From Candidatus Nomurabacteria bacterium RIFCSPHIGHO2_01_FULL_40_20 (GTDB taxonomy: Bacteria > Patescibacteriota > Minisyncoccia > Phycocordibacterales > UBA9973): a stretch of DNA of 64,000 nt. The notes beneath the pieces are model-generated. The model saw only the letters and a list, made by a program, of their open reading frames with translations. It was not told the origin of the DNA and made no database searches. Position numbers and translations under genes: made by a program. Positions 1 through 64,000 of the stretch are shown here, one piece after another. Location: assembly GCA_001786835.1 (NCBI GenBank), contig MFTO01000013.1, positions 1,002 to 65,001 of the forward strand. The letters run 5' to 3'. Position 1 is the first letter of the stretch; each line of letters begins with the position of its first letter.

Positions 1-1192
1 AGGTAGTATAATTTTTACAAGTATAGCACTCGCAATTTTTTTCAATTGGTGAATGGTCGCTTTTATATTTTGCGTTGGAAATATTTATTTTCCCTTCTTT
101 AGTATAGAGCGTGCCGTTTCGCGCATTTCTGGTCGGCGCGACACAGTCAAATAAATCTACGCCGTTTTCAACTCCCATAAATAAATCTTCCGGTTCACCG
201 ATACCGAGCAAATGCCGTGGTTTCCCTTCTGGCAATGTTTCATTTACCCACTTTACTGCCGTAGACATATCTTCTTTTGCAAAACTTCCGCCGATTCCGA
301 AGCCATCAAAGTCTAAACTTCCGACAAATTCCGCAGACTTTTTTCGCAACCTCTCATTTCTTCCACCTTGCACGATGCCAAAGAGCATCGGAGCAAAATT
401 TTCTATACGGGGTGTCTCGCAGGCGGACGCGCCGAGAGGCAGCGCTGGTTCAGTAGAACCAGACAGCGACCCCGCAGAGAAATATTTTGCTCCGATGCTT
501 AATCTTTGATGTTCCATTAAACTACGTTCTGCCCAACGGTGTGTGCGTTCAAGCGCTTCTTCTTGATAACGCAAATCCTCCGCCGGAGAAGTGCATTCAT
601 CAAAAGCGAAAATAATATCTGCGCCCAAATTGTGCTGAATTTCAATTGATTTCTCCGGCGTGATGTAGTGCAAAGTGCCGTCTAGGTGTGACTTAAAAGA
701 AACGCCATCCGCGCCAATTTTTGCAAGCCGAGGGGCGTCAGAATCATCAAACCCCGAACCAAAGCCCTTGGCTTGGTACGGGGCAGGCCTCTCTGAAATT
801 GATTTTTCTATTTCTGCTGTTTTCATTATTTTAGAAATACCTGCCCCGTAGGAAGCTTGCTTTCCTTCGGGGTCTTTGCCAAAAGCGACACCTAAAGAAA
901 AAACTTGGAACCCTCCGGAGTCGGTCATGGTAGGACCCTGCCAATTCATAAACTTTCCCAAACCTCCAGCGTCCCGCACGATTTCGTCTCCCGGTTGTAA
1001 ATACAAATGATAAGTATTGCCGAGCACGACTTCTGCGCCCAACTCCGCCACTTGCTCCGGGATGAGAGCTTTGACTGTCGCCTTTGTCCCTACCGGCACA
1101 AAAGCCGGAGTCAAAATCACCCCATGCAGAGTTTCCAGCACACCCGCCCTACCTAGGAATCCCTTTAATTTTTTTTCAATCTTAAACTGCAT
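1..1192 (-). CDS. tgt: Queuine tRNA-ribosyltransferase (tRNA-guanine transglycosylase), 3'-partial. The start ATG is at 1190-1192 and the C-terminus runs off the window start. It is not in the ORF track because it is truncated.
   Basis: Manual reverse translation gives MQFKIEKKLKGFLGRAGVLETLHGVILTPAFVPVGTKATVKAL...LGNTYHLYLQPG...IFAFDECTS...GIVQGG...DLFDCVAPTRNARNG, which are TGT hallmarks. Confidence 0.85.
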   Translation of the reverse strand, partial: MQFKIEKKLKGFLGRAGVLETLHGVILTPAFVPVGTKATVKALIPEQVAELGAEVVLGNTYHLYLQPGDEIVRDAGGLGKFMNWQGPTMTDSGGFQVFSLGVAFGKDPEGKQASYGAGISKIMKTAEIEKSISERPAPYQAKGFGSGFDDSDAPRLAKIGADGVSFKSHLDGTLHYITPEKSIEIQHNLGADIIFAFDECTSPAEDLRYQEEALERTHRWAERSLMEHQRLSIGAKYFSAGSLSGSTEPALPLGASACETPRIENFAPMLFGIVQGGRNERLRKKSAEFVGSLDFDGFGIGGSFAKEDMSTAVKWVNETLPEGKPRHLLGIGEPEDLFMGVENGVDLFDCVAPTRNARNGTLYTKEGKINISNAKYKSDHSPIEKNCECYTCKNYTT

Positions 1193-1380
1193 CCCAGTAC
1201 TAAAATTTTTAGTTTTTATTCATAATGGTTATTTATTTTAATAAAAAATTTAGTACGGGACAAGTTTTATAAGCTTTTTTATGACTGTGGATAACTTTGA
1301 CTTTTACTTAGCATTTGGTATAATAGACATATTAGGCCTTCGGGCTCCGAGGACCCCCACGAAAGTGGGGGTCCGATTCG

Positions 1381-1767
1381 TTATAGTTGATTTTTAAACT
1401 TTATAATAATTTTTTTAAATGTTTCTTCGGGTAAACGATCTATCTTTCGAATCAATCTTTTTGCACTAAGAATTCTGGATTGTGACAAAATAACATAAGA
1501 TTCATTTCCTTCACCATAAAGTATCTTAAAATAAAATTTATTGCTTTTAGGTTTTGACGTAAGAGGAACAACCCAAAGCATCTCTTTATTGAAAACTTTC
1601 AAAATAAGTACCGGCCGTTCGTAGTTTTCATTTTTCCCATCAATCTCTACGCCGATATTAATTCCCAATGAGCACCACCACACTTCACGCGTGTTCGAAA
1701 AAGGAATTGAAACCCTATCATGTAAACGTTTTTTATCTTCATTCCAATTATCAAAATCTTTATTCAT
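1381..1767 (-). CDS. PemK/MazF-like endoribonuclease toxin (type II TA toxin candidate)
   Basis: The segment WWCSLGINIGVEIDGKNENYERPVLILKVFNKEMLWVVPLTSKPK...YVILSQSRILSAKRLIRKIDRLPEETFKKI follows the MazF/Kid pattern (W..., RPvlvl, vvPlTs, ...q.R.i...Rl..ig.l....f..i). Confidence 0.5.
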   Translation of the reverse strand: MNKDFDNWNEDKKRLHDRVSIPFSNTREVWWCSLGINIGVEIDGKNENYERPVLILKVFNKEMLWVVPLTSKPKSNKFYFKILYGEGNESYVILSQSRILSAKRLIRKIDRLPEETFKKIIIKFKNQL

Positions 1768-1822
1768 AAATTATTTTTTAAATTACTGCAAGAATGGTTC
1801 CCATAATCTACTCGTAATCTAA

Positions 1823-2149
1823 TTAAAATTTTTGATAAATCTCAAGTCGTTGTTTTATTGACTTGAGTATATTTTTCAAAAATTCAGAAAGCTTTGGATC
1901 AGTATCATCACTTGGAGCTTCTTTTAATTTATACCCCAAAACTTTTGCCATATATTCTCCAGCTGTATTTTTATCAATTATAAATTCTTTATGCAAATCT
2001 GAATGAGTAGTATTTTGTAGTTTACCAAGACTTTGGGTTGCTACGGCATCACTAAATACTTTTGCTTCAGCATCTTCACTGAAGTCACTTCCCCATTCTT
2101 TTGAAAAAGCTAATGCTCGATTTTTAATTTCATTTGGGCTAAGTAACAT
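1823..2149 (-). CDS. Hypothetical acidic protein upstream of the MazF-like gene; possible cognate antitoxin, unproven
   Basis: A 108-aa ORF sits 55 nt upstream on the same strand as the toxin-like gene. I see no recognisable antitoxin fold motif. Confidence 0.3.
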   Translation of the reverse strand: MLLSPNEIKNRALAFSKEWGSDFSEDAEAKVFSDAVATQSLGKLQNTTHSDLHKEFIIDKNTAGEYMAKVLGYKLKEAPSDDTDPKLSEFLKNILKSIKQRLEIYQKF

Positions 2150-2161
2150 AGAATTATTATA

Positions 2162-2953
2162 TTATATTTCCACCTCCACAAATTTTAATTCTTGGATATT
2201 AACCGGACTTACGAGTAAAACTTTTACAAAAGAATCCCTCGGGTCTGAAATCACGGCTTCTACTTTTGCGAGTGTGTAAGGCGCGATACCCGGCAGAACT
2301 GCTTCCATTCCCGGAGAGACGACAAAATCCCTCGGAAGACTAATCTCAAAATTACCCCCGCCTCGACCGATTATTTCTGTAAAAACATTACCATCTCCCA
2401 AAACAACCTCAGTCTTTATTTTAGGTGAAGAAAATAAAATTACTTTCGAAGAACCAGAGTTAACTGATTCAATGCGACCCAAGGGAACATCCCCTTCTGC
2501 AAAGACTAAATCTCCCACTAAAACCCCATTTTTCTCTCCCGCGTCAATAACCAAAGTGTCATACAATGATTTAGGTGGTTTTGATAAAATACTCGCTAAA
2601 ACTAAATCTCTCTCCTCTCCCCCCCTACCTAGAATTTCTTTCATTCCAACGTTCTCTCCCAAAAGAGAATTATAGTTTGAGAGCGTAGCAGTATTTTCAT
2701 TCAACCTTTCCCTTAGACTCTCATTTTCTAGATAAAGATTTTTCTTTGATTTAAAATACGCCCCGATATTTCCAAACTTCTCTCCGATACTATTGCCCAA
2801 AACTAAAACCGGTTTAAAAACAGCATGTGAGACAAAAGAGAGCCCGCTAAAAATATTGCTCCCAAAATAAATCAAAAAAAGCAAAATTATTACAACAAGG
2901 ACTATCTTCTCTATTTTCTTTCTTTTTATTTTTCTATTTTGGAGGTAATTCAT
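2162..2953 (-). CDS. mreC: Rod shape-determining protein MreC
   Basis: It has an N-terminal TM helix, a coiled-coil segment and a C-terminal beta domain, and lies immediately downstream of mreB with a 20-nt overlap. Confidence 0.7.
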   Translation of the reverse strand: MNYLQNRKIKRKKIEKIVLVVIILLFLIYFGSNIFSGLSFVSHAVFKPVLVLGNSIGEKFGNIGAYFKSKKNLYLENESLRERLNENTATLSNYNSLLGENVGMKEILGRGGEERDLVLASILSKPPKSLYDTLVIDAGEKNGVLVGDLVFAEGDVPLGRIESVNSGSSKVILFSSPKIKTEVVLGDGNVFTEIIGRGGGNFEISLPRDFVVSPGMEAVLPGIAPYTLAKVEAVISDPRDSFVKVLLVSPVNIQELKFVEVEI

Positions 2954-3980
2954 CTTGATTCCCGATCAAAATTTCTTGGTAAAACAAAATATCGTCTAAG
3001 ATAATGCCGGCGCCTCGCGCAACTGCGGTAAGAGGGTCATCAACCACATACACAGGGATTTTGAGCACATTTTGGAGGAGCTTATCTAGTCCAGAGAGAA
3101 GGGCGCCTCCACCTGTGAGCACAATGCCTCGATGCATAATGTCGGAAAGTATTTCAGGAGGCGTCGTCTCAAGCACATCTTTAACTCCTTCAATCAATTC
3201 TCTGACTGAAGATAAAATGGCTTCACGAACATCAGAATCAGTAACTATTACTTCGCGAGGCAATCCTGTAAGTAAATCGCGTCCGCGCACTTCTGTCTCC
3301 ATGTATTCACCCGGTAATACCGAACCAATATTTATTTTCACCATTTCAGCCGTAGTCTCGCCGATTAAAATTTTAAATTCGTCACGCATATAAGTGATGA
3401 TATCGTTGTTTAATTTATCGCCGGCTATTTTTATATTTTTTGACTTCACAATGCCTGAAAGTGATATCACGGCAATATCAGTCGTGCCACCACCGATGTC
3501 TATAATCATAGAGCCCACCGCTTCCTTGATAGGTAGACGCACCCCGATTGCGGCCGCCATCGGTTCTTCCACTAAATACACATCTCTCGCGCCTGCGGAG
3601 CGAGCCGCATCATACACTGCGCGAGTCTCCACATTCGTGCTCCCCGATGGCACCCCCACCACTACTCTGGGACGCCCGAGTTTTTTGGATAACTTGTCCG
3701 CTTTATTTATGAGATACGTTAACATCTCTTCGGTCACTTCAAAATCAGATATCACGCCATCTACCAACGGACGCACTGCTTTGATATGCCCCGGGGTCCG
3801 GCCAAGCATCTCTTTGGCTTTAGCGCCGACCGCGAGCACTTGATTGGTCTTGATGTTTACCGCCACCACCGACGGCTCGTTTATCACAATGCCATGCCCT
3901 TTCAAATACACAAGGGTGTTTGACGTGCCCAAGTCTATACCTATGTCGTTTGAAATGTATTTATAAAAATTTTTAAACAT
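2934..3980 (-). CDS. mreB: Rod shape-determining protein MreB (actin homologue)
   Basis: The sequence contains IGIDLGTSNTLVY...VVNEPSVVA...IDIGGGTTDIAVIS...VLTGGGALL, the actin-fold phosphate motifs. Confidence 0.95.
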   Translation of the reverse strand: MFKNFYKYISNDIGIDLGTSNTLVYLKGHGIVINEPSVVAVNIKTNQVLAVGAKAKEMLGRTPGHIKAVRPLVDGVISDFEVTEEMLTYLINKADKLSKKLGRPRVVVGVPSGSTNVETRAVYDAARSAGARDVYLVEEPMAAAIGVRLPIKEAVGSMIIDIGGGTTDIAVISLSGIVKSKNIKIAGDKLNNDIITYMRDEFKILIGETTAEMVKINIGSVLPGEYMETEVRGRDLLTGLPREVIVTDSDVREAILSSVRELIEGVKDVLETTPPEILSDIMHRGIVLTGGGALLSGLDKLLQNVLKIPVYVVDDPLTAVARGAGIILDDILFYQEILIGNQDELPPK

Positions 3981-4000
3981 TATGAATTAGTTTCTAGGTT

Positions 4001-5281
4001 CTAGTGACTAGGTTTTAGTAAATTTATTAATTCTTCTTTTGAAATAATTTTGCCTTTTTCTTCGGTGCGCGCCTTTATCTCTATCCCGTTTTCTTTAAGA
4101 CTTCTCGCGGACACCACCCCCCGGAGTGGCATACCAAGCAAATCCGCATCCGCAAATTTCTCTCCGGCGGAAATTTCTTTACGGTCATCAAATAAAACTT
4201 CAATATTTTTTTTCTGCAAATCCTCATAAAGCTCATCTGCGTATTTTTGCACTTCCTCATCTTCCCCTAAGGAAAGTAAATGCAACGCAAAAGGCGCGAT
4301 TGCCTCCGGCCAGATGATGCCTTTATCGTCGGAGAGCGCTTCCACCACGGTGCCCATCAGACGCCCCGGTCCGATACCGTATGAACCCATAAATACCGGC
4401 TTTCTTTCTCCATCCTCTGTCTGATAAGACAAATCTAGTGCGTCAGAAAATCTAGTGCCTAATGTAAATATATTACCCACTTCTACAGATTTATTTTCAA
4501 CCAATTTTTCTTTCGATAAACCTAAGTTCTTTATTACTTCATCGTTGTAAACTTCTTTGTTGATTGCAATACCTTTATCCTCATCTACATAAATAGTGTC
4601 TTCACCCGCAGAAGTAATTGTCTGAAATTCGTGAGAGAATTTTGAAAACATCCCACCGGAAGCAAAAGTAAGATAGGTTAAATGCCCAATGCCGGTTCTT
4701 TTAAAAATATTTTTATACGCTTCTGTCACTTTTCCATAAAACTCCAAGTGTTCTTTCTCGTCTTTTGCAAAGGAATACAAGTCCTTCATCACAAATTCGC
4801 GAGTACGGATAATGCCAGACTTTGCCCGTATTTCATTTCTGAATTTAGTTTGAAATTGATACACAGAAGATGGCAGGTCACGATATGAATTCAAGAAACC
4901 TTTAAACATTTTCGTTATTGGAGCTTCGTGGGTAATAGCCAATCCAAGCTCGGTATCGTTTTTTAATTTTGTCTTAAACCAAACATCAACCTCCTTATCA
5001 TCCCATTGGTTCGTCGGCTCCCAAGTTTCCCTCTCTTGGAGAGAAGACATAAATATTTCTTGCCCTCCAATTTTATTCATCTCCTCTCGGATAATGTTTT
5101 CAATCTTTTTTATTATCCGAAGTCCAAGGGGGAGATAGTCGTATATCCCCGCCATTTCCTTATGAATAAATCCCCCCCGAATCAGAAGTTCGGCGTTTTT
5201 GGACACTTCGTCTGCGGGCGCTTCTTTCCTAGTTTTGGTGAAAAGTTTAGTTTGTCGCATGCCATTAGTCATACTTGCCAT
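4001..5281 (-). CDS. proS: Prolyl-tRNA synthetase, short bacterial-type form without an INS editing domain
   Basis: The N-terminus QTKLFTKTRKEAPADEVSKNAELLIRGGFI matches bacterial ProRS, class II motifs are present, and the protein is 426 aa. Confidence 0.9.
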   Translation of the reverse strand: MASMTNGMRQTKLFTKTRKEAPADEVSKNAELLIRGGFIHKEMAGIYDYLPLGLRIIKKIENIIREEMNKIGGQEIFMSSLQERETWEPTNQWDDKEVDVWFKTKLKNDTELGLAITHEAPITKMFKGFLNSYRDLPSSVYQFQTKFRNEIRAKSGIIRTREFVMKDLYSFAKDEKEHLEFYGKVTEAYKNIFKRTGIGHLTYLTFASGGMFSKFSHEFQTITSAGEDTIYVDEDKGIAINKEVYNDEVIKNLGLSKEKLVENKSVEVGNIFTLGTRFSDALDLSYQTEDGERKPVFMGSYGIGPGRLMGTVVEALSDDKGIIWPEAIAPFALHLLSLGEDEEVQKYADELYEDLQKKNIEVLFDDRKEISAGEKFADADLLGMPLRGVVSARSLKENGIEIKARTEEKGKIISKEELINLLKPSH

Positions 5282-5375
5282 ACTAACCTAAAAAGGCGCC
5301 TTTAGCAAAGAGCCCTATGGCTAAAGAGCCATATAAAGGTTGCAAAAGCGCTCTCTTTCTGCTAGAATTGTATTC

Positions 5376-6104
5376 ATGCAAAAAACACCAATTACAAAGG
5401 ATTCGGCAGACACAAGCATTGAAAAAATGTTTGAGGCTGGAGCGCAGTATGGATATTCTAAAACTAGACGCCATCCATCAATCTCCCCTTTTATACACAC
5501 AACCAAAAACAGGACCGACATAATCGATTTGGAAAAAACAAGTCTTTTGACAGAGACGGCGATAGAGTTCGCCAAGAGTTTGGGCGCCCAAAAGAAAGTT
5601 CTTCTTTTTGTCGGCACCAAGCCGGAAGCCAAAGAAGCAGTCAAGGAGGTTACTCTATCCATCGGTATGCCCTACGTAACCGAACGCTGGATTGGAGGCA
5701 CGCTTTCTAATTTTTCTGAAATAAAAAAGAGAATTACCGAGCTTGAAAACTATCAAAAAGAAAACAAAGAGGGCGGACTTGAAAAATACACCAAAAAAGA
5801 ACGTTTAGTTTTATCAAAAAAAATGGAGAGACTCGCTAGGTATTACACTGGTCTCTTGGGGCTCAAAAAATTACCGGATGCCCTCTTTATAGTGGACGCC
5901 AAGGCAGAACACATAGCAGAAAGGGAGGCGAGGGGTATGGGTATTCCTGTTATTGCTCTTATCAATTCAGATTCTAATATAAAAAATATAAATTATCCTA
6001 TTGTGGGAAACGATGGAGCAGTGCCGTCCGTCCGTCTCTTTACTAAAGCAATTGCGGATGCATATAAAAAGGGAGGAGAGTCACTACCTGAAAAAGTTTC
6101 CTAA
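5376..6104 (+). CDS. rpsB: 30S ribosomal protein S2. The track ORF begins at 5340, but a promoter at 5340-5368 indicates a leaderless start at ATG 5376.
   Basis: S2 motifs are present (MFEAGAQYGYSKTRRHPSISPFI, LLFVGTKPEAKEAV, VTERWIGGTLSNF). A -35 TTGCAA (5340-5345) and -10 TAGAAT (5363-5368) sit 7 nt before ATG 5376. Confidence 0.9.
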   Translation: MQKTPITKDSADTSIEKMFEAGAQYGYSKTRRHPSISPFIHTTKNRTDIIDLEKTSLLTETAIEFAKSLGAQKKVLLFVGTKPEAKEAVKEVTLSIGMPYVTERWIGGTLSNFSEIKKRITELENYQKENKEGGLEKYTKKERLVLSKKMERLARYYTGLLGLKKLPDALFIVDAKAEHIAEREARGMGIPVIALINSDSNIKNINYPIVGNDGAVPSVRLFTKAIADAYKKGGESLPEKVS

Positions 6105-6111
6105 ATAAAAT

Positions 6112-6891
6112 ATGTCAGTCAACGTCACAACAGAGTTGGTCAAAGAACTCCGCGATGCGACTGGAATTTCGGTGATGCAATGCAGACGCGCGCTCATTGA
6201 GGCAGAGGGCGATATGAAAAAGGCGCTTGCGATATTAAAAAAAACAAGCTCCGATATTGCTCTAAAAAAAGCTGACCGAGTGGCAACGGACGGAGCTGTG
6301 ATGATAAAAACAAACGGCGCAAAAACTGTTCTTCTTGCTCTCCACTGTGAGACAGACTTCGTATCAAGAAATGAAGATTTCACTAACCTACTTTCTAGCC
6401 TTATAGATTTAGCGCTCACAAAAGGAATAGAGGAAATGAAGAAAGTAGCCAAAGATATGATAGACTCGGTAATCCAAAAAACCGGTGAAAAGATAGAGTT
6501 AGGCGAGGTATACGAAATCAGGGGTGAGGTTGTGGGTAGCTATGTGCACAACAATAAAATAGGAATCATCGTGTCACTCGTAGGTGGAAACCAAGAACTT
6601 GCCAAAGATATTGCCATGCACGTAGCCGCCATGAAGCCAGAATACATCACGGATAACGATATAAACGAAGAGACAAAAAAAACAATGACAGAGATATTTG
6701 AAAAGGAAGTAGCGAAAATAGACAAGCCCGAAGAAATAAAAAAGAAAATGCTGGAGGGTAAAATCAATACTTATTTTAAAGAAAAAACTCTAAAGAGTCA
6801 GCCATTCATAAAGAATCCTGATGAAACCGTAGGTCAACTGCTGGAGAGAAACAAAGCAAAGATAATAGAGGTCAAACGATACTTTATCTAA
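6112..6891 (+). CDS. tsf: Elongation factor Ts
   Basis: The N-terminal UBA-like segment LVKELRDATGISVMQCRRALIEAEGDMKKAL is present, and the gene is in the conserved rpsB-tsf arrangement. Confidence 0.9.
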   Translation: MSVNVTTELVKELRDATGISVMQCRRALIEAEGDMKKALAILKKTSSDIALKKADRVATDGAVMIKTNGAKTVLLALHCETDFVSRNEDFTNLLSSLIDLALTKGIEEMKKVAKDMIDSVIQKTGEKIELGEVYEIRGEVVGSYVHNNKIGIIVSLVGGNQELAKDIAMHVAAMKPEYITDNDINEETKKTMTEIFEKEVAKIDKPEEIKKKMLEGKINTYFKEKTLKSQPFIKNPDETVGQLLERNKAKIIEVKRYFI

Positions 6892-6903
6892 AAAGATATG
6901 AAT

Positions 6904-6986
6904 CCCGTTAGAAATCTTATATGTTGAAACTTTTAATTAAAATTAATATAACTACGGAAATGCAAAGCATTTCCTATTTCTAACGA
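6904..6986. repeat. Short element with 12-bp inverted termini CCCGTTAGAAAT...ATTTCTAACGAG abutting the ATG of the 6988 gene; it contains an internal perfect hairpin GGAAATGC-AAA-GCATTTCC
   Basis: The same termini recur at 20039-20100. Confidence 0.7.
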
Positions 6987-6987
6987 G

Positions 6988-7389
6988 ATGAATATATTTT
7001 TAATTTTATTTTTAATATCACTCGGAGGCATCGTCTTTATGATTTCTCGAAAAATGATTCTCTTTAAAAGAGGCACTGTGACGGCAAGTGGAGAATTTCC
7101 TTTTAAGACTCCGGAAATGGAAGAAATAAAATACATTATTGTAAAAAAAATAAAAAACTACGGATACGCCATTCTAATTTCAACTCTGCGTTTTTCGATA
7201 AAATCAACCCACTTCGCAAAGACAAAAAGCAAAGATTTAATAGAAAAAATTAAAACAAAATTTTATAAAAATGAAAAAGTAAATGAAGAGGTGAAAGAGG
7301 TCTCAAAATTCTTAAAAAGCGTGTCTGAATACAAAAATAAAATAAAAAAGATAAAGAGTAGAATAAAAGAAGAAGAGGGTATAGAATAG
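6988..7389 (+). CDS. Hypothetical membrane-anchored, Lys-rich protein
   Basis: It has an N-terminal hydrophobic helix followed by a K/E-rich low-complexity tail, and no recognisable domain. Confidence 0.35.
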   Translation: MNIFLILFLISLGGIVFMISRKMILFKRGTVTASGEFPFKTPEMEEIKYIIVKKIKNYGYAILISTLRFSIKSTHFAKTKSKDLIEKIKTKFYKNEKVNEEVKEVSKFLKSVSEYKNKIKKIKSRIKEEEGIE

Positions 7390-7400
7390 AAAAAAATACT

Positions 7401-7473
7401 GCCGGGGTAGCTCAACGGTTGAGCAACTGTTTTGTAAACAGTAGGTTGGAGGTTCAAATCCTCTCCCCGGCTC
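7401..7473 (+). tRNA. tRNA-Thr (anticodon UGU)
   Basis: A cloverleaf was folded by hand: acceptor GCCGGGG/CCCCGGC, D-stem GCTC/GAGC, anticodon stem ACTGT/ACAGT with loop TTTGTAA, T-arm GGAGG-TTCAAAT-CCTCT, discriminator T. Confidence 0.9.
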
Positions 7474-7521
7474 AAAAAAATTGACATAAACGTCCCTTTG
7501 TTTTAGAGTTACATTGAAGTA

Positions 7522-7998
7522 ATGTTGCTTCGAAAAATTAATAAAATTCTATACATCATGGAAAATTACACCGATTTAGATGTTAATAGAGTTATTGCCG
7601 ACCTTGAAGTACTTTCAGCAGAAATGAGTGCTCGCACTGGTGGACTTCTCCGTATGTTCTTAATTTCCTACAAAAATATCGAGAAACGTAAAATGAAAGA
7701 TGTGCCAAATGAGAACATAGTTGAAGCCAGTTTTGGAATGTCTTCCCAGCACATGTTTTTTTTCGCAATGAAGGAGAAAAGGTGTTTCATCAGCCAGCAC
7801 GGAGTTTTTAAGAAGGAAGGAGCAAGCGTCTTTGACCTGCCATCTGGTTCATCTTACTCGGATGAATCATGGAACAAAGCGATCGCGGTTTTCGGGGGTG
7901 CCGCTACATGCTTTGTAGAAGCGATAGAGAGTAGTAAGAGTCTCAAGGAGCTCGAATATAAGTTATTTTTTTCCACCACTCCTACACAAATAACTTAA
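7522..7998 (+). CDS. Hypothetical protein
   Basis: A 158-aa ORF is preceded by a TTGACA-17-TAGAGT promoter at about 7483-7511. I see no domain. Confidence 0.4.
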   Translation: MLLRKINKILYIMENYTDLDVNRVIADLEVLSAEMSARTGGLLRMFLISYKNIEKRKMKDVPNENIVEASFGMSSQHMFFFAMKEKRCFISQHGVFKKEGASVFDLPSGSSYSDESWNKAIAVFGGAATCFVEAIESSKSLKELEYKLFFSTTPTQIT

Positions 7999-8010
7999 AA
8001 ACTCAACACC

Positions 8011-8301
8011 ATGCTTGCGTACGTTTTAGAATTTTACCGTGAAATACGAGGCTATACCCGTTTTGAGCTGGAAGGGCTTACGGGAATTCCGGCCCACGTA
8101 ATTTCTGAATTTGAAAGTGGCAAGATATTGCCAGATACTGCTCAACTAGAAGCACTCGGTAAAGTGTTTCGAGTGCCCAGCGACTTGCTACTTCGCATGG
8201 CTAAGAACGAAGAAATAGAGGGAGAGATCTTAGAGGGTGATTCTATTCTTATTGAACATGTCTTTAGATCGTATATGAAAATGAAGATAAAAGGAGAGTA
8301 A
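8011..8301 (+). CDS. XRE-family helix-turn-helix DNA-binding protein
   Basis: The segment IRGYTRFELEGLTGIPAHVISEFESGKILPDTAQLEALGKVFRVPSDLL is an HTH_XRE pattern. A rho-independent terminator (AAGCCG...CGGCTT followed by T7) lies at about 8361-8395. Confidence 0.6.
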   Translation: MLAYVLEFYREIRGYTRFELEGLTGIPAHVISEFESGKILPDTAQLEALGKVFRVPSDLLLRMAKNEEIEGEILEGDSILIEHVFRSYMKMKIKGE

Positions 8302-8487
8302 ATGCGAGGAGATGCTTCAGGGAGAGGATTCTCATCGTTTAAGAATTAAGTAACTGCGGGTTTTTGCTAAGCCGTCCAACTGGTCGGCTTTTTTTATATC
8401 TAAAACTTACTTTGAAAATAAAAACCCCTCCGAACCATTGCTGGCCGAAGGGATCTCGCTGTGCTTGGCAGGCGCTAGAAAGTGGAT

Positions 8488-8622
8488 TACATCTTCTTTG
8501 TGTTTTTGTGTTCTGGCCCTTTATGAAAGAGCAAAATCGCTGAACAGACAGCGCTCAAAAACATGCAGAAAAAAGCGCCATACATTCCCCAGCTAAAATA
8601 GCTCTCAATGATAAATTGAATC
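8488..8622 (-). CDS. Possible 44-aa hydrophobic peptide; below the ORF-track threshold, found by hand
   Basis: It translates to MIQFIIESYFSWGMYGAFFCMFLSAVCSAILLFHKGPEHKNTKKM*. It is followed by copy 1 of the repeated 3' element. Confidence 0.2.
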
Positions 8623-8834
8623 ATACAATTATGTATTTAGAGTCAATGAAACAAATAGTATCTCTATTAAAATATTAGTCCTATTTAAAGGTTTTGTCAA
8701 AGACATCTAGACTTTTTGAGGTTTTCATGCTATAAATCTTAACAAGAACTTGACTCTTTGAAATTGGTTTTATTGGGTGAGCAGAGAAGACTTTTAGAAG
8801 CCTTTTGCGCTCACCTTTTTAATAAAACTTTAAT

Positions 8835-9191
8835 ATGAAAAAACATTTAGTTATTACCGCCAGTCTGGTTTTCTTTTCTAGCGTTATTTATTACTTTATC
8901 TCTTTATCCTTTAGGATAAGTCCAGAGTCAAAAGAGTTTTGGTTTGGTTTACTTGCTGTTATATTTGCGTCATCTGTTTTTCCCTTCTTAGCGATGTTTA
9001 GATCGTATTCTAAATCTGATGTCGTAATACCTAACATCCCTCTTTTGCTTTTGATGGGTTTCGTTACCGTTATAATACCTCATAGTGGATTACCAGATAT
9101 ACTAACGACAACTTGTATGGGAACAACGATCGCATTAATGGTTTCTGGCATTTACCTATCACGTTGGTGGTCAACAATGAACAAAATATAA
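8835..9191 (+). CDS. Hypothetical integral membrane protein (about 4 TM)
   Basis: Hydrophobic segments run throughout. A stable hairpin followed by a T-run at 8776-8821 sits 19 nt upstream of the ATG. Confidence 0.4.
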   Translation: MKKHLVITASLVFFSSVIYYFISLSFRISPESKEFWFGLLAVIFASSVFPFLAMFRSYSKSDVVIPNIPLLLLMGFVTVIIPHSGLPDILTTTCMGTTIALMVSGIYLSRWWSTMNKI

Positions 9192-9248
9192 CCTAACTTA
9201 CTCAACCTAGATTAAAATTTATTTTACAATCTAAAAATAAATATCGAA

Positions 9249-9851
9249 ATGAAAACGAACGAGCTGAGTCCAATCAACGGAATCCAAGTTTTTGAAGCTT
9301 TGGGTTCTCAAGGTGATTTTGATTTTCTAGAGAGAAATCCAAATCTATCTTCCGAAAAGCATATAGTACTAGCAACTTGTTATGGAGGTAGTGATTTAGA
9401 ATGGCAGGGAGTTCTCTTTTTTGTGCCGGATAAACGTCGTTACAGTAATGTAGAAGCAAGGGACTATTCCGTTGAAAAAATATCTGAATCAGATATGATA
9501 CAGGTTTTGTGTTGTGACGCTTTCTTCGCACACCTTGATTTGAGGCACTATGATCTGAACATAGCCCTCTTCTTTGTAGACAAGACAGAAGCAGATGACC
9601 TAACCTATAAAGTAAAGTCGTTTGATTCCGTTGAAGATGTTGAATCTGAGGAGAGAGTTGAAGCAAATGTAAAGGACGTTTCAGATGCGCTTGATTTACT
9701 TGCCATGGATTTGCTAATCGGTAGGTATACGAAAATAGCAGAAAGTTTGTATTTTAAAGAAACTTCCACTCTCTTGGGCCTAAAGAAAGTTTTATTAAAA
9801 CTCGAACAGTATAAAAACCACTTTCTTAAATCCTTAAAGATTGCAAAATGA
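9249..9851 (+). CDS. Hypothetical protein
   Basis: A 200-aa ORF is followed by a terminator hairpin (CGCTCGTGA/TCACGAGCG followed by T5) at about 9897-9935. Confidence 0.4.
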   Translation: MKTNELSPINGIQVFEALGSQGDFDFLERNPNLSSEKHIVLATCYGGSDLEWQGVLFFVPDKRRYSNVEARDYSVEKISESDMIQVLCCDAFFAHLDLRHYDLNIALFFVDKTEADDLTYKVKSFDSVEDVESEERVEANVKDVSDALDLLAMDLLIGRYTKIAESLYFKETSTLLGLKKVLLKLEQYKNHFLKSLKIAK

Positions 9852-9932
9852 ATTGTCTGGATACGATACGACCTCTTAGCAAAGTCTACCTATCTAACAA
9901 GCGAGCGCTCGTGATTTCGGTCACGAGCGTTT

Positions 9933-10412
9933 TTATTTATAAAATAAAAAATCCCTTCGAGCCATTGCTGACCGAAGGGACACGTTCACCGCACCTGAAA
10001 GTGGATTGAAGAGAGATTGGGCCGTGGTATGTCTCTTGAGCTCTTTATATGCAAAAAACGTATGAATTATCCAGTGAGTCCAGAAGAGCATTCCCACTAA
10101 AAGCAGAAAAAATCCCAGTGATGCTATCGATAACTCAAAAATCCAAAGCGCAGATACATAAAACATCAGAAAAAGCACAATTGAGAGAATTCTCATGACA
10201 CCCTGCATTCTTATCATCCCGTAAACATGTTTTAGAGATATGTAATGATATTTCGGATTTAGGTTGTCTAACCGAGTTACTCTTCTGACGATTTTCTTAT
10301 GAGTGAGAATCATCCAGGCAGTAACGTATCCAAATGAGACGCCTGAGTTAAGAACAATCATCAATCGTAGAATTAGAGGCCAATCAATTGTTGAGTTATA
10401 CATGATCATCAA
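9933..10412 (-). CDS. Hypothetical membrane protein. The 3' end as called reads through a terminator-like repeat, so the true stop may be misassigned.
   Basis: It has several hydrophobic helices, and its C-terminal about 20 codons overlie the repeated 3' element at 9946-10020. Confidence 0.35.
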   Translation of the reverse strand: MMIMYNSTIDWPLILRLMIVLNSGVSFGYVTAWMILTHKKIVRRVTRLDNLNPKYHYISLKHVYGMIRMQGVMRILSIVLFLMFYVSALWIFELSIASLGFFLLLVGMLFWTHWIIHTFFAYKELKRHTTAQSLFNPLSGAVNVSLRSAMARRDFLFYK

Positions 10413-10818
10413 AGTTTTCAGTTAAGGAATGTTGTTTCGGTCCCATTGGTTTTTTTGCGTTCAGAGTTTGCAAGAGTTCCTTCAGATATTCTCTTGCCTC
10501 TTGCAAGTTGGCGATATCTGATATGTATGTTTCTTGGCTAAGAGAACCTTTATGAAAACGCTCTTCAACTTTCTGTATTCTGTCATCGACCGATGTGAGG
10601 ACTTTAGTAAGGTCATCTTCCGAAGGATGCAACGTTGCTTTTCCTTCGCCTATCCACTCTAAGATAGCAAGGTAGACAACGGCGTCTCCATTAGGAAAAG
10701 GTTCAAGGCTTTCGATACTCTGCGTCGCAAGTTCACCCAGAATGTGATTGTCAATAAAACTGAATGTATCAAAAAACTCCGCAATGGGAATCGACGATAA
10801 GCGCTTTTTTTGTGACAT
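10396..10818 (-). CDS. Hypothetical protein in an operon with the membrane protein above (17-nt overlap)
   Basis: A 140-aa soluble ORF with no recognisable motif. Confidence 0.4.
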   Translation of the reverse strand: MSQKKRLSSIPIAEFFDTFSFIDNHILGELATQSIESLEPFPNGDAVVYLAILEWIGEGKATLHPSEDDLTKVLTSVDDRIQKVEERFHKGSLSQETYISDIANLQEAREYLKELLQTLNAKKPMGPKQHSLTENFDDHV

Positions 10819-11026
10819 GGTGGTTATATTTAAAAGTCAATGAAAAATTATTTATTTATTTTTACAATACATCTTTTCACGCTTTTTGTAAAGTTTTACT
10901 TTTTTGGATTTAAAATAAAAATCCCCAGCCAAAGTAGCCGGGGACTGAACAGACGCGCTCTCCTCGTATGAGCCGAAAGGAGCCTCTTCTTCCACTGCGC
11001 TTGAAAGTGGAGTTAAAAAATCTTAC

Positions 11027-11344
11027 TTACTCTCGTTGGAGAGTTTTTCTTAGATTGTAGGAAATTTCTCTTGGTCTTAAAGAATACATTTCTTTTTCTT
11101 TTGGGAAAATTTCCTGGTCAATTCCATCGTAAGCGTAAGTTCTTATTCTCGTAGAGCGGGTTTTTCCTTCAAAAGGAATATCCTCTATGTTTTTGATTAC
11201 CTTCTCAGGCTTCCCGAAATTTGGGAACCTTATCGCGAAGTATGTGGCAAATAGAAATGCAATTATAGTACCAATTACAAAAGCAAGATACAGAAAAAAA
11301 TAATCCCATCCGGTAACTGTTAGAAAAAATGATTGAAGTATCAT
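11027..11344 (-). CDS. Hypothetical small membrane protein
   Basis: An N-terminal double TM; the third, diverged copy of the 3' repeat element lies just downstream at 10921-11020. Confidence 0.4.
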   Translation of the reverse strand: MILQSFFLTVTGWDYFFLYLAFVIGTIIAFLFATYFAIRFPNFGKPEKVIKNIEDIPFEGKTRSTRIRTYAYDGIDQEIFPKEKEMYSLRPREISYNLRKTLQRE

Positions 11345-11515
11345 GGCTTAATATTTAATTTTTTAAGAAGATTCTTATTTGATAATATTTTACCATTTAA
11401 AAGAAACTTGCACTAGGCTTGGATAGTATGTTGAACTAGTTGAAAAATTTTAGGGAATGTGGTATTAATTAAGCAGATTTCGTTGAAATTTTCTCACTCA
11501 AAAATACAAAACGTT

Positions 11516-12064
11516 ATGAAAAAGATAATTTCAAAGTTCTTGGATAGAACAAGAAAGATGAGCAATTTGGTGTTTATGACTGTACTTGTCATTATCTTTT
11601 TACTTCCATCAATAATACTACTAGTTATTCCATCGCTGTACATTTCAAAACATATTGAAAACCCAATTATCGCATTTGGTGGTTTAGCGTACTATTGCGT
11701 ACTTCTTATAATGGCCATGAAAGTGTTGTACTCGTTGAGGCCTAAAAATTGGGAGGACGGAAGTAAACGTAGTGGGAGAGCAGATCCAGAAAGTCAGTCA
11801 TTTTCTTCTCTTTCAGAGAAAATAATATTCGCATATTTGCGACGCGAATTGTCACCATCTGAACATGAACGAGTTGAAAAAATAATTTCGGAAAGTATCT
11901 TGACTTACCCTGTTTTCGAAAAAATACTAGGGGCTTACAAATCTTATCTTAGAAGATACGGTGACAGGGCAGAAGAAGTCATGGAAGCAGACCATAAAGA
12001 GTTCGATGAATTTACCGACCAATACTTTACTGAAATGAAGCAGAAAGATCCTGAGTTAAATTAA
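11516..12064 (+). CDS. Hypothetical membrane protein. The track start is 11459, but the likely start is MKKIISKF at 11516.
   Basis: A -35 TTGAAA / -10 TACAAA promoter lies directly upstream of 11516. A terminator hairpin GCCCA...TGGGC followed by T7 lies at about 12085-12117. Confidence 0.4.
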   Translation: MKKIISKFLDRTRKMSNLVFMTVLVIIFLLPSIILLVIPSLYISKHIENPIIAFGGLAYYCVLLIMAMKVLYSLRPKNWEDGSKRSGRADPESQSFSSLSEKIIFAYLRRELSPSEHERVEKIISESILTYPVFEKILGAYKSYLRRYGDRAEEVMEADHKEFDEFTDQYFTEMKQKDPELN

Positions 12065-12121
12065 CTCAGAAAGTAAGAAGGTGAAAATAATGCCCATTCA
12101 GAAATGTTTGGGCTTTTTTTA

Positions 12122-12694
12122 TTAAATTCCTAATTCTCTAAGTTCAATTTCAAGAGATTCAGTATCTATAAACAAAATACTTTTTATACCAAGGGCTTCA
12201 CTGGCTTTGATGTTTTCTTCCCGGTCGTCTATGAATATTGTTTCTTCTGGAGAGAGTCCGGAGCGCTCTAGGGCGATACGATAAATTTTTGGTTCGGGTT
12301 TTATAGCTTTAATTTCGAAAGATACTACTATGTCGTCGAACAACTTTTTTAAGTTGTTTTCTTCCATTAATTGCTCAAAGAATGGACGGGTAGCATTACT
12401 TAAGAGAATTATTTTGTAATTTGCTTTTAGCTTTTTTATTAATTCTATAACCCCCCTATTAATCACTGCCAGCTTTAACCACGCCTTACGAACCTCTTTT
12501 GGGTCCTCTTGCGCTAGCTTACCCATAGCCTCAAAAAGTTCTTCTTCCGTGATTTCTTCTTTATCAGCTATCGGTCCGTATCTTTTTTCTATCTCTTTGG
12601 CTTTTTCATCCCCGAATTTACTTTTGAGCCAAACGATACCAACCTCACTTGAGACCACACCATAGAAATCAAAAATGATGGCTTTATAATTCAT
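12122..12694 (-). CDS. HAD-superfamily hydrolase (subfamily IA-like)
   Basis: HAD motifs I-IV are present: IIFDFYGVV, LLSNATRP, K-PEPKIY, and FIDDREENI. Confidence 0.8.
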   Translation of the reverse strand: MNYKAIIFDFYGVVSSEVGIVWLKSKFGDEKAKEIEKRYGPIADKEEITEEELFEAMGKLAQEDPKEVRKAWLKLAVINRGVIELIKKLKANYKIILLSNATRPFFEQLMEENNLKKLFDDIVVSFEIKAIKPEPKIYRIALERSGLSPEETIFIDDREENIKASEALGIKSILFIDTESLEIELRELGI

Positions 12695-12712
12695 GATTTT
12701 AGTATAGCAAAA

Positions 12713-12934
12713 TTAGGTAAACATAGAATGATAAACAGTCCAAAATAAATCATAAGGCCAAGTAAGGGCAGGAACTACAAACCACCAAAAAAAAGTTATT
12801 ATATTACCGCTTAGTGAACCTGTCCAAATAAAAGCTGATGGTCCAGAAATGAATAGTCCCTTTATCTCTAAGACAAGAGAAATCACCAACCCAATTCCAA
12901 GGTAAAATATCGCAATTTGCTTGATTGTTTTCAT
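12713..12934 (-). CDS. Hypothetical small membrane protein
   Basis: A 73-aa ORF with two hydrophobic helices that overlaps the upstream gene by 4 nt. Confidence 0.3.
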   Translation of the reverse strand: MKTIKQIAIFYLGIGLVISLVLEIKGLFISGPSAFIWTGSLSGNIITFFWWFVVPALTWPYDLFWTVYHSMFT

Positions 12935-13302
12935 AATTTTGACTCCTTAGGATTACAAGACCATTCGACGGGTGGACAAGCATTTGGACATCCTCCTGCT
13001 CTGTCACAAAACCCTCCACAACGAGACACAATTTTCTTCGTATTTTTATTTACATAATAAAATGGACCGTCTACTTCAGCCATACAGTTAATAGATATCA
13101 AATCTCCGCATTCAGCAACAAGTTCACACTCTGAACCCTCTAATGTATTTAGAATTTCAGTGTATTCTTTTTTAGTCTCTTTTGCTGATAAAAGATATCC
13201 TACAAGAACGATTACTAAAATTATAATTGATGCTATGTAAAAATAAGTTTTCTTTTTCATATTTTTAGTACATATAAGTTCGAAAGTATTAGATTGGAAC
13301 AA
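12931..13302 (-). CDS. Hypothetical secreted cysteine-rich protein; the probable start is the internal MKKKTYFYIAS
   Basis: A signal or TM-like N-terminus is followed by at least 10 Cys (CGGFCDRAGGCPNACPPVEWSC). Confidence 0.4.
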   Translation of the reverse strand: MFQSNTFELICTKNMKKKTYFYIASIIILVIVLVGYLLSAKETKKEYTEILNTLEGSECELVAECGDLISINCMAEVDGPFYYVNKNTKKIVSRCGGFCDRAGGCPNACPPVEWSCNPKESKL

Positions 13303-13752
13303 CTATGGTTGACCCCAGTCTAAAAGTTCGGTAAAGCGAAGATAGTATCCATAGGGGTCAGCCATACGAAAGTCATGCCAGACCCTATAGTCGTCCCTGC
13401 TTTCTTGTAGTTCTTTTACAATGTACTGTGGTAAATTACTTTTTACCATTGAATAGAAATCTTCAATATTAGATGTTGGCATTGTTAATTCTATTGCATA
13501 GCCACGTATGGTATCTCGTGGGAATTTCTTAAAATACGACTGATTAAAAACCCTATCATCGTCTCCATAAAAATTAATAATTGTATCTCCTAATTTGTCT
13601 TTTCGCTTTAACACAAGATATCCGGGATAGTTTTTTCCTTTTTTGTCTTCACTAATAACCTCAAAACCTAACTTTGAGTAAAATTCTTTAACTTTACCAA
13701 AATCTGGGATATGTAGTTCAATAATAAGGTTATTGTTTATTTTACTTTTCAT
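13303..13752 (-). CDS. Glyoxalase/bleomycin-resistance/VOC-family protein
   Basis: The N-terminal IELHIPDFGKVKEFYSKLGFEV is a paired beta-alpha-beta-beta-beta motif typical of the VOC superfamily. Confidence 0.55.
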   Translation of the reverse strand: MKSKINNNLIIELHIPDFGKVKEFYSKLGFEVISEDKKGKNYPGYLVLKRKDKLGDTIINFYGDDDRVFNQSYFKKFPRDTIRGYAIELTMPTSNIEDFYSMVKSNLPQYIVKELQESRDDYRVWHDFRMADPYGYYLRFTELLDWGQP

Positions 13753-13797
13753 AAAGTTATTATAATCACGTCTAGTCTCGGCATATAGTTATTATTT

Positions 13798-14493
13798 TTA
13801 CTCTATTCCTTCTTTTACTTCCTCTTCTTCTCCCTCTTCCTCTAGCCCAAAAGTTTCTTGAATCAAAGGCTCAAGCTTATCTATGTCTTGAAATCCGGTA
13901 TACAAATCCCCTTCTACCACTAAGGCGGGGAGTTTGGTATCTTCTATTTTATAAATCGCGAGCATCGCTTCCACTGCCGAGAGGTCGGTGGAAAAATCAA
14001 AAGAATAAACCCGCAATTCCGGATACTTGTTTTTCAGCCGTGAAAGCACGAGTCCTTGGCGTTCACATTCACTGCAATTTTCCGCGGTAGTGTAAAAATA
14101 AAGAACAAAAGCGTATTTAAAACCACAACGAGAAGATATTTGCTTCATCAAAAGATAATCCTTGATTTGGAGAAGTGAATAATATTTTCTCAAATATTCC
14201 ACCTCTTCTGTTTTACCTAGATTACTCTCGCCCCATTCTAGCTTTGCTCCGAGCTCTCCCAATAAATCAGAGAGCACCGAAAAACCGGAGACATTTTTAC
14301 AAGAGAGTTCGGAGAGGAGCGCAAACTGCGTTTCGGAAGATAAAATATCAAGCGATATTTCGTCTTGGATTAGTTTTAATTGGTTAATTTTTTTGGTGCT
14401 GAAATAATCGCTCAAGTAGCTCGCCGAAAGAAAAAGCGTCAGAGTGATAAGAAATACGATAAAATATTTTTTCCAATCAACGTTGTTTTTCAT
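13798..14493 (-). CDS. Membrane-anchored thioredoxin-like CxxC protein with an acidic C-terminal tail
   Basis: An N-terminal TM, a CSEC motif in ...TAENCSECERQG, and a Glu-rich C-terminus. Confidence 0.45.
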   Translation of the reverse strand: MKNNVDWKKYFIVFLITLTLFLSASYLSDYFSTKKINQLKLIQDEISLDILSSETQFALLSELSCKNVSGFSVLSDLLGELGAKLEWGESNLGKTEEVEYLRKYYSLLQIKDYLLMKQISSRCGFKYAFVLYFYTTAENCSECERQGLVLSRLKNKYPELRVYSFDFSTDLSAVEAMLAIYKIEDTKLPALVVEGDLYTGFQDIDKLEPLIQETFGLEEEGEEEEVKEGIE

Positions 14494-14505
14494 GTTTTAA
14501 AATAT

Positions 14506-15747
14506 TTAGCGCCAAGAAGGTCTTTTAGCGACAATCGTATTGTAAATAGAACTGAAAAGCCAAAATGGAGCAACGACACTATAAATTGAAAAGAAATACA
14601 GAATATGGAGAGGAAAGACTTTTTTCTCCGCTATTTTATGCCCTAAAACGATGGACACAATAACGAGAGAGTATAGGATTAAAATGACAAAAAGAACAGA
14701 TTTGGTATTTATAAAAAAAGGGTCAAAATTATAAAATGGAGAACTAAATTCAAAACCCACCGTGCGCAATTCTACAATTTTGCCTTCTACGAAATTCCAT
14801 AAACGAATTGCGATGCGACTAAAAAGATAACTCGCGGCAATAATGGAAACAATCCCCGCGGGCACGGTGAAAAGTGAAAAATTCCCATATTTTTTCTGAA
14901 ATAAAACCCCGCGATAATCAATGGTGTTGTTGATAAACCCGTAAATCCAGCGCAACCTTTGTTGATAAAGTCTCCTGACTGAAGACGGAGTATTGGTATA
15001 AACAAAAGCATCGTGGCATTGTTCTATTTTCATATGATTCTTTTGCATCCGATAGGCTATTTCCATGTCTTCGGTATTATGCGCGCTTCGATAAGGACCT
15101 AACTCTTCAAAAACCTTCCTGCGAAAAATAGTAAGCGGTCCCGGAGTCACGTGGATAGCATTTATGAGTCCTAGCATTTTCTTTACATAAATAGACATAT
15201 AATATTCGGCTTTCTGAGCATATTCTATAATATTTTTTGGGTTGCTTACTTCAATAGATGGCGCAACCGCCATAGTGCTCTCATCTCTTTCAAAATAGCT
15301 CATAATACGCACGAGCGAATCCGAATCCACATAAGAATCCGCATCTAGACATCCGGAAAATTCGGTATCACAATTCTCAAGTCCTAAATTAAGCGCCGTG
15401 TGCTTGCCACCATTTTCTTTATGAAAGACTTTGACGTTTGAATATTTGGCAAATTTTTGAATAATATTTAATGTGCCATCCGTGGAACCATCGTCCACTA
15501 AAAAAATTTTTAGTTTTTCTTTGGGATAGTTCAGGTCGAGAAGCGAGCGAACTGTTTTATAAATCGTGCGCTCTTCGTTGAAGCAAGGCACAGTGACTGT
15601 CACAGTGGGGTATCTGGCGAGCACTACCTTGCCTTTCCTGTTTTTGATTGTTTTACGGTTCTCCAAGAAAGTAACGAGCAAAAACACTTGGACGTAAACC
15701 GCCAAGAAAGTAAGAACATAAAAAATAATATTGAAAGTCGTAGCCAT
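14506..15747 (-). CDS. Family-2 glycosyltransferase, processive type (PgaC/chitin-synthase-like)
   Basis: TVPCFNEE, the LVDDGSTDGT (DxD region) and the QQRLRWIYGF (QxxRW) motif are present, with C-terminal TM helices. Confidence 0.85.
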   Translation of the reverse strand: MATTFNIIFYVLTFLAVYVQVFLLVTFLENRKTIKNRKGKVVLARYPTVTVTVPCFNEERTIYKTVRSLLDLNYPKEKLKIFLVDDGSTDGTLNIIQKFAKYSNVKVFHKENGGKHTALNLGLENCDTEFSGCLDADSYVDSDSLVRIMSYFERDESTMAVAPSIEVSNPKNIIEYAQKAEYYMSIYVKKMLGLINAIHVTPGPLTIFRRKVFEELGPYRSAHNTEDMEIAYRMQKNHMKIEQCHDAFVYTNTPSSVRRLYQQRLRWIYGFINNTIDYRGVLFQKKYGNFSLFTVPAGIVSIIAASYLFSRIAIRLWNFVEGKIVELRTVGFEFSSPFYNFDPFFINTKSVLFVILILYSLVIVSIVLGHKIAEKKVFPLHILYFFSIYSVVAPFWLFSSIYNTIVAKRPSWR

Positions 15748-15826
15748 ATGTCCTTACATTATAACAACTTTTGGGTAAAAAGGCAAAAGCGCGCCGGCAT
15801 ACGCCGGCGCGCTTTATTGAGTAAAT

Positions 15827-16291
15827 CTACATTTTCATTTCAGTTTTTCCTCCCATTCCTCCTCCACTCATAGTATCCCTCCCGCCACAAGACATGCAAA
15901 CTCCTTCTTTGCATTTTTTGCACCTGCAACCAAAAATTTTCACAAGAGCGGAGATGCCCACTAAGAGATATACCAGTCCCTCAAGGAGAGGTATAGAGCC
16001 CAAGAGCATGTTTATTACATTCCAAGAGCCTACGCTACCTAAGAGCATTCCAAGGCCCATCAGACCCCAATTGAGTCCTCCCGCGATAAGCAGAAAATTC
16101 CCGATTTTGCTCGTAGTGCAGTGCGCTCCTTTACAACAGCATCCATCTTTACAATTTGCACACATATTTTTATTAAAAATTATTTTTATAAACCCCGCCT
16201 TTTCGACAAAAGAGGTCGGGTTTGGTATTAATATTTCCATTATACCATATCGCAAAAAAATGCTACAATATATCACATTAGAAATAAACAA
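15827..16291 (-). CDS. DUF378-family membrane protein with Cys-rich N- and C-terminal extensions; the true start is probably an internal Met
   Basis: The core IAGGLNWGLMGLGMLLGSVGSWNVINMLLGSIPLLEGLVYLLVGISALVKIFG matches DUF378, flanked by CANCKDGCCCKGAHC and CRCKKCKEGVCMSCGG. Confidence 0.5.
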   Translation of the reverse strand: MFISNVIYCSIFLRYGIMEILIPNPTSFVEKAGFIKIIFNKNMCANCKDGCCCKGAHCTTSKIGNFLLIAGGLNWGLMGLGMLLGSVGSWNVINMLLGSIPLLEGLVYLLVGISALVKIFGCRCKKCKEGVCMSCGGRDTMSGGGMGGKTEMKM

Positions 16292-16299
16292 AAAAAATC

Positions 16300-16995
16300 A
16301 TGGAAAATGCAACAGAAAATACAAAAGAAAACAATAGTCAAAAGCCGATGGACTCAAAACCGATAGTTGGGGCAATACTGATAGTGGGGATAATGATAGC
16401 TGGGGCTATATTGCTCAAAGGAGGAGGTGGCGTAAATACTTCATCCAAAACCCCCATATCTAAGGAAGACCATATATTGGGAAATCCTAAAGCAGAAATC
16501 GTAATTGTAGAATATTCTGATACCGAATGCCCTTTCTGTAAAGTTTTCCACCAAACCATGCATCAGGTAGTAAACAAAAGCGAAGGAAAAGTCGCTTGGG
16601 TTTACAAACATTATCCAATCGAAGGACTGCACCCTAAAGCGCCCCTTGAAGCCGAAGCCACCGAATGCGCTTGGGAACAAGGAGGCAATACTGTGTTTTG
16701 GGAATATATAGATGAAGTATTTTTGCGAACAGAATCCAACAACAAGCTTGACCTGGCAGAATTGCCGAAAATAGCAGAAAGTCTAGGTCTTGATGTAGGG
16801 AAATTTAATTCCTGCGTTGACAGCGGAAAGTATAAAGAAAAAGTGCAAAGTCATATAAGCGATGGCAACCTAGCGGGTGTCCGTGGCACACCCTCTTCCT
16901 TTATTCTAAAAAATGGAAGCGTGGTCGGCACTATCCCCGGCGCGCAATCCTTTGAAGGCGTAATGGCGCAACTCGAGACACTTTTGATTGACTAG
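16300..16995 (+). CDS. DsbA-like thiol:disulfide oxidoreductase (thioredoxin fold, CPFC active site), membrane-anchored
   Basis: An N-terminal TM and then [18 protein letters not shown]...[22 protein letters not shown]. Confidence 0.75.
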
Positions 16996-18221
16996 TCAAA
17001 ATAGTTCTTAAGTCGAGAGATTTTTTCGTGACTGCGGAGTTTTTCGTGGACTTTGGCTTCAATTTGGCGGATACGTTCACGGGTCACACCAAATTCTTCC
17101 CCTACTCGCTCTAAGGTATGCTGAATGCCATCTATAAGTCCATAGCGCATTTCCAAGATTTTTCGCTCTTTGGGATTTAATTCGTCTAGCACGCTTTTGA
17201 TTTGGTCGGAAAGAATTCTTCTGGACGAATCTTGGTCCGGGCGGAGAATCTTGTCGTCGGGAATAAAGTTCTCCAGCGTTGACTTGTCGTCATCGTCCCC
17301 CACTGGTTGTTCCAGCGAGATAGTTTCTTGAGAAATATTTTCAATCACGTGAATTTTTTCAACCGGGATACCCATCTCGGTCGCTATTTCCTCTGCTAGT
17401 GGCTCCCGGCCCAAATCTTGACTAAGTCTCCGATGCACTTGTTTATATTTGGAAATTGTTTCCACCATGTGGACCGGTATACGAATGGTGCGGGATTGGT
17501 CTGCGAGCGCTCTGGTGATAGACTGGCGAATCCACCAAGTGGCATAAGTAGAAAATTTATATCCCTTTGTCCAATCAAATTTCTCCACCGCTTTAAAAAG
17601 ACCCAAGTTCCCCTCTTGAATTAAATCAAGTAAATTTAAGTTCGCGCTTCGACCCACATATTTCTTGGCAATAGACACCACCAAGCGCAGATTTGCCCGA
17701 GCCAGCAGATTTTTTGCTTCCAAATCTCCTTTTTCTATTCTCCTGGCAAGTTCTTTTTCTTCGCTCGCATAAATGAGTGGATACTGCCCAATTTCTTTTA
17801 AATACATCTGAATAGAATCGTGAATAGCTGATTTATTTAAATCAAGATTACTAGGGTCATTATCAAGATTGAGAAGATTCCCTCCTTCGAGTACATCTAT
17901 ACCAGCAACTCCAAATTTTTCATATAGCTCGTCTAGAAATAAAATATTATTTTCAATATTTGGGAATGTCTTCAAAATTTCATCATAGGTTATAAAACCG
18001 CGCTTCCGCCCTTTTTCAATCAAGATATCGGACCGATGAAGCAGTTCTTCCGCCTTTTTTTCGGCAACAGTTGGTTTTTTTAGTTTAGGGACAGACTTCT
18101 TTATAATTTTTTTCTTAACCCTCTTAAATTTTTTGGTTTTTTTAACCTTTTTTGTCTTAGCTCTTTTTAGAGCTTTTTTCTTTTTATTCAGCTTTTTATT
18201 CTTCATTTTTTTCTTTTTCAT
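16992..18221 (-). CDS. rpoD: RNA polymerase sigma-70 factor RpoD with a Lys-rich N-terminal extension
   Basis: Regions 1.2, 2, 3 and 4 are present ([47 protein letters not shown], and a region-4 HTH). Confidence 0.95.
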
Positions 18222-18250
18222 AATTCTTATCTTTTGATTTATCTTGGGGC

Positions 18251-20038
18251 CTATAATTTTTTTATGCGACCATTTTTTAAATCTTGTATTTTGTTACTGA
18301 TAATTTGACACTCTTTTAAAATTTCGGTCGACTTTGAGACATCTTTCCCTTCTTCTGCCAGACGCAATTCTTTCATTTTCTCTGCCAAGTTTTCTTTCAG
18401 ATATTCTTCCTTGAAATTAGAAAGTAATTCATCCAAATCTTTTTTCAAGTCCACGTCTCCTCCGTAAAAAACTTCTGCTTCGTAAATCAAATCTTCTTTA
18501 CTACTCCCCAACTTTTCTAAAATCTTATCGACACCCCCATTTAAAAATTCTCCGAGCTTTTGCAACACCCCTGATACATCAACTACGGGTTTCGGTAGTT
18601 CTCGTTGCCAAAAAATGATACCAAAGAGTCTCCGTTCGATATAATCCTTGCGAAAAAGGCTCGAGTGTTTCTCTTTCGCTTCCTGTATTTCATCTTTTTC
18701 AAATTTTAAATTTTCGTTAACTCTCTTTAAATCTTCTCCTAACGCTACCTCCGGTATTCCCGATGCGTCACTTATTTTTTTTACAAAATGCACTTTTTCA
18801 ATAGAGCTTGGAATAGCACTAACGTATGGCAATAACTTTTCTTTTATCAATCTTCCGGCTTTTCGTTCGTCATCTGCTACCTCCTTCAAAATCCTCTCTA
18901 AAATAAACAAAATTACATGTTTGGATTCCCGTATCGCTTCCCGCCAAGCGGGCACGCCTTCTTTAGAAATCAAGTCTGCCGGGTCAAAACCCTCCTTGAT
19001 ATTTGCCACCTTCACGTCCATGCCCAAAGAAAGAGCGATTCTGCCGGCTCTAGCTGTTGCACTTACCCCCGCCTTATCTGCATCGAAAGCAAGGATAATA
19101 TTCTCGGAGAGTCTGCGTACCAGACCTAAATTTGAAACTGCATTTTCTCGCGAGACAGTATTTTCCGACAGAGCTGTGCCGGAAGTGGCAATTGTATTCT
19201 TGAATCCTGCCTGATGAGACAATACTAAATCCATCTGACCTTCAACTAAAATAGAAAAATTATTTTTGCGGATAGAATCTTTGGCGCGATCCAGCCCATA
19301 GAGCACAAGCGACTTGTTGAATATAGGCGTGTCGGGACTGTTTAAATATTTTGGGCCGACGTTTTCTGTCGGTCTCCCGACCCCTTCTAGCGTCGGGACT
19401 TCTTCTCCGAAAATCCGGCCGGAGAATGCTATAATTCTGCCACTCGAGTCTCCAATCGGAAACATAATTCTGGAACGAAATCTATCATACATTCCTTTAT
19501 CGCTACCTTTGGCAAGTCCGGCGCGCTCTATTTCCGGGTCGGAGAATCCTTTTGTTTTCAAATACTGGTAAAGGTCTCTCCAAGATTCTCTCGCAAATCC
19601 TATTTTAAAGTCCTGCACAGATCCCTCGGACAGTCCACGCCCTCTTAAATAAGAAAGGGCTTCAGGATTGTCTCTGAGATTCTGAATAAAAAACAGAGAG
19701 GATTCTTCCATCGCTTTGTAAAGTCTCTCCTTCTCACTTTCTTTTTCTTTATTAAATTCTCCGAGGACTACACCGGCTTTATCCGCCAAGAGCTTCAGGG
19801 CTCCCTTGAAATCCAGTCCTTCAAATTCTTCCACAAAAGAAAATATGTCTCCTTTAGCCCCGCAACCAAAACAATAATAACTTCCTCGAGCGGGCGAGAC
19901 GAAAAACGACGGTGTCTTTTCGTTATGAAAAGGACATTTGGCTTTTAGGTTTGCGCCAGTTTTTTCCAACTTTATATAAGAAGAGACTACTTCTTCGACT
20001 GAAAGCCTCTCCTTAATTTGTTCTACTGGAGAGTTCAT
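18251..20038 (-). CDS. dnaG: DNA primase DnaG
   Basis: A CHC2 zinc finger ([13 protein letters not shown]...[11 protein letters not shown]) and a TOPRIM domain ([15 protein letters not shown]). Confidence 0.9.
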
Positions 20039-20100
20039 CCCGTTAGAAATTTAACTCTAATAATTTGACCTTTAAACCCGTTATTAAAATTTCTAACGGG
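20039..20100. repeat. Second copy of the CCCGTTAGAAAT...ATTTCTAACGGG inverted-terminus element, lying between the rpoC stop and the dnaG ATG and abutting that ATG
   Basis: Read directly; the 12/12 bp termini are perfect inverted repeats. Confidence 0.7.
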
Positions 20101-20116
20101 ATTCATGACTTTCTAA

Positions 20117-23100
20117 TTATTCTTCTAAACTCGCTTCTAATTTATTTTTCCCCGAGAAACCGCTTCCTTTGGAGGAAAATCCCGTACCGGCTGGGATAAG
20201 CCGTCCGATAATTACATTCTCTTTAAGTCCGCGAAGATTATCAACTCCGCCTTTGATGGCATTCTCGATCAAAACTCGATTGGTATTCTGGAACGAAGCT
20301 GCCGAGAGCCAGCTCTTGGTGCGAAGCGATACCTCCGTAATGCCGAGCACTATCGTCTCTCCTTTGGCAATATTGCCACCCGCTTTCTTTACTCTTTGAT
20401 TTTCTTCTATCAGGGCTGTGTTTTCCACGATATCGCCGACGGAAAAATTGGTCTCACCCGCATCTTTGATTTTTCTCCTTGAGAACATCTGGCGAACTAT
20501 TATTTCGGTATGTTTTCGTCCAATCGAAGCGCTTTGCATTTCGTAAACTTTATTTATTTCTCGGATGATGTAGTCTTCAACCAACTCTTTGCCTCCGTAT
20601 TTGAAGATTTCACTTATATCCGCAGACCCGTCAGTCAAAAGTTCGCCTTTTTTTACTTCATCTCCGGTTTTAACGAGCGGAATTCTATGAAAAGATGCCA
20701 CATACTCTATTTCGTTACCTTTCCCGTCACCCTTGCTCTCGCTCTGAACTTTGATTATTTTTTCTTTACCGTCTTTATCTTTCACTTCCACTACCACGCC
20801 ATCAGTTTGAGAAACTACTGCCGGATTTTTCGGAATTCGACGTTCAAATATTTCTTCCACCCGAGGTAGTCCGGTAGTAATGTCTGTTCCGGCTACACCT
20901 CCCTGATGGAATGTTCGGAGCGTCAGCTGTGTGCCCGGTTCACCGATTGCTTGGGCGGCAATAATGCCAACCGCTTCTCCTTCTTCCACGAGTTTATTTC
21001 TTCCCAAATCAAGTCCGTAGCACATACGACAAAGACCATGAACTGTCTCGCAAGAAAAAGGCGAGCGCACAAACACTTCTTCAAAACCCGCTTCTTCAAT
21101 TTTATAAGCTTCTTCTTTGGTGACCAAAAATCCTTTTTTATACGCCACTTTTCCATTTTTGCCTTTCAGGTCACCCGCCAATACTCGGCCACGGATATTT
21201 TTAGAAAGAGGAATTTCAATGCCGGAAATATTTTCTTTGGTGACAATTTTCCCTTCTTTTGTTCCGCAATCTTCCTCGGTTATCACCACATCTTGCGCCA
21301 CATCCACCAGTCGGCGGGTCAAATAACCTGCTTTTGCGGTATTGAGCGCCGTGTCAGAGGCGCCCTTTCTGGCTCCGTGAGTCGTCACGAAGTACTCAAT
21401 CGGAGAAAGTCCTTCATGATAGGATGGCAAAATCGGAAATTCCAAAGTTTTACCCTGGTTGTTTTGGATAAGACCTTTCATTCCGGTCATCTGTACCAAT
21501 TGACCCATCGAACCCCTGGCTCCGGAGGTAAATAAGTCAAAAGTAGGACCATTTTTATCCAGTGTAGCAGGCACGACTTTTTCCAAATCTTTCTTGGTAT
21601 TAGTCCAAACTTCAATAATTTTCTGGTATCTTTCTTTCTCAGATAAAAAACCGTCAACCCATTCCGATATAATTTGTTCTTCCGCTTTTTTACTTTCTTC
21701 GATAATTTTTACTTTCTCTATCGGTACCTTCACATTGTCGAGACCCCAAGTAATCCCCGAGACCGTGGAATATTTGAAACCGAAAGCTTTTATTTTGTCT
21801 AATATCGGAGGAGTAGCATCTACGCCATAATGCATGATAAGTTCATCAAGTAAAGCCGAGAGTCTTTTTTGATTCATTTCATCTCCCACATAAGCGAAAT
21901 CATCCGGCAAAATGCTATTGAATAAAAGTTTGCCGACAGAAGTTTCAAAAATCTCTCCTTTGAATTGACTGTATTTGATAGAATCGGTTGCCAAAACTTT
22001 TATTTTGGCGCGAAGCGACACGATATCATATTCATAGGAGGTAATAGCCTGGTTCGGACTGGCAAAATATCTTCCTTCCCCTTTTTCTTCATTTACAGAC
22101 TTTGTCATCCAAAAGGCGCCCAAAACTATATCTCGACTCGGGTGCACTATGGGATCACCATTCTGAGGCTTGAGTAGATTTTTGTTCGCCGCCATCAATT
22201 CTTTAGCTTCCCATTGCGCTTCAACCGAGAGAGGCACATACACCGCCATCTGGTCGCCGTCAAAGTCCGCATTGAACGCGGCGCAGACCAGCGGGTGCAC
22301 TTGCACGGCATTGCCTTCGATTAATATAGGATTGAAAGCTTGAATACCTAGACGGTGAAGGGTAGGCGCGCGGTTGAGTAATACATATTTTCCTTCTATC
22401 ACTTCTTCTAACATTGCCCAAACTTCCGGAGTACGCTCTTCTATGAGTTTATTAGCCCCGCGAATGTTAAAAGCGAGTTCCGCTTGCAGAATTTTTGAAA
22501 TCACAAACGGTCGGAAAAGCTCAAGCGCCATATGCTTCGGCAAACCGCATTGATTGAGCTTTAGTTGTGGACCGACAACGATAACCGAACGACCGGAATA
22601 GTCCACACGTTTACCGAGCAAATTCTGGCGAAAAAGTCCTTGTTTGCTTTTCAAATTATCCGAAAGAGATTTTAGTGGACGTTTTTGAGATTGGCTCATA
22701 GCCGCAGAATCATTTTGTTTGGCGATGGAATTATCAATCAGAGCGTCTACCGCTTCTTGGATAATTCTTTTTTCATTGCGAAGTATGACGTCCGGCGCAT
22801 TTATTTCTTTCAGTTTCTTTAGACGATTATTGCGATTTATCACTCGGCGATATAGGTCGTTTAAGTCGGAGGTTGCATGCCTGCCACCGTCGAGCGCCAC
22901 CATCGGACGAAGCACCGGCGGGATAACCGGAATAACAGTGAGGAACATCCACTCCGGTCTGATTCCCGCATAAGTCATAGCGCGAATAAGAGAAAGTCTT
23001 TTTTGTAATTTCTCTTTTTCGGCAGTGTTGGCTTTTTCCAGCATTGTTTCGGTATGCGCTTTTAATTTATTTAAATCCAGATTTTTAAAAATAGAATGGA

Positions 23101-23752
23101 TAGCTTCTGCGCCAATATTTGCCTCAAAACAAGTGCCGTATTTCAGAGAATAATGATGAAAAGAGATTTCATTGAGAACTTTTCCTTCATAAATTTCTCC
23201 GATTTCTTTCTTGGTGACAGAGAGAAGATTTTTTAACTTTTCGCGAGTTTCTTCGTCTGCTGCATTTTTTAATTTTGCTTTATATTCTTTCTCCAAGGAA
23301 GTAACCACGGATTCTTTTTCATCTTCGTGCACGCGAGTTATGATATAGCCAGCAAAGTAAATTACTTTTTCCAGGTCAGAAACAGAAATATTGAGAAGAA
23401 TGCTCATACGAGAAGGCACTCCGCGTAAAAACCAAATATGCGCCACCGGAGTCGCCAGTTCAATGTGTCCCATACGTTCTCGACGGACTATGGACCTCGT
23501 GACTTCCACTCCGCATTTCTCGCAAATTATATCTTTGTATCTTATTCGGCGATATTTTCCGCAATAGCATTCATAATCCTTCTCTGGTCCGAAAATTTTC
23601 TCGTCGAAAAGACCACCGCGTTCGCTTCGCCCCGTGCGATAGTTTATTGTCTCCGGTTTGGTCACTTCTCCATAGGACCATTCTTTTATTTGCTCCGGCG
23701 AGGAGAGCTTGAGTGTTATAGAATCAAAATCAGTTGTGTTTAATGTTTTCAT
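20117..23752 (-). CDS. rpoC: DNA-directed RNA polymerase subunit beta'
   Basis: [11 protein letters not shown] (the catalytic triad region), an N-terminal zinc finger (CYCGKY...CEKCGVE), and a length of 1211 aa. Confidence 0.97.
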
Positions 23753-23796
23753 TGGTTAATTTAATTAAAATTTATAATTCTTATTCTGATTTTGAC

Positions 23797-26700
23797 CTAA
23801 TTTTTTTCCCGCTTCTTTAAGTCCACATCGAGCGCGAGCCCTCGTAAATAATTTAGCATCACATTGAACGACGCAGGAGAATTTGGCGGTCTAATCTTCT
23901 CATTTTTAATGATGGAATCAAAGGTTTGTGAACGACCGGCTATATCATCGGACTTTATGGTAAGCATTTCCCGCAAACTGTAAGCGGCTCCATATCCTTC
24001 GAGCGCCCAGACTTCCATTTCTCCGAATCGCTGACCTCCGCCTTGAGCTTTTCCACCGAGAGGTTGCTGGGTAATAAGCGAATACGGTCCGATAGAGCGC
24101 ATATGGATTTTATCTTCCACCATGTGGTGGAGTTTGAGCATATACATATACCCTACCGCGATGTCTTGCTTGAAAGCGTCGCCGGTTCGTCCGTCAAAAA
24201 GTTGCATTTTGCCGTTTTCCGGAAGTTTTGCTTTTTTTAATTCTTCCATTATCTCTTCGTGGCTTGCTCCCAAAAAAGGAGGTACCACGGCTTGATAACC
24301 CAAAGTATTGGCAGCCAGTCCCAAATGCATCTCGAGTATTTGCCCCAAATTCATACGCGAAGGCACACCCAAGGGAGAGAGTATAATATCAATCGGCTTG
24401 CCGTCTTTGGTATATGGCATATCTTCCTCCGGTAAAATAGTCGAGATAACTCCCTTGTTGCCATGTCGCCCGGAGAGTTTGTCTCCAACCGAAATATTCC
24501 TGACTTGCGCGACTTCAATCACGATTTTTTTAATAATTCCGGCTTCAAGGGTATGACCCAAGTCGCGAGAAAAAATTTTAACGCCGATAATTCGTCCGCG
24601 TTTGCCATGCTCCATTCGAAGCGATGTATCTTTGACATCGCGGGCCTTCTCGGCAAAAATAGAGCGAAGCAGTCTTTCCTCTGGAGTAAGCTCGGTCTCG
24701 CCTTTTGGTGTAATTTTACCGACTAAAATATCGTTTTCTCTTACTTCCGCTCCAATGCGCACAACGCCATCTTCATCCAAATCTTTGAGTTTTATTTCAC
24801 CCACATTTGGAATATCGCGAGTGGTAATTTCGGGACCGAGTTTGGTATCGCGAACGGTAGCGATAAATTCTTCCACATACATAGAAGTAAACTTGCTGTC
24901 TTTTACTAACCGCTCGGAGATAATTATCGCATCTTCGTAATTGGAGCCGGACCAAGAAAGAAAAGCTACGAAAATATTTTGCCCGAGTGATATCTGACCT
25001 CCTACTGTACTTGTAGTATCAGCCAAAACATCGCCTTTTTTTACTTTGTCTCCGACATTTACCGAGGGACGTTGGTGAAAAGCGGCAAAGTTGTTGTTGC
25101 GCAAGAAATTTATGAGCTCGTAAGTTTTTTCCGACTTGCCTTTCACGACGATTTTTCTTGCATCTAGATAAGTTACAACACCTTCTTCCTCTGCTATCAG
25201 CAATCTGCCGGAATCTCGTGAAGCAAATTCTTCCATACCCGTTGCAACCAAAGGCGCCTCCGGCAATACACAGGGCACGGCCTGTTTCTGCATGTTGCTA
25301 CCCATGAGAGCGCGGTTGGCATCATTGTGCTCGAGAAATGGAATCATAGAAGTAGCGATAGAGAATCCCTGATTTGCAGCCACATCAATAAAGTCCACTT
25401 CCGCTGGAGGAATAAGCCCGGGTTGAGTTTTAATTCTAGCGGCTACTTTTTTGTCCGTTATTTTACCATCTTCGTCATAAGCAATTCCCGCATGAGCGAT
25501 ATTATATTTTTCTTCTTCAAGGGCATTTAAATAGACAACTTCGCCGGTAACTTTTCCTCCTTTGACTTTTATATATGGAGTTTCAATAATGCCGAATTCG
25601 TTTATTTTGGCGTAAGTGGACAAGTGCAAGATTAGCCCGATGTTCGGACCTTCCGGGGTGTGAATCGGGCAGACTCGGCCGTAGTGCGAGGGATGCACGT
25701 CGCGCACTTCTAGTCCCGCGCGCTCGCGAGTAAGACCTCCGGGACCAAGCGCCGAGAGTAAACGAATGTGCTCGATTTCCGCCAAGACATTTTCTTGGTT
25801 CATAAACTGCGAAAGCTGGTTGGTAGTGAAAAATTCTTTGATACGGGCCTGAAGCGGACGCTGATTGATGATGTTTATCGGCATAGCGGTATCAACGTCC
25901 ACGATGGACATTCGGTCTTGAATATTTCTTTTGATTTGCATCATGCCGGTGCGAACTTTCTGTTGAAGCATTTCACCGACGAAGCGCACTCGTCGCTGAC
26001 CCAAGTGATCTATGTCGTCGGCTTTGGCGCTCGGAGTATTGTTGAGTAAAATAATATTGTAAATAATTGTCGCCAAGTCTTCTTTGGAGAGTGTTCGGCG
26101 CGCAAGCTCGGTCTCTTCCATCCCCTTGTCAAAACGCTTGTTGAAACGATATCGGCCGACGGGCGAAAGATCGTATCGTTCAGGAGTAAAAAGTGAATCA
26201 ATAAACTCTTTGGCATTCTCCGCGGTAGCCATGTCTCCGTCTCGAAGACGCTTGTAAATTTCAATATATGTATCATTTAAGGTCTTGGCTATATCTTTCG
26301 CAAGACAAGTTTTAACTACTTCCACAAAAACATCGCTCGAGATAGAGTCTTCCCCACCCTCTGTGCCAGCAAATGATTTTTCAAAAGCTTTGAGCATTGC
26401 TTCATTTTCAAGATAGCCCATAACCCGAAGAAGGGTGGTTGCCGGGAATTTTCTTTTTTTATCTATGCGAACATAAATCGCTCCATCGACATCGGACTCT
26501 ATCTCAATCCAAACACCGCGAGCCGGAATTATTTTTGCGCCAAAATAACGCTTGCCTTTATTTTCAGACTCGGTAAAAAATACTCCGAAAGAACGCGCCA
26601 GCTGAGGCACGATTACTCTCTCTACGCCGTTTATAATGAAAGTTCCGTGTTTGGTCATTATAGGAAATTCGGACATAAAAATTTCCTGTTCTTTGACGGT

Positions 26701-27000
26701 ATTTAAAATTTTGTTGGTGAGCTTTACTTTTACCTTCAGATGTCCTTGGAAAGAGAGCTTGTTTACTTTGGAATAATTCTCGTCGTATTTTGATTCACCC
26801 AAGAAGAAAGAAGAAAACTCCAGTTGAAATTTCTTTCCGGAGTAGTCGGAAATTGGAGAGAATTCTTTGAAAACCTCGCCGATGCCTTTGCGCACCAACC
26901 AGTCGAAAGACTCGGTTTGCGCTTCTATTAAATTTGGGAACTTGATAAGAGGTTTTTTGTATCTTGAGAAATACTTTTTCGGATGTTTTGTTGTTTGCAT
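23797..27000 (-). CDS. rpoB: DNA-directed RNA polymerase subunit beta
   Basis: Conserved beta regions are present (FFGSSQLSQFMDQ-like QLSQFMNQEN, the GLTRERAGLEVRDVH region, and the C-terminal flap). A promoter -35 TTGACA (27107-27112) and -10 TATACT (27083-27088) lies upstream on the minus strand. Confidence 0.97.
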   Translation of the reverse strand: MQTTKHPKKYFSRYKKPLIKFPNLIEAQTESFDWLVRKGIGEVFKEFSPISDYSGKKFQLEFSSFFLGESKYDENYSKVNKLSFQGHLKVKVKLTNKILNTVKEQEIFMSEFPIMTKHGTFIINGVERVIVPQLARSFGVFFTESENKGKRYFGAKIIPARGVWIEIESDVDGAIYVRIDKKRKFPATTLLRVMGYLENEAMLKAFEKSFAGTEGGEDSISSDVFVEVVKTCLAKDIAKTLNDTYIEIYKRLRDGDMATAENAKEFIDSLFTPERYDLSPVGRYRFNKRFDKGMEETELARRTLSKEDLATIIYNIILLNNTPSAKADDIDHLGQRRVRFVGEMLQQKVRTGMMQIKRNIQDRMSIVDVDTAMPINIINQRPLQARIKEFFTTNQLSQFMNQENVLAEIEHIRLLSALGPGGLTRERAGLEVRDVHPSHYGRVCPIHTPEGPNIGLILHLSTYAKINEFGIIETPYIKVKGGKVTGEVVYLNALEEEKYNIAHAGIAYDEDGKITDKKVAARIKTQPGLIPPAEVDFIDVAANQGFSIATSMIPFLEHNDANRALMGSNMQKQAVPCVLPEAPLVATGMEEFASRDSGRLLIAEEEGVVTYLDARKIVVKGKSEKTYELINFLRNNNFAAFHQRPSVNVGDKVKKGDVLADTTSTVGGQISLGQNIFVAFLSWSGSNYEDAIIISERLVKDSKFTSMYVEEFIATVRDTKLGPEITTRDIPNVGEIKLKDLDEDGVVRIGAEVRENDILVGKITPKGETELTPEERLLRSIFAEKARDVKDTSLRMEHGKRGRIIGVKIFSRDLGHTLEAGIIKKIVIEVAQVRNISVGDKLSGRHGNKGVISTILPEEDMPYTKDGKPIDIILSPLGVPSRMNLGQILEMHLGLAANTLGYQAVVPPFLGASHEEIMEELKKAKLPENGKMQLFDGRTGDAFKQDIAVGYMYMLKLHHMVEDKIHMRSIGPYSLITQQPLGGKAQGGGQRFGEMEVWALEGYGAAYSLREMLTIKSDDIAGRSQTFDSIIKNEKIRPPNSPASFNVMLNYLRGLALDVDLKKREKN

Positions 27001-27082
27001 AACCTAAAGAGGCCTTTAAAAGGCTTTAAAATAATAATTTAGGAATGAGACATCCGAAACTCAATCAGTCAATCTTGCAGAG

Positions 27083-27112
27083 AAGTATACAGATTTCCAT
27101 ATTTTTGTCAAA
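27083..27112 (-). promoter_or_regulatory. Sigma-70 promoter of rpoBC: -35 TTGACA, a 16-17 nt spacer, -10 TATACT, then an about 75-nt leader
   Basis: Read directly on the minus strand 75-110 nt upstream of the rpoB ATG. Confidence 0.65.
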
Positions 27113-27125
27113 TTTTAACTGGGGA

Positions 27126-27818
27126 TTAACTCCTTCTCTTCCACCCCTCAATCTTTTTATGATTTCCAGAGAGTAGCACTTTAGGAACTTTATAACTTTT
27201 AGACTTCTTGCCCCGCCCTGGCGGGGTGTATTTTAAAATTTCTGGCCGAGTATAAACTTCGCTTGTTGACACTCGTTCTTCTTCTAGAGACTCAAATTTA
27301 CCAAGCACGCCTTTGATTTGACGAGAAATACAGTCTATCAGAACCATCGCGGGAAGTTCACCACCTGTGAGAACATAATCCCCTATTGAAATTTCTTCTG
27401 CTTTGAAAATTTTTACCACTCGAGTATCAATGCCTTCATACCTACCGGAAATTAAAATAATATCCGTATATTTTTTGACTGCACTCTTTGCATACACGGT
27501 TGTAAATTTTTTGCCTGATGGAGAGAAAAGAATAATTTTTGTTTTTTTATTCTTTCCCTTCGATGAACTCAAGGCTTTACTGACTGCGTGAATTATGGGC
27601 TCGGCACGCATTACCATACCGGGACCTCCACCATATGGTCGGTCGTCCACAGGTCGGTAATTATTCTGATTTTTATTCTTGAGCACTTTTACAAAATCGC
27701 GTGGATTATAAAATTTAAAATCTATCAGTTTGTTCTTTTTCGCCCGCGCCAAAATAGACTCGTTAAAATACGAACTAAACATGTTGGGGAATATAGAGAT
27801 AATGTGAAATTTAATCAT
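27126..27818 (-). CDS. trmD: tRNA (guanine37-N1)-methyltransferase TrmD
   Basis: FHIISIFPNMF, DDRPYGGGPGMVM and YVLTGGELPAMVLID are the SPOUT/TrmD knot motifs. Confidence 0.9.
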   Translation of the reverse strand: MIKFHIISIFPNMFSSYFNESILARAKKNKLIDFKFYNPRDFVKVLKNKNQNNYRPVDDRPYGGGPGMVMRAEPIIHAVSKALSSSKGKNKKTKIILFSPSGKKFTTVYAKSAVKKYTDIILISGRYEGIDTRVVKIFKAEEISIGDYVLTGGELPAMVLIDCISRQIKGVLGKFESLEEERVSTSEVYTRPEILKYTPPGRGKKSKSYKVPKVLLSGNHKKIEGWKRRS

Positions 27819-27937
27819 AAAAAATTGCTGTGCCCGTCCGTAGCTTTAGCGCAGGAGGGTAATAACGTGGAAACGCATAAAAATACTATAATCTAAAACT
27901 GTAAAAACTGCCACTCAACAATAATCAACAATAAATA

Positions 27938-27971
27938 TGACACAAATTCTGCATAGGCAGAAAGTATGTCA
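27938..27971. repeat. Palindrome IR(a): TGACACAAATTCTGC-ATAG-GCAGAAAGTATGTCA (15-4-15, imperfect), directly 3' of the paralog-1 stop and about 40 nt upstream of the trmD -10
   Basis: Read directly; it is related to IR(b) and IR(c). Confidence 0.8.
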
Positions 27972-27975
27972 TTAT

Positions 27976-28455
27976 CTATATTTTGTATGGCTTTGCTAAT
28001 TTAAATGTTTTGATGCAATCTTTCAACCTTATCTCATCCAAATATTTCAAAAAATCTTTCGGCAAGGGTGATGGTCCGACCCAAACACTTTTTTGAATCA
28101 TAATGTAACTAAATTTTTTCAAATGAAAACGAAACCACTCTCTTTCAGCTTTTTGAACTACTGGTATATCAAACATAACTATGAGATTTTTAGACAAATC
28201 AACCGTTGTTGGTCTTGAAAAAGATTTCAATGAATCTTCTTTTCTCTTGAGATACTTTTTACCGTTAGCGGTTATTATAAAGCCATTTAATTCTTTCTTA
28301 ATTAAATCATTTCGAGCCAAGCGGTCAGCACTAGAGCGCAGACTTCTCCTTGAAAAACTATTAAAACGAGGAATGCCGAAAAGGTTAACGGGTACACCTT
28401 TATACTTTATTTCTGTATTCCAAAGTTCTTTTAAAATTTCTTCCACCATAGACAT
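27976..28455 (-). CDS. Winged-helix plus PaaX-middle-domain/Cas2-like protein, paralog 1. The track start is 28488 (GTG inside a palindrome), but the likely start is ATG at about 28455 (MSMVEEIL...).
   Basis: The C-terminal half (LIVMFDIPVVQKAEREWFRFHLKKFSYIMIQKSVWVGPSPLP) resembles E. coli PaaX (WLLLL...VKKQLIWQGFGALAPSLMASP) and the Cas2 beta-alpha-beta core (YDV...QNSVFEC). The N-terminal half is wHTH-like. Its paralog is at 52547..53035. Confidence 0.6.
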   Translation of the reverse strand: MSMVEEILKELWNTEIKYKGVPVNLFGIPRFNSFSRRSLRSSADRLARNDLIKKELNGFIITANGKKYLKRKEDSLKSFSRPTTVDLSKNLIVMFDIPVVQKAEREWFRFHLKKFSYIMIQKSVWVGPSPLPKDFLKYLDEIRLKDCIKTFKLAKPYKI

Positions 28456-28482
28456 GGAAGAAGTATACTCTAAATAAGTTTC

Positions 28483-28516
28483 TGACACAAATTCTGCATA
28501 GGCAGAACTTGTGTCA
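28483..28516. repeat. Palindrome IR(b): TGACACAAATTCTGC-ATAG-GCAGAACTTGTGTCA, overlapping the -35 region of the paralog-1 promoter (-10 TATACT at 28463-28468, then a leaderless ATG)
   Basis: Read directly. Confidence 0.8.
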
Positions 28517-29350
28517 TTAAAGATATTTCTTTTTATCCCTTTTAGTCATATATTTTTGACGATCAAACCTAGGTATATTCATCTCGTCTAGGGTTTTGCG
28601 CATTTTTTGGATATCTTCTAAATTTATACCGAATTCACCACTACCGCTTTTACTATACCGATTTTCAACACCAGCATATCCTTCTCTGTCTTTGTAATAA
28701 TCAGACTTAATAGTTGCTGCTGACTCAACTTTGATTATTCTTTTTGCTGTATTTTCTTTTGCTCCCATTGCTTGCATTGCAATCATCCTTTGAAAGGCTT
28801 TATTGGTGGCAACCTTGGTTTTCATTGTTTGGATAATAGACCTCACTCCACTTTGTATTGACTTGCCAAAGAGAACAACAATCATTCCAAGTTCGGTAAT
28901 TGTTAATGTATCGTATATATTACTAAAATCACCGCCTATATTATTTGAAATAGCTATGGAAAGATTAACAATCCCATCAGAAACTGGACCGTAATTTAAG
29001 AAGTCGGCTGCTAGTCCAGCGGCAATGAGACCCTTAATAATCGCCCCTTTCACATATTTGCTAGGGCGAGTAAGGTTTTCTTTGATATGCTTTTTGAGAT
29101 TTTCTTTTTCAACGTCATATTCGGTCTTGCCACCTTTTTTTAATTCGCCGGTATCTGGATTGGTATCTTTTAAATACGGACGTTTTTGCATTTCACTTTT
29201 AATATCAAATATTTCCGTAGCAAGTTCAGAATTCTTTTCCGTTATTTCAATACCGTAAAGTACAGAATTGGCATCGTCAAAATTGAGTGTTTTCTCTAAC
29301 CGCATCCTGTCCTCTTTTGAACCCATAGGTATAAAATTTTCGTTTGTCAT
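28517..29350 (-). CDS. Hypothetical protein with a central hydrophobic/Gly-rich segment (gene B of the palindrome-flanked island)
   Basis: A 277-aa ORF with no recognised domain and a hydrophobic stretch IIKGLIAAGLAADFLNYGPVSDGIVNLSIAISNNIGG.... Confidence 0.4.
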   Translation of the reverse strand: MTNENFIPMGSKEDRMRLEKTLNFDDANSVLYGIEITEKNSELATEIFDIKSEMQKRPYLKDTNPDTGELKKGGKTEYDVEKENLKKHIKENLTRPSKYVKGAIIKGLIAAGLAADFLNYGPVSDGIVNLSIAISNNIGGDFSNIYDTLTITELGMIVVLFGKSIQSGVRSIIQTMKTKVATNKAFQRMIAMQAMGAKENTAKRIIKVESAATIKSDYYKDREGYAGVENRYSKSGSGEFGINLEDIQKMRKTLDEMNIPRFDRQKYMTKRDKKKYL

Positions 29351-29370
29351 AATTTTTACTTTATTATTTT

Positions 29371-29535
29371 ATAAAGAAGCTTTCTCCGGTATCGACTTTA
29401 CTATATCTAAAAATTCACCGGAAAGACCTTTGACTATGTCCAAATACTGAAGATTTTCTTCTTCAGTAGCGCTACCGTCTTTCACTTTTTTCGCTAAAAC
29501 TTCAAGTTCTTCTATTGTAATTGGTTCCATATTTT
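29371..29535 (-). CDS. Possible 54-aa acidic small protein upstream of gene B (found by hand)
   Basis: It translates to MEPITIEELEVLAKKVKDGSATEEENLQYLDIVKGLSGEFLDIVKSIPEKASL*. A TTGACT-17-TACACT promoter containing a G10 tract lies upstream. Confidence 0.25.
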
Positions 29536-29567
29536 TATAAATTAAAACTTGTAATACCTAAAGTGTA

Positions 29568-29577
29568 CCCCCCCCCC
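29568..29577. promoter_or_regulatory. Homopolymeric C10 (G10 on the coding strand) tract inside the 17-nt spacer of a TTGACT/TACACT promoter driving the small-ORF/gene-B operon
   Basis: The minus strand reads TTGACT-taattgcGGGGGGGGGG-TACACT. Confidence 0.6.
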
Positions 29578-29598
29578 GCAATTAAGTCAAGGGGAGAA

Positions 29599-29642
29599 AT
29601 CAATGACACAAATTCTGCCTAGGCAGAATATGTGTCATTGAT
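29599..29642. repeat. Palindrome IR(c): ATCAATGACACAAATTCTGC-CTAG-GCAGAATATGTGTCATTGAT (20-4-20), upstream of the small-ORF/gene-B promoter
   Basis: Read directly. Confidence 0.8.
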
Positions 29643-29648
29643 TTTAAA

Positions 29649-29676
29649 AACAAAAAACTCGGTTTCCCGAGTCCTT
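29649..29676 (-). terminator. Rho-independent terminator of the rpsP-KH operon
   Basis: The minus strand reads ACUCGGGAAACCGAGU followed by U6 (plus strand AAAAAACTCGGTTTCCCGAGT). Confidence 0.7.
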
Positions 29677-29714
29677 TGCTAGAACCTAGTCACTAGTAGA
29701 CTAGAACCTAATTT

Positions 29715-30047
29715 TTATATCCCTTTCAAATCTTCCATCGCTTGGTCTACAGTCTTTAGGCTAGAAGCTCCTCCTTCGGACCTTTCAGGCCTGCTACCAC
29801 CTTCCGGCTCGTTTATTTTCAGATTTACGCGAGCGTTATTTTTCATCCCGATGATACGTAGAAGTGTGCGGATAGCTTTGGCGGTGTTGCCCATTCGCCC
29901 GATAATCTTGCCCATATCGGCAGGGTTCACGGTGAGCGTTATGAGCACCCCCATCTCATCGACAGTACGATCGATTTTGACATCATTCGGATTATCAACG
30001 AGAGCTTTTACTACATATTCTAGAAATACCTTATCTTGGTCTTGCAT
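29715..30047 (-). CDS. KH-domain RNA-binding protein (YlqC/UPF0109 family) of the rpsP operon
   Basis: VKALVDNPNDVKIDRTVDEMGVLITLTVNPADMGKIIGRMGNTAKAIRTLL is the KH GXXG motif, and the gene follows rpsP. Confidence 0.8.
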   Translation of the reverse strand: MQDQDKVFLEYVVKALVDNPNDVKIDRTVDEMGVLITLTVNPADMGKIIGRMGNTAKAIRTLLRIIGMKNNARVNLKINEPEGGSRPERSEGGASSLKTVDQAMEDLKGI

Positions 30048-30168
30048 GTGTTTCAGAGAATAAATATTTTAATGTTATCAATTGTGCAGTATACGACCCA
30101 ATGACTGCATGCGGTAATTATACCCCGTAGTAAAATTTTTGCAAAATTTACTACGGGGGCAGGCAAAA

Positions 30169-30477
30169 TTACTTCTTTGCCTTTAGTTCCTTTCGCTTTA
30201 TTGTAGGCTTCTTTTTTGGGAGTACATTTATCTTCTTACCTTCTATCGCTTTTTGGTGCACCAAGAAGTTGTGCATCGTATCGGACGGTTTTGCTCCTTT
30301 GGCAATCCAGTATTTCATTCTATCGGTCTTAAAGTCCGTGAGGCCGGCTTTTGGATTGTAAGTACCCAATATTTCCAAAAATTTCCCACTTTTTGTAGAG
30401 TTCTTTGAATCAGTCAAAACCGCCCGAAAAGCCGGGTCGTTTTTTCTGCCAATCCTCTGTAATCTTATTTTAAGCAT
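30169..30477 (-). CDS. rpsP: 30S ribosomal protein S16
   Basis: MLKIRLQRIGRKNDPAFRAVLTDSK...YNPKAG. Confidence 0.9.
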   Translation of the reverse strand: MLKIRLQRIGRKNDPAFRAVLTDSKNSTKSGKFLEILGTYNPKAGLTDFKTDRMKYWIAKGAKPSDTMHNFLVHQKAIEGKKINVLPKKKPTIKRKELKAKK

Positions 30478-30524
30478 AAGAACAATCTAGCATAGTCTAA
30501 AGAAAATGCAAACTAAAAAATTTA

Positions 30525-31451
30525 CTACTCGGATTGCATGCCGTAGCCAGAGGACTGTTCTCCATACCCATTTACTTTCTTAAATCCTTTTACCGTCTTC
30601 TGCCCTTCTACAGAATATTGTCCGGGAACATCATAAAAACCTTTTACGCTTTTTTGTCCTTCGACTTCATTGAAACCCTTTACATCATACTGTCCGTCCA
30701 CAGCATTGAAACCTTTTACACTATATTGACCAGAAACTTCATTAAATCCTTGAACATTATAAAATCCGGGAACTTCATTGAATCCCTTTATTTCATTAAA
30801 TCCGGTTACAACATAGAACCCAGTTACTTCATTGAAGCCGTTTACACTATAAAATCCGGGCACTTCAGTAAAGCCAACCACGGGATAACTGCCAATAACA
30901 TTGTAAAATCCGGTTACTTCGTTTTGTCCTATAACAGTATAAAATCCGGGAACAGTAATATCTCCATCCACAGGGTAACTGCCAGGAACAGTGATACTTC
31001 CGGGTACAGTGATATTTCCATTTACATTGTAATGACCAACAACCGTCTTACTACCCGGAACTATATAACTAGCATTCACGCTATATCCTCCAGGAATCGT
31101 ATAGCTTCCCGGAATAATATAAAAACCGTTTATCGCAATCATACCTGGTACTGTAATATTTCCGGGAATAATATAATGCGCATTTACAGCATAACTGCCG
31201 GGAACAAGGTACTGGCCGTTGATACTGTAAAAACCTGGAACAGGATAAAAGGCATAAATGTAATAAAATCCAGGTATTCCATAATCCGCATCAACTCCAT
31301 AAAATCCTGGCGTGCCATAACCATAACAGTCGCAGGAGTAATCATAAAAACACCCGCACGCTTCCGCTTTCGGCGCAAAGAGAGCAAAAGACACAAAGAC
31401 CATAAGGCCTATAACTGCCAATATCATTATATTTGACTTTTTTAATTTCAC
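30525..31451 (-). CDS. Secreted Cys/Tyr/Gly-rich protein with about 45 tandem hexapeptide repeats (consensus x-x-x-V-x-G)
   Basis: A signal peptide, then ACGCFYDYSCDCYGYG, then a run of HYIIPG NITVPG ... FNEVTG FYVVTG FNEIKG FNEVPG ... QKTVKG. The underlying DNA has 18-bp periodicity. Confidence 0.6.
   Translation of the reverse strand: MKLKKSNIMILAVIGLMVFVSFALFAPKAEACGCFYDYSCDCYGYGTPGFYGVDADYGIPGFYYIYAFYPVPGFYSINGQYLVPGSYAVNAHYIIPGNITVPGMIAINGFYIIPGSYTIPGGYSVNASYIVPGSKTVVGHYNVNGNITVPGSITVPGSYPVDGDITVPGFYTVIGQNEVTGFYNVIGSYPVVGFTEVPGFYSVNGFNEVTGFYVVTGFNEIKGFNEVPGFYNVQGFNEVSGQYSVKGFNAVDGQYDVKGFNEVEGQKSVKGFYDVPGQYSVEGQKTVKGFKKVNGYGEQSSGYGMQSE
30560..31300. repeat. Coding tandem repeat with 18-bp periodicity (hexapeptide units) inside the 30525..31451 CDS
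   Basis: The protein shows about 45 consecutive xxxVxG units. Confidence 0.7.
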
Positions 31452-31517
31452 CCTCTCACACTAGCATATTTTACCTCTTTTGTCAATAAGAGTTCTTTTA
31501 TGCTATAATGCAAGAGC

Positions 31518-33497
31518 ATGAAAGAAAAAAGGAGAATTCTAGAGGGCACCATATCTATAAACTCCAAAGGCGTGGGCTATGTGGACTTGGGAGAAGAAAA
31601 AAGGCAAGGCAAAAAGAATGACCGAAAGACTGATGTGGAAATCGATTTCAAGCATTTGAAAACCGCGCTTCATGGAGACACGGTGGAAATAGTCCTCCAT
31701 CCGAGGTCTGGGGAGAGGCGAACGGGCGAAGTAGCGCGAGTCATTTCCCGCGCCAAGAATCGTTTTGTGGGAGTCTTGGAAAAAGACCCCGCCTCCTTCG
31801 GGGCAAGCAATGGAATATTCTTTCTTAAGCCGGATGATACAAAAATGTATACCGATATTCTGGTTCCGGAAAGCAAGCTTCACGGCGCCAAACCAAACCA
31901 AAAAATATTTGTGGAAATTGTTTCTTGGCAGGACCCGCGAAAAGCGCCAGTCGGTAAAGTGCTTAAAATCTTGGGGCGCCCCGGCGAGAATGACACCGAG
32001 ATGCACGCTATTGCGATTGAGAAAGGTTTTGATAGTGTTTTGCCAGAAGAAATCGAAAAAGAAGCGCAAAAAATCAAACAAGCGGGTTTAAAAAAAGAAG
32101 ATTATAAAGATCGTCGTGACTTTCGAAAAACTTTAACCTTCACTATAGATCCGTCTGATGCTAAAGATTTTGATGACGCTATTTCTTTTAAAAAAATAAA
32201 CGGCGGACTTTTTGAAATAGGTATCCATATCGCCGATGTCACTCACTATGTAAAAAAAGGTGGCGCCATAGACCTTGAAGCGCGGGAGAGAGGCACTTCG
32301 GTTTATCTCGTTGACCGGACCATCCCGATGTTGCCGGAAGTCCTTTCCAACGACCTGTGTTCCTTGGTCCCAGATAAAGATCGCTTTACTATGAGCGCGG
32401 TATTTGAAATGAACCAAAACGGAGAAGTTTTAAAAGAGTGGTTTGGCAGAACTGTGATTCATTCCCAAAAACGTTTTAGTTACGAAGAAGCCGAAAAAAC
32501 AATCAAGAATAAAAATCTGGCCCTACACGAGGAACTTTCGATACTCAATAATATCGCTAGAAAATTAACTAAACGAAGATTTGATAGTGGCGCCATTTCG
32601 CTCGATCAAGAAGAAGTAAAGTTTATGCTGGGTGAAGGAGGCCGTCCGATTAAAGTCATTAAAAAAGTCCGTGGAGACTCAAACAAGCTGATAGAGGAAT
32701 TTATGTTGCTCGCCAACAAGCGGGTGGCCGAGCTTTTATCTAAAGGAACTCATCAAAAAGTAAAAAGTCCGGCAGATGAGGGAATATTTCTTTACCGAGT
32801 GCACGACGTGCCAAGCAAGGAAAAAATGGAGGAGCTTGCTCATTTTTTAAAAAGCTTGGGCTACAACTTAAAACAAAAAAATGGCATTATTGAAAATCAT
32901 GATTTAAACAAGCTCCTACATACTCTAGATGGCAAGCCGGAGCAAGACACCGTCTCCCGCGCTATCGTCCGCTCCATGGCTAAAGCCATTTATTCCACCA
33001 AAAATATCGGCCACTACGGACTTGCTTTTGAATTCTACACTCACTTCACTTCTCCGATCCGGCGCTACCCCGACATAGTGGTACATCGGCTCCTCCTCGA
33101 GCACCTGGCAAATCGCAAAATAAATCCGTCCCATTTTAAAGAATACGAACAAATTTCAAGAACGACTTCGGAACAGGAAAAACGCGCCGCCGAAGCCGAA
33201 CGCGCTTCTATCAAATACAAACAGGTGGAATATATGTCTACCCGCCTCGGAGAAAAGTTTGAGGGTGTGATTAGCGGAATCACCGAATGGGGCATGTATG
33301 TGGAAGAATTGGAAACCAAATGCGAAGGGTTGGTGCGCACGCGGGATATGGGGGATGATTTTTATATCTTCAATGAAAAAAAACTCGAGCTCGTCGGCCA
33401 AAAAACGAAACGAAAATACCGCTTTGGCGATAAGGTAAAAATAAAAGTAAAGGGAGTTGATTTGGAACGCAAAACAATAGATTATATATTGGCATGA
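31518..33497 (+). CDS. rnr: Ribonuclease R (RNB-family 3'-5' exoribonuclease with cold-shock and S1 domains)
   Basis: The RNB catalytic motif is present (DPSDAKDFDDAISF, YLVDRTIPMLP), with a C-terminal S1 domain (GVISGITEWGMYVEL). Confidence 0.9.
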   Translation: MKEKRRILEGTISINSKGVGYVDLGEEKRQGKKNDRKTDVEIDFKHLKTALHGDTVEIVLHPRSGERRTGEVARVISRAKNRFVGVLEKDPASFGASNGIFFLKPDDTKMYTDILVPESKLHGAKPNQKIFVEIVSWQDPRKAPVGKVLKILGRPGENDTEMHAIAIEKGFDSVLPEEIEKEAQKIKQAGLKKEDYKDRRDFRKTLTFTIDPSDAKDFDDAISFKKINGGLFEIGIHIADVTHYVKKGGAIDLEARERGTSVYLVDRTIPMLPEVLSNDLCSLVPDKDRFTMSAVFEMNQNGEVLKEWFGRTVIHSQKRFSYEEAEKTIKNKNLALHEELSILNNIARKLTKRRFDSGAISLDQEEVKFMLGEGGRPIKVIKKVRGDSNKLIEEFMLLANKRVAELLSKGTHQKVKSPADEGIFLYRVHDVPSKEKMEELAHFLKSLGYNLKQKNGIIENHDLNKLLHTLDGKPEQDTVSRAIVRSMAKAIYSTKNIGHYGLAFEFYTHFTSPIRRYPDIVVHRLLLEHLANRKINPSHFKEYEQISRTTSEQEKRAAEAERASIKYKQVEYMSTRLGEKFEGVISGITEWGMYVEELETKCEGLVRTRDMGDDFYIFNEKKLELVGQKTKRKYRFGDKVKIKVKGVDLERKTIDYILA

Positions 33498-35395
33498 GAA
33501 ACTTTTGGCAAAAAATAAAATTCGGCGCTTTTACACTTCTGGCTATCGTGTTGGGAGTTTTTGTCACTTCGTTCGCTTTCGACCATATAGAAAATTTAGC
33601 TTTTCAAAGTAAAGAACGCGCTGTGGCCGACACTCTAACTTTGGAAGAATTATCAAATACACCCGCTGAGATAAAAGAAGAAACACAAAAATATTTTTAT
33701 TTCACCAAAGACGAAGAAGCCAAACCGAAAGTCTCAGCCGAGGCTTACATCGTCGGTGACCTGAATACTGGAGAGGTAATCGTAGCAAAGAACGCAGACC
33801 AAAAGTTCCCCATTGCTTCTGTCTCTAAGCTCATGACCGCGCTGGTCTCCAAAGAACTCGCAAACGAGGATGACACTGCAAAAGTGAGCGCAAGCGCGCT
33901 CTCTACCTATGGCGAGAACGGCGGACTTCACGCGGGAGAGAAAATCAAAATAAAAGACCTCTTTTATCCCCTGCTACTTGAGTCTTCAAACGACGCTGCT
34001 GAAATTTTGGCAGAATTTTTTGGACGCGAGATTTTCATCCGAAAATTAAACCAACAATCTTTAAAACTAAAAATGAATTCTACATCATTCTTTGACCCGA
34101 GTGGGCTCTCTAGGGAAAATCAATCCACTGTCTCTGATTTATTTAAATTATCTGGTCATCTGTATCAAAACGAATCAGAACTCCTTTCTATCAGTAAAAC
34201 CAAAAGCTACGATAACAAAAAACACATCTGGTTTAGCATCAACCAATTCTTGCATAAAAAAAATTATGTCGGAGGAAAAAGCGGATTCACTGACCCAGCC
34301 GGGCAAACGGTCATATCTATTTTTGATATGCCCTTGGCAGAAGAAACTACTCGACCTATAGGTATAGTATTGCTTAAGAGCCAAGACCGTGTCCGCGATG
34401 TGGAAAATATTTTAAATTATCTAACAAAATATGTTTACTACGGAGGACGCACGGACGCCACCGCAGACTGGATAGCAGAGCGCCTCGACATCGGAGACTT
34501 GCGAGAACCGGATTATGCGCGACTCTCTTTCTTGGGCGATATGATGCTTGATCGAGGAGTGCGAAGTTCTGTCGCTAAAAATTTCGCCGGCAATTATTCC
34601 GCTCTTTTTGATAATATGGAAATTTTAAAAAACTCTGACATAGTATTTGCCAATCTTGAAGGTCCGGCGTCAGATAAAGGCGAGGATCAAAAAAATCTTT
34701 ACTCCTTCCGTATGGACCCGTCCGTTATACCGGCTATCAAGGGTGGAGGGGTAAGTATTGTAAATGTGACAAACAATCACGTGGGTGACTGGGGTCGCGA
34801 GGCATATGCGGATACTCTGGCGCGCCTAAAAGAAAATGAAATTCTCTACACCGGCGGAGGCACAAAGGCGCAAGCAGAAGCTCCGACAATTGTAGAAAAA
34901 AATGGATTAAAAATCGGTTACTTAGGATTTTCAGATGTAGGTCCAAATGGAATGGTAGCCAGAGAGGATGAGGCAGGAGTGCTACTTGCGAATAATCCGC
35001 GTTTTGAAGAAATTATAAAGAGCGCGTCGGAACAAGTGGACTTTTTAGTAGTCTCCTTCCACTTCGGTGAAGAATATAAAAATACTCACAACGACCGCCA
35101 AGAATATCTCGCTCACACTGCGATAGATAATGGCGCCCGCATCATCGTCGGCCATCATCCGCATGTTATGCAAGATACCGAAGTTTATAAAAACGGATTT
35201 ATTATTTATTCACTCGGCAACTTTATCTTTGACCAACGCTTCTCGCCGGAGACATCAAAAGGGACACTATATGAAATCGAAGTCCGGCAAGACGGCTCCA
35301 TGACAGAGAAGAAAAATATTATAGAAACCAACCGCGTCTTTCAGCCGGAGAAAGTAATCAAGGGTAAAGAGGAGGTTATAAAATTTACTCAATAG
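33494..35395 (+). CDS. Fusion of a D-alanyl-D-alanine carboxypeptidase (serine-type PBP, S11) with a CapA/PGA_cap metallophosphatase-like domain
   Basis: The N-terminal half has SVSKLMT (SxxK), SGN-like, and KSGFT (KTG). The C-terminal half (ANLEGPAS..., VSFHFGEEY, GHHPHVMQD, SLGNFIFDQ) matches CapA capsule-synthesis family proteins. Confidence 0.75.
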   Translation: MRNFWQKIKFGAFTLLAIVLGVFVTSFAFDHIENLAFQSKERAVADTLTLEELSNTPAEIKEETQKYFYFTKDEEAKPKVSAEAYIVGDLNTGEVIVAKNADQKFPIASVSKLMTALVSKELANEDDTAKVSASALSTYGENGGLHAGEKIKIKDLFYPLLLESSNDAAEILAEFFGREIFIRKLNQQSLKLKMNSTSFFDPSGLSRENQSTVSDLFKLSGHLYQNESELLSISKTKSYDNKKHIWFSINQFLHKKNYVGGKSGFTDPAGQTVISIFDMPLAEETTRPIGIVLLKSQDRVRDVENILNYLTKYVYYGGRTDATADWIAERLDIGDLREPDYARLSFLGDMMLDRGVRSSVAKNFAGNYSALFDNMEILKNSDIVFANLEGPASDKGEDQKNLYSFRMDPSVIPAIKGGGVSIVNVTNNHVGDWGREAYADTLARLKENEILYTGGGTKAQAEAPTIVEKNGLKIGYLGFSDVGPNGMVAREDEAGVLLANNPRFEEIIKSASEQVDFLVVSFHFGEEYKNTHNDRQEYLAHTAIDNGARIIVGHHPHVMQDTEVYKNGFIIYSLGNFIFDQRFSPETSKGTLYEIEVRQDGSMTEKKNIIETNRVFQPEKVIKGKEEVIKFTQ

Positions 35396-35417
35396 ATCTT
35401 CTTGGTTTTTAAAATCC

Positions 35418-36002
35418 TTAGAGTGGTTTAAAAAGTTTTTCTAATTCTTTTCTCTTACTTGGGTCGAGCTTAGCTTCATAAAGATTTTTTACAATCTCAA
35501 CTTCGGCAAAATTCTTTTCCATTCCTATCTCGAGGAATTCATCGAAGGTAACCGGAAACAATTCTATCTTCTCTCCTGCATCGAGACTCAGCTCGGCCAC
35601 TTTTTTCAAACCTTTGGCGATAAAAGTGTAGATGACCCAATCAATTTTACTAGTGACGTGTTGCGCATCCCACAGGATAAATTCCTCGGCTTCATACCCA
35701 CTCTCTTCTAAAAGTTCACGCCGGGCCGCAGAGAGTATATCTTCACCTTTGTCCACCTGCCCCCCGGTAGCGCCGATGAAAGGCTCTTTACTGGGTTGCT
35801 CTTGCTTGGTCAAAATTATTTTTCCATCGGCAAGTACTGGAAAAACCACTACCGTATCCGGCCTTTTTAATTTTTCAAAAATAGCCATAGAGCCGTCAAA
35901 CATCTTCTGCTCCCATTGATATACATCAAATAAAATACCTTGAAAGACGCGCTTGGCATGCTCTGGAATTGGTTGTTTAGACTCCGGTCTTTTGATTTCC
36001 AT
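35418..36002 (-). CDS. NUDIX hydrolase (ADP-ribose pyrophosphatase-like)
   Basis: The Nudix box GGQVDKGEDILSAARRELLEESGY. Confidence 0.8.
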   Translation of the reverse strand: MEIKRPESKQPIPEHAKRVFQGILFDVYQWEQKMFDGSMAIFEKLKRPDTVVVFPVLADGKIILTKQEQPSKEPFIGATGGQVDKGEDILSAARRELLEESGYEAEEFILWDAQHVTSKIDWVIYTFIAKGLKKVAELSLDAGEKIELFPVTFDEFLEIGMEKNFAEVEIVKNLYEAKLDPSKRKELEKLFKPL

Positions 36003-36029
36003 CCCCTTTAGTATAGCAAAAATCGTAAG

Positions 36030-36093
36030 TTAAAATCTATTCTCTTATTCGCACGAATTAGAGAAGGTGGTCAGCTCTAGAGTTAGCTCTAGA
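36030..36093. repeat. Dispersed intergenic repeat, copy 1. It contains a 12-2-12 palindrome TTCTCTTATTCG-CA-CGAATTAGAGAA and a tandem AGCTCTAGAGTT hairpin, located upstream (on the minus strand) of the Nudix gene's -10.
   Basis: Read directly. Related copies are at 36646-36672, 36974-37030 and 39707-39740, and the AGCTCTAGAG unit alone at 58927-58952. Confidence 0.8.
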
Positions 36094-36094
36094 G

Positions 36095-36619
36095 TTATAA
36101 TTTCTCTTTTTTCATATCCACTTGCCAAATACCCATGAGAATTGAACTCATGACAAAAACCTCAGTAACTATGCCGGGATATGAAACCATAACAATACTG
36201 TATACAAACCACAAACCGGAGCCAACAAGCGAGAAAATTCTAATCAAAAAAGGATTGTCTCTCCATCTAGCGTAAGTACCCACAACAATCCCAAAAAATG
36301 GAAGAAGGCTAATCAACCCCTGCCAGGACAAAGAGAGAAGAACTCCTGCAAAAAGTATAAAAACAACAACCCACCACGGCGAGGATGCCCAACGTTTCTT
36401 ATCTTTCTTTTCAAATACAAAATTGCGCACTCCAGCAACAATGTTCATGGTAGCTCCAGTAAAAGCACCGAGCATTGCAAAGTGCACGGTAAAGAAAATT
36501 GTCGAGAACATCTGCTTTTTGAGTATTTGCGTTCTCGTTTTCCCTTGAAAGGAGAGAATAATGAAAACAAGGCCGATAAATCCTAAGCCTTGAGTAATCC
36601 AAAATGTCATGTCCCCCAT
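36095..36619 (-). CDS. Hypothetical 5-6 TM membrane protein (YgjV/PnuC-like topology; the family call is weak)
   Basis: Hydrophobic helices throughout. It sits in a cluster of nucleotide-pyrophosphatase genes. Confidence 0.4.
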   Translation of the reverse strand: MGDMTFWITQGLGFIGLVFIILSFQGKTRTQILKKQMFSTIFFTVHFAMLGAFTGATMNIVAGVRNFVFEKKDKKRWASSPWWVVVFILFAGVLLSLSWQGLISLLPFFGIVVGTYARWRDNPFLIRIFSLVGSGLWFVYSIVMVSYPGIVTEVFVMSSILMGIWQVDMKKEKL

Positions 36620-36690
36620 CGTTTTAGTATAGCAAAATACTTAAGATTAAAAACCATTCTCTTATTCGTGCGAATTAGAGAAGGTTAGGG

Positions 36691-36957
36691 TCAAAGAGAG
36701 TCAATGATCTCTTTGACGAGCGAATTGGGTTTAGAAAATAAACTATAAAATTTTACCAAGCTTACTTGGTCCGCTTCTATAATCTCCGCATTAGATAAAA
36801 TCAAGAGGTGTTTTGAGGTGGATTTAAAAGAAAGCTTTATGGCATCCGCAACCTCTCCCACTGACTGCTCTTTGTTTTTCTTCAAAAATTTTAAAATAGC
36901 TAGCCGGCGTCGATTGGCAAACGCTTTGAATATTTTTTCTAAATCTTTTTCTTGCAT
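36691..36957 (-). CDS. ArsR/SmtB-family winged-helix transcriptional regulator
   Basis: FKAFANRRRLAILKFLKK..EQSVGEVADAIKLSFKSTSKHLLILSNAEII is the ArsR HTH signature. A 12-2-12 palindrome lies upstream. Confidence 0.7.
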   Translation of the reverse strand: MQEKDLEKIFKAFANRRRLAILKFLKKNKEQSVGEVADAIKLSFKSTSKHLLILSNAEIIEADQVSLVKFYSLFSKPNSLVKEIIDSL

Positions 36958-36973
36958 AAATCTTATTTTACCA

Positions 36974-37030
36974 CCATTCTCTTATTCGTGCGAATTAGAG
37001 AAGGTGGTCAGCTCTAGAGTTAGCTCTAGA
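36974..37030. repeat. Dispersed intergenic repeat, copy 3, upstream of the ArsR-family gene: TTCTCTTATTCG-TG-CGAATTAGAGAA plus AGCTCTAGAGTTAGCTCTAGAGCT
   Basis: Read directly. Confidence 0.8.
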
Positions 37031-37568
37031 GCTGGTACTCCCAGCCGGGTTGCCAGGATTTGGTTTTGCGCCAGTCTTCGGCTAGGGCTTGTTCCCAAGT
37101 TTTACCTTTAAGTAGCACGTCTAGGGATAATTGCGGAGCTTTGTGAGCAACTATAGCCACATGTTTGCCGTCATAATTTTCTTTTAGAAATTTCAAAAAG
37201 TCTGCCATTCTTGCCTTCACATCTTCATAACTTTCCCCGCCCGGAAATTTATTGTAAATACATTCCTCTTCTTGCATCGGCTCCACCACCAAAGACGACG
37301 CGCCATTTAATTTTCCATAGTCGCATTCACGCAGTCTCTTGTCAGAGATAATTTCATATTTGTCTCCAAACGCAAGATGCGCCGAATCCACCGCCCGTTT
37401 CAAATCCGAGCAAAAAACCACATCAAAATTTTTATCAGCTACAAGATCGCCGAGTTCTTTTGATTGTTTTATTCCTAACTCCGACAACTCCCCCGGCAAT
37501 CCGCCAGTAGAAATATGCTCTTCATTGTCCGTCGTCGTCCCGTGTACAAAATATGTGATTTGAATCAT
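37026..37568 (-). CDS. Histidine-phosphatase superfamily protein (phosphoglycerate-mutase-like) with VHG replacing the canonical RHG
   Basis: IQITYFVHGTTTDN, ...FCSDLKRAVDSA... and ...IVAHKAPQ. Confidence 0.65.
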   Translation of the reverse strand: MIQITYFVHGTTTDNEEHISTGGLPGELSELGIKQSKELGDLVADKNFDVVFCSDLKRAVDSAHLAFGDKYEIISDKRLRECDYGKLNGASSLVVEPMQEEECIYNKFPGGESYEDVKARMADFLKFLKENYDGKHVAIVAHKAPQLSLDVLLKGKTWEQALAEDWRKTKSWQPGWEYQL

Positions 37569-37587
37569 GGGTTTAGTATAGCAAAAG

Positions 37588-37983
37588 TTATTTCTGATAA
37601 TTAAATTTTCCCGTTAATAATTTATAAACAAAAACGACACCAACGATGGTTATGATTACTCCTGTTATCAAACCTGGGTAATATGATTGAGTTTTTAGGG
37701 CTTCGTATACATGGGAAAATTCATAAAGAGATATAATCGAAAAAATCAATGATAAAATAAAGGGTATTCTTTTTTTAGATAAAACAAGAACCAACAAAAC
37801 CGCCAAAAATAAAAACAACGCTATCTGTATGAGTGAAAAAGTAATTTGTTGGTCTAGATTAAAATATTTACTCAAATGCAAAACGGATAAATCTATACTT
37901 GCAAAATCGGTAAATATTTCTTCTAAAAAATGAACTACAAAAAGTGGAACTAGCACGTGAACAAAACTCTCAACTCTTTTCAT
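37588..37983 (-). CDS. Hypothetical 4-TM membrane protein
   Basis: Hydrophobic throughout. A leaderless-type promoter (TTTTGCTATACTAAAG) lies upstream. Confidence 0.4.
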   Translation of the reverse strand: MKRVESFVHVLVPLFVVHFLEEIFTDFASIDLSVLHLSKYFNLDQQITFSLIQIALFLFLAVLLVLVLSKKRIPFILSLIFSIISLYEFSHVYEALKTQSYYPGLITGVIITIVGVVFVYKLLTGKFNYQK

Positions 37984-38080
37984 ACCTTTAGTATAGCAAA
38001 ATATAAGATAGAAAAAGCAAAACCATGCTAGCTTGATTTGTTCGTGCCTTAATGTTAGTTTAAAGAAAAATCATGTACTT

Positions 38081-38566
38081 ATGAAAACGATAAACATAAC
38101 ATCAGGGTCAAAAGACCCTATCGCCTATATCTTAAGTAACTTAGCCCATACACCCTTCTCCTACGGCGGATACACTTTCAAATGCGTTGAAGCTCCGCTT
38201 CAAGGTATAAAAATTGAAAACAAGGTAGAGAGGGAAAGAGTATTTGCTATGGACGGACTAAGCGCGCTTAAAATCGGCAGAAAGATTACGCGGGCAGTAA
38301 AGGACGGTGAAGAAAGATTTGTATATTGGGAGGGAAAGAAAATTCCATATAACTCTCAAGACCACAGATTGCTCATTGTATCTTTTATCGGAGAAAAAGT
38401 TCGACAAAATCCTGAAGTTCAAAAAGCGTTGATAGAAACAAAAGATAAATTCATCTACCACGATGTTGGACCTGAGCATCCAAAAACTTCTTTGCCGGAA
38501 AAACTCTTTATAGAAATTCTGCTTGCAAAAAGAAAAATTCTTTTAAAATTGAAAAATCTAAAATGA
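38081..38566 (+). CDS. NADAR (DUF1768, YbiA-like) domain protein. The track start is 38033, but the likely start is MKTINITSG at 38081.
   Basis: INITSGSKDPIAYILSNLAHTPFSYGGYTFKCVEAPLQGIK follows the NADAR N-terminal pattern (..F....d....LSNF...PF...G..F.svEhyfQa.K). Confidence 0.55.
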   Translation: MKTINITSGSKDPIAYILSNLAHTPFSYGGYTFKCVEAPLQGIKIENKVERERVFAMDGLSALKIGRKITRAVKDGEERFVYWEGKKIPYNSQDHRLLIVSFIGEKVRQNPEVQKALIETKDKFIYHDVGPEHPKTSLPEKLFIEILLAKRKILLKLKNLK

Positions 38567-38572
38567 AGCGCT

Positions 38573-38863
38573 ATGGAAAAATCATTTTTTGAATACTATT
38601 GCAATGTCACAGAAAACATAGTTTTTGCCCAACTTGATGCAGAAATAAAAGAACAAAAAGTCATCACATTAAAAGAATGTGCAAAAACTCTACGACAGCA
38701 AATGCTTCTTCTTAGAAAAGAATTAAAAAACGAGGAGGAAAAAAATGTACTAGTTAAAAATCAAGCAGTAATCTTTAAAAGATATAAAGAGCACTTGATA
38801 AAAAAAATAATCCGCAACTCAATACAAAAAGAATTGAAGAACAGGGGGAAGTTAAAAAAATAA
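38573..38863 (+). CDS. Hypothetical basic coiled-coil protein
   Basis: A 96-aa K/E-rich ORF, 7 nt after the NADAR gene. Confidence 0.35.
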   Translation: MEKSFFEYYCNVTENIVFAQLDAEIKEQKVITLKECAKTLRQQMLLLRKELKNEEEKNVLVKNQAVIFKRYKEHLIKKIIRNSIQKELKNRGKLKK

Positions 38864-38926
38864 CTTCCTTTTTTTATTTCTTCCAATCCGCAACCACCAG
38901 CTTTTTGCCGGAGGAGTTTGCATGAG

Positions 38927-39265
38927 TTACTTTTTAGCAAATCTGTCTTTATCTCGACTCTTGGACTTAGCGATTACTTTCTCTATTTCAATATCCAGGT
39001 CTATGCCATGGCTATTAGCCATACAGATTAGAGTAAACATTACATCCGCAATTTCTTCGCCGAGCTCTTGCTTCTCTTCGTTTGATTTCTTTGGCTTAGA
39101 ACCATACATATGGTTTAAAATTCTTCCCACTTCCCCCACCTCTTCAGCTAAATGGGCAAACTGCGAAAGCGCCGGCCAGTATGGTTCTTCAAAACCTTTC
39201 ACCCACTCATCTATTTCTTTTTGATACTTTTTCATATTTCTAGTATACCAAAATTTACATATCAC
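38927..39265 (-). CDS. MazG-like nucleotide pyrophosphohydrolase
   Basis: LAEEVGEVGRILNH...ELGEEIADVMFTLICMANSHGIDL is the EExxE...EExxD MazG motif pair. Confidence 0.7.
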   Translation of the reverse strand: MICKFWYTRNMKKYQKEIDEWVKGFEEPYWPALSQFAHLAEEVGEVGRILNHMYGSKPKKSNEEKQELGEEIADVMFTLICMANSHGIDLDIEIEKVIAKSKSRDKDRFAKK

Positions 39266-39680
39266 TTCCCCACCAAGTTTTTCGTTCGCCTTTCGCCCAA
39301 GATTTTAATAGTTCTCGTAGGGGTATCGGCAAAAGATTTTTACTTTCAAATTCGGCAGGTGTAATCCAAGTGAAAATCAAATCTTCTTCCATTGGTTTTA
39401 TGTTTTCCGGTTTAAGAACCGAAATATCAAAATAATGCGTAATCTCCCAATGTTTCTCGCCATTTCTCTCCCATGCCTGCTCTATCGCACCCAAATACTC
39501 TTTTACCTCGCAACGAACTCCTGCTTCTTCTAGAATTTCCCGCTTTAGTGCTTCTGGGACACTCTCGCCTTCTTCTACATGCCCACCCAAAAGCGCACAG
39601 TGCCCATCATTTTCAAAAACTAAAAATTTCCCTTCATTCTTTATAATTCCCCGCACCCGCAAGTGCCATTTTGTTTCCAT
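39255..39680 (-). CDS. NUDIX hydrolase
   Basis: The Nudix box GGHVEEGESVPEALKREILEEAGV. Confidence 0.8.
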   Translation of the reverse strand: METKWHLRVRGIIKNEGKFLVFENDGHCALLGGHVEEGESVPEALKREILEEAGVRCEVKEYLGAIEQAWERNGEKHWEITHYFDISVLKPENIKPMEEDLIFTWITPAEFESKNLLPIPLRELLKSWAKGERKTWWGSDM

Positions 39681-39706
39681 GTCCTAAGTATAGCAAAAAC
39701 CCTAAG

Positions 39707-39740
39707 ACAAAATCTATTCTCCTATTCGTACGAATTAGAG
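39707..39740. repeat. Dispersed intergenic repeat, copy 4, upstream of the second Nudix gene: TTCTCCTATTCG-TA-CGAATTAGAGAA
   Basis: Read directly. Confidence 0.75.
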
Positions 39741-39837
39741 AAGATATTCGAGTTCTATAATTAGCTTTAGAGCTAATTCTATATAAAAAAAGAGATCGCT
39801 CGGTTATTCAACCTACTAGATCTCTGTTGTACAGAAA

Positions 39838-40182
39838 TTATTCTTGAACAAAAAAAACTGAAAAATCAACATGTGGCACTTCTACTCCTGAAGGTTTACA
39901 AGTGTCAATATAGTTATTGACGATCATTGCATTCATCCGGATAGTCGAATTAGTCATAGACACAGAAATCCTGCGCTGACTTTTCTTGATGAATCCCACT
40001 TGATTTTCTGTGTCCCGTAATACTTTTTGGTGTATTTCGAGCGCTGTACCAATCTCTTCTTGTGCATTCTTAACCAGTCCTTCTAAAGAAGAAAAAAATA
40101 ATGAAGAAAACTGGATCGCATAATGCTTACGAATGTCCACTAGCTGTTGACTTAAATAAGCTTGAAGTTTTTGAATATCCAT
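39838..40182 (-). CDS. Hypothetical protein (the track start is 40224, but an internal Met is likely)
   Basis: An ORF followed by a hairpin and T7 terminator at about 39790-39837. Confidence 0.3.
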   Translation of the reverse strand: MDIQKLQAYLSQQLVDIRKHYAIQFSSLFFSSLEGLVKNAQEEIGTALEIHQKVLRDTENQVGFIKKSQRRISVSMTNSTIRMNAMIVNNYIDTCKPSGVEVPHVDFSVFFVQE

Positions 40183-40267
40183 ATTAGTGTTTTTAAATGA
40201 ACAAATGAATTTGCATTCTAGCACATAAATACCCTATATGTCAAGGGTAAGATATCGCATTTAACCC

Positions 40268-42529
40268 CTATTTTGCAATACTCACCGCTTCGTCGAAGCG
40301 GACGGAGAGGAGCTTGGAGGCGCCATCGGCGCCGATGGTGACACCGTAAAGAACTCCAGCGCGAGACATAGTCTCGCGGTTGTGGGTGACAACGATGAGC
40401 TGGGATTCGGAAGAAAGTTTCTCTAGCATATCTCCGTATTTGCGCGAGTTCGCTTCATCAAGCGCAGCATCGGTTTCGTCTAATACCAAAAACGGCGGAG
40501 GGTTCACTTGGGTCATTGCAAAGAGTAGCGCGATAGAAGTGAGCGAACGTTCGCCTCCGGAGAGAGATTGAAGCTCTTTGACTTTTTTGTGCGGAAGCGA
40601 GACATTTATCTCTATGCCTTGCTCGGGTTTGGTTTCTTCGTCTTCTAGCGCAATTTCTTCACCCTCTTCATCGGTAATCACTTGCTTGCGTTTTACTTCT
40701 TCTATCACTTTGATATTTCCCGTGCCCCCGCCAAACATGAGCGCAAAAAATTCTTGGAATTCTTTATTTATTTTTTTAACGCCCTCTTGAAATTTTACAT
40801 TTATCTTTTCTTTGAGCTCTGCCATCAAAGTTTCTAAGCCCTCAATACTTTGTTTCAAGTCTTCCAATTCTTTTACTAAAAATTCGTCACGCGCGTTGAC
40901 TTCTTCGTATTCGGCCGTAATGTCATGCTCGCTCCCGAGACCTGAATCCTCAAGCCTGATTTTGAGTTTCTCAATTGCCTTTTTCATTTCTTTTCGATCT
41001 TCCTGCTCAACCCCGGAGGCGTCGCCTCCGGGGTTGCTATAGTCGTTTATTTCTTCTCCCACGAGAACAGTTCCTTCTCGAATTTCGTTTTTAAAAGTTT
41101 CAACGCCAGCCCGCAAGTTTTCCTCGCGCACTTTGTGTAATTCCAAAGCGGAAACTAGTTCCTGATGGCGGACTTTGAGCTCAAATTTCTCGCGCTCCTC
41201 CGCTCTGCTTCGCTCCACGAGCCCACTAATTTCTTTTTTCAAATTCTCGGCAGACTTTGCAAACTCTTCTTCTTTTTTACTAAGCTTTTCTATTTCTCCG
41301 GAAACTTCGTCTTTGGTTTTTTTAAGCTCACGAATCGCGTTCTCGCCTTCTTCGCCTTTGGCGCTTTTTTTCTCGAGAGTTGCGAGCGCCATCCTTATCT
41401 TCTCCAATATTGCGCGCACTTCCGGAATACTCTCGTTCTCTAAGGCCTCTTTAATGTATTCACTTGTCTCGCGCAAAACTTGCCCCACTTCTTCACCCGA
41501 GAATACCACTTCACCTCCGCGGGATTCTTTCCTAGTTTCTTCCGCTTCGAGCATGCCTTCTATTCGCCCGAGCTTGCGCACCAATTCATTCTTTAGTCTC
41601 TCCATATTTGAAACTTCTTGCTCTAAATTTTGAAGTTCTTTTAGTTTGGCGTCTTCCTTTGCCTCGTTCCCCGCGCTTTTACCCGAAATTTCTTTTTCTA
41701 TTTTTGCAATTTCGCTTTTTATTTTTCCGCCCTCGCCTGCAAGCATCTTCCTTTCTTTTTCTAAATACGCATTTTCGGCAAAAAGATATTTTTTATACAA
41801 ATCTAAAAGCTCCACCCGCATATCTTTTACCTTTTGAAATTTCTCCACTTGCTTGCGTAAAAACGCCAAGTGCGGAGCGTTCTCCCGACGTTGGAGCCCC
41901 ACTTCTTTCATATTTTCTTCCGCCCGCTCGAGCTTTCTCTCCGTCTCGCGGATTTTGTATTGATAAATTTTAAGTCCAAGCGCGTCTTCAATCATTTCTT
42001 TGCGCTCTTTGGGATTTGCGTTTAAAATTCTGTCCGCCTCGCCTTGGGAAATGATGTGGTGTCCCGAAGAGCCGATGTGAAGCGAGGCGAGTAATGATTG
42101 GACATCTTTCAAACGCACTTCCTCGCCATTTAGAAGATATTTGTTCACGCCATCCGGATAAACTTCTCGTCCGATAGAAATGGTGTCAAAGTTAACATTC
42201 AAATCCGTGCCATCGTCATTCCACAGTTTAAAAACTCGATCGGAATTGTCGAAATATACAGCGACCGACGCGCGCGAGCCCTTGGGCAATGTCTTGGAGC
42301 CTTTAAATATCAAGTCCGCGCCAAGTTTTCCACGCATGCTCTTCATGGATTGCTCGCCGAGCACAAAGCGAAAGGCTTCTACCACATTTGATTTCCCCGA
42401 GCCGTTGGGACCCACGATGCAGACTATTTTGTTTCCGAATTCTAGCGGAGTTTTCTTGGAAAAAGATTTAAAGCCGTTTAGTTCTATGTGCTTGAGTCTC
42501 ATAAAAGAAAGAAGAGTTAGTCCAGCCAA
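40268..42529 (-). CDS. smc: SMC-family chromosome segregation ATPase (a short 753-aa form)
   Basis: An N-terminal Walker A (CIVGPNGSGKSN), a long coiled coil, and a C-terminal signature plus Walker B (LSGGERSLTSIALLFAM...LVLDETDAALD). Confidence 0.85.
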   Translation of the reverse strand: MAGLTLLSFMRLKHIELNGFKSFSKKTPLEFGNKIVCIVGPNGSGKSNVVEAFRFVLGEQSMKSMRGKLGADLIFKGSKTLPKGSRASVAVYFDNSDRVFKLWNDDGTDLNVNFDTISIGREVYPDGVNKYLLNGEEVRLKDVQSLLASLHIGSSGHHIISQGEADRILNANPKERKEMIEDALGLKIYQYKIRETERKLERAEENMKEVGLQRRENAPHLAFLRKQVEKFQKVKDMRVELLDLYKKYLFAENAYLEKERKMLAGEGGKIKSEIAKIEKEISGKSAGNEAKEDAKLKELQNLEQEVSNMERLKNELVRKLGRIEGMLEAEETRKESRGGEVVFSGEEVGQVLRETSEYIKEALENESIPEVRAILEKIRMALATLEKKSAKGEEGENAIRELKKTKDEVSGEIEKLSKKEEEFAKSAENLKKEISGLVERSRAEEREKFELKVRHQELVSALELHKVREENLRAGVETFKNEIREGTVLVGEEINDYSNPGGDASGVEQEDRKEMKKAIEKLKIRLEDSGLGSEHDITAEYEEVNARDEFLVKELEDLKQSIEGLETLMAELKEKINVKFQEGVKKINKEFQEFFALMFGGGTGNIKVIEEVKRKQVITDEEGEEIALEDEETKPEQGIEINVSLPHKKVKELQSLSGGERSLTSIALLFAMTQVNPPPFLVLDETDAALDEANSRKYGDMLEKLSSESQLIVVTHNRETMSRAGVLYGVTIGADGASKLLSVRFDEAVSIAK

Positions 42530-43284
42530 TTTTTTATTTTTAATGCGTTTTGGGCGGCACTCTGTTCGGCCTCTTGCTTACTCTTGCCCTTGCCTTCGGC
42601 GACAAGTTCGCTTTCAAATAGGATACCCACGGTAAAATGTTTGTCATGGTCAGGACCTACTTCGTGAAGCACTTTGTAGGAAGGGGTGACCCCCACGAAC
42701 TCCTGCGCTTTCTCCTGCACCAAGCTCTTGGCATCGCGCCAGAGCTTTTTGGAAACAATTTCTTCGGTCTTGGTGAGGAGAGTTCCAGAGACAAATTCAT
42801 CTGCCTCGTCATATCCTTGGTCTAGAAAAAGCGCTCCGACATATGCTTCGTAAGTATTCGCCAGGATATACTGCCTGGCTTTACCTGTATCTTTAGCTTC
42901 GCCTTTGGAGAGCAAAAGAAATTCATTCATACCGATTTTGTCCGCCACTTCTGCAATGATGACTGCATTTACCAGCGCCGAACGGAGAGCTGTCAATTCC
43001 CCTTCATTGTGGGTGGGATACTTTTTATATAAAAAGTCGGTGACAATAAGCTCGAGCACTGCGTCGCCTAGAAACTCCAAGCGTTCGTTGTGAGAAAGCC
43101 CGGTATTACCGTTCTCATTGATAAAAGAGCGGTGAATAAAAGCTTGCTTGAGCAGATTTTTATCCTTAAAAGTTATTTTTGTTTTTTTCTCAAAACCTGA
43201 AAAATCTATTGTCTTGTTCATGGCGGTGTTATTTTTGTTTAGAAATAATTTCGACTGCTTTCCCAATAAGCGGAATAATGTCAT
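42517..43284 (-). CDS. rnc: Ribonuclease III
   Basis: HRSFINE...NERLEFLGDAVLELIVTDFLY is the RNase III signature, with a C-terminal dsRBD. Confidence 0.9.
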   Translation of the reverse strand: MTLFRLLGKQSKLFLNKNNTAMNKTIDFSGFEKKTKITFKDKNLLKQAFIHRSFINENGNTGLSHNERLEFLGDAVLELIVTDFLYKKYPTHNEGELTALRSALVNAVIIAEVADKIGMNEFLLLSKGEAKDTGKARQYILANTYEAYVGALFLDQGYDEADEFVSGTLLTKTEEIVSKKLWRDAKSLVQEKAQEFVGVTPSYKVLHEVGPDHDKHFTVGILFESELVAEGKGKSKQEAEQSAAQNALKIKNWLD

Positions 43285-44152
43285 TATAAATGCGAAGTTC
43301 CGGAATCTCCGATAATTGGAACCATTTGGCGCCGTCGAGCCCCCCCGAAGACTCTAAAGTAAGTTCGCGATATTCACTCTCGGCCAGAAAGTAAGAAACT
43401 TGTTTTAGGGTTTTGCCACGCTCGGGGTGCGTTGCCACATACTCATTCTCGCCCAATTTTTTAATAATTGTTATATCAAGGCCGATCTCTTCTTTGATTT
43501 CTCCTATAGTCCCAGTCTCCACATCTTCACCCTCTTCAATATGCCCCTTGGAAAGTGTCCAGTAACCAAAAACATCATGCACTAGGGCAAAATAAGTGAT
43601 GCCATCCTTTTTCGCATAAACCAAAGCTCCCCCCAATTTTTCTTTCGGCAGTTTGGTAATGTCTACCGGTTCTTCTGTCTTTTTCTTTTTGCTGGTTTCT
43701 TCTTTGCCGGGCTCGCCTATTTCTTTATATACCGCCCCCAAAACTCCGTTTACAAATTTGCTGGAATTTTCTCCGCCAAAAGTCTTGGCGAGTTCTATGG
43801 CTTCATTAATCGCCACCTTCGGAGGCACTTGAGTGCGATCGCCGAAAAGGAGCTCGGTCAATCCTATTCGCAAAATATTTCTGTCCACTGCTGAGATTTT
43901 GTCTAGTGGCCAGTCCGGCGCCGCTTTTTCTATAATCTCGTCCACTACTTTTTGCTTTTTCAAAACTTGCTCAGTCAAAGCAAGTACAAAAACATCATCT
44001 TCAAGTCCGGGAGCGAATTCTTTTAAATTTCTATCTAAAACTTTTTTTATTTCTTGGTCATCCCAAGGAGCGCCACTGCGTCCAGCGGGAAAGAAATCCC
44101 ACTCAAAGAGAGTCTGCAGAACTATTGATCTTGAAAGGTGCCTGTTTGCCAT
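43229..44152 (-). CDS. nusB: NusB antitermination factor fused to a C-terminal NUDIX hydrolase domain
   Basis: The N-terminal about 150 aa are NusB-like (RSIVLQTLFEWDF...ILRIGLTELLF...NEAIELAKTFGGENSSKFVNGVLGAV). The C-terminus carries the Nudix box SKGHIEEGEDVETGTIGEIKEEIGL. Confidence 0.8.
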   Translation of the reverse strand: MANRHLSRSIVLQTLFEWDFFPAGRSGAPWDDQEIKKVLDRNLKEFAPGLEDDVFVLALTEQVLKKQKVVDEIIEKAAPDWPLDKISAVDRNILRIGLTELLFGDRTQVPPKVAINEAIELAKTFGGENSSKFVNGVLGAVYKEIGEPGKEETSKKKKTEEPVDITKLPKEKLGGALVYAKKDGITYFALVHDVFGYWTLSKGHIEEGEDVETGTIGEIKEEIGLDITIIKKLGENEYVATHPERGKTLKQVSYFLAESEYRELTLESSGGLDGAKWFQLSEIPELRIYNDIIPLIGKAVEIISKQK

Positions 44153-44241
44153 AATTAGTTTATAAAGTTATAAAGTTGAAAGTTATAAAGTTAATTCGGG
44201 TTTGCGTTTACTTTACGGACTTTATGAACTTGAAGAACTTT

Positions 44242-44505
44242 CTACTTGCTTTCTTCCGCCTTCTTCGCTTTTGCTTTCTTCTGTCCCGACGATTCTGATC
44301 GGGACTCCGATCCCCTCTGGCGTCGGAGCTTCTTTTCTGTCTTTTTTACTAAATCTAAAACTTTTTTACCGTTATAAAAACCGCAGGATGCGCAAACGAT
44401 ATGCCCCGGCTTCTTCGCTCCGCAATTTGAACACTTCATAAAATTGGCGCCCACCAGCGCGTGGTGTGAACGCCTGTTTGCTGTATGCGATTTTGTATGT
44501 CTCAT
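44242..44505 (-). CDS. rpmF: 50S ribosomal protein L32 with a Lys-rich C-terminal tail (the track start is 44517, the probable start is MRHTKS)
   Basis: MRHTKSHTANRRSHHAL...CSNCGAKKPGHIVCASCGFYNGKKV matches the L32 N-terminus and its zinc ribbon. Confidence 0.75.
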   Translation of the reverse strand: MRHTKSHTANRRSHHALVGANFMKCSNCGAKKPGHIVCASCGFYNGKKVLDLVKKTEKKLRRQRGSESRSESSGQKKAKAKKAEESK

Positions 44506-44597
44506 TCGTACTACCATAATGAGTTCAATCTTAGCATATATTTTCTAAATTGCAAAAAAGCTATAAAAACGGAAAAATTTATGATAATATAGGTTTT

Positions 44598-46379
44598 ATG
44601 GACAAAAGAGAGAAAAAGAGCGAAAAATTGCAAAATCAAAGGCACACTTTGGCGCACCTTTTGGCTTCCGCCGTGCTCGAGCTTTATCCGGACACCAAGA
44701 CTACTATTGGTCCCTCGATAGATGACGGTTTTTATTATGATTTTGATTTTTCTTCCCCTATCGGAGACAATGACCTACGGAAGATTGAGAAGAAGATGCG
44801 AGAGAATTTAAAATCTTGGACAGAGTTTACGCATGAAGAAAAGACTGCCGAAGAAGCGAAAGAATATTTTAAAGACAACCTATACAAACTAGAATTAATA
44901 GATGAAGTAGAGCAAAGGCGATCCGCCGACGACAAGGCTTTGGCGGACAAGGAAAAAATTACATTTTATACCTGTGGCAATTTTACCGATTTGTGTCGAG
45001 GTGGACACGTGGAAAACCCGAAAAAAGAAATTGCACCAGATTCTTTCCAACTCGACCGCCTCGCCGGCGCTTATTGGCGCGGAGACGAAAAAAATAAAAT
45101 GCTCACCCGTATTTACGGACTCGCGTTTGATACAAAAGAAGAGCTTTCGGCATACACAATACAGAGAGAAGAAGCTATAAAGAGGGACCACAAAAAGCTG
45201 GGTAGAGAATTAGATATTTTTTTATTTTCGGACTTAGTTGGTAGCGGTCTTCCTCTTTGGACCCCAAAAGGAACATTGATGCGAAATATACTCGACGATT
45301 TCGTTTGGAGCTTAAGAGCTAAATACGGCTATGAAAAAGTAGAAATTCCTCATATTACAAAAAAAGATTTATATATAACTAGCGGACATTGGGATAAATA
45401 TGCGGATGATTTGTTTAGAATCACCACTAGGGAGGGGCACGAATTCGCGATGAAACCTATGAATTGCCCGCATCATACTCAAATCTACAATCGCAAACAA
45501 TGGAGCTATAAAGAGTTACCTCAGCGTTATGCCAGCACTACTATGTGCTACCGCGATGAGCAATCTGGAGAACTTTCGGGACTTTCCCGCGCCAGAGCTT
45601 TTACCCAAGATGATGCTCATGTCTTCTGCAGAATCACAGATGCTAAAGAAGAAATCCAAAAAATTTGGAACATTGTTCATTCTTTTTATGACGCTTTCGG
45701 ACTAGAACTAAAATTGAGATTGTCTCTCCGTGATCCAGCTATTCCGGAAAAATATTTGGGCAATAAAAATCATTGGGACAAAGCAGAGGCTGTGTTAAGA
45801 GAGATTGCAAAAGAAAATAAAATTGAATATTTTGAGGCCATAGGTGAAGCGGCTTTTTATGCCCCCAAACTCGACTTTATGGCAAAAGATTCCATAGGTA
45901 GAGAATGGCAAGTAGCGACTATTCAGCTCGATGTAAATATGCCCGAGCGTTTTGATTTGTATTGTATAAATGAGCGTGGTGAACAAGAACGCATTGTGAT
46001 GATTCACGCCGCTATCATGGGCTCTATTGAAAGATTTTTGTCTATAATAATTGAGCACTACGCGGGCGCCTTCCCTACTTGGCTCGCGCCAGTGCAAGTA
46101 TCTATCGTGCCTGTGCGGGAAAATCATATTGAAGAAGCGCAAAAAGTTTATAATACATTAAAAGAAAATGACATCCGCGTAGAGCTAGAAGATGGTGACG
46201 AATCCCTCGGCAAGCGTATCAATCACGCCAAAGCTCAAAAAATTCCTTACGTCGTAGTCCTAGGCGACAAAGAAGTCTCTTCCGGTACGCTCACCATCGA
46301 AGGCCGAGAATCTAAAACAGAAATGAGCGCTGAGGACTTTCTCGCAAAATTAAAAGAGGAAATAAAAGAGAAAAAATAA
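44598..46379 (+). CDS. thrS: Threonyl-tRNA synthetase lacking the N-terminal TGS domain. The track start is 44550, but the likely start is MDKREK at 44598, preceded by an extended -10 TGATAATAT.
   Basis: HTLAHLLASAV...GPSIDDGFYYDFD (editing domain), CRGGH, class II motifs (FRNE-like, HRAILGSIERF) and a C-terminal anticodon-binding domain. Confidence 0.9.
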   Translation: MDKREKKSEKLQNQRHTLAHLLASAVLELYPDTKTTIGPSIDDGFYYDFDFSSPIGDNDLRKIEKKMRENLKSWTEFTHEEKTAEEAKEYFKDNLYKLELIDEVEQRRSADDKALADKEKITFYTCGNFTDLCRGGHVENPKKEIAPDSFQLDRLAGAYWRGDEKNKMLTRIYGLAFDTKEELSAYTIQREEAIKRDHKKLGRELDIFLFSDLVGSGLPLWTPKGTLMRNILDDFVWSLRAKYGYEKVEIPHITKKDLYITSGHWDKYADDLFRITTREGHEFAMKPMNCPHHTQIYNRKQWSYKELPQRYASTTMCYRDEQSGELSGLSRARAFTQDDAHVFCRITDAKEEIQKIWNIVHSFYDAFGLELKLRLSLRDPAIPEKYLGNKNHWDKAEAVLREIAKENKIEYFEAIGEAAFYAPKLDFMAKDSIGREWQVATIQLDVNMPERFDLYCINERGEQERIVMIHAAIMGSIERFLSIIIEHYAGAFPTWLAPVQVSIVPVRENHIEEAQKVYNTLKENDIRVELEDGDESLGKRINHAKAQKIPYVVVLGDKEVSSGTLTIEGRESKTEMSAEDFLAKLKEEIKEKK

Positions 46380-46684
46380 TGGGAGAAAAATACGAAAAAT
46401 TAGTACGGGACAAAGTTGTTGAAATCCTTAAAGAAAAAGGAATTCCTTATGAGGAAAGAACTGCAACACCTGAGGAAAAAAGTGAAGTTGCTTTTAGAAA
46501 ATTAACGGAAGAGGTTGCTGAATTTTTGGAAGCTAAAAATTTGGAAGAGTTAGCTGATGTAGACCAAGCACTAGACTTAAAAAAAAGTCTGCCGGAATTT
46601 AAGGGTTGGGAAGAAATGAAAGCTAAAAAACTTGCCGAAAAGGGTGGTTTCGAAAAAATGACAATTCTAAAAGGAGAGAAATAG
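46379..46684 (+). CDS. All-alpha NTP pyrophosphohydrolase (MazG/HisE-like house-cleaning enzyme)
   Basis: YEKLVRDKVVEILKEKG is the N-terminus typical of the phosphoribosyl-ATP-PPase-like superfamily. Confidence 0.55.
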   Translation: MGEKYEKLVRDKVVEILKEKGIPYEERTATPEEKSEVAFRKLTEEVAEFLEAKNLEELADVDQALDLKKSLPEFKGWEEMKAKKLAEKGGFEKMTILKGEK

Positions 46685-46713
46685 CCTATATATCAATCTC
46701 TGCAAGTTTATTT

Positions 46714-46983
46714 TTAATAAGTACTTGAAGTTCTTCGTTTGGCTTCGTAAACATAAATTATATTTTCTTTGGAGATAATTTCATAAAAAATCCTATAATT
46801 ACCCACACGCTTTCGCCAAGAATTTTCTTCTCCTTTCATTTTTTGGATATCACCAAAGAAAGGATTTGTAGGTATTTTCTTTATAGCCTCAAAAATACGT
46901 CGAGCATCTGTCTTTGGAACTTTCGCGCAAAATTTATATACAGAATAATCAATTTGTAAAACCCAATTTATTTTTGAACTCAT
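46714..46983 (-). CDS. RelE/ParE-family type II toxin
   Basis: FCAKVPKTDARRIFEAIKKIPTNPFFGDIQKMKGEENSWRKRVGNYRIFYEIISKENIIYVYEAKRR follows the RelE/ParE pattern. Confidence 0.6.
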   Translation of the reverse strand: MSSKINWVLQIDYSVYKFCAKVPKTDARRIFEAIKKIPTNPFFGDIQKMKGEENSWRKRVGNYRIFYEIISKENIIYVYEAKRRTSSTY

Positions 46984-47173
46984 TGAGGGTTAAATAATTT
47001 CCTTTTTTTCTATTTAATTCTGCTCTTTTCAGGGCTTTCTTTTCTGCTAGTGTTGGGATAAATTCTTTTATTTTTTTGAACTCTAAAAAAGACTCATACT
47101 CCCTCTTAGGTACGAGAACTAAATCCCCCATTTTAGCCAAACTCTTTGGAATTACTACATTATAAGTATTCAT
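46949..47173 (-). CDS. Putative antitoxin partner of the RelE/ParE toxin
   Basis: A 74-aa ORF overlapping the toxin start by 35 nt in the typical upstream antitoxin position. Confidence 0.45.
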   Translation of the reverse strand: MNTYNVVIPKSLAKMGDLVLVPKREYESFLEFKKIKEFIPTLAEKKALKRAELNRKKGNYLTLNEFKNKLGFTN

Positions 47174-47197
47174 ATATCTATAATAACATGGCTAATT

Positions 47198-49276
<2,079 letters not shown>

Positions 49277-49371
49277 TTACCCATAAAGTATAGCAATTTT
49301 AACCCGGCTTCGCAAGTCTTTTTTAGCGGAAAAACCTTGATTTTTTAACCTTTTTTCTCTACACTAGATAG

Positions 49372-50502
49372 ATGTCAAACTATGTTATAACCTCCTCGGA
49401 AGAAGAGAAATTATTAAAGGATTTGGAGCCTAAAACTGACGCTCATTCTATGCGCCTAAAGCGCTATTTCTCAATGCCAGATCTTTCCCGTACAGATGGA
49501 AGTCCGCTGTATGAAATTGTAAAAAGAGCCAAAGAAGTACCATCACTTTCAGATTTTGACGACATCAAAGTACCCGAAATTGTACCGACAAATATTCTTT
49601 TTGATTTATTCAATATGGGATCGGATCATCCGGCGCGTAGCCCGTCGGACACTTACTACGTGGATAAGAAAAATGTCCTTCGCACTCACGATACGGTTTT
49701 TTGGTATTACTATCTCAACCATCCGGAAATAAAAAAAAGAATTGCAAACAAGGAAACCTTAGGCGCAGTTTGTTATGGAAAAGTTTACCGCAAAGACGAA
49801 ATAGATCGTCGGCATATGAACGTCTTTCACCAGTTCGGTGGGTGGTTGATAGGACCGGACGATAAAGAAAAAATTACGCCCGAAGATTTAAAAAATACTC
49901 TAAAAGAAATAGCTGTAAATATTTTTGGTAAGGTAAATTTAAGATTCAACGACGATGATTTTCCATATACCGACCCATCATTTGAAATGGAAGCGGAGAT
50001 AAATGGTGAATGGATTGAAATGCTCGGTTGCGGAATGGTGCGAAAGAATGTACTAAAAGATTTAGGGCTCGAGGGCTACCATGGTTGGGCTTTCGGGTTT
50101 GGACTCGAGCGTCTGGCTATTGCTTCTATGGAGCTTCCGGACATTCGATTACTTTGGTCAGAGGACCCACGAGTGACAAGTCAGCTAAAACTCGGTCATA
50201 AATTTGAAGAAGTCTCCAAATACCCGCCGGCGCTTCGCGATATTTCTTTTGTAGTGAAAAACGATTTTATCCCGAACGATTATTTTGACTTTGTGCGCGA
50301 ACTCGCGCCGGGGTTAGTGGAAGAAGTGTCGCTCATAGATAAATATGAAAATGCGGAAAAATTCGGCGCGGATAAAATAAGCTATGCCTACCGAGTGACC
50401 TACCGCTCGCTCGACAAAACCTTAACGAGCGAAGAAGTAGACACTCTGCATAAGCGCCTTGAGACCGAAACTGCCCAAGACTTCGGCGCAACGATTCGCT
50501 AG
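49372..50502 (+). CDS. pheS: Single-chain phenylalanyl-tRNA synthetase-like protein: a PheRS-alpha catalytic core fused to a C-terminal FDX-ACB (PheT B8-like) anticodon-binding domain
   Basis: HPARSPSDTYYV, LRTHDT, YRKDEIDRRHMNVFHQFGGW (motif 2) and WAFGFGLERLAI (motif 3) mark the catalytic core. The C-terminal YPPALRDISFVV...YRVTYRSLDKTLTSEEVD...FGATIR matches the FDX-ACB pattern. A TTGATT-17-TACACT promoter sits 6 nt before the ATG. Confidence 0.7.
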   Translation: MSNYVITSSEEEKLLKDLEPKTDAHSMRLKRYFSMPDLSRTDGSPLYEIVKRAKEVPSLSDFDDIKVPEIVPTNILFDLFNMGSDHPARSPSDTYYVDKKNVLRTHDTVFWYYYLNHPEIKKRIANKETLGAVCYGKVYRKDEIDRRHMNVFHQFGGWLIGPDDKEKITPEDLKNTLKEIAVNIFGKVNLRFNDDDFPYTDPSFEMEAEINGEWIEMLGCGMVRKNVLKDLGLEGYHGWAFGFGLERLAIASMELPDIRLLWSEDPRVTSQLKLGHKFEEVSKYPPALRDISFVVKNDFIPNDYFDFVRELAPGLVEEVSLIDKYENAEKFGADKISYAYRVTYRSLDKTLTSEEVDTLHKRLETETAQDFGATIR

Positions 50503-50509
50503 AATTTTC

Positions 50510-51232
50510 CTATGCCGCTATCCTCATGCTATTGTTTTGGTCAATACCTGTTGTGCCAAGAGTTGGCTTTTTTGAAATTCTATACCTAATTTTTTCATAA
50601 AGATCAGCTATCTTTTGCGTAACTAGAGAAGCTTTTGTCATCGGTGAAACTTTTGCTTCCCTAAGCTCTTCTTCAATTTGAAGTTGGTATAATTTAATAC
50701 TGCTCGCGATGAAAGATATATCAAACAATTCATTATTTACTCCGAGTTTCTCATCAAGGGCTATTTGTCTTATATAATTAGAATTTTTAGGATCAGTAAG
50801 GTCAATGCCTGGAAAAGAAATCTTGTCTTTGAGTTGAGGACTTGAAATAATTGCAGATATTTTTTCCTTATACTGTTTTTCAAGATCTATGATAATAGAA
50901 GACCTGCCTTCAATAGTTGACGAGACTTTTTGTTTATAATCTGTTTTTGAAGTTTCATCCTCTCTTTTTTTAATATCATTCCATTGAGCATCAGTATATC
51001 CATCTAATTTTTCTTCAGGTAAAGATTTGCTTTGAAAATAGCGATTTACCCAATCTATTGCGTATTGCTTACTTTTGTTCTTTATTTCTGAATTCTCTTG
51101 TGAAATAGCAAGAGCTTCATTTGATAGTTCGCCACCTTTAAGCAAAACTTTTAGTTTTTCTTCCGATTCTTTTTTTATTGATTCTAAAGAAGCATTGTCG
51201 ACATTTCCTTTTTCTATGTTAGTGAATTGCAT
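50510..51232 (-). CDS. Hypothetical protein
   Basis: A 240-aa ORF with no recognised domain. Confidence 0.4.
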   Translation of the reverse strand: MQFTNIEKGNVDNASLESIKKESEEKLKVLLKGGELSNEALAISQENSEIKNKSKQYAIDWVNRYFQSKSLPEEKLDGYTDAQWNDIKKREDETSKTDYKQKVSSTIEGRSSIIIDLEKQYKEKISAIISSPQLKDKISFPGIDLTDPKNSNYIRQIALDEKLGVNNELFDISFIASSIKLYQLQIEEELREAKVSPMTKASLVTQKIADLYEKIRYRISKKPTLGTTGIDQNNSMRIAA

Positions 51233-51264
51233 ATTTTATTTAAGTTAATTTACTAATGAGTTTA

Positions 51265-52212
51265 TTATATCAAATCTACCTCAACCGGACTAATTTTGCG
51301 TCCGTGCCGAGAAAGGACGCACCCGCCTGGACAAAAGGCTTGGCCACCACCCTCTTCTAGACACTTATTACACGCGATAAAATGCCGATGGCAGACAGGA
51401 TTTGCGCAGTTCACGTAGTTCTCTGACATATTTCCACAAGAATCGCACTTGCCCACTACTTCACGTTTCGGGTCGTCGGTATAAAATGATTGCGTCACTC
51501 TACCATCAAAAACATAGAGCTTACCTTTGAAGTCTTCATTCGGATAGCGTTCCATGTATGAAACAATTCCGCCATCTAGTTGATACACATCGGTAAACCC
51601 CTGCGAAATTAAAAATCCACTCGCTTTCTCACAGCGCACTCCGCCGGTACAAACCGTGAGCACAGTTTTATTTTTCAAATGTGCGATTTGTTCTACCACG
51701 CGCGGTAAATCTCTAAAATTTTCAATGGGAGGCAAAATAGAACTTTCAAAATAACCCACTTTATGCTCGTAGACGTTTCGCATATCCACAATATAAAATT
51801 CCTTTGGCTCGCCGAAGCCTTGGGCGGAGGCAGCTTTGTTTTCCAAAATCCATTCGTGTAATTCTTCCGGTTTCAAATGCACACCAGTAATTTCGTTCGG
51901 ATCAATATCGCATGTGCCCAAATGAAGCGACACAATTTCTTTCCGCGCTTTGACCGAGAGTTTCGGAAAAGCATTCCCCGTGCCCACGCTTTTCTTCCAG
52001 TGAATATTTTGGAATCTTTTATCTTTAACCATCTCCTCAATATACTTTTCTGTATTTTCTACCGTGCCCTCAACTGTGCCGTTTATCCCCTCACTCGCCA
52101 CAATAATCCGCCCCTTCAAATCTAGTCTTTCACAGAGCGCAAACTGCAAATCTCGCTCCTTTTGTGAATCCTCTAGGTGCACATATTTGTAGTAAAGCAA
52201 AATCTGATACAT
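51265..52212 (-). CDS. trhO: tRNA uridine(34) hydroxylase TrhO (rhodanese-domain, UPF0176/YceA family). The track start is 52248, but the likely start is MYQILLYYKYV at 52212, preceded by TTGCAA-17-TATATT.
   Basis: LYYKYVHLED, RIIVASEGINGTV, and the rhodanese active-site loop CTGGVRCEKAS. Confidence 0.8.
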   Translation of the reverse strand: MYQILLYYKYVHLEDSQKERDLQFALCERLDLKGRIIVASEGINGTVEGTVENTEKYIEEMVKDKRFQNIHWKKSVGTGNAFPKLSVKARKEIVSLHLGTCDIDPNEITGVHLKPEELHEWILENKAASAQGFGEPKEFYIVDMRNVYEHKVGYFESSILPPIENFRDLPRVVEQIAHLKNKTVLTVCTGGVRCEKASGFLISQGFTDVYQLDGGIVSYMERYPNEDFKGKLYVFDGRVTQSFYTDDPKREVVGKCDSCGNMSENYVNCANPVCHRHFIACNKCLEEGGGQAFCPGGCVLSRHGRKISPVEVDLI

Positions 52213-52384
52213 ATGGAAAAATATACCGCTTAAGTTGTAAACTTGCAATATATTTAAATAAGGTGTATATATGTCTTAACATACGTTCGTCGATTATTTC
52301 AAGAAACGAATGTTTCAACATCCCACAAGGTGGGACGCCCTGTTGGTAATTTGGTAATTCAGAACCAGAATTACCCCAGGAAAA

Positions 52385-52440
52385 ACACCCCCTGCAAACT
52401 AATATCAGACACACATGATTATTAGCTCTGTAGGGGCTTT
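52385..52440 (-). terminator. Probable rho-independent terminator belonging to the helicase-nuclease gene, now separated from it by the inserted paralog-2 cassette
   Basis: The minus strand reads GCCCCUACAGAG...UUUGCAGGGGGUG followed by UUUUUCC: a GC-rich stem and a U-run. Confidence 0.5.
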
Positions 52441-52441
52441 T

Positions 52442-52462
52442 TTATTTATATATCTCCGCCAT
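52442..52462. repeat. 21-bp direct repeat TTATTTATATATCTCCGCCAT, copy 1. The minus strand reads ATGGCGGAGATATATAAATAA, which equals the last 6 codons plus stop of the helicase gene.
   Basis: Identical 21-mers at 52442-52462 and 53159-53179 flank the roughly 700-bp paralog-2 cassette. Confidence 0.85.
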
Positions 52463-52469
52463 CTTATGA

Positions 52470-52505
52470 TTGTTAATTTTCCTGCGATAGCAGGAAGTTT
52501 AACAA
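52470..52505. repeat. Palindrome TTGTTAATTTTCCTGC-GATA-GCAGGAAGTTTAACAA, 3' of paralog 2
   Basis: Read directly. It shares the inner core TTCnTGC-N4-GCAnGAA with IR(a), IR(b) and IR(c), but its outer arms differ. Confidence 0.75.
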
Positions 52506-52546
52506 TTATTTTACCCACAACAAAAAATTAACTCTAGTCTATCTGT

Positions 52547-53035
52547 CTATCTTTTTCTTGTTTCAAATCCTTTTGCCAGTTTAAAGGTCTGGATATTGTC
52601 TTTGATCTTTATACGCTTGATGTAATCTAAAAAATCCCGCGGCAGTGGCGAGGGTCCAACCCAGACGCTCTTTTGAATCATCACAAAGCCAAACTTTTTC
52701 AAATGCCAGCGAAACCATTCCCTCTCCGCCTTCTTCTCTTCCGGAATATCATACATCAATAATAAATTCTTCGGCGCCTCTTTATCAAACTTATTTGAAA
52801 ATTGTTTTAAAGAATCTATTTTTCTTTCAATATATTTTCTTCCTTTGGGGGTAATCCGTAAAAAATCATTTTGCTCGTCAACAAATCCATTTTTATACAT
52901 ATAAAATAAAGTCCCTCGCAGAGACCCCTTGGAATAGTCCTTGAATTTTGGAATACCGAAAAGGTTAGTTGAAACCCCTTTGTATCTCAGTGTGGTTTTA
53001 CTTAATTCTTCTAAGATGTTATAAATCAACCCCAT
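52547..53035 (-). CDS. Winged-helix plus PaaX-middle-domain/Cas2-like protein, paralog 2
   Basis: LLMYDIPEEKKAEREWFRWHLKKFGFVMIQKSVWVGPSPLPRDF is about 70% identical to paralog 1 across the C-terminal half. A TATAAT sits 6 nt before the ATG, with a palindrome immediately upstream. Confidence 0.6.
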   Translation of the reverse strand: MGLIYNILEELSKTTLRYKGVSTNLFGIPKFKDYSKGSLRGTLFYMYKNGFVDEQNDFLRITPKGRKYIERKIDSLKQFSNKFDKEAPKNLLLMYDIPEEKKAEREWFRWHLKKFGFVMIQKSVWVGPSPLPRDFLDYIKRIKIKDNIQTFKLAKGFETRKR

Positions 53036-53050
53036 ATAAATATTATATCA

Positions 53051-53090
53051 AAATGTTAAATTCTCTGCTATCGCTAAGTATTTAACATTT
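53051..53090. repeat. Palindrome AAATGTTAAATTCTCTGC-TATC-GCTAAGTATTTAACATTT, directly upstream of the paralog-2 -10 TATAAT (53042-53047) and its leaderless ATG
   Basis: Read directly; the outer 11-bp arms are perfect. Confidence 0.75.
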
Positions 53091-53158
53091 AATTGTATTT
53101 ATTTAATTGCTATATTACTCTAAAAGTATTCATAACCCGAAAGTCTTATTTGCAAGAA

Positions 53159-53179
53159 TTATTTATATATCTCCGCCAT
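53159..53179. repeat. 21-bp direct repeat TTATTTATATATCTCCGCCAT, copy 2 (the authentic 3' end of the helicase-nuclease ORF)
   Basis: See copy 1. Confidence 0.85.
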
Positions 53180-56119
53180 TTTGCAGTATTCGCAGATAGC
53201 GTTTGCTTTGCCGTAAGAGTTAAAGTGACACTCGCGGGTGACCCACTCGCCCGAGTTTAGAAACCTAGAATAGTCCTCGATATCTCGCACTAATAAATCT
53301 ATCTCTTCTTCGGTCATGGGTGCGCGGTAAAATCTTTCCCTTTCATCTTTAGCTTCGAGAAATTCCAAAATTCCTTCCTCCACTTTTACCCGCCACTTGG
53401 GACTAGTCTTCAAAAGATAAGCATACATCGCGAGTTGGCGCATCAAGTTTGAGAGCCGACCCTCGTCGTCTATTTTTTCAATATCGTTTTTTTTCTTCGG
53501 GCTTCCAGTTTTAAAATCGGTCACCCGCACTGTTTTGGCGGAAATATTTTCTACCAGATCTAACCGTCCATAAATTGATAGGTGCGGAAACCTGTCGTCT
53601 TTAACCGATACGCTTTGTTCATTTTTATAATCCCGCGCCAAATTCGGAAAGCTGTTTTTTACCCACTTGGCAACTATCTTCTCTGCCTCCTTGTCGCCCA
53701 AGACCAGTTCCAATATTTCACCCTCTTTTAATCCTCCTCTCTTTTGTAATATTTTATCTATAGCTTTGTGCACTATATCGCCCAGTTCCAAACTACGCGA
53801 TTTAGGCTCGGGCAATTGCAAAAAATTTCGGAAATACCATTTCCACGGGCATTCGAAAAAATTATTGAGGAGCGAGACGGAAACTTTCCTATCTTCATAA
53901 TCTTTTTTGACTATCTCTACTAATTCTTTGAGGGTGGTACTCTCTTTTTCTTTCTTACCCTTGTGAGAACTTCCAGCATAGGATTTCGGATCAAGGGCTA
54001 GAATTTTTTTCTCGGTCTCGCTCGCAGACTGTTTTTCAAAATGGTCGTCCAAATCCGCGACAATCTGGGAGAGCTCTTGGTTTGCGCCAGTATATGAAGA
54101 CAGAGCATAAGAAATTGTGCAAAATCTTTTTGCCCGAGTAATAGCCACATAGAGTTGGCGTTTCAGCACTTCAACGTCTTTCTTTTCAACTTTTTCTTTT
54201 ATACTCTCGGGAAGTGTAAACCCGCCCCGCCTGCCCCCCGAAAATGACCGCTCATCCATGTGCGCAATCCAGACATAATCAAACTCAAGCCCTTTGGAGC
54301 CGTGAAGAGTGAGCACTTTGATACCTTCGTCTTTACCAAAGACAGCAAGCGGAATGCTCTCCCCGTATTCTTCCAGTCTTTCAATAAAAGAAATAAAATC
54401 TTTGAGGTTAAGCTTGGAATCCTTTTCTATTTGTGCGAGCGCGAGGTGGAGAATTGTGCGCACCACTTCTATCCGCACCACTAGATCTTCGTGACTCTTG
54501 GCATCATGCAGTAGTAAATCACTACCAACTTTTTGAATAAAAGAATAGAGACTCATGGAATTTCTCGCGGTGAGCCAAGAGTGGAGTTTCTCAATCCATT
54601 TATTGGTAGCGCTACTTTCGCTAAATAAATCATTTTTCTCGGCTACAACATCAAGTAAGGAAAAATCGCGCATGTTCTGCTCTCGTAAAAATTTATGGGC
54701 GGATAACGGCGGAATATCCGAAACCCCATCAAACAAAGATTCGCCCAGCGCCACGCCGTCTTCGGGATGCGCTAATATTTTTAAAACTCGCAGAAGTGAT
54801 AATGCTTCCGGGGAGTCAAAAAAGTCTTGAGCCTCGCCACTAGACACTGGAAGTCCCATGTCCTTGAGGATTGTGATTACGCTACGAACTTGGCGATTTT
54901 TTGGCACGAGAATTGCTATCTCGTTTGGGTCTATGGTTTTACTTTGCTCACCACCTTCTGTCTTATTTTTTTTCAAAAGCTCTTTGATTTCAAGTCCGCA
55001 GGCAATAATCTCATCGCGTGGGTAGCTCGCTTCCACTAAACGAAGAGGATGACTTCCTTCGCGATTGCTCTTTAATTTCTCGGCAGTCAAAGAACTCTGC
55101 AAAAGAGAGTGAGAGGCATCTAAGATTTTGCCCGTGGAGCGATAATTCTCAACGAGGGTAATTAATTTTGCTTTGCCGAAAGTGTTTTTAAAATTCTCAA
55201 AATACTCTAATGACGCTCCGCCAAAGCCATAAATAAGCTGGCGATCATCCCCCACCACAAAGATGTTTGGCTTTTCCACCTTACTCCAAACCAAAGACAG
55301 AAATTCATTTTGCACTCCGGAAGAATCCTGATGCTCATCTATGAGCACATATAAAAATTCTTCTTTGATTTCAACTCTCGCTGTTTCAGACTCCTCCATT
55401 ATCTTTACTAGATTCTCCAGCACGTCATCATAGTCCAGCACCCCGCTCTCAATTTTTTCTTTTTCATAAAATTCGTAAAACTGCACCGCTTCCCGCGAGC
55501 GAGCGAGCCCCTCTATTTTTGTCTCCACTTCTTTTTTAAGCTCCCCCTTCCGTGCTCCGCGCGAAGAAATACTGTCCGGATTATTTTCAAGCTCGCTTAT
55601 TTCTTTTTCAATTTCTTTGGCAAAATTCTCCGGTGTTATACGCTCGCGTTTCAAAAGTGAAATTAAATTTTTCAAATCACTGAAATATCTCGCCGTATCG
55701 GCGCGAGGACGAAGGTATTCCCAAGGGTGACCGTGTAAGATTCTGTCGCAAAGTAGAATAGAGTCTTTTTCATCCAAGAGTTTCGGCTCCCTCTCCATCC
55801 CAAGCACGCGGTAATATTTCTCTATCATCTCCATGCCGAAACTATGAAAAGTGGCGATTTTCACCTTGCTTGCCTCCACCCCGATATATTTACGCAAGCG
55901 CTCGCGCATAGCACGGACGGCGCTATTGGTAAAAGTAAGGCAAAGTATGTCATCAGCTTTGGTGTCTGTCTCCTTTAAAATATTCCCAATCCTCAGAGCC
56001 AGTACTTGGGTCTTGCCTGTGCCCGGCCCGGCGACCACCATCACGGGCCCTTCAACAGTATCCACCGCCTCCTTTTGGGCTTGGTTTAATTTTTTATATT
56101 CTTCGTCAAATTTTTGCAT
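53159..56119 (-). CDS. UvrD/REP-family helicase fused to a C-terminal PD-(D/E)xK nuclease domain with a Cys cluster (AddB/Cas4-like)
   Basis: The N-terminus has AQKEAVDTVEGPVMVVAGPGTGKTQVL (helicase motif I). The C-terminus has CPWKWYFRNFL...DFKTGSPKK...CHFNSYGKANAICEYCK. The last 6 codons (MAEIYK*) are duplicated at 52442-52462. Confidence 0.85.
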   Translation of the reverse strand: MQKFDEEYKKLNQAQKEAVDTVEGPVMVVAGPGTGKTQVLALRIGNILKETDTKADDILCLTFTNSAVRAMRERLRKYIGVEASKVKIATFHSFGMEMIEKYYRVLGMEREPKLLDEKDSILLCDRILHGHPWEYLRPRADTARYFSDLKNLISLLKRERITPENFAKEIEKEISELENNPDSISSRGARKGELKKEVETKIEGLARSREAVQFYEFYEKEKIESGVLDYDDVLENLVKIMEESETARVEIKEEFLYVLIDEHQDSSGVQNEFLSLVWSKVEKPNIFVVGDDRQLIYGFGGASLEYFENFKNTFGKAKLITLVENYRSTGKILDASHSLLQSSLTAEKLKSNREGSHPLRLVEASYPRDEIIACGLEIKELLKKNKTEGGEQSKTIDPNEIAILVPKNRQVRSVITILKDMGLPVSSGEAQDFFDSPEALSLLRVLKILAHPEDGVALGESLFDGVSDIPPLSAHKFLREQNMRDFSLLDVVAEKNDLFSESSATNKWIEKLHSWLTARNSMSLYSFIQKVGSDLLLHDAKSHEDLVVRIEVVRTILHLALAQIEKDSKLNLKDFISFIERLEEYGESIPLAVFGKDEGIKVLTLHGSKGLEFDYVWIAHMDERSFSGGRRGGFTLPESIKEKVEKKDVEVLKRQLYVAITRAKRFCTISYALSSYTGANQELSQIVADLDDHFEKQSASETEKKILALDPKSYAGSSHKGKKEKESTTLKELVEIVKKDYEDRKVSVSLLNNFFECPWKWYFRNFLQLPEPKSRSLELGDIVHKAIDKILQKRGGLKEGEILELVLGDKEAEKIVAKWVKNSFPNLARDYKNEQSVSVKDDRFPHLSIYGRLDLVENISAKTVRVTDFKTGSPKKKNDIEKIDDEGRLSNLMRQLAMYAYLLKTSPKWRVKVEEGILEFLEAKDERERFYRAPMTEEEIDLLVRDIEDYSRFLNSGEWVTRECHFNSYGKANAICEYCKMAEIYK

Positions 56120-56126
56120 AGAATTT

Positions 56127-57038
56127 TTAAGTTAGCTTAAGCTCTACTTTAGATTTCCAAAAGAAATAACCAATGATAATGAAAGTAGAAAGCGGAGAAA
56201 CATATTCCGGAATATTAAAACCAAAACTATGAAGCACCATCACTATACCCAAAACAAGAATAGAATACATAGCGCCATTTTTGAGATATACATATTTCTT
56301 TATATTTTCTATATTACGAATGGTAAGCTCGCGTACCAAAACTGCACCGAAACCATTACCGAGCAAGATTAACGGCACTGATAAAGTAAAAGCAAAAGCA
56401 CCCAAAACGCCGTCAATAGAAAAAGTAGTATCAATAATTTCCAAGAAAAAAAGTTTTGATAAGTCAGACTGCGCGCTCCCTAAAAGTTTGCGCTCTTGCG
56501 CTTCCGCATTTTGTTTGAAACCGTGGGTTATAAAAAACAGCGAAGAGCCCACCACTGCGCCGAGCGCCATTTCTCCGGAGTGTTTGAGAGCGAGCCAAGT
56601 GATAACTGTAAGCAGTATTGACACAACCGCGTAAAACCACACTCCTTTCGCCATAAAAAATCTCTCTGGCCGAGGAAGCCCCAATTTTTTATCTTCTAAG
56701 AAAAGCCAATGCAAAAACAAAAACAAAAGAAATACTCCGCCGGCAACGAGAAGTATCGGTGCAGACCGCTCGATAGATTCATGCACCACTGGGTCAGAAG
56801 ACCAAGCAGCCGAGAGCACCTGTCCGACGGATAGCGTTGAATTGAAAGCCCAAATTATTAAAAACGGTAAAAGTCCGCGTACTAAAAAAACAGCAATAAA
56901 TATGCCCCAAGTGAGGAACCACCTGCGAGCGCGTTTGCCCATTGTGGAGAGCACTTCGGCGTTGATAATCGCGTTATCAACAGAGGAAACCGCCTCAAAA
57001 AGGGTAAGTCCCAGTATCGTAAAAATAGCCGCAAGCAT
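56127..57038 (-). CDS. TerC-like integral membrane protein
   Basis: FEAVSSVDNAIINAEVL resembles the TerC-family E..LS.DN motif, with at least 7 TM helices. Confidence 0.4.
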   Translation of the reverse strand: MLAAIFTILGLTLFEAVSSVDNAIINAEVLSTMGKRARRWFLTWGIFIAVFLVRGLLPFLIIWAFNSTLSVGQVLSAAWSSDPVVHESIERSAPILLVAGGVFLLFLFLHWLFLEDKKLGLPRPERFFMAKGVWFYAVVSILLTVITWLALKHSGEMALGAVVGSSLFFITHGFKQNAEAQERKLLGSAQSDLSKLFFLEIIDTTFSIDGVLGAFAFTLSVPLILLGNGFGAVLVRELTIRNIENIKKYVYLKNGAMYSILVLGIVMVLHSFGFNIPEYVSPLSTFIIIGYFFWKSKVELKLT

Positions 57039-57047
57039 TTATATATT

Positions 57048-57824
57048 TTAGCGTATTTTCCTCAATTTGCCCACTTTTGTCCGCTTGATAGAAAATGCGA
57101 GCGCGGGAATGGATATTTTTTCGCCAAGGAAATTTGCAATACTGCGCACATAGGTGCCACCCGAGCATTTGATTTTGAATTTGGCGATATAGAAAAATTC
57201 TTTTTTGTTTTTTAAATTTTTCTGCCAAATTTTTAGAATTTCTTTTTGACGAAAATCGCCACGAACTTTGGCAACCCTGCGTTCAATATTTTCCAAAAGT
57301 TTCTTATTAGAAATTTTCCTAATTTTTAAAAATTTTAAATTCTTTACATTCACCACCCTCTCAGGCGCTCCTGCCTGCGCAGGCAGGTCCACTCCCTCCC
57401 GCGCATAAGCAAAGAGCGGTTTGCCTGCTACCGTCTTTGACGAAAACATCGGATATTTCTGCACAAACTTGCCGGTAAAAAATTTCAAATTCTTTCTTAT
57501 CTTTTGCTCTAACTCTGACACCCTTACAAACTCCAGTTTGTAAGGGTGTTGTTTGGGTTGTATTTTGCCGAGAATATCGTACGTGTCCGTGGCAAATCCA
57601 AAGAGAATTTCAAATTCGTATTCTTTGCCTAGGGCTAAATATTTTTCTTTCTTTTTACATTCCTCCCCCGTCAAAATCAATAATAACCCCGACGCCATCG
57701 GGTCCAGTCGCCCAGCATAGGTCATCGGCATATTTTTGTATTCCTTATGTCTACTCCGAAAACCCTCCAACGCTTCAAGTGGAGTCTCCCCTTCTTTTTT
57801 ATTAAGTAGAATTATTTTTTTCAT
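57048..57824 (-). CDS. truB: tRNA pseudouridine(55) synthase TruB-like
   Basis: The catalytic Asp is in YAGRLDPMASGLLLIL, with LGKEYEFEILFGFATDTYD and CSGGTYVRSIANFLGEKI. Confidence 0.75.
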   Translation of the reverse strand: MKKIILLNKKEGETPLEALEGFRSRHKEYKNMPMTYAGRLDPMASGLLLILTGEECKKKEKYLALGKEYEFEILFGFATDTYDILGKIQPKQHPYKLEFVRVSELEQKIRKNLKFFTGKFVQKYPMFSSKTVAGKPLFAYAREGVDLPAQAGAPERVVNVKNLKFLKIRKISNKKLLENIERRVAKVRGDFRQKEILKIWQKNLKNKKEFFYIAKFKIKCSGGTYVRSIANFLGEKISIPALAFSIKRTKVGKLRKIR

Positions 57825-57826
57825 CT

Positions 57827-57912
57827 GCGGAGGCGGAGAGATTCGGACTCTCGAGAGCTTTCACCCTACACGCTTTCCAAGCGTGAGCACTAGACCGCTA
57901 TGCGACGCCTCC
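57827..57912 (-). tRNA. tRNA-Ser (anticodon GGA), type II with a long variable arm
   Basis: The reverse complement GGAGGCGTCGCATAGCGGTCTAGTGCTCACGCTTGGAAAGCGTG...GAGAGTCCGAATCTCTCCGCCTCCG folds with anticodon loop TTGGAAA and T-loop TCCGAAT. Confidence 0.8.
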
Positions 57913-58149
57913 GTTTATTAATTTCTTAAAAGCTTCCCCTCCTTTATAATCTTTTATTTGCTTTTCACGCAACCAAGCTGATTTCTTATCTTCGAACTGT
58001 TCGTTATGAACTACTTTCCAAGGAATACCAACCTTTGTTGATTTATTCCTACCAGAGTTGTGACTTTTTATCCTCTGGTTTAAGTCTGAAGTATATCCTA
58101 TATAATACTTATTATTACTTCCACTTCTTAATATGTAAACGTAATACAT
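57898..58149 (-). CDS. GIY-YIG nuclease-domain small protein (UPF0213-like). Its last about 5 codons overlap the 5' end of tRNA-Ser(GGA).
   Basis: YYVYILRSGSNNKYYIGYTSDLNQRIKSHN is the GIY-YIG motif. Confidence 0.6.
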   Translation of the reverse strand: MYYVYILRSGSNNKYYIGYTSDLNQRIKSHNSGRNKSTKVGIPWKVVHNEQFEDKKSAWLREKQIKDYKGGEAFKKLINGGVA

Positions 58150-58430
58150 AATTTGTATTCAGCGACCCACCGCTTACAGCGGGGTCCCGCCTACGGCGGT
58201 GAGCCTCCGTAGTATTTAATCTACATTATTATATGGGTAAGGCAACCCCAGCACAAATTTTGCGAGGTTATTTAATGGCAAAGCGCTTCGCGCATAAGGG
58301 ATGGCCTATTCGGCCCCGCACTTTGCAAGACAAATGGTAATGATTTTGATAAAATAAATGTATAGGCGAAATTATTAGCAAAATTTAAGCGGGGTGCTCA
58401 TAAATCATAGTCGCTCCGCTCCTTGATTAC

Positions 58431-58805
58431 ATGGCAAAAACAAATTATGTAGATGGGTTTGTATTAGTAGTTCCTAAGAAAAAGTTTGCGGAGTATAAGA
58501 AGATGGCGCAAGAGGCCAGCAAAATGTGGAAAAAATTCGGCGCACTTGATTATAAAGAGTGCGTGATAGAAGACACAAAACCTCCGATGGTAACTTTTAC
58601 TTTCCCGAAAATGATAAAAGCCAAGCCCGGCGAGCAAGTTTGGTTCTCCTACATTGAATACAAATCCCGGGCGCATAGAGATCAAGTAAACAAAAAAGTG
58701 ATGGCGTTGATGGACAAAGAAAAGGATAAATACAAAAACATGCAAATGCCTTTTGATATGAAACGCATGGCTTACGGCGGTTTCAAAGTCGTCGTCGACG
58801 CCTAA
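58431..58805 (+). CDS. DUF1428-family protein
   Basis: YVDGFVLVVPKKKFAEYKKMAQEASKMWKKFGALDYKECV...VWFSYIEYKSRAHRDQVNKKVM matches the DUF1428 pattern. Confidence 0.55.
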   Translation: MAKTNYVDGFVLVVPKKKFAEYKKMAQEASKMWKKFGALDYKECVIEDTKPPMVTFTFPKMIKAKPGEQVWFSYIEYKSRAHRDQVNKKVMALMDKEKDKYKNMQMPFDMKRMAYGGFKVVVDA

Positions 58806-58837
58806 AAATTTTCTGCTATACTCTCACTATCCTGCTT

Positions 58838-58926
58838 GGAAACGTGGCTGAGCGGTTGAAGGCACTGGTTTCGAAAACCAGCATCGGGGCAACTCGATCG
58901 AGAGTTCAAATCTCTCCGTTTCCGCC
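58838..58926 (+). tRNA. tRNA-Ser (anticodon CGA), type II
   Basis: GGAAACGTGGCTGAGCGGTTGAAGGCACTGGTTTCGAAAACCAG...GAGAGTTCAAATCTCTCCGTTTCCG folds with anticodon loop TTCGAAA. It is preceded by an extended -10 TGCTATACT at about 58813-58821. Confidence 0.9.
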
Positions 58927-58962
58927 CGAGCTCTAGAGTTAGCTCTAGAGCTAAATACGTAA

Positions 58963-61646
<2,684 letters not shown>

Positions 61647-61656
61647 GATGTTTCTA

Positions 61657-62256
61657 TTATATTGACGGCATCCAATCGAAAAGATAGCTGGAGAAAGATA
61701 CTTTATAATCGTTCGTCCCGCGGAACCAGTGCACTGTGGAGGTAATTTTCTTTTCTTTTTGGTTTACATCTTCTACTAGAATAACTCGCGCAAAGCCGGA
61801 GCCGACATTGCCGACATCCTGATCATAACTATAACCGTCCCCTTCGCTATAATTGAGCTCTTGGCACGGAAATCCGCCCGACGGAGTGCAGTCGTATATT
61901 TCAATCTCTGTAATTGGCGGAACAAGAGAATTTTGATCGTAAAGATAGCAACCACTCCCTCCTGCCGAAGCTCCCGCTCCACAATTCACAATAGCAGTTT
62001 GAAAATCCGTCCAACCAGTATCGCCTCCGTAGAGCACATAAGTATCTCGCAAACTGCGCATAAGCTCTATCCCTTCTTGGGCGAGATAAGAAGCGACTAA
62101 TTTGTTTTTGGAATGATTGGCATCCGATATGCCTCCGCCCAAGACCACCAGCATCACAAGAACCGACAGGGTAAAAATAGAAATCGCGACAAGCGTTTCT
62201 ACTAGGGTAAACCCGGTAGTTATCTCTCTATTTATTTGTTTAAAATGTTTTTTCAT
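61657..62256 (-). CDS. Type IV pilin / pseudopilin (prepilin-type N-terminal methylation motif)
   Basis: TTGFTLVETLVAISIF is the class III signal peptide (G/FTLxE). Confidence 0.6.
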   Translation of the reverse strand: MKKHFKQINREITTGFTLVETLVAISIFTLSVLVMLVVLGGGISDANHSKNKLVASYLAQEGIELMRSLRDTYVLYGGDTGWTDFQTAIVNCGAGASAGGSGCYLYDQNSLVPPITEIEIYDCTPSGGFPCQELNYSEGDGYSYDQDVGNVGSGFARVILVEDVNQKEKKITSTVHWFRGTNDYKVSFSSYLFDWMPSI

Positions 62257-62258
62257 TT

Positions 62259-62981
62259 TTAAGGCGCGTTTTCAACATCTATCAACCTCTGCGAGACTGT
62301 AGTTTGAAGTGAAAATGGTGTTATAATGTCTTTATATTTTATCTCACCAATAAGATGTATTTTTATTAAGGGTTGCTGGAAATCTCCGTCAATCGGCGGT
62401 TTTGCACCAATAACCTCAAAACCAGAACTGTCCTTGATTGTTATCTCTTCCAAATTCATCTGCACGAAAGTAAGCCCGCCGTTGGTTGATTTTTCAATAT
62501 TGTATTTTGTGGGGTTTACACTATCTTGCCATATCCTATATACCCATTGGTCATTTGTAGCATCCTCTGCCCCATCTCCATGCGCTTCCTCAAAAACTAT
62601 CACTCCCCCGTCAAAGCAATCGAGAGGATCATCTAAACTGTCGCTCTGTGGATCTTGGCTATCGATCCAAATTTCCGTGTCATAACATCTATAATTATAC
62701 CCGGTGCGCAGATTGCGCGACATGTCTTCCATAATAAAAGATAGATTGTCCATGATGGAACGCTGGTCTTCTGTCTTGTTGTGCACTAGGTTCGCATTGA
62801 GAAGAGCCCCAGTGCCAAAAACCACTATAATCACAAAAAGACCGATGGATATCATAGTTTCTATGATAGTAAACCCAGTAGTGAGTTTTGGCGAAGCGCT
62901 TTTAGCGCGCAATTCTATTGCATCGCCAAAATCTACTAACTGGGTAAACCCTTTGTTTAATTTTTTGTTTGCTTTCTCCAT
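62259..62981 (-). CDS. Type IV pilin / pseudopilin with a long N-terminal leader
   Basis: TTGFTIIETMISIGLF. Confidence 0.6.
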   Translation of the reverse strand: MEKANKKLNKGFTQLVDFGDAIELRAKSASPKLTTGFTIIETMISIGLFVIIVVFGTGALLNANLVHNKTEDQRSIMDNLSFIMEDMSRNLRTGYNYRCYDTEIWIDSQDPQSDSLDDPLDCFDGGVIVFEEAHGDGAEDATNDQWVYRIWQDSVNPTKYNIEKSTNGGLTFVQMNLEEITIKDSSGFEVIGAKPPIDGDFQQPLIKIHLIGEIKYKDIITPFSLQTTVSQRLIDVENAP

Positions 62982-62982
62982 T

Positions 62983-63633
62983 TTAATTTAATTGAATCCT
63001 GCCGGAAGGATAAACTTTTATCAGAGAGCTGGTGCCTTGAGGAGAAGAAATGGTAATTTGCAGAAAATCTATAATTGTAGTGCCGTCTGCAATTTGGGCG
63101 CATATAGAATCACCGGTACACCTAAGAGTCGCCCCGGAATCCGGTCTGGTGAAAGTTATGTGAGCCTCACTTATTTCTGTAGCTGTAGCTCCTATAAAAA
63201 TACTAATATCGCTCACAAAGTTGCCCTTGGTGATGGTTATGGTTTCTAGGCATTCAACACTGTTGCCAGGATCATTACTTGGACAAGGGATGTAAGGACC
63301 GTCAAACACTTTACCTTGATCTAGGTCTGCAAAATAAAGAAATGCGCTTGGACTATCTGAAGTAAATAACAGCCCATAGGAAGGCTTCCAAGGATCTGCG
63401 CTAGGCATACTTAAGACAGGTAATTTGCCGGTAGTTGACTCCTTCTGCGCCTGCACAAATTTGAGCGCAATGTCGTTCGCCAGGTTTTTGATATCCACTT
63501 TTATCTGAAATTCTTTATAGCTGAAAAGTCCAATAGCAGACATTATGGAGAAAATACTCAAAACCACTATGAGCTCTACATAAGTCATACCACTATTGGA
63601 ATTTTTAATTTTAAATTTTAAATTTTTAGCCAT
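62983..63633 (-). CDS. Type IV pilin / pseudopilin
   Basis: SGMTYVELIVVLSIFSIM. Confidence 0.6.
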   Translation of the reverse strand: MAKNLKFKIKNSNSGMTYVELIVVLSIFSIMSAIGLFSYKEFQIKVDIKNLANDIALKFVQAQKESTTGKLPVLSMPSADPWKPSYGLLFTSDSPSAFLYFADLDQGKVFDGPYIPCPSNDPGNSVECLETITITKGNFVSDISIFIGATATEISEAHITFTRPDSGATLRCTGDSICAQIADGTTIIDFLQITISSPQGTSSLIKVYPSGRIQLN

Positions 63634-63634
63634 T

Positions 63635-64000
63635 TTAAAAAAGAAAAAATTGGATATTAAAAAGAAAGGCTAAAAATGCGCCAAGCGCCAAAAACGGCGC
63701 GAAAGGAATTTCGCTTTTCCAACCATACTTTTTAGAGAAAACCAAAATAAACATCCCCACTATCCCCCCCGCCCAGAAAGCGATTACCACCCCAGAGAAC
63801 ACCTGTGAAAAGCCCAAAAGCCAACCCAAGCCTATGGCGAGCTTGGCATCCCCGAGCCCCATCCACCTGCCCCGCGAGAGGAGCCAAATGAGAGCAAAAG
63901 GCAGAGCTACGAGTAATCCCGAGAGAACATCTGCCATCTCGGGCAAATGCGGATAAAAGAAAAAATGGTCCACAAACAAGAAAAGCGAGAGAAAAGCCAA
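63635..64000 (-). CDS. pilD: Prepilin peptidase (A24 family), 5'-partial; the N-terminus lies beyond the window end
   Basis: RWMGLGDAKLAIGLGWLLG is the catalytic GxGDxKL region, with TM helices. Confidence 0.65.
   Translation of the reverse strand: MAFLSLFLFVDHFFFYPHLPEMADVLSGLLVALPFALIWLLSRGRWMGLGDAKLAIGLGWLLGFSQVFSGVVIAFWAGGIVGMFILVFSKKYGWKSEIPFAPFLALGAFLAFLFNIQFFLF

Follow-up and report, generated by a model that had tools for sequence, protein, structure and literature searches.

A half-size PaaX-like protein between two related palindromes beside a UvrD-type helicase gene of Candidatus Nomurabacteria: a probable autoregulated transcription factor

The window, the whole 64,000-nucleotide stretch of DNA analyzed here, encodes a UvrD-type helicase fused to a PD-(D/E)XK nuclease, followed on the same strand by a gene for a 162-aa protein that lies between two palindromes (Table 1). 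This cassette is bracketed by two exact copies of the 21-mer TTATTTATATATCTCCGCCAT, one of which forms the in-frame end of the 986-aa helicase ORF (...CKMAEIYK*). The span between the copies is 696 bp and contains the gene, the two palindromes, and an extended -10 promoter element. The 21-mer occurs nowhere else in the window, even when three mismatches are allowed, and has no match in 100 shuffles (0 expected); the repeat grows to 24 nt once one mismatch is permitted. The hairpin behind the non-coding copy is preceded by an A-run and followed by GUGUUUUU/U-run on the minus strand. No known RNA families or tRNAs were found around the cassette.

Table 1. Features of the cassette, its helicase neighbor, and the second paralog in the window
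Feature	Position	Strand	Description
UvrD-type helicase fused to PD-(D/E)XK nuclease, 986 aa	53159..56119	(-)	domains UvrD-helicase, UvrD_C, PDDEXK_1
21-bp repeat, helicase-gene copy	53159..53179	(-)	final six codons and stop; ATGGCGGAGATATATAAATAA on the minus strand
68-bp spacer, helicase stop to upstream palindrome	53091..53158	(-)	no significant structure, z = -0.31
Upstream palindrome, proposed operator	53051..53090	.	AAATGTTAAATACTTAGC-GATA-GCAGAGAATTTAACATTT on the gene strand; center 37 nt before the ATG
Extended -10 promoter element	53042..53050	(-)	TGATATAAT; six nt before the ATG
162-aa PaaX-like protein, clade A	52547..53035	(-)	winged helix ~1-80 and Cas2-like PaaX_M ~90-155
Downstream palindrome, proposed second operator, roadblock, or loop anchor	52466..52509	.	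ATAATTGTTAAACTTCCTGC-TATC-GCAGGAAAATTAACAATCAT on the gene strand
21-bp repeat, non-coding copy	52442..52462	(-)	3 nt past the downstream palindrome
Terminator-like hairpin	52381..52443	(-)	-21.5 kcal/mol, z = -2.25; directly after the non-coding repeat copy
Paralog 2, clade D	27976..28455	(-)	52.5% identical to the 162-aa protein; inserted in the rpsP-KH-trmD gene row
Paralog 2 upstream palindrome	28483..28517	.	TGACACAAGTTCTGC-CTAT-GCAGAATTTGTGTCA
Paralog 2 downstream palindrome	27937..27971	.	4 nt past the stop
Third copy of the paralog 2 palindrome	29602..29639	.	12 nt upstream of a TTGACT-17-TACACT promoter

Ten other contigs, drawn from ENA k141 assemblies, JGI, and Logan, carry the cassette and match the window at 99.9% identity or more. 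Both repeat copies with the same junctions recur in nine of them, and the tenth contig ends before the second copy. The repeat is not an assembly artifact. Their near-identity and the presence of the cassette in all ten also make them uninformative on polymorphism.

The upstream palindrome has 14-nt arms that are 93% complementary, and the downstream palindrome, which begins 37 nt past the stop codon, has 20-nt arms that are 85% complementary; the two are related to each other over 37 nt (73%). Folded as RNA, the palindromes give -17.0 kcal/mol (z = -6.2) and -12.5 kcal/mol (z = -4.7), and the downstream one contains a symmetric CCTGC...GCAGG change that keeps the pairing. As the repeat copies sit 68 bp and 3 bp outside the palindromes, the latter are not the termini of an element. 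A Shine-Dalgarno sequence is absent before the gene, which, together with the extended -10 element just before the ATG, suggests that the mRNA is probably leaderless.

The natural comparison for the encoded protein is PaaX, the phenylacetyl-CoA-responsive repressor of the paa genes (Pfam PaaX, PaaX_M, and PaaX_C; PDB 8a39 and 3l09), which is built of a winged helix, a dimerization motif, and a ligand domain (PMC9493321). The 162-aa protein likewise has a winged helix followed by a Cas2-like middle domain, collinear with PaaX over the first ~146 residues. Its best domain match is PF20803 PaaX_M (E = 3.3e-15; 56.4 bits versus a cut-off of 24), and the full-length PaaX model TIGR02277 aligns collinearly, with residues 33-148 on model positions 31-146 of 279. 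The full-length score (28.7 bits) is below the cut-off of 264.55; the protein stops at residue 162, about half the length of PaaX, and a domain search found no match to PaaX_C, the ligand domain. The Cas2 domain match is at E = 2e-6; PF09827 (28.2 bits versus a cut-off of 23.8) and TIGR01573 (31.4 versus 24.5) cover only ~residues 91-143, over strand 1, helix 1, and strand 2 of Cas2, a relative of VapD. An invariant residue at the end of the first strand, Asp96, aligns with the catalytic Asp of Cas2.

Structural comparison follows the same order. With an AlphaFold model of moderate confidence (pLDDT 63.6) and weak Foldseek E-values (2.5e-3 at best), E. coli PaaX (8a39) ranks first, then Rv0674, and then Cas2 chains, on which the model superposes with a TM of ~0.45-0.59 normalized to Cas2 length. 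A sequence search of solved structures returned weak winged-helix matches only. The protein is named "CRISPR-associated endonuclease Cas2" at NCBI, which is most likely a mis-annotation: unlike Cas2, its domain is fused to a winged helix and best matches PaaX_M, and it is found apart from cas1, other cas genes, and CRISPR arrays in the window and in related loci. CRISPR association was rejected, with no array in the 64-kb window and no cas gene (cas1 included) identified in 80+ related loci, where the annotated neighbors are conserved housekeeping clusters. The single ORF of the cassette contains no transposase or integrase domain, and no computational result here indicates nuclease or integrase activity. 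Several elements of the original prediction, which was made from the letters of the DNA, are thereby borne out: the exact repeat whose one copy is the last six codons and stop of the helicase gene, the terminator-like hairpin directly after the other copy, the discrete palindrome-gene-palindrome unit between them, the winged helix joined to a PaaX_M/Cas2-like domain, and the lack of a transposase or integrase. The leaderless promoter it had proposed also looks correct.

The protein belongs to a family with more than 1500 relatives in Nomurabacteria/Paceibacterota (3030 clusters at 50% identity) and two to four divergent paralogs per genome. Among 5.8 billion proteins, the nearest non-conspecific relative of the window protein is 68% identical. 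Mean identity across the family is 45% in the N-terminal domain and 73% in the C-terminal domain. The putative recognition helix carries clade-specific residues: clade A, for instance, has SLRGT there and clade B has SLSGT. The window protein falls outside the main group of clade A in a neighbor-joining tree, and its assignment to clade A follows from its context, arm sequence, GATA/TATC center pattern, and SLRGT motif. The cassettes neighbor genes for a helicase, TerC, rhodanese, PheS, and GyrB, or TsaD/GDH, or rpsP/trmD; no phenylacetate (paa) genes occur among these neighbors. No description of the family was found in the literature on PaaX with Cas2, Cas2-like winged helices with palindromes, or PaaX in Patescibacteria.

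A recognizable palindrome is present on at least one side in 62 of 83 distinct cassettes and on both sides in 34. The family palindrome spans 34-40 bp and combines a conserved core, TCTGC-N4-GCAGA, with outer arms that vary by protein clade. Its upstream copy is centered either 35-38 nt or 44-47 nt before the ATG, two modes that differ by one helical turn (a 10-nt step), and is followed by TGnTAnnnT in 27 of 44 cases. TAnnnT lies 4-9 nt before the start in 69 of 80 family genes, and none of the 80 has a Shine-Dalgarno-like sequence; the control set for the latter is weak, its starts having been taken from the longest ORF, so that the main basis for calling the mRNAs leaderless is the conserved extended -10 element immediately ahead of the ATG. 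The downstream palindrome begins 0-70 nt past the stop codon, even between convergent genes (clade B), and the U-runs that follow it are inconsistent.

Protein clade, outer arm, recognition-helix residues, and genomic neighborhood covary. When the two sites that flank a given gene are compared, positions -15..-11 and -3..-1 are nearly constant, while the linker between them (-10..-6) shows 107 one-sided changes versus 32 compensated ones. Such mostly uncompensated change fits protein recognition rather than hairpin selection; judged by these sequence patterns, two conserved blocks per half-site and an uncompensated linker, the palindromes behave as protein-binding sites. The covariation of the sites with the DNA-binding domain of their own cassette points to self-recognition. 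Clade-A sites have inverted centers (GATA/TATC), and an inversion switch was considered and rejected, since at all clade-A loci seen the gene points the same way as the helicase gene.

Paralog 2 in the window repeats the arrangement with palindrome arms that differ from those of the clade-A cassette. The promoter behind its third palindrome copy precedes two unannotated ORFs of 53 and 277 aa. Third site copies stand before accessory genes in the window and at two other loci (L048 and L167), and the presence of such extra copies before neighboring accessory genes in some genomes suggests that the protein probably controls those genes as well.

The gene is one of several orthogonal paralogs in Nomurabacteria/Paceibacterota and is missing the ligand-binding C-terminal domain of PaaX. 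Our best reading, which we consider probable on the strength of these sequence comparisons, is that it encodes an autoregulated two-domain PaaX-like transcription factor with predicted operators on both sides and has long resided after the helicase gene. A dimer would bind the 34-40-bp palindrome, with the variable winged helices presumably reading the clade-specific outer arms and the near-invariant Cas2-like core lying over, and perhaps reading, the inner TCTGC-N4-GCAGA block. The upstream site abuts the extended -10 promoter where the -35 region would be, and binding there would regulate synthesis of the protein itself, probably by repression, as PaaX does at Px. PaaX recognizes TGATTC-N27-GAATCA and sterically represses its own promoter (PMC9493321); the present sites are similarly long palindromes with widely spaced half-sites (e.g., TGTTAAA-N20-TTTAACA), and the site predicted to overlap the gene's own promoter is consistent with autorepression. 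The downstream site may act as a second operator, serving as a roadblock terminator, an insulator, or a loop anchor. The family differs from PaaX in this second predicted operator after the gene, in the invariant inner block of its operator, in the lack of nearby paa genes, and in the several orthogonal paralogs per genome that lie among Patescibacteria housekeeping genes.

Three other accounts concern what the palindromes and the protein do. The palindromes could mainly form RNA or single-strand DNA hairpins that act as terminators or insulators in compact gene rows, their likeness stemming from common descent or gene conversion and the protein not binding them. Strong RNA folding of both copies, the regular position of the downstream copy shortly past the stop even between convergent genes, and the pairing kept by the symmetric change in the window would agree with this. 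However, a leaderless mRNA would leave the upstream copy untranscribed. This copy also lies at a fixed distance from the start codon, in two modes 10 nt apart, and differs from the downstream copy mid-stem by mostly one-sided changes that break pairing; moreover, U-runs are inconsistent, and the outer arms covary with the recognition residues of the winged helix. Given the mostly uncompensated linker, a hairpin-only function was rejected as the main role, and we regard this account as very unlikely. An active nuclease, in which the Cas2-like domain is a sequence-directed DNase or RNase on the palindromes, either self-targeting and homing-like or a single-gene toxin related to VapD, draws on the Cas2 matches above cut-off, Asp96, and the very strong conservation of the C-terminal domain. 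In PaaX, however, the same domain is a dimerization module with no known nuclease activity (PMC9493321), the PaaX_M match is far stronger than the Cas2 match, no partner antitoxin, cas1, or CRISPR array accompanies the gene, and the genes are stably inherited beside their own intact sites; we consider this account, too, very unlikely. A purely regulatory role does not obviously account for the regular second site past the stop, even between convergent genes, and does not explain the strongly conserved Cas2-like domain with its Asp. The winged helix-Cas2-like protein could instead hold or cut its flanking sites as a self-recognizing module that is excised, re-inserted, or converted into cassette-free alleles, an idea we hold to be a long shot.

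How the cassette came to lie within a 21-bp repeat is a separate matter, since vertical residence alone does not predict a perfect repeat with a terminator behind it, an arrangement that indeed resembles insertion at a helicase-stop/terminator junction. The original prediction proposed a minimal mobile unit with a 21-bp target duplication or attL/attR cores. So framed, a 696-bp element would have integrated at the extreme 3' end of the helicase gene, by transposition or through a 21-bp att core, with the winged helix-Cas2-like protein as recognition or cleavage factor, and would give an empty site reading ...TGCAAAATGGCGGAGATATATAAATAAAAAAGCCCC and a circle reading ...AACAATCATAAG-ATGGCGGAGATATATAAATAA-TTCTTGCAAATAAG. 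Besides the exact repeat and the hairpin after its distal copy, this is favored by the patchy distribution of the cassette. It is absent from most of 73 helicase relatives, which have other genes after the stop, often a rhodanese gene within 5-60 bp, and cassette-bearing and cassette-free loci are interspersed on the helicase tree. Clade-A-type cassettes also occur outside the helicase context at two loci (L025 and L037), and the extra genes that a third palindrome encloses have the look of a cassette array. The claim is nevertheless unsupported. A long flanking direct repeat is confined to the window copy when the 31 family cassettes that have both palindromes are compared; flanking repeats at the other 30 do not exceed 11 nt, as in mismatched-flank controls, and target duplication was therefore rejected as a family trait. 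The supposed element has asymmetric, undefined ends and encodes no transposase or integrase, and no near-identical copies were found, the in-window paralog being only 52.5% identical with other arms. Each protein clade keeps a conserved context across many species, no cassette copy was found in viral contigs, and the ten conspecific contigs all retain the cassette, nine with both repeat copies. As to the predicted empty sites in relatives, cassette-free relatives do exist, and the exact empty junction (TGCAAA, the 21-mer, and AAAAGCCCC) is absent from two collections, of metagenome and genome contigs; the best helicase relative in the metagenome collection is ~60% identical, so that a recent empty site is not recoverable. 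Taken as a whole, mobility of this kind appears improbable. The tight linkage of clade, arm, and neighborhood across many species indicates old, vertically inherited paralogs; at one locus (L125), the gene is gone and a degenerate solo palindrome is kept. The UvrD helicase gene is the conserved left neighbor of clade-A cassettes, and on our reading the cassette has long occupied the helicase-rhodanese junction in this clade, with repeated losses, and is not an autonomous transposon. The 21-bp repeat is a species-specific, one-off scar of one comparatively recent local event. Candidates for its origin are a segment re-inserted by recombination with an illegitimate right joint or a short templated patch beside a fragile palindrome. 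In the former, a cassette-free lineage (stop, then terminator) would have taken up DNA of a cassette-bearing close relative through a homologous left crossover inside the helicase gene and an illegitimate right joint just past the palindrome, 21 bp before the recipient's stop, which would leave the helicase end present twice. The insert ends on the right just 3 nt past a long palindrome, a likely breakage point, and its left edge is undefined; the repeat has no counterpart at other loci, as expected of an accident rather than a mechanism; repeated loss in the clade supplies cassette-free recipients; and the distal copy matches the codons of its own species and those of no relative. Against it, no cassette-free conspecific is known in the contigs and collections searched, cassette-free relatives mostly have a rhodanese gene rather than a terminator right after the helicase stop, and a loss followed by a gain is required. 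This route is rather unlikely; it covers the origin of the repeat only and is compatible with the regulator reading.

The arrangement is also reminiscent of better-known systems. One comparison is with cassette systems bounded by imperfect palindromes (integron attC cassettes and Acinetobacter pdif modules) and with IS200/IS605-type elements, which have subterminal hairpins: in the family, too, a single gene lies between two similar imperfect palindromes, and at a few loci a third palindrome brackets an extra gene, which gives the look of an array. Unlike in these systems, no integrase, Xer-type site, or HUH transposase was noticed in the family cassettes, and no IntI/Xer gene was noticed next to them in the neighbor survey; their sites covary with the encoded DNA-binding domain, the upstream site has a fixed promoter geometry, the clades keep their genomic position, and a target duplication is seen at one locus only. 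The lac, gal, and deo repressors form loops between operators that flank a gene or promoter. The family shares with them a pair of predicted cognate operators separated by a few hundred bp, the first at the promoter and the second downstream, with the difference that its second predicted operator lies past the stop codon of the gene that encodes the regulator.

Gene regulation is almost uncharted in the Patescibacteria, a group of ultra-small bacteria with tiny genomes. The PaaX-type proteins defined here, about half the size of PaaX, make up a large family that is strongly conserved and whose likely binding sites can be read from the DNA flanking each gene, and a widespread database name, "CRISPR-associated endonuclease Cas2", is corrected. 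The locus also illustrates how an isolated accident can mimic mobility by leaving an exact 21-bp repeat on either side of a gene. If the self-recognizing module were real after all, it would amount to a new type of homing or recombination system that relies on a Cas2-fold protein and dispenses with Cas1, and the duplication, the patchiness, the clade-A cassettes in foreign contexts, and the captured genes would be traces of its activity. Under the regulator reading, the family offers ready protein-site pairs for studying how a winged helix and a Cas2-fold core read DNA, and if the downstream site is a roadblock or insulator, it would be a notable way to separate transcription units in very compact genomes.

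The cassette beyond the UvrD helicase gene comprises one gene, two palindromes and a promoter between two copies of a 21-mer, as the original prediction had it. The 21-mer, TTATTTATATATCTCCGCCAT, occurs only twice in the whole window with up to three mismatches allowed, has no match in shuffled sequence, and reaches 24 nt if one mismatch is tolerated. The terminator-like structure predicted after the non-coding copy is likewise found, as a minus-strand hairpin (-21.5 kcal/mol, z = -2.25) preceded by an A-run and followed by GUGUUUUU; the 68 nt 3′ of the helicase stop hold no structure (z = -0.31). Junctions are identical in all ten other contigs encoding the identical protein (sources: ENA k141 assemblies, JGI and Logan; identity to the window, 99.9% or more), and both repeat copies are present in nine, the tenth ending before the second copy. 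These shared junctions rule out an assembly artefact as the origin of the layout.

Features of the cassette, its second paralog, related loci and other repeats (window coordinates unless a locus is named)
Feature	Position	Strand	Remarks
21-mer copy in helicase	53159-53179	-	in-frame end (...CKMAEIYK, stop) of the 986-aa ORF
Helicase ORF, 986 aa		-	domains UvrD-helicase, UvrD_C, PD-(D/E)XK nuclease
Non-coding 21-mer copy	52442-52462	-	hairpin directly after
PaaX-like ORF, 162 aa	52547..53035	-	sole ORF between 21-mer copies
Palindromes	52466-52509; 53051-53090		similar to one another
Perfect extended -10 element, TGATATAAT	53042-53050	-	six nt 5′ of ATG
Paralog 2	27976..28455	-	52.5% identical to the 162-aa protein
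Paralog 2 palindromes, TGACACAAnTTCTGC-CTAT-GCAGAAnTTGTGTCA	28483-28517; 27937-27971		flank the gene
Third paralog 2 palindrome	29602-29639		12 nt upstream of TTGACT-17-TACACT promoter
Degenerate solo palindrome, TTGTTAGATTTTCTGC-TATC-GCAGAGAATGAAAAAC	1555-1590 (locus L125)		just past helicase stop; no regulator gene
Clade A			helicase > [gene] > rhodanese / PheS; arm TTGTTAnA; centre GATA upstream, TATC downstream
Clade B			TsaD < [gene] > < GDH; arm TACTTA
Clade D (paralog 2)			rpsP-KH [gene] trmD; arm TGACACA
Clades C, E, F, G			other fixed contexts; arms various; F without detectable palindrome
~57-nt repeat copies	36010-36097; 36627-36683; 36947-37034; 39687-39775; 58929-58953		
TTTAGTATAGCAAAA motif, ~25 nt	12688; 35997; 37562; 37977; 39229; 39674		six copies beside gene starts

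Residues ~91-154 of the 162-aa protein match the Pfam families PaaX_M, "PaaX protein central Cas2-like domain" (E = 3.3e-15), and Cas2 (E = 2e-6), and the N-terminal part gives weak winged-helix matches. Residues 33-148 align to positions 31-146 of the 279 in the NCBIfam PaaX model; as the protein has no counterpart of the C-terminal half of PaaX, its score stays far under the equivalog cut-off. In an AlphaFold model made from 30 family members (pLDDT 63.6, moderate confidence), a long linker helix joins a winged helix to a beta-alpha-beta-beta-alpha-beta domain. The model's top PDB matches are E. coli PaaX (8a39) and the PaaX-like Rv0674, followed by many Cas2 chains, which match the C-terminal domain alone. 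PaaX has a winged helix and a dimerisation motif, with a C-terminal domain that binds the ligand; its operator is TGATTC-N27-GAATCA, and it represses its own promoter through RNA polymerase blockage (paa pathway review, PMC9493321). On the basis of these matches and of the PaaX layout, the 162-aa protein corresponds to the N-terminal two-thirds of a PaaX-type repressor and lacks the ligand-binding domain. The proposed winged helix and PaaX middle/Cas2-like domain are thus supported by Pfam, NCBIfam, and PDB matches; the suggested nuclease is largely unsupported, and the protein reads as a PaaX-like DNA-binding protein.

NCBI names the window protein "CRISPR-associated endonuclease Cas2". Several of the family proteins P0001, P0009, P0071, and P0096 are also named Cas2 endonuclease by NCBI, the JGI name being "DNA-binding transcriptional regulator PaaX". 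The 64-kb window contains no CRISPR array, and no cas genes lie beside relatives of the 162-aa gene among loci with annotated neighbours; gene context lends the Cas2 name no support.

A word-indexed search returns more than 1500 relatives, almost all from Nomurabacteria, Paceibacterota, and other Patescibacteria, the best non-conspecific ones being 60-68% identical. An exhaustive profile search gives 3030 clusters at 50% identity, mostly 155-185 aa long, with 882 below 1e-10. Species-representative genomes carry two to four members on separate contigs; at the related loci L095 and L097, two family genes stand head to tail. In 83 distinct cassettes, the nearly invariant C-terminal domain (consensus PKNLIVMFDIPETKKAEREWLRWHLKKFNYSMIQKSVWVGPSPLP) has a mean pairwise identity of 73% and the variable N-terminal domain one of 45%. 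No description of this PaaX-like family or of the bracketed-operator layout was found in the literature.

All relatives inspected first have a 34-40-bp palindrome on each side of the gene; by a strict criterion, at least one is present in 62 of the 83 distinct cassettes and both in 34. Each half-site is bipartite, with (i) an inner block, TCTGC, that adjoins the 4-nt centre and is conserved family-wide, (ii) a clade-dependent outer block of 5-8 nt (TTGTTAnA, TACTTA, TGACACA, GGTAGCAAA, and others), and (iii) a variable linker of ~5 nt between them. As block centres are spaced ~10 bp apart, the four blocks of a full palindrome would face the same side of the DNA. The two blocks hardly differ between the upstream and downstream sites of the same gene, and linker changes between these sites are one-sided in 107 cases vs 32 compensated. 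Stable blocks with such linker changes fit protein recognition and do not fit selection for a hairpin stem.

The upstream palindrome is centred 35-38 nt or 44-47 nt from the ATG, two modes that differ by one helical turn; in clade A, it is followed directly by TTTG(G/A/C)TATA(C/A)T, with the ATG ~seven nt on. A Shine-Dalgarno-like sequence is absent before all 80 family genes, a comparison with a weak control set, and TAnnnT lies 4-9 nt 5′ of the start in 69 of the 80. Because of these features and the extended -10 element near the ATG, the mRNAs of family genes are probably leaderless. The upstream palindrome then takes the position of a -35 element, an arrangement like that used by PaaX in repressing its own promoter. 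Past the stop codon, the downstream palindrome follows within 0-70 nt, even in clade B, whose next gene runs convergently, and so is excluded as operator for a promoter further on; it may serve as a roadblock, insulator, or loop anchor.

Neighbour-gene clustering and a protein tree show that outer arm and genomic position are both specific to the protein clade, the position being conserved in many species. The putative recognition helix is SLRGT in clade A, SLSGT in B, and LRSS in D, and clades A and B occur together in one genome (loci L023 and L028; L031 and L035). In a NJ tree, the window protein forms a long branch next to, and not within, the main clade-A group; it is placed in clade A because of its SLRGT helix, TGTTAAA arms, GATA/TATC centres, and helicase context. 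At the clade F loci L072, L073, L075, L078, L081, L083, and L087 (neighbour-gene clusters c28/c66 ... c32/c33), no flanking palindrome is recognisable. A small conserved opposite-strand gene (...FYLGWLDNGP...) follows clade-A cassettes at L015 (6560-6660), L143, L148, L042, L039, and others, and lies 3′ of many cassette-free helicase genes; in the window it is absent, and the 21-mer copy and hairpin occupy its place.

Third palindromes occur at some loci. That of paralog 2 stands before a promoter preceding two ORFs without annotation (53 and 277 aa), which the KH gene and paralog 2 flank, and clade-A examples between helicase and cassette precede a secreted-protein gene (L048) and a pilin-like gene (L167). 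The extra sites are consistent with a transcription factor that acts locally on a small regulon; cassette capture, to which they lend an array-like appearance, has a low probability.

The PaaX-like gene lies immediately 3′ of the helicase in 9 of 73 metagenome relatives with enough downstream sequence and ~800 bp further on in one more (L167); in the remainder, other genes follow the stop, often a rhodanese or small antisense gene within 5-60 bp. Cassette-free relatives exist; a search of metagenome and genome collections for the exact empty junction gave no match. On the helicase tree (NJ, therefore noisy), loci with and without the cassette are intermingled, and L125, a cassette-free sister of a cassette-bearing locus, retains a palindrome remnant after the helicase that looks like the vestige of a lost cassette. 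Given the coherence of clade A, repeated loss is the simplest account of the patchy distribution; occasional lateral re-gain may have contributed, and a clade-A-type cassette does stand in another context at L025 and L037. An autonomous mobile element is unlikely: the cassette has no recombinase, neither near-identical nor viral copies were found, and flanking direct repeats stay at background level in all 30 other two-palindrome cassettes (at most 11 nt; mismatched-flank controls, at most 15 nt). The mobile-element interpretation thus goes largely unsupported. Serine recombinase genes lie directly upstream of a clade-B cassette at L029 (2-1552; a resolvase replacing TsaD) and 4 kb from the cassette at L013 (10384-10746), and may be a sign of local rearrangement.

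The 21-bp repeat is exact and occurs in this species alone. The two copies flank the palindromes unevenly, at 68 bp beyond the upstream and 3 bp beyond the downstream one, and so are not symmetric element ends. The non-coding copy equals this species' own helicase codons and no relative's, so the event took place within the lineage and comparatively recently; no relative close enough to date it was found. The repeat could stem from genuine integration involving a 21-bp duplication or att core, from re-acquisition by recombination in which the left crossover was homologous and the right joint, immediately beyond the palindrome, illegitimate, or from a short templated patch of the helicase end copied in repair beside a fragile palindrome.

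Elsewhere in the window, an intergenic repeat family unrelated to the cassette, with a ~57-nt unit (ATTCTCTTATTCG..CGAATTAGAGAAGGTGGTCAGCTCTAGAGTTAGCTCTAGAG) and its own palindrome, separates small accessory genes (putative NUDIX-like, an 88-aa ORF, putative phosphatase-like; translation guesses), and its second half recurs directly after tRNA-Ser. A tRNA-Ser gene (57827-57912, called by ARAGORN only) is overlapped at its end by an 83-aa ORF (57898-58149, minus strand), whose counterpart in L003/L004 is annotated GIY-YIG. The TTTAGTATAGCAAAA motif, conserved among its copies, probably serves these genes as a common promoter or leaderless start signal. An 18-nt periodic repeat (30724-31020), encoding a six-residue protein repeat, lies in a 308-aa ORF (30525..31451, minus strand) upstream of rpsP, and at L001 (12053-12322) gyrB is closely followed by a ParE-toxin gene, itself preceded by a small ORF.

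The cassette is thus probably the gene of a PaaX-like, probably autoregulated DNA-binding protein that would act on the two cognate candidate operators bracketing it, and bacteria of this group typically carry several such paralogs, orthogonal to one another, of which the window gene is one.
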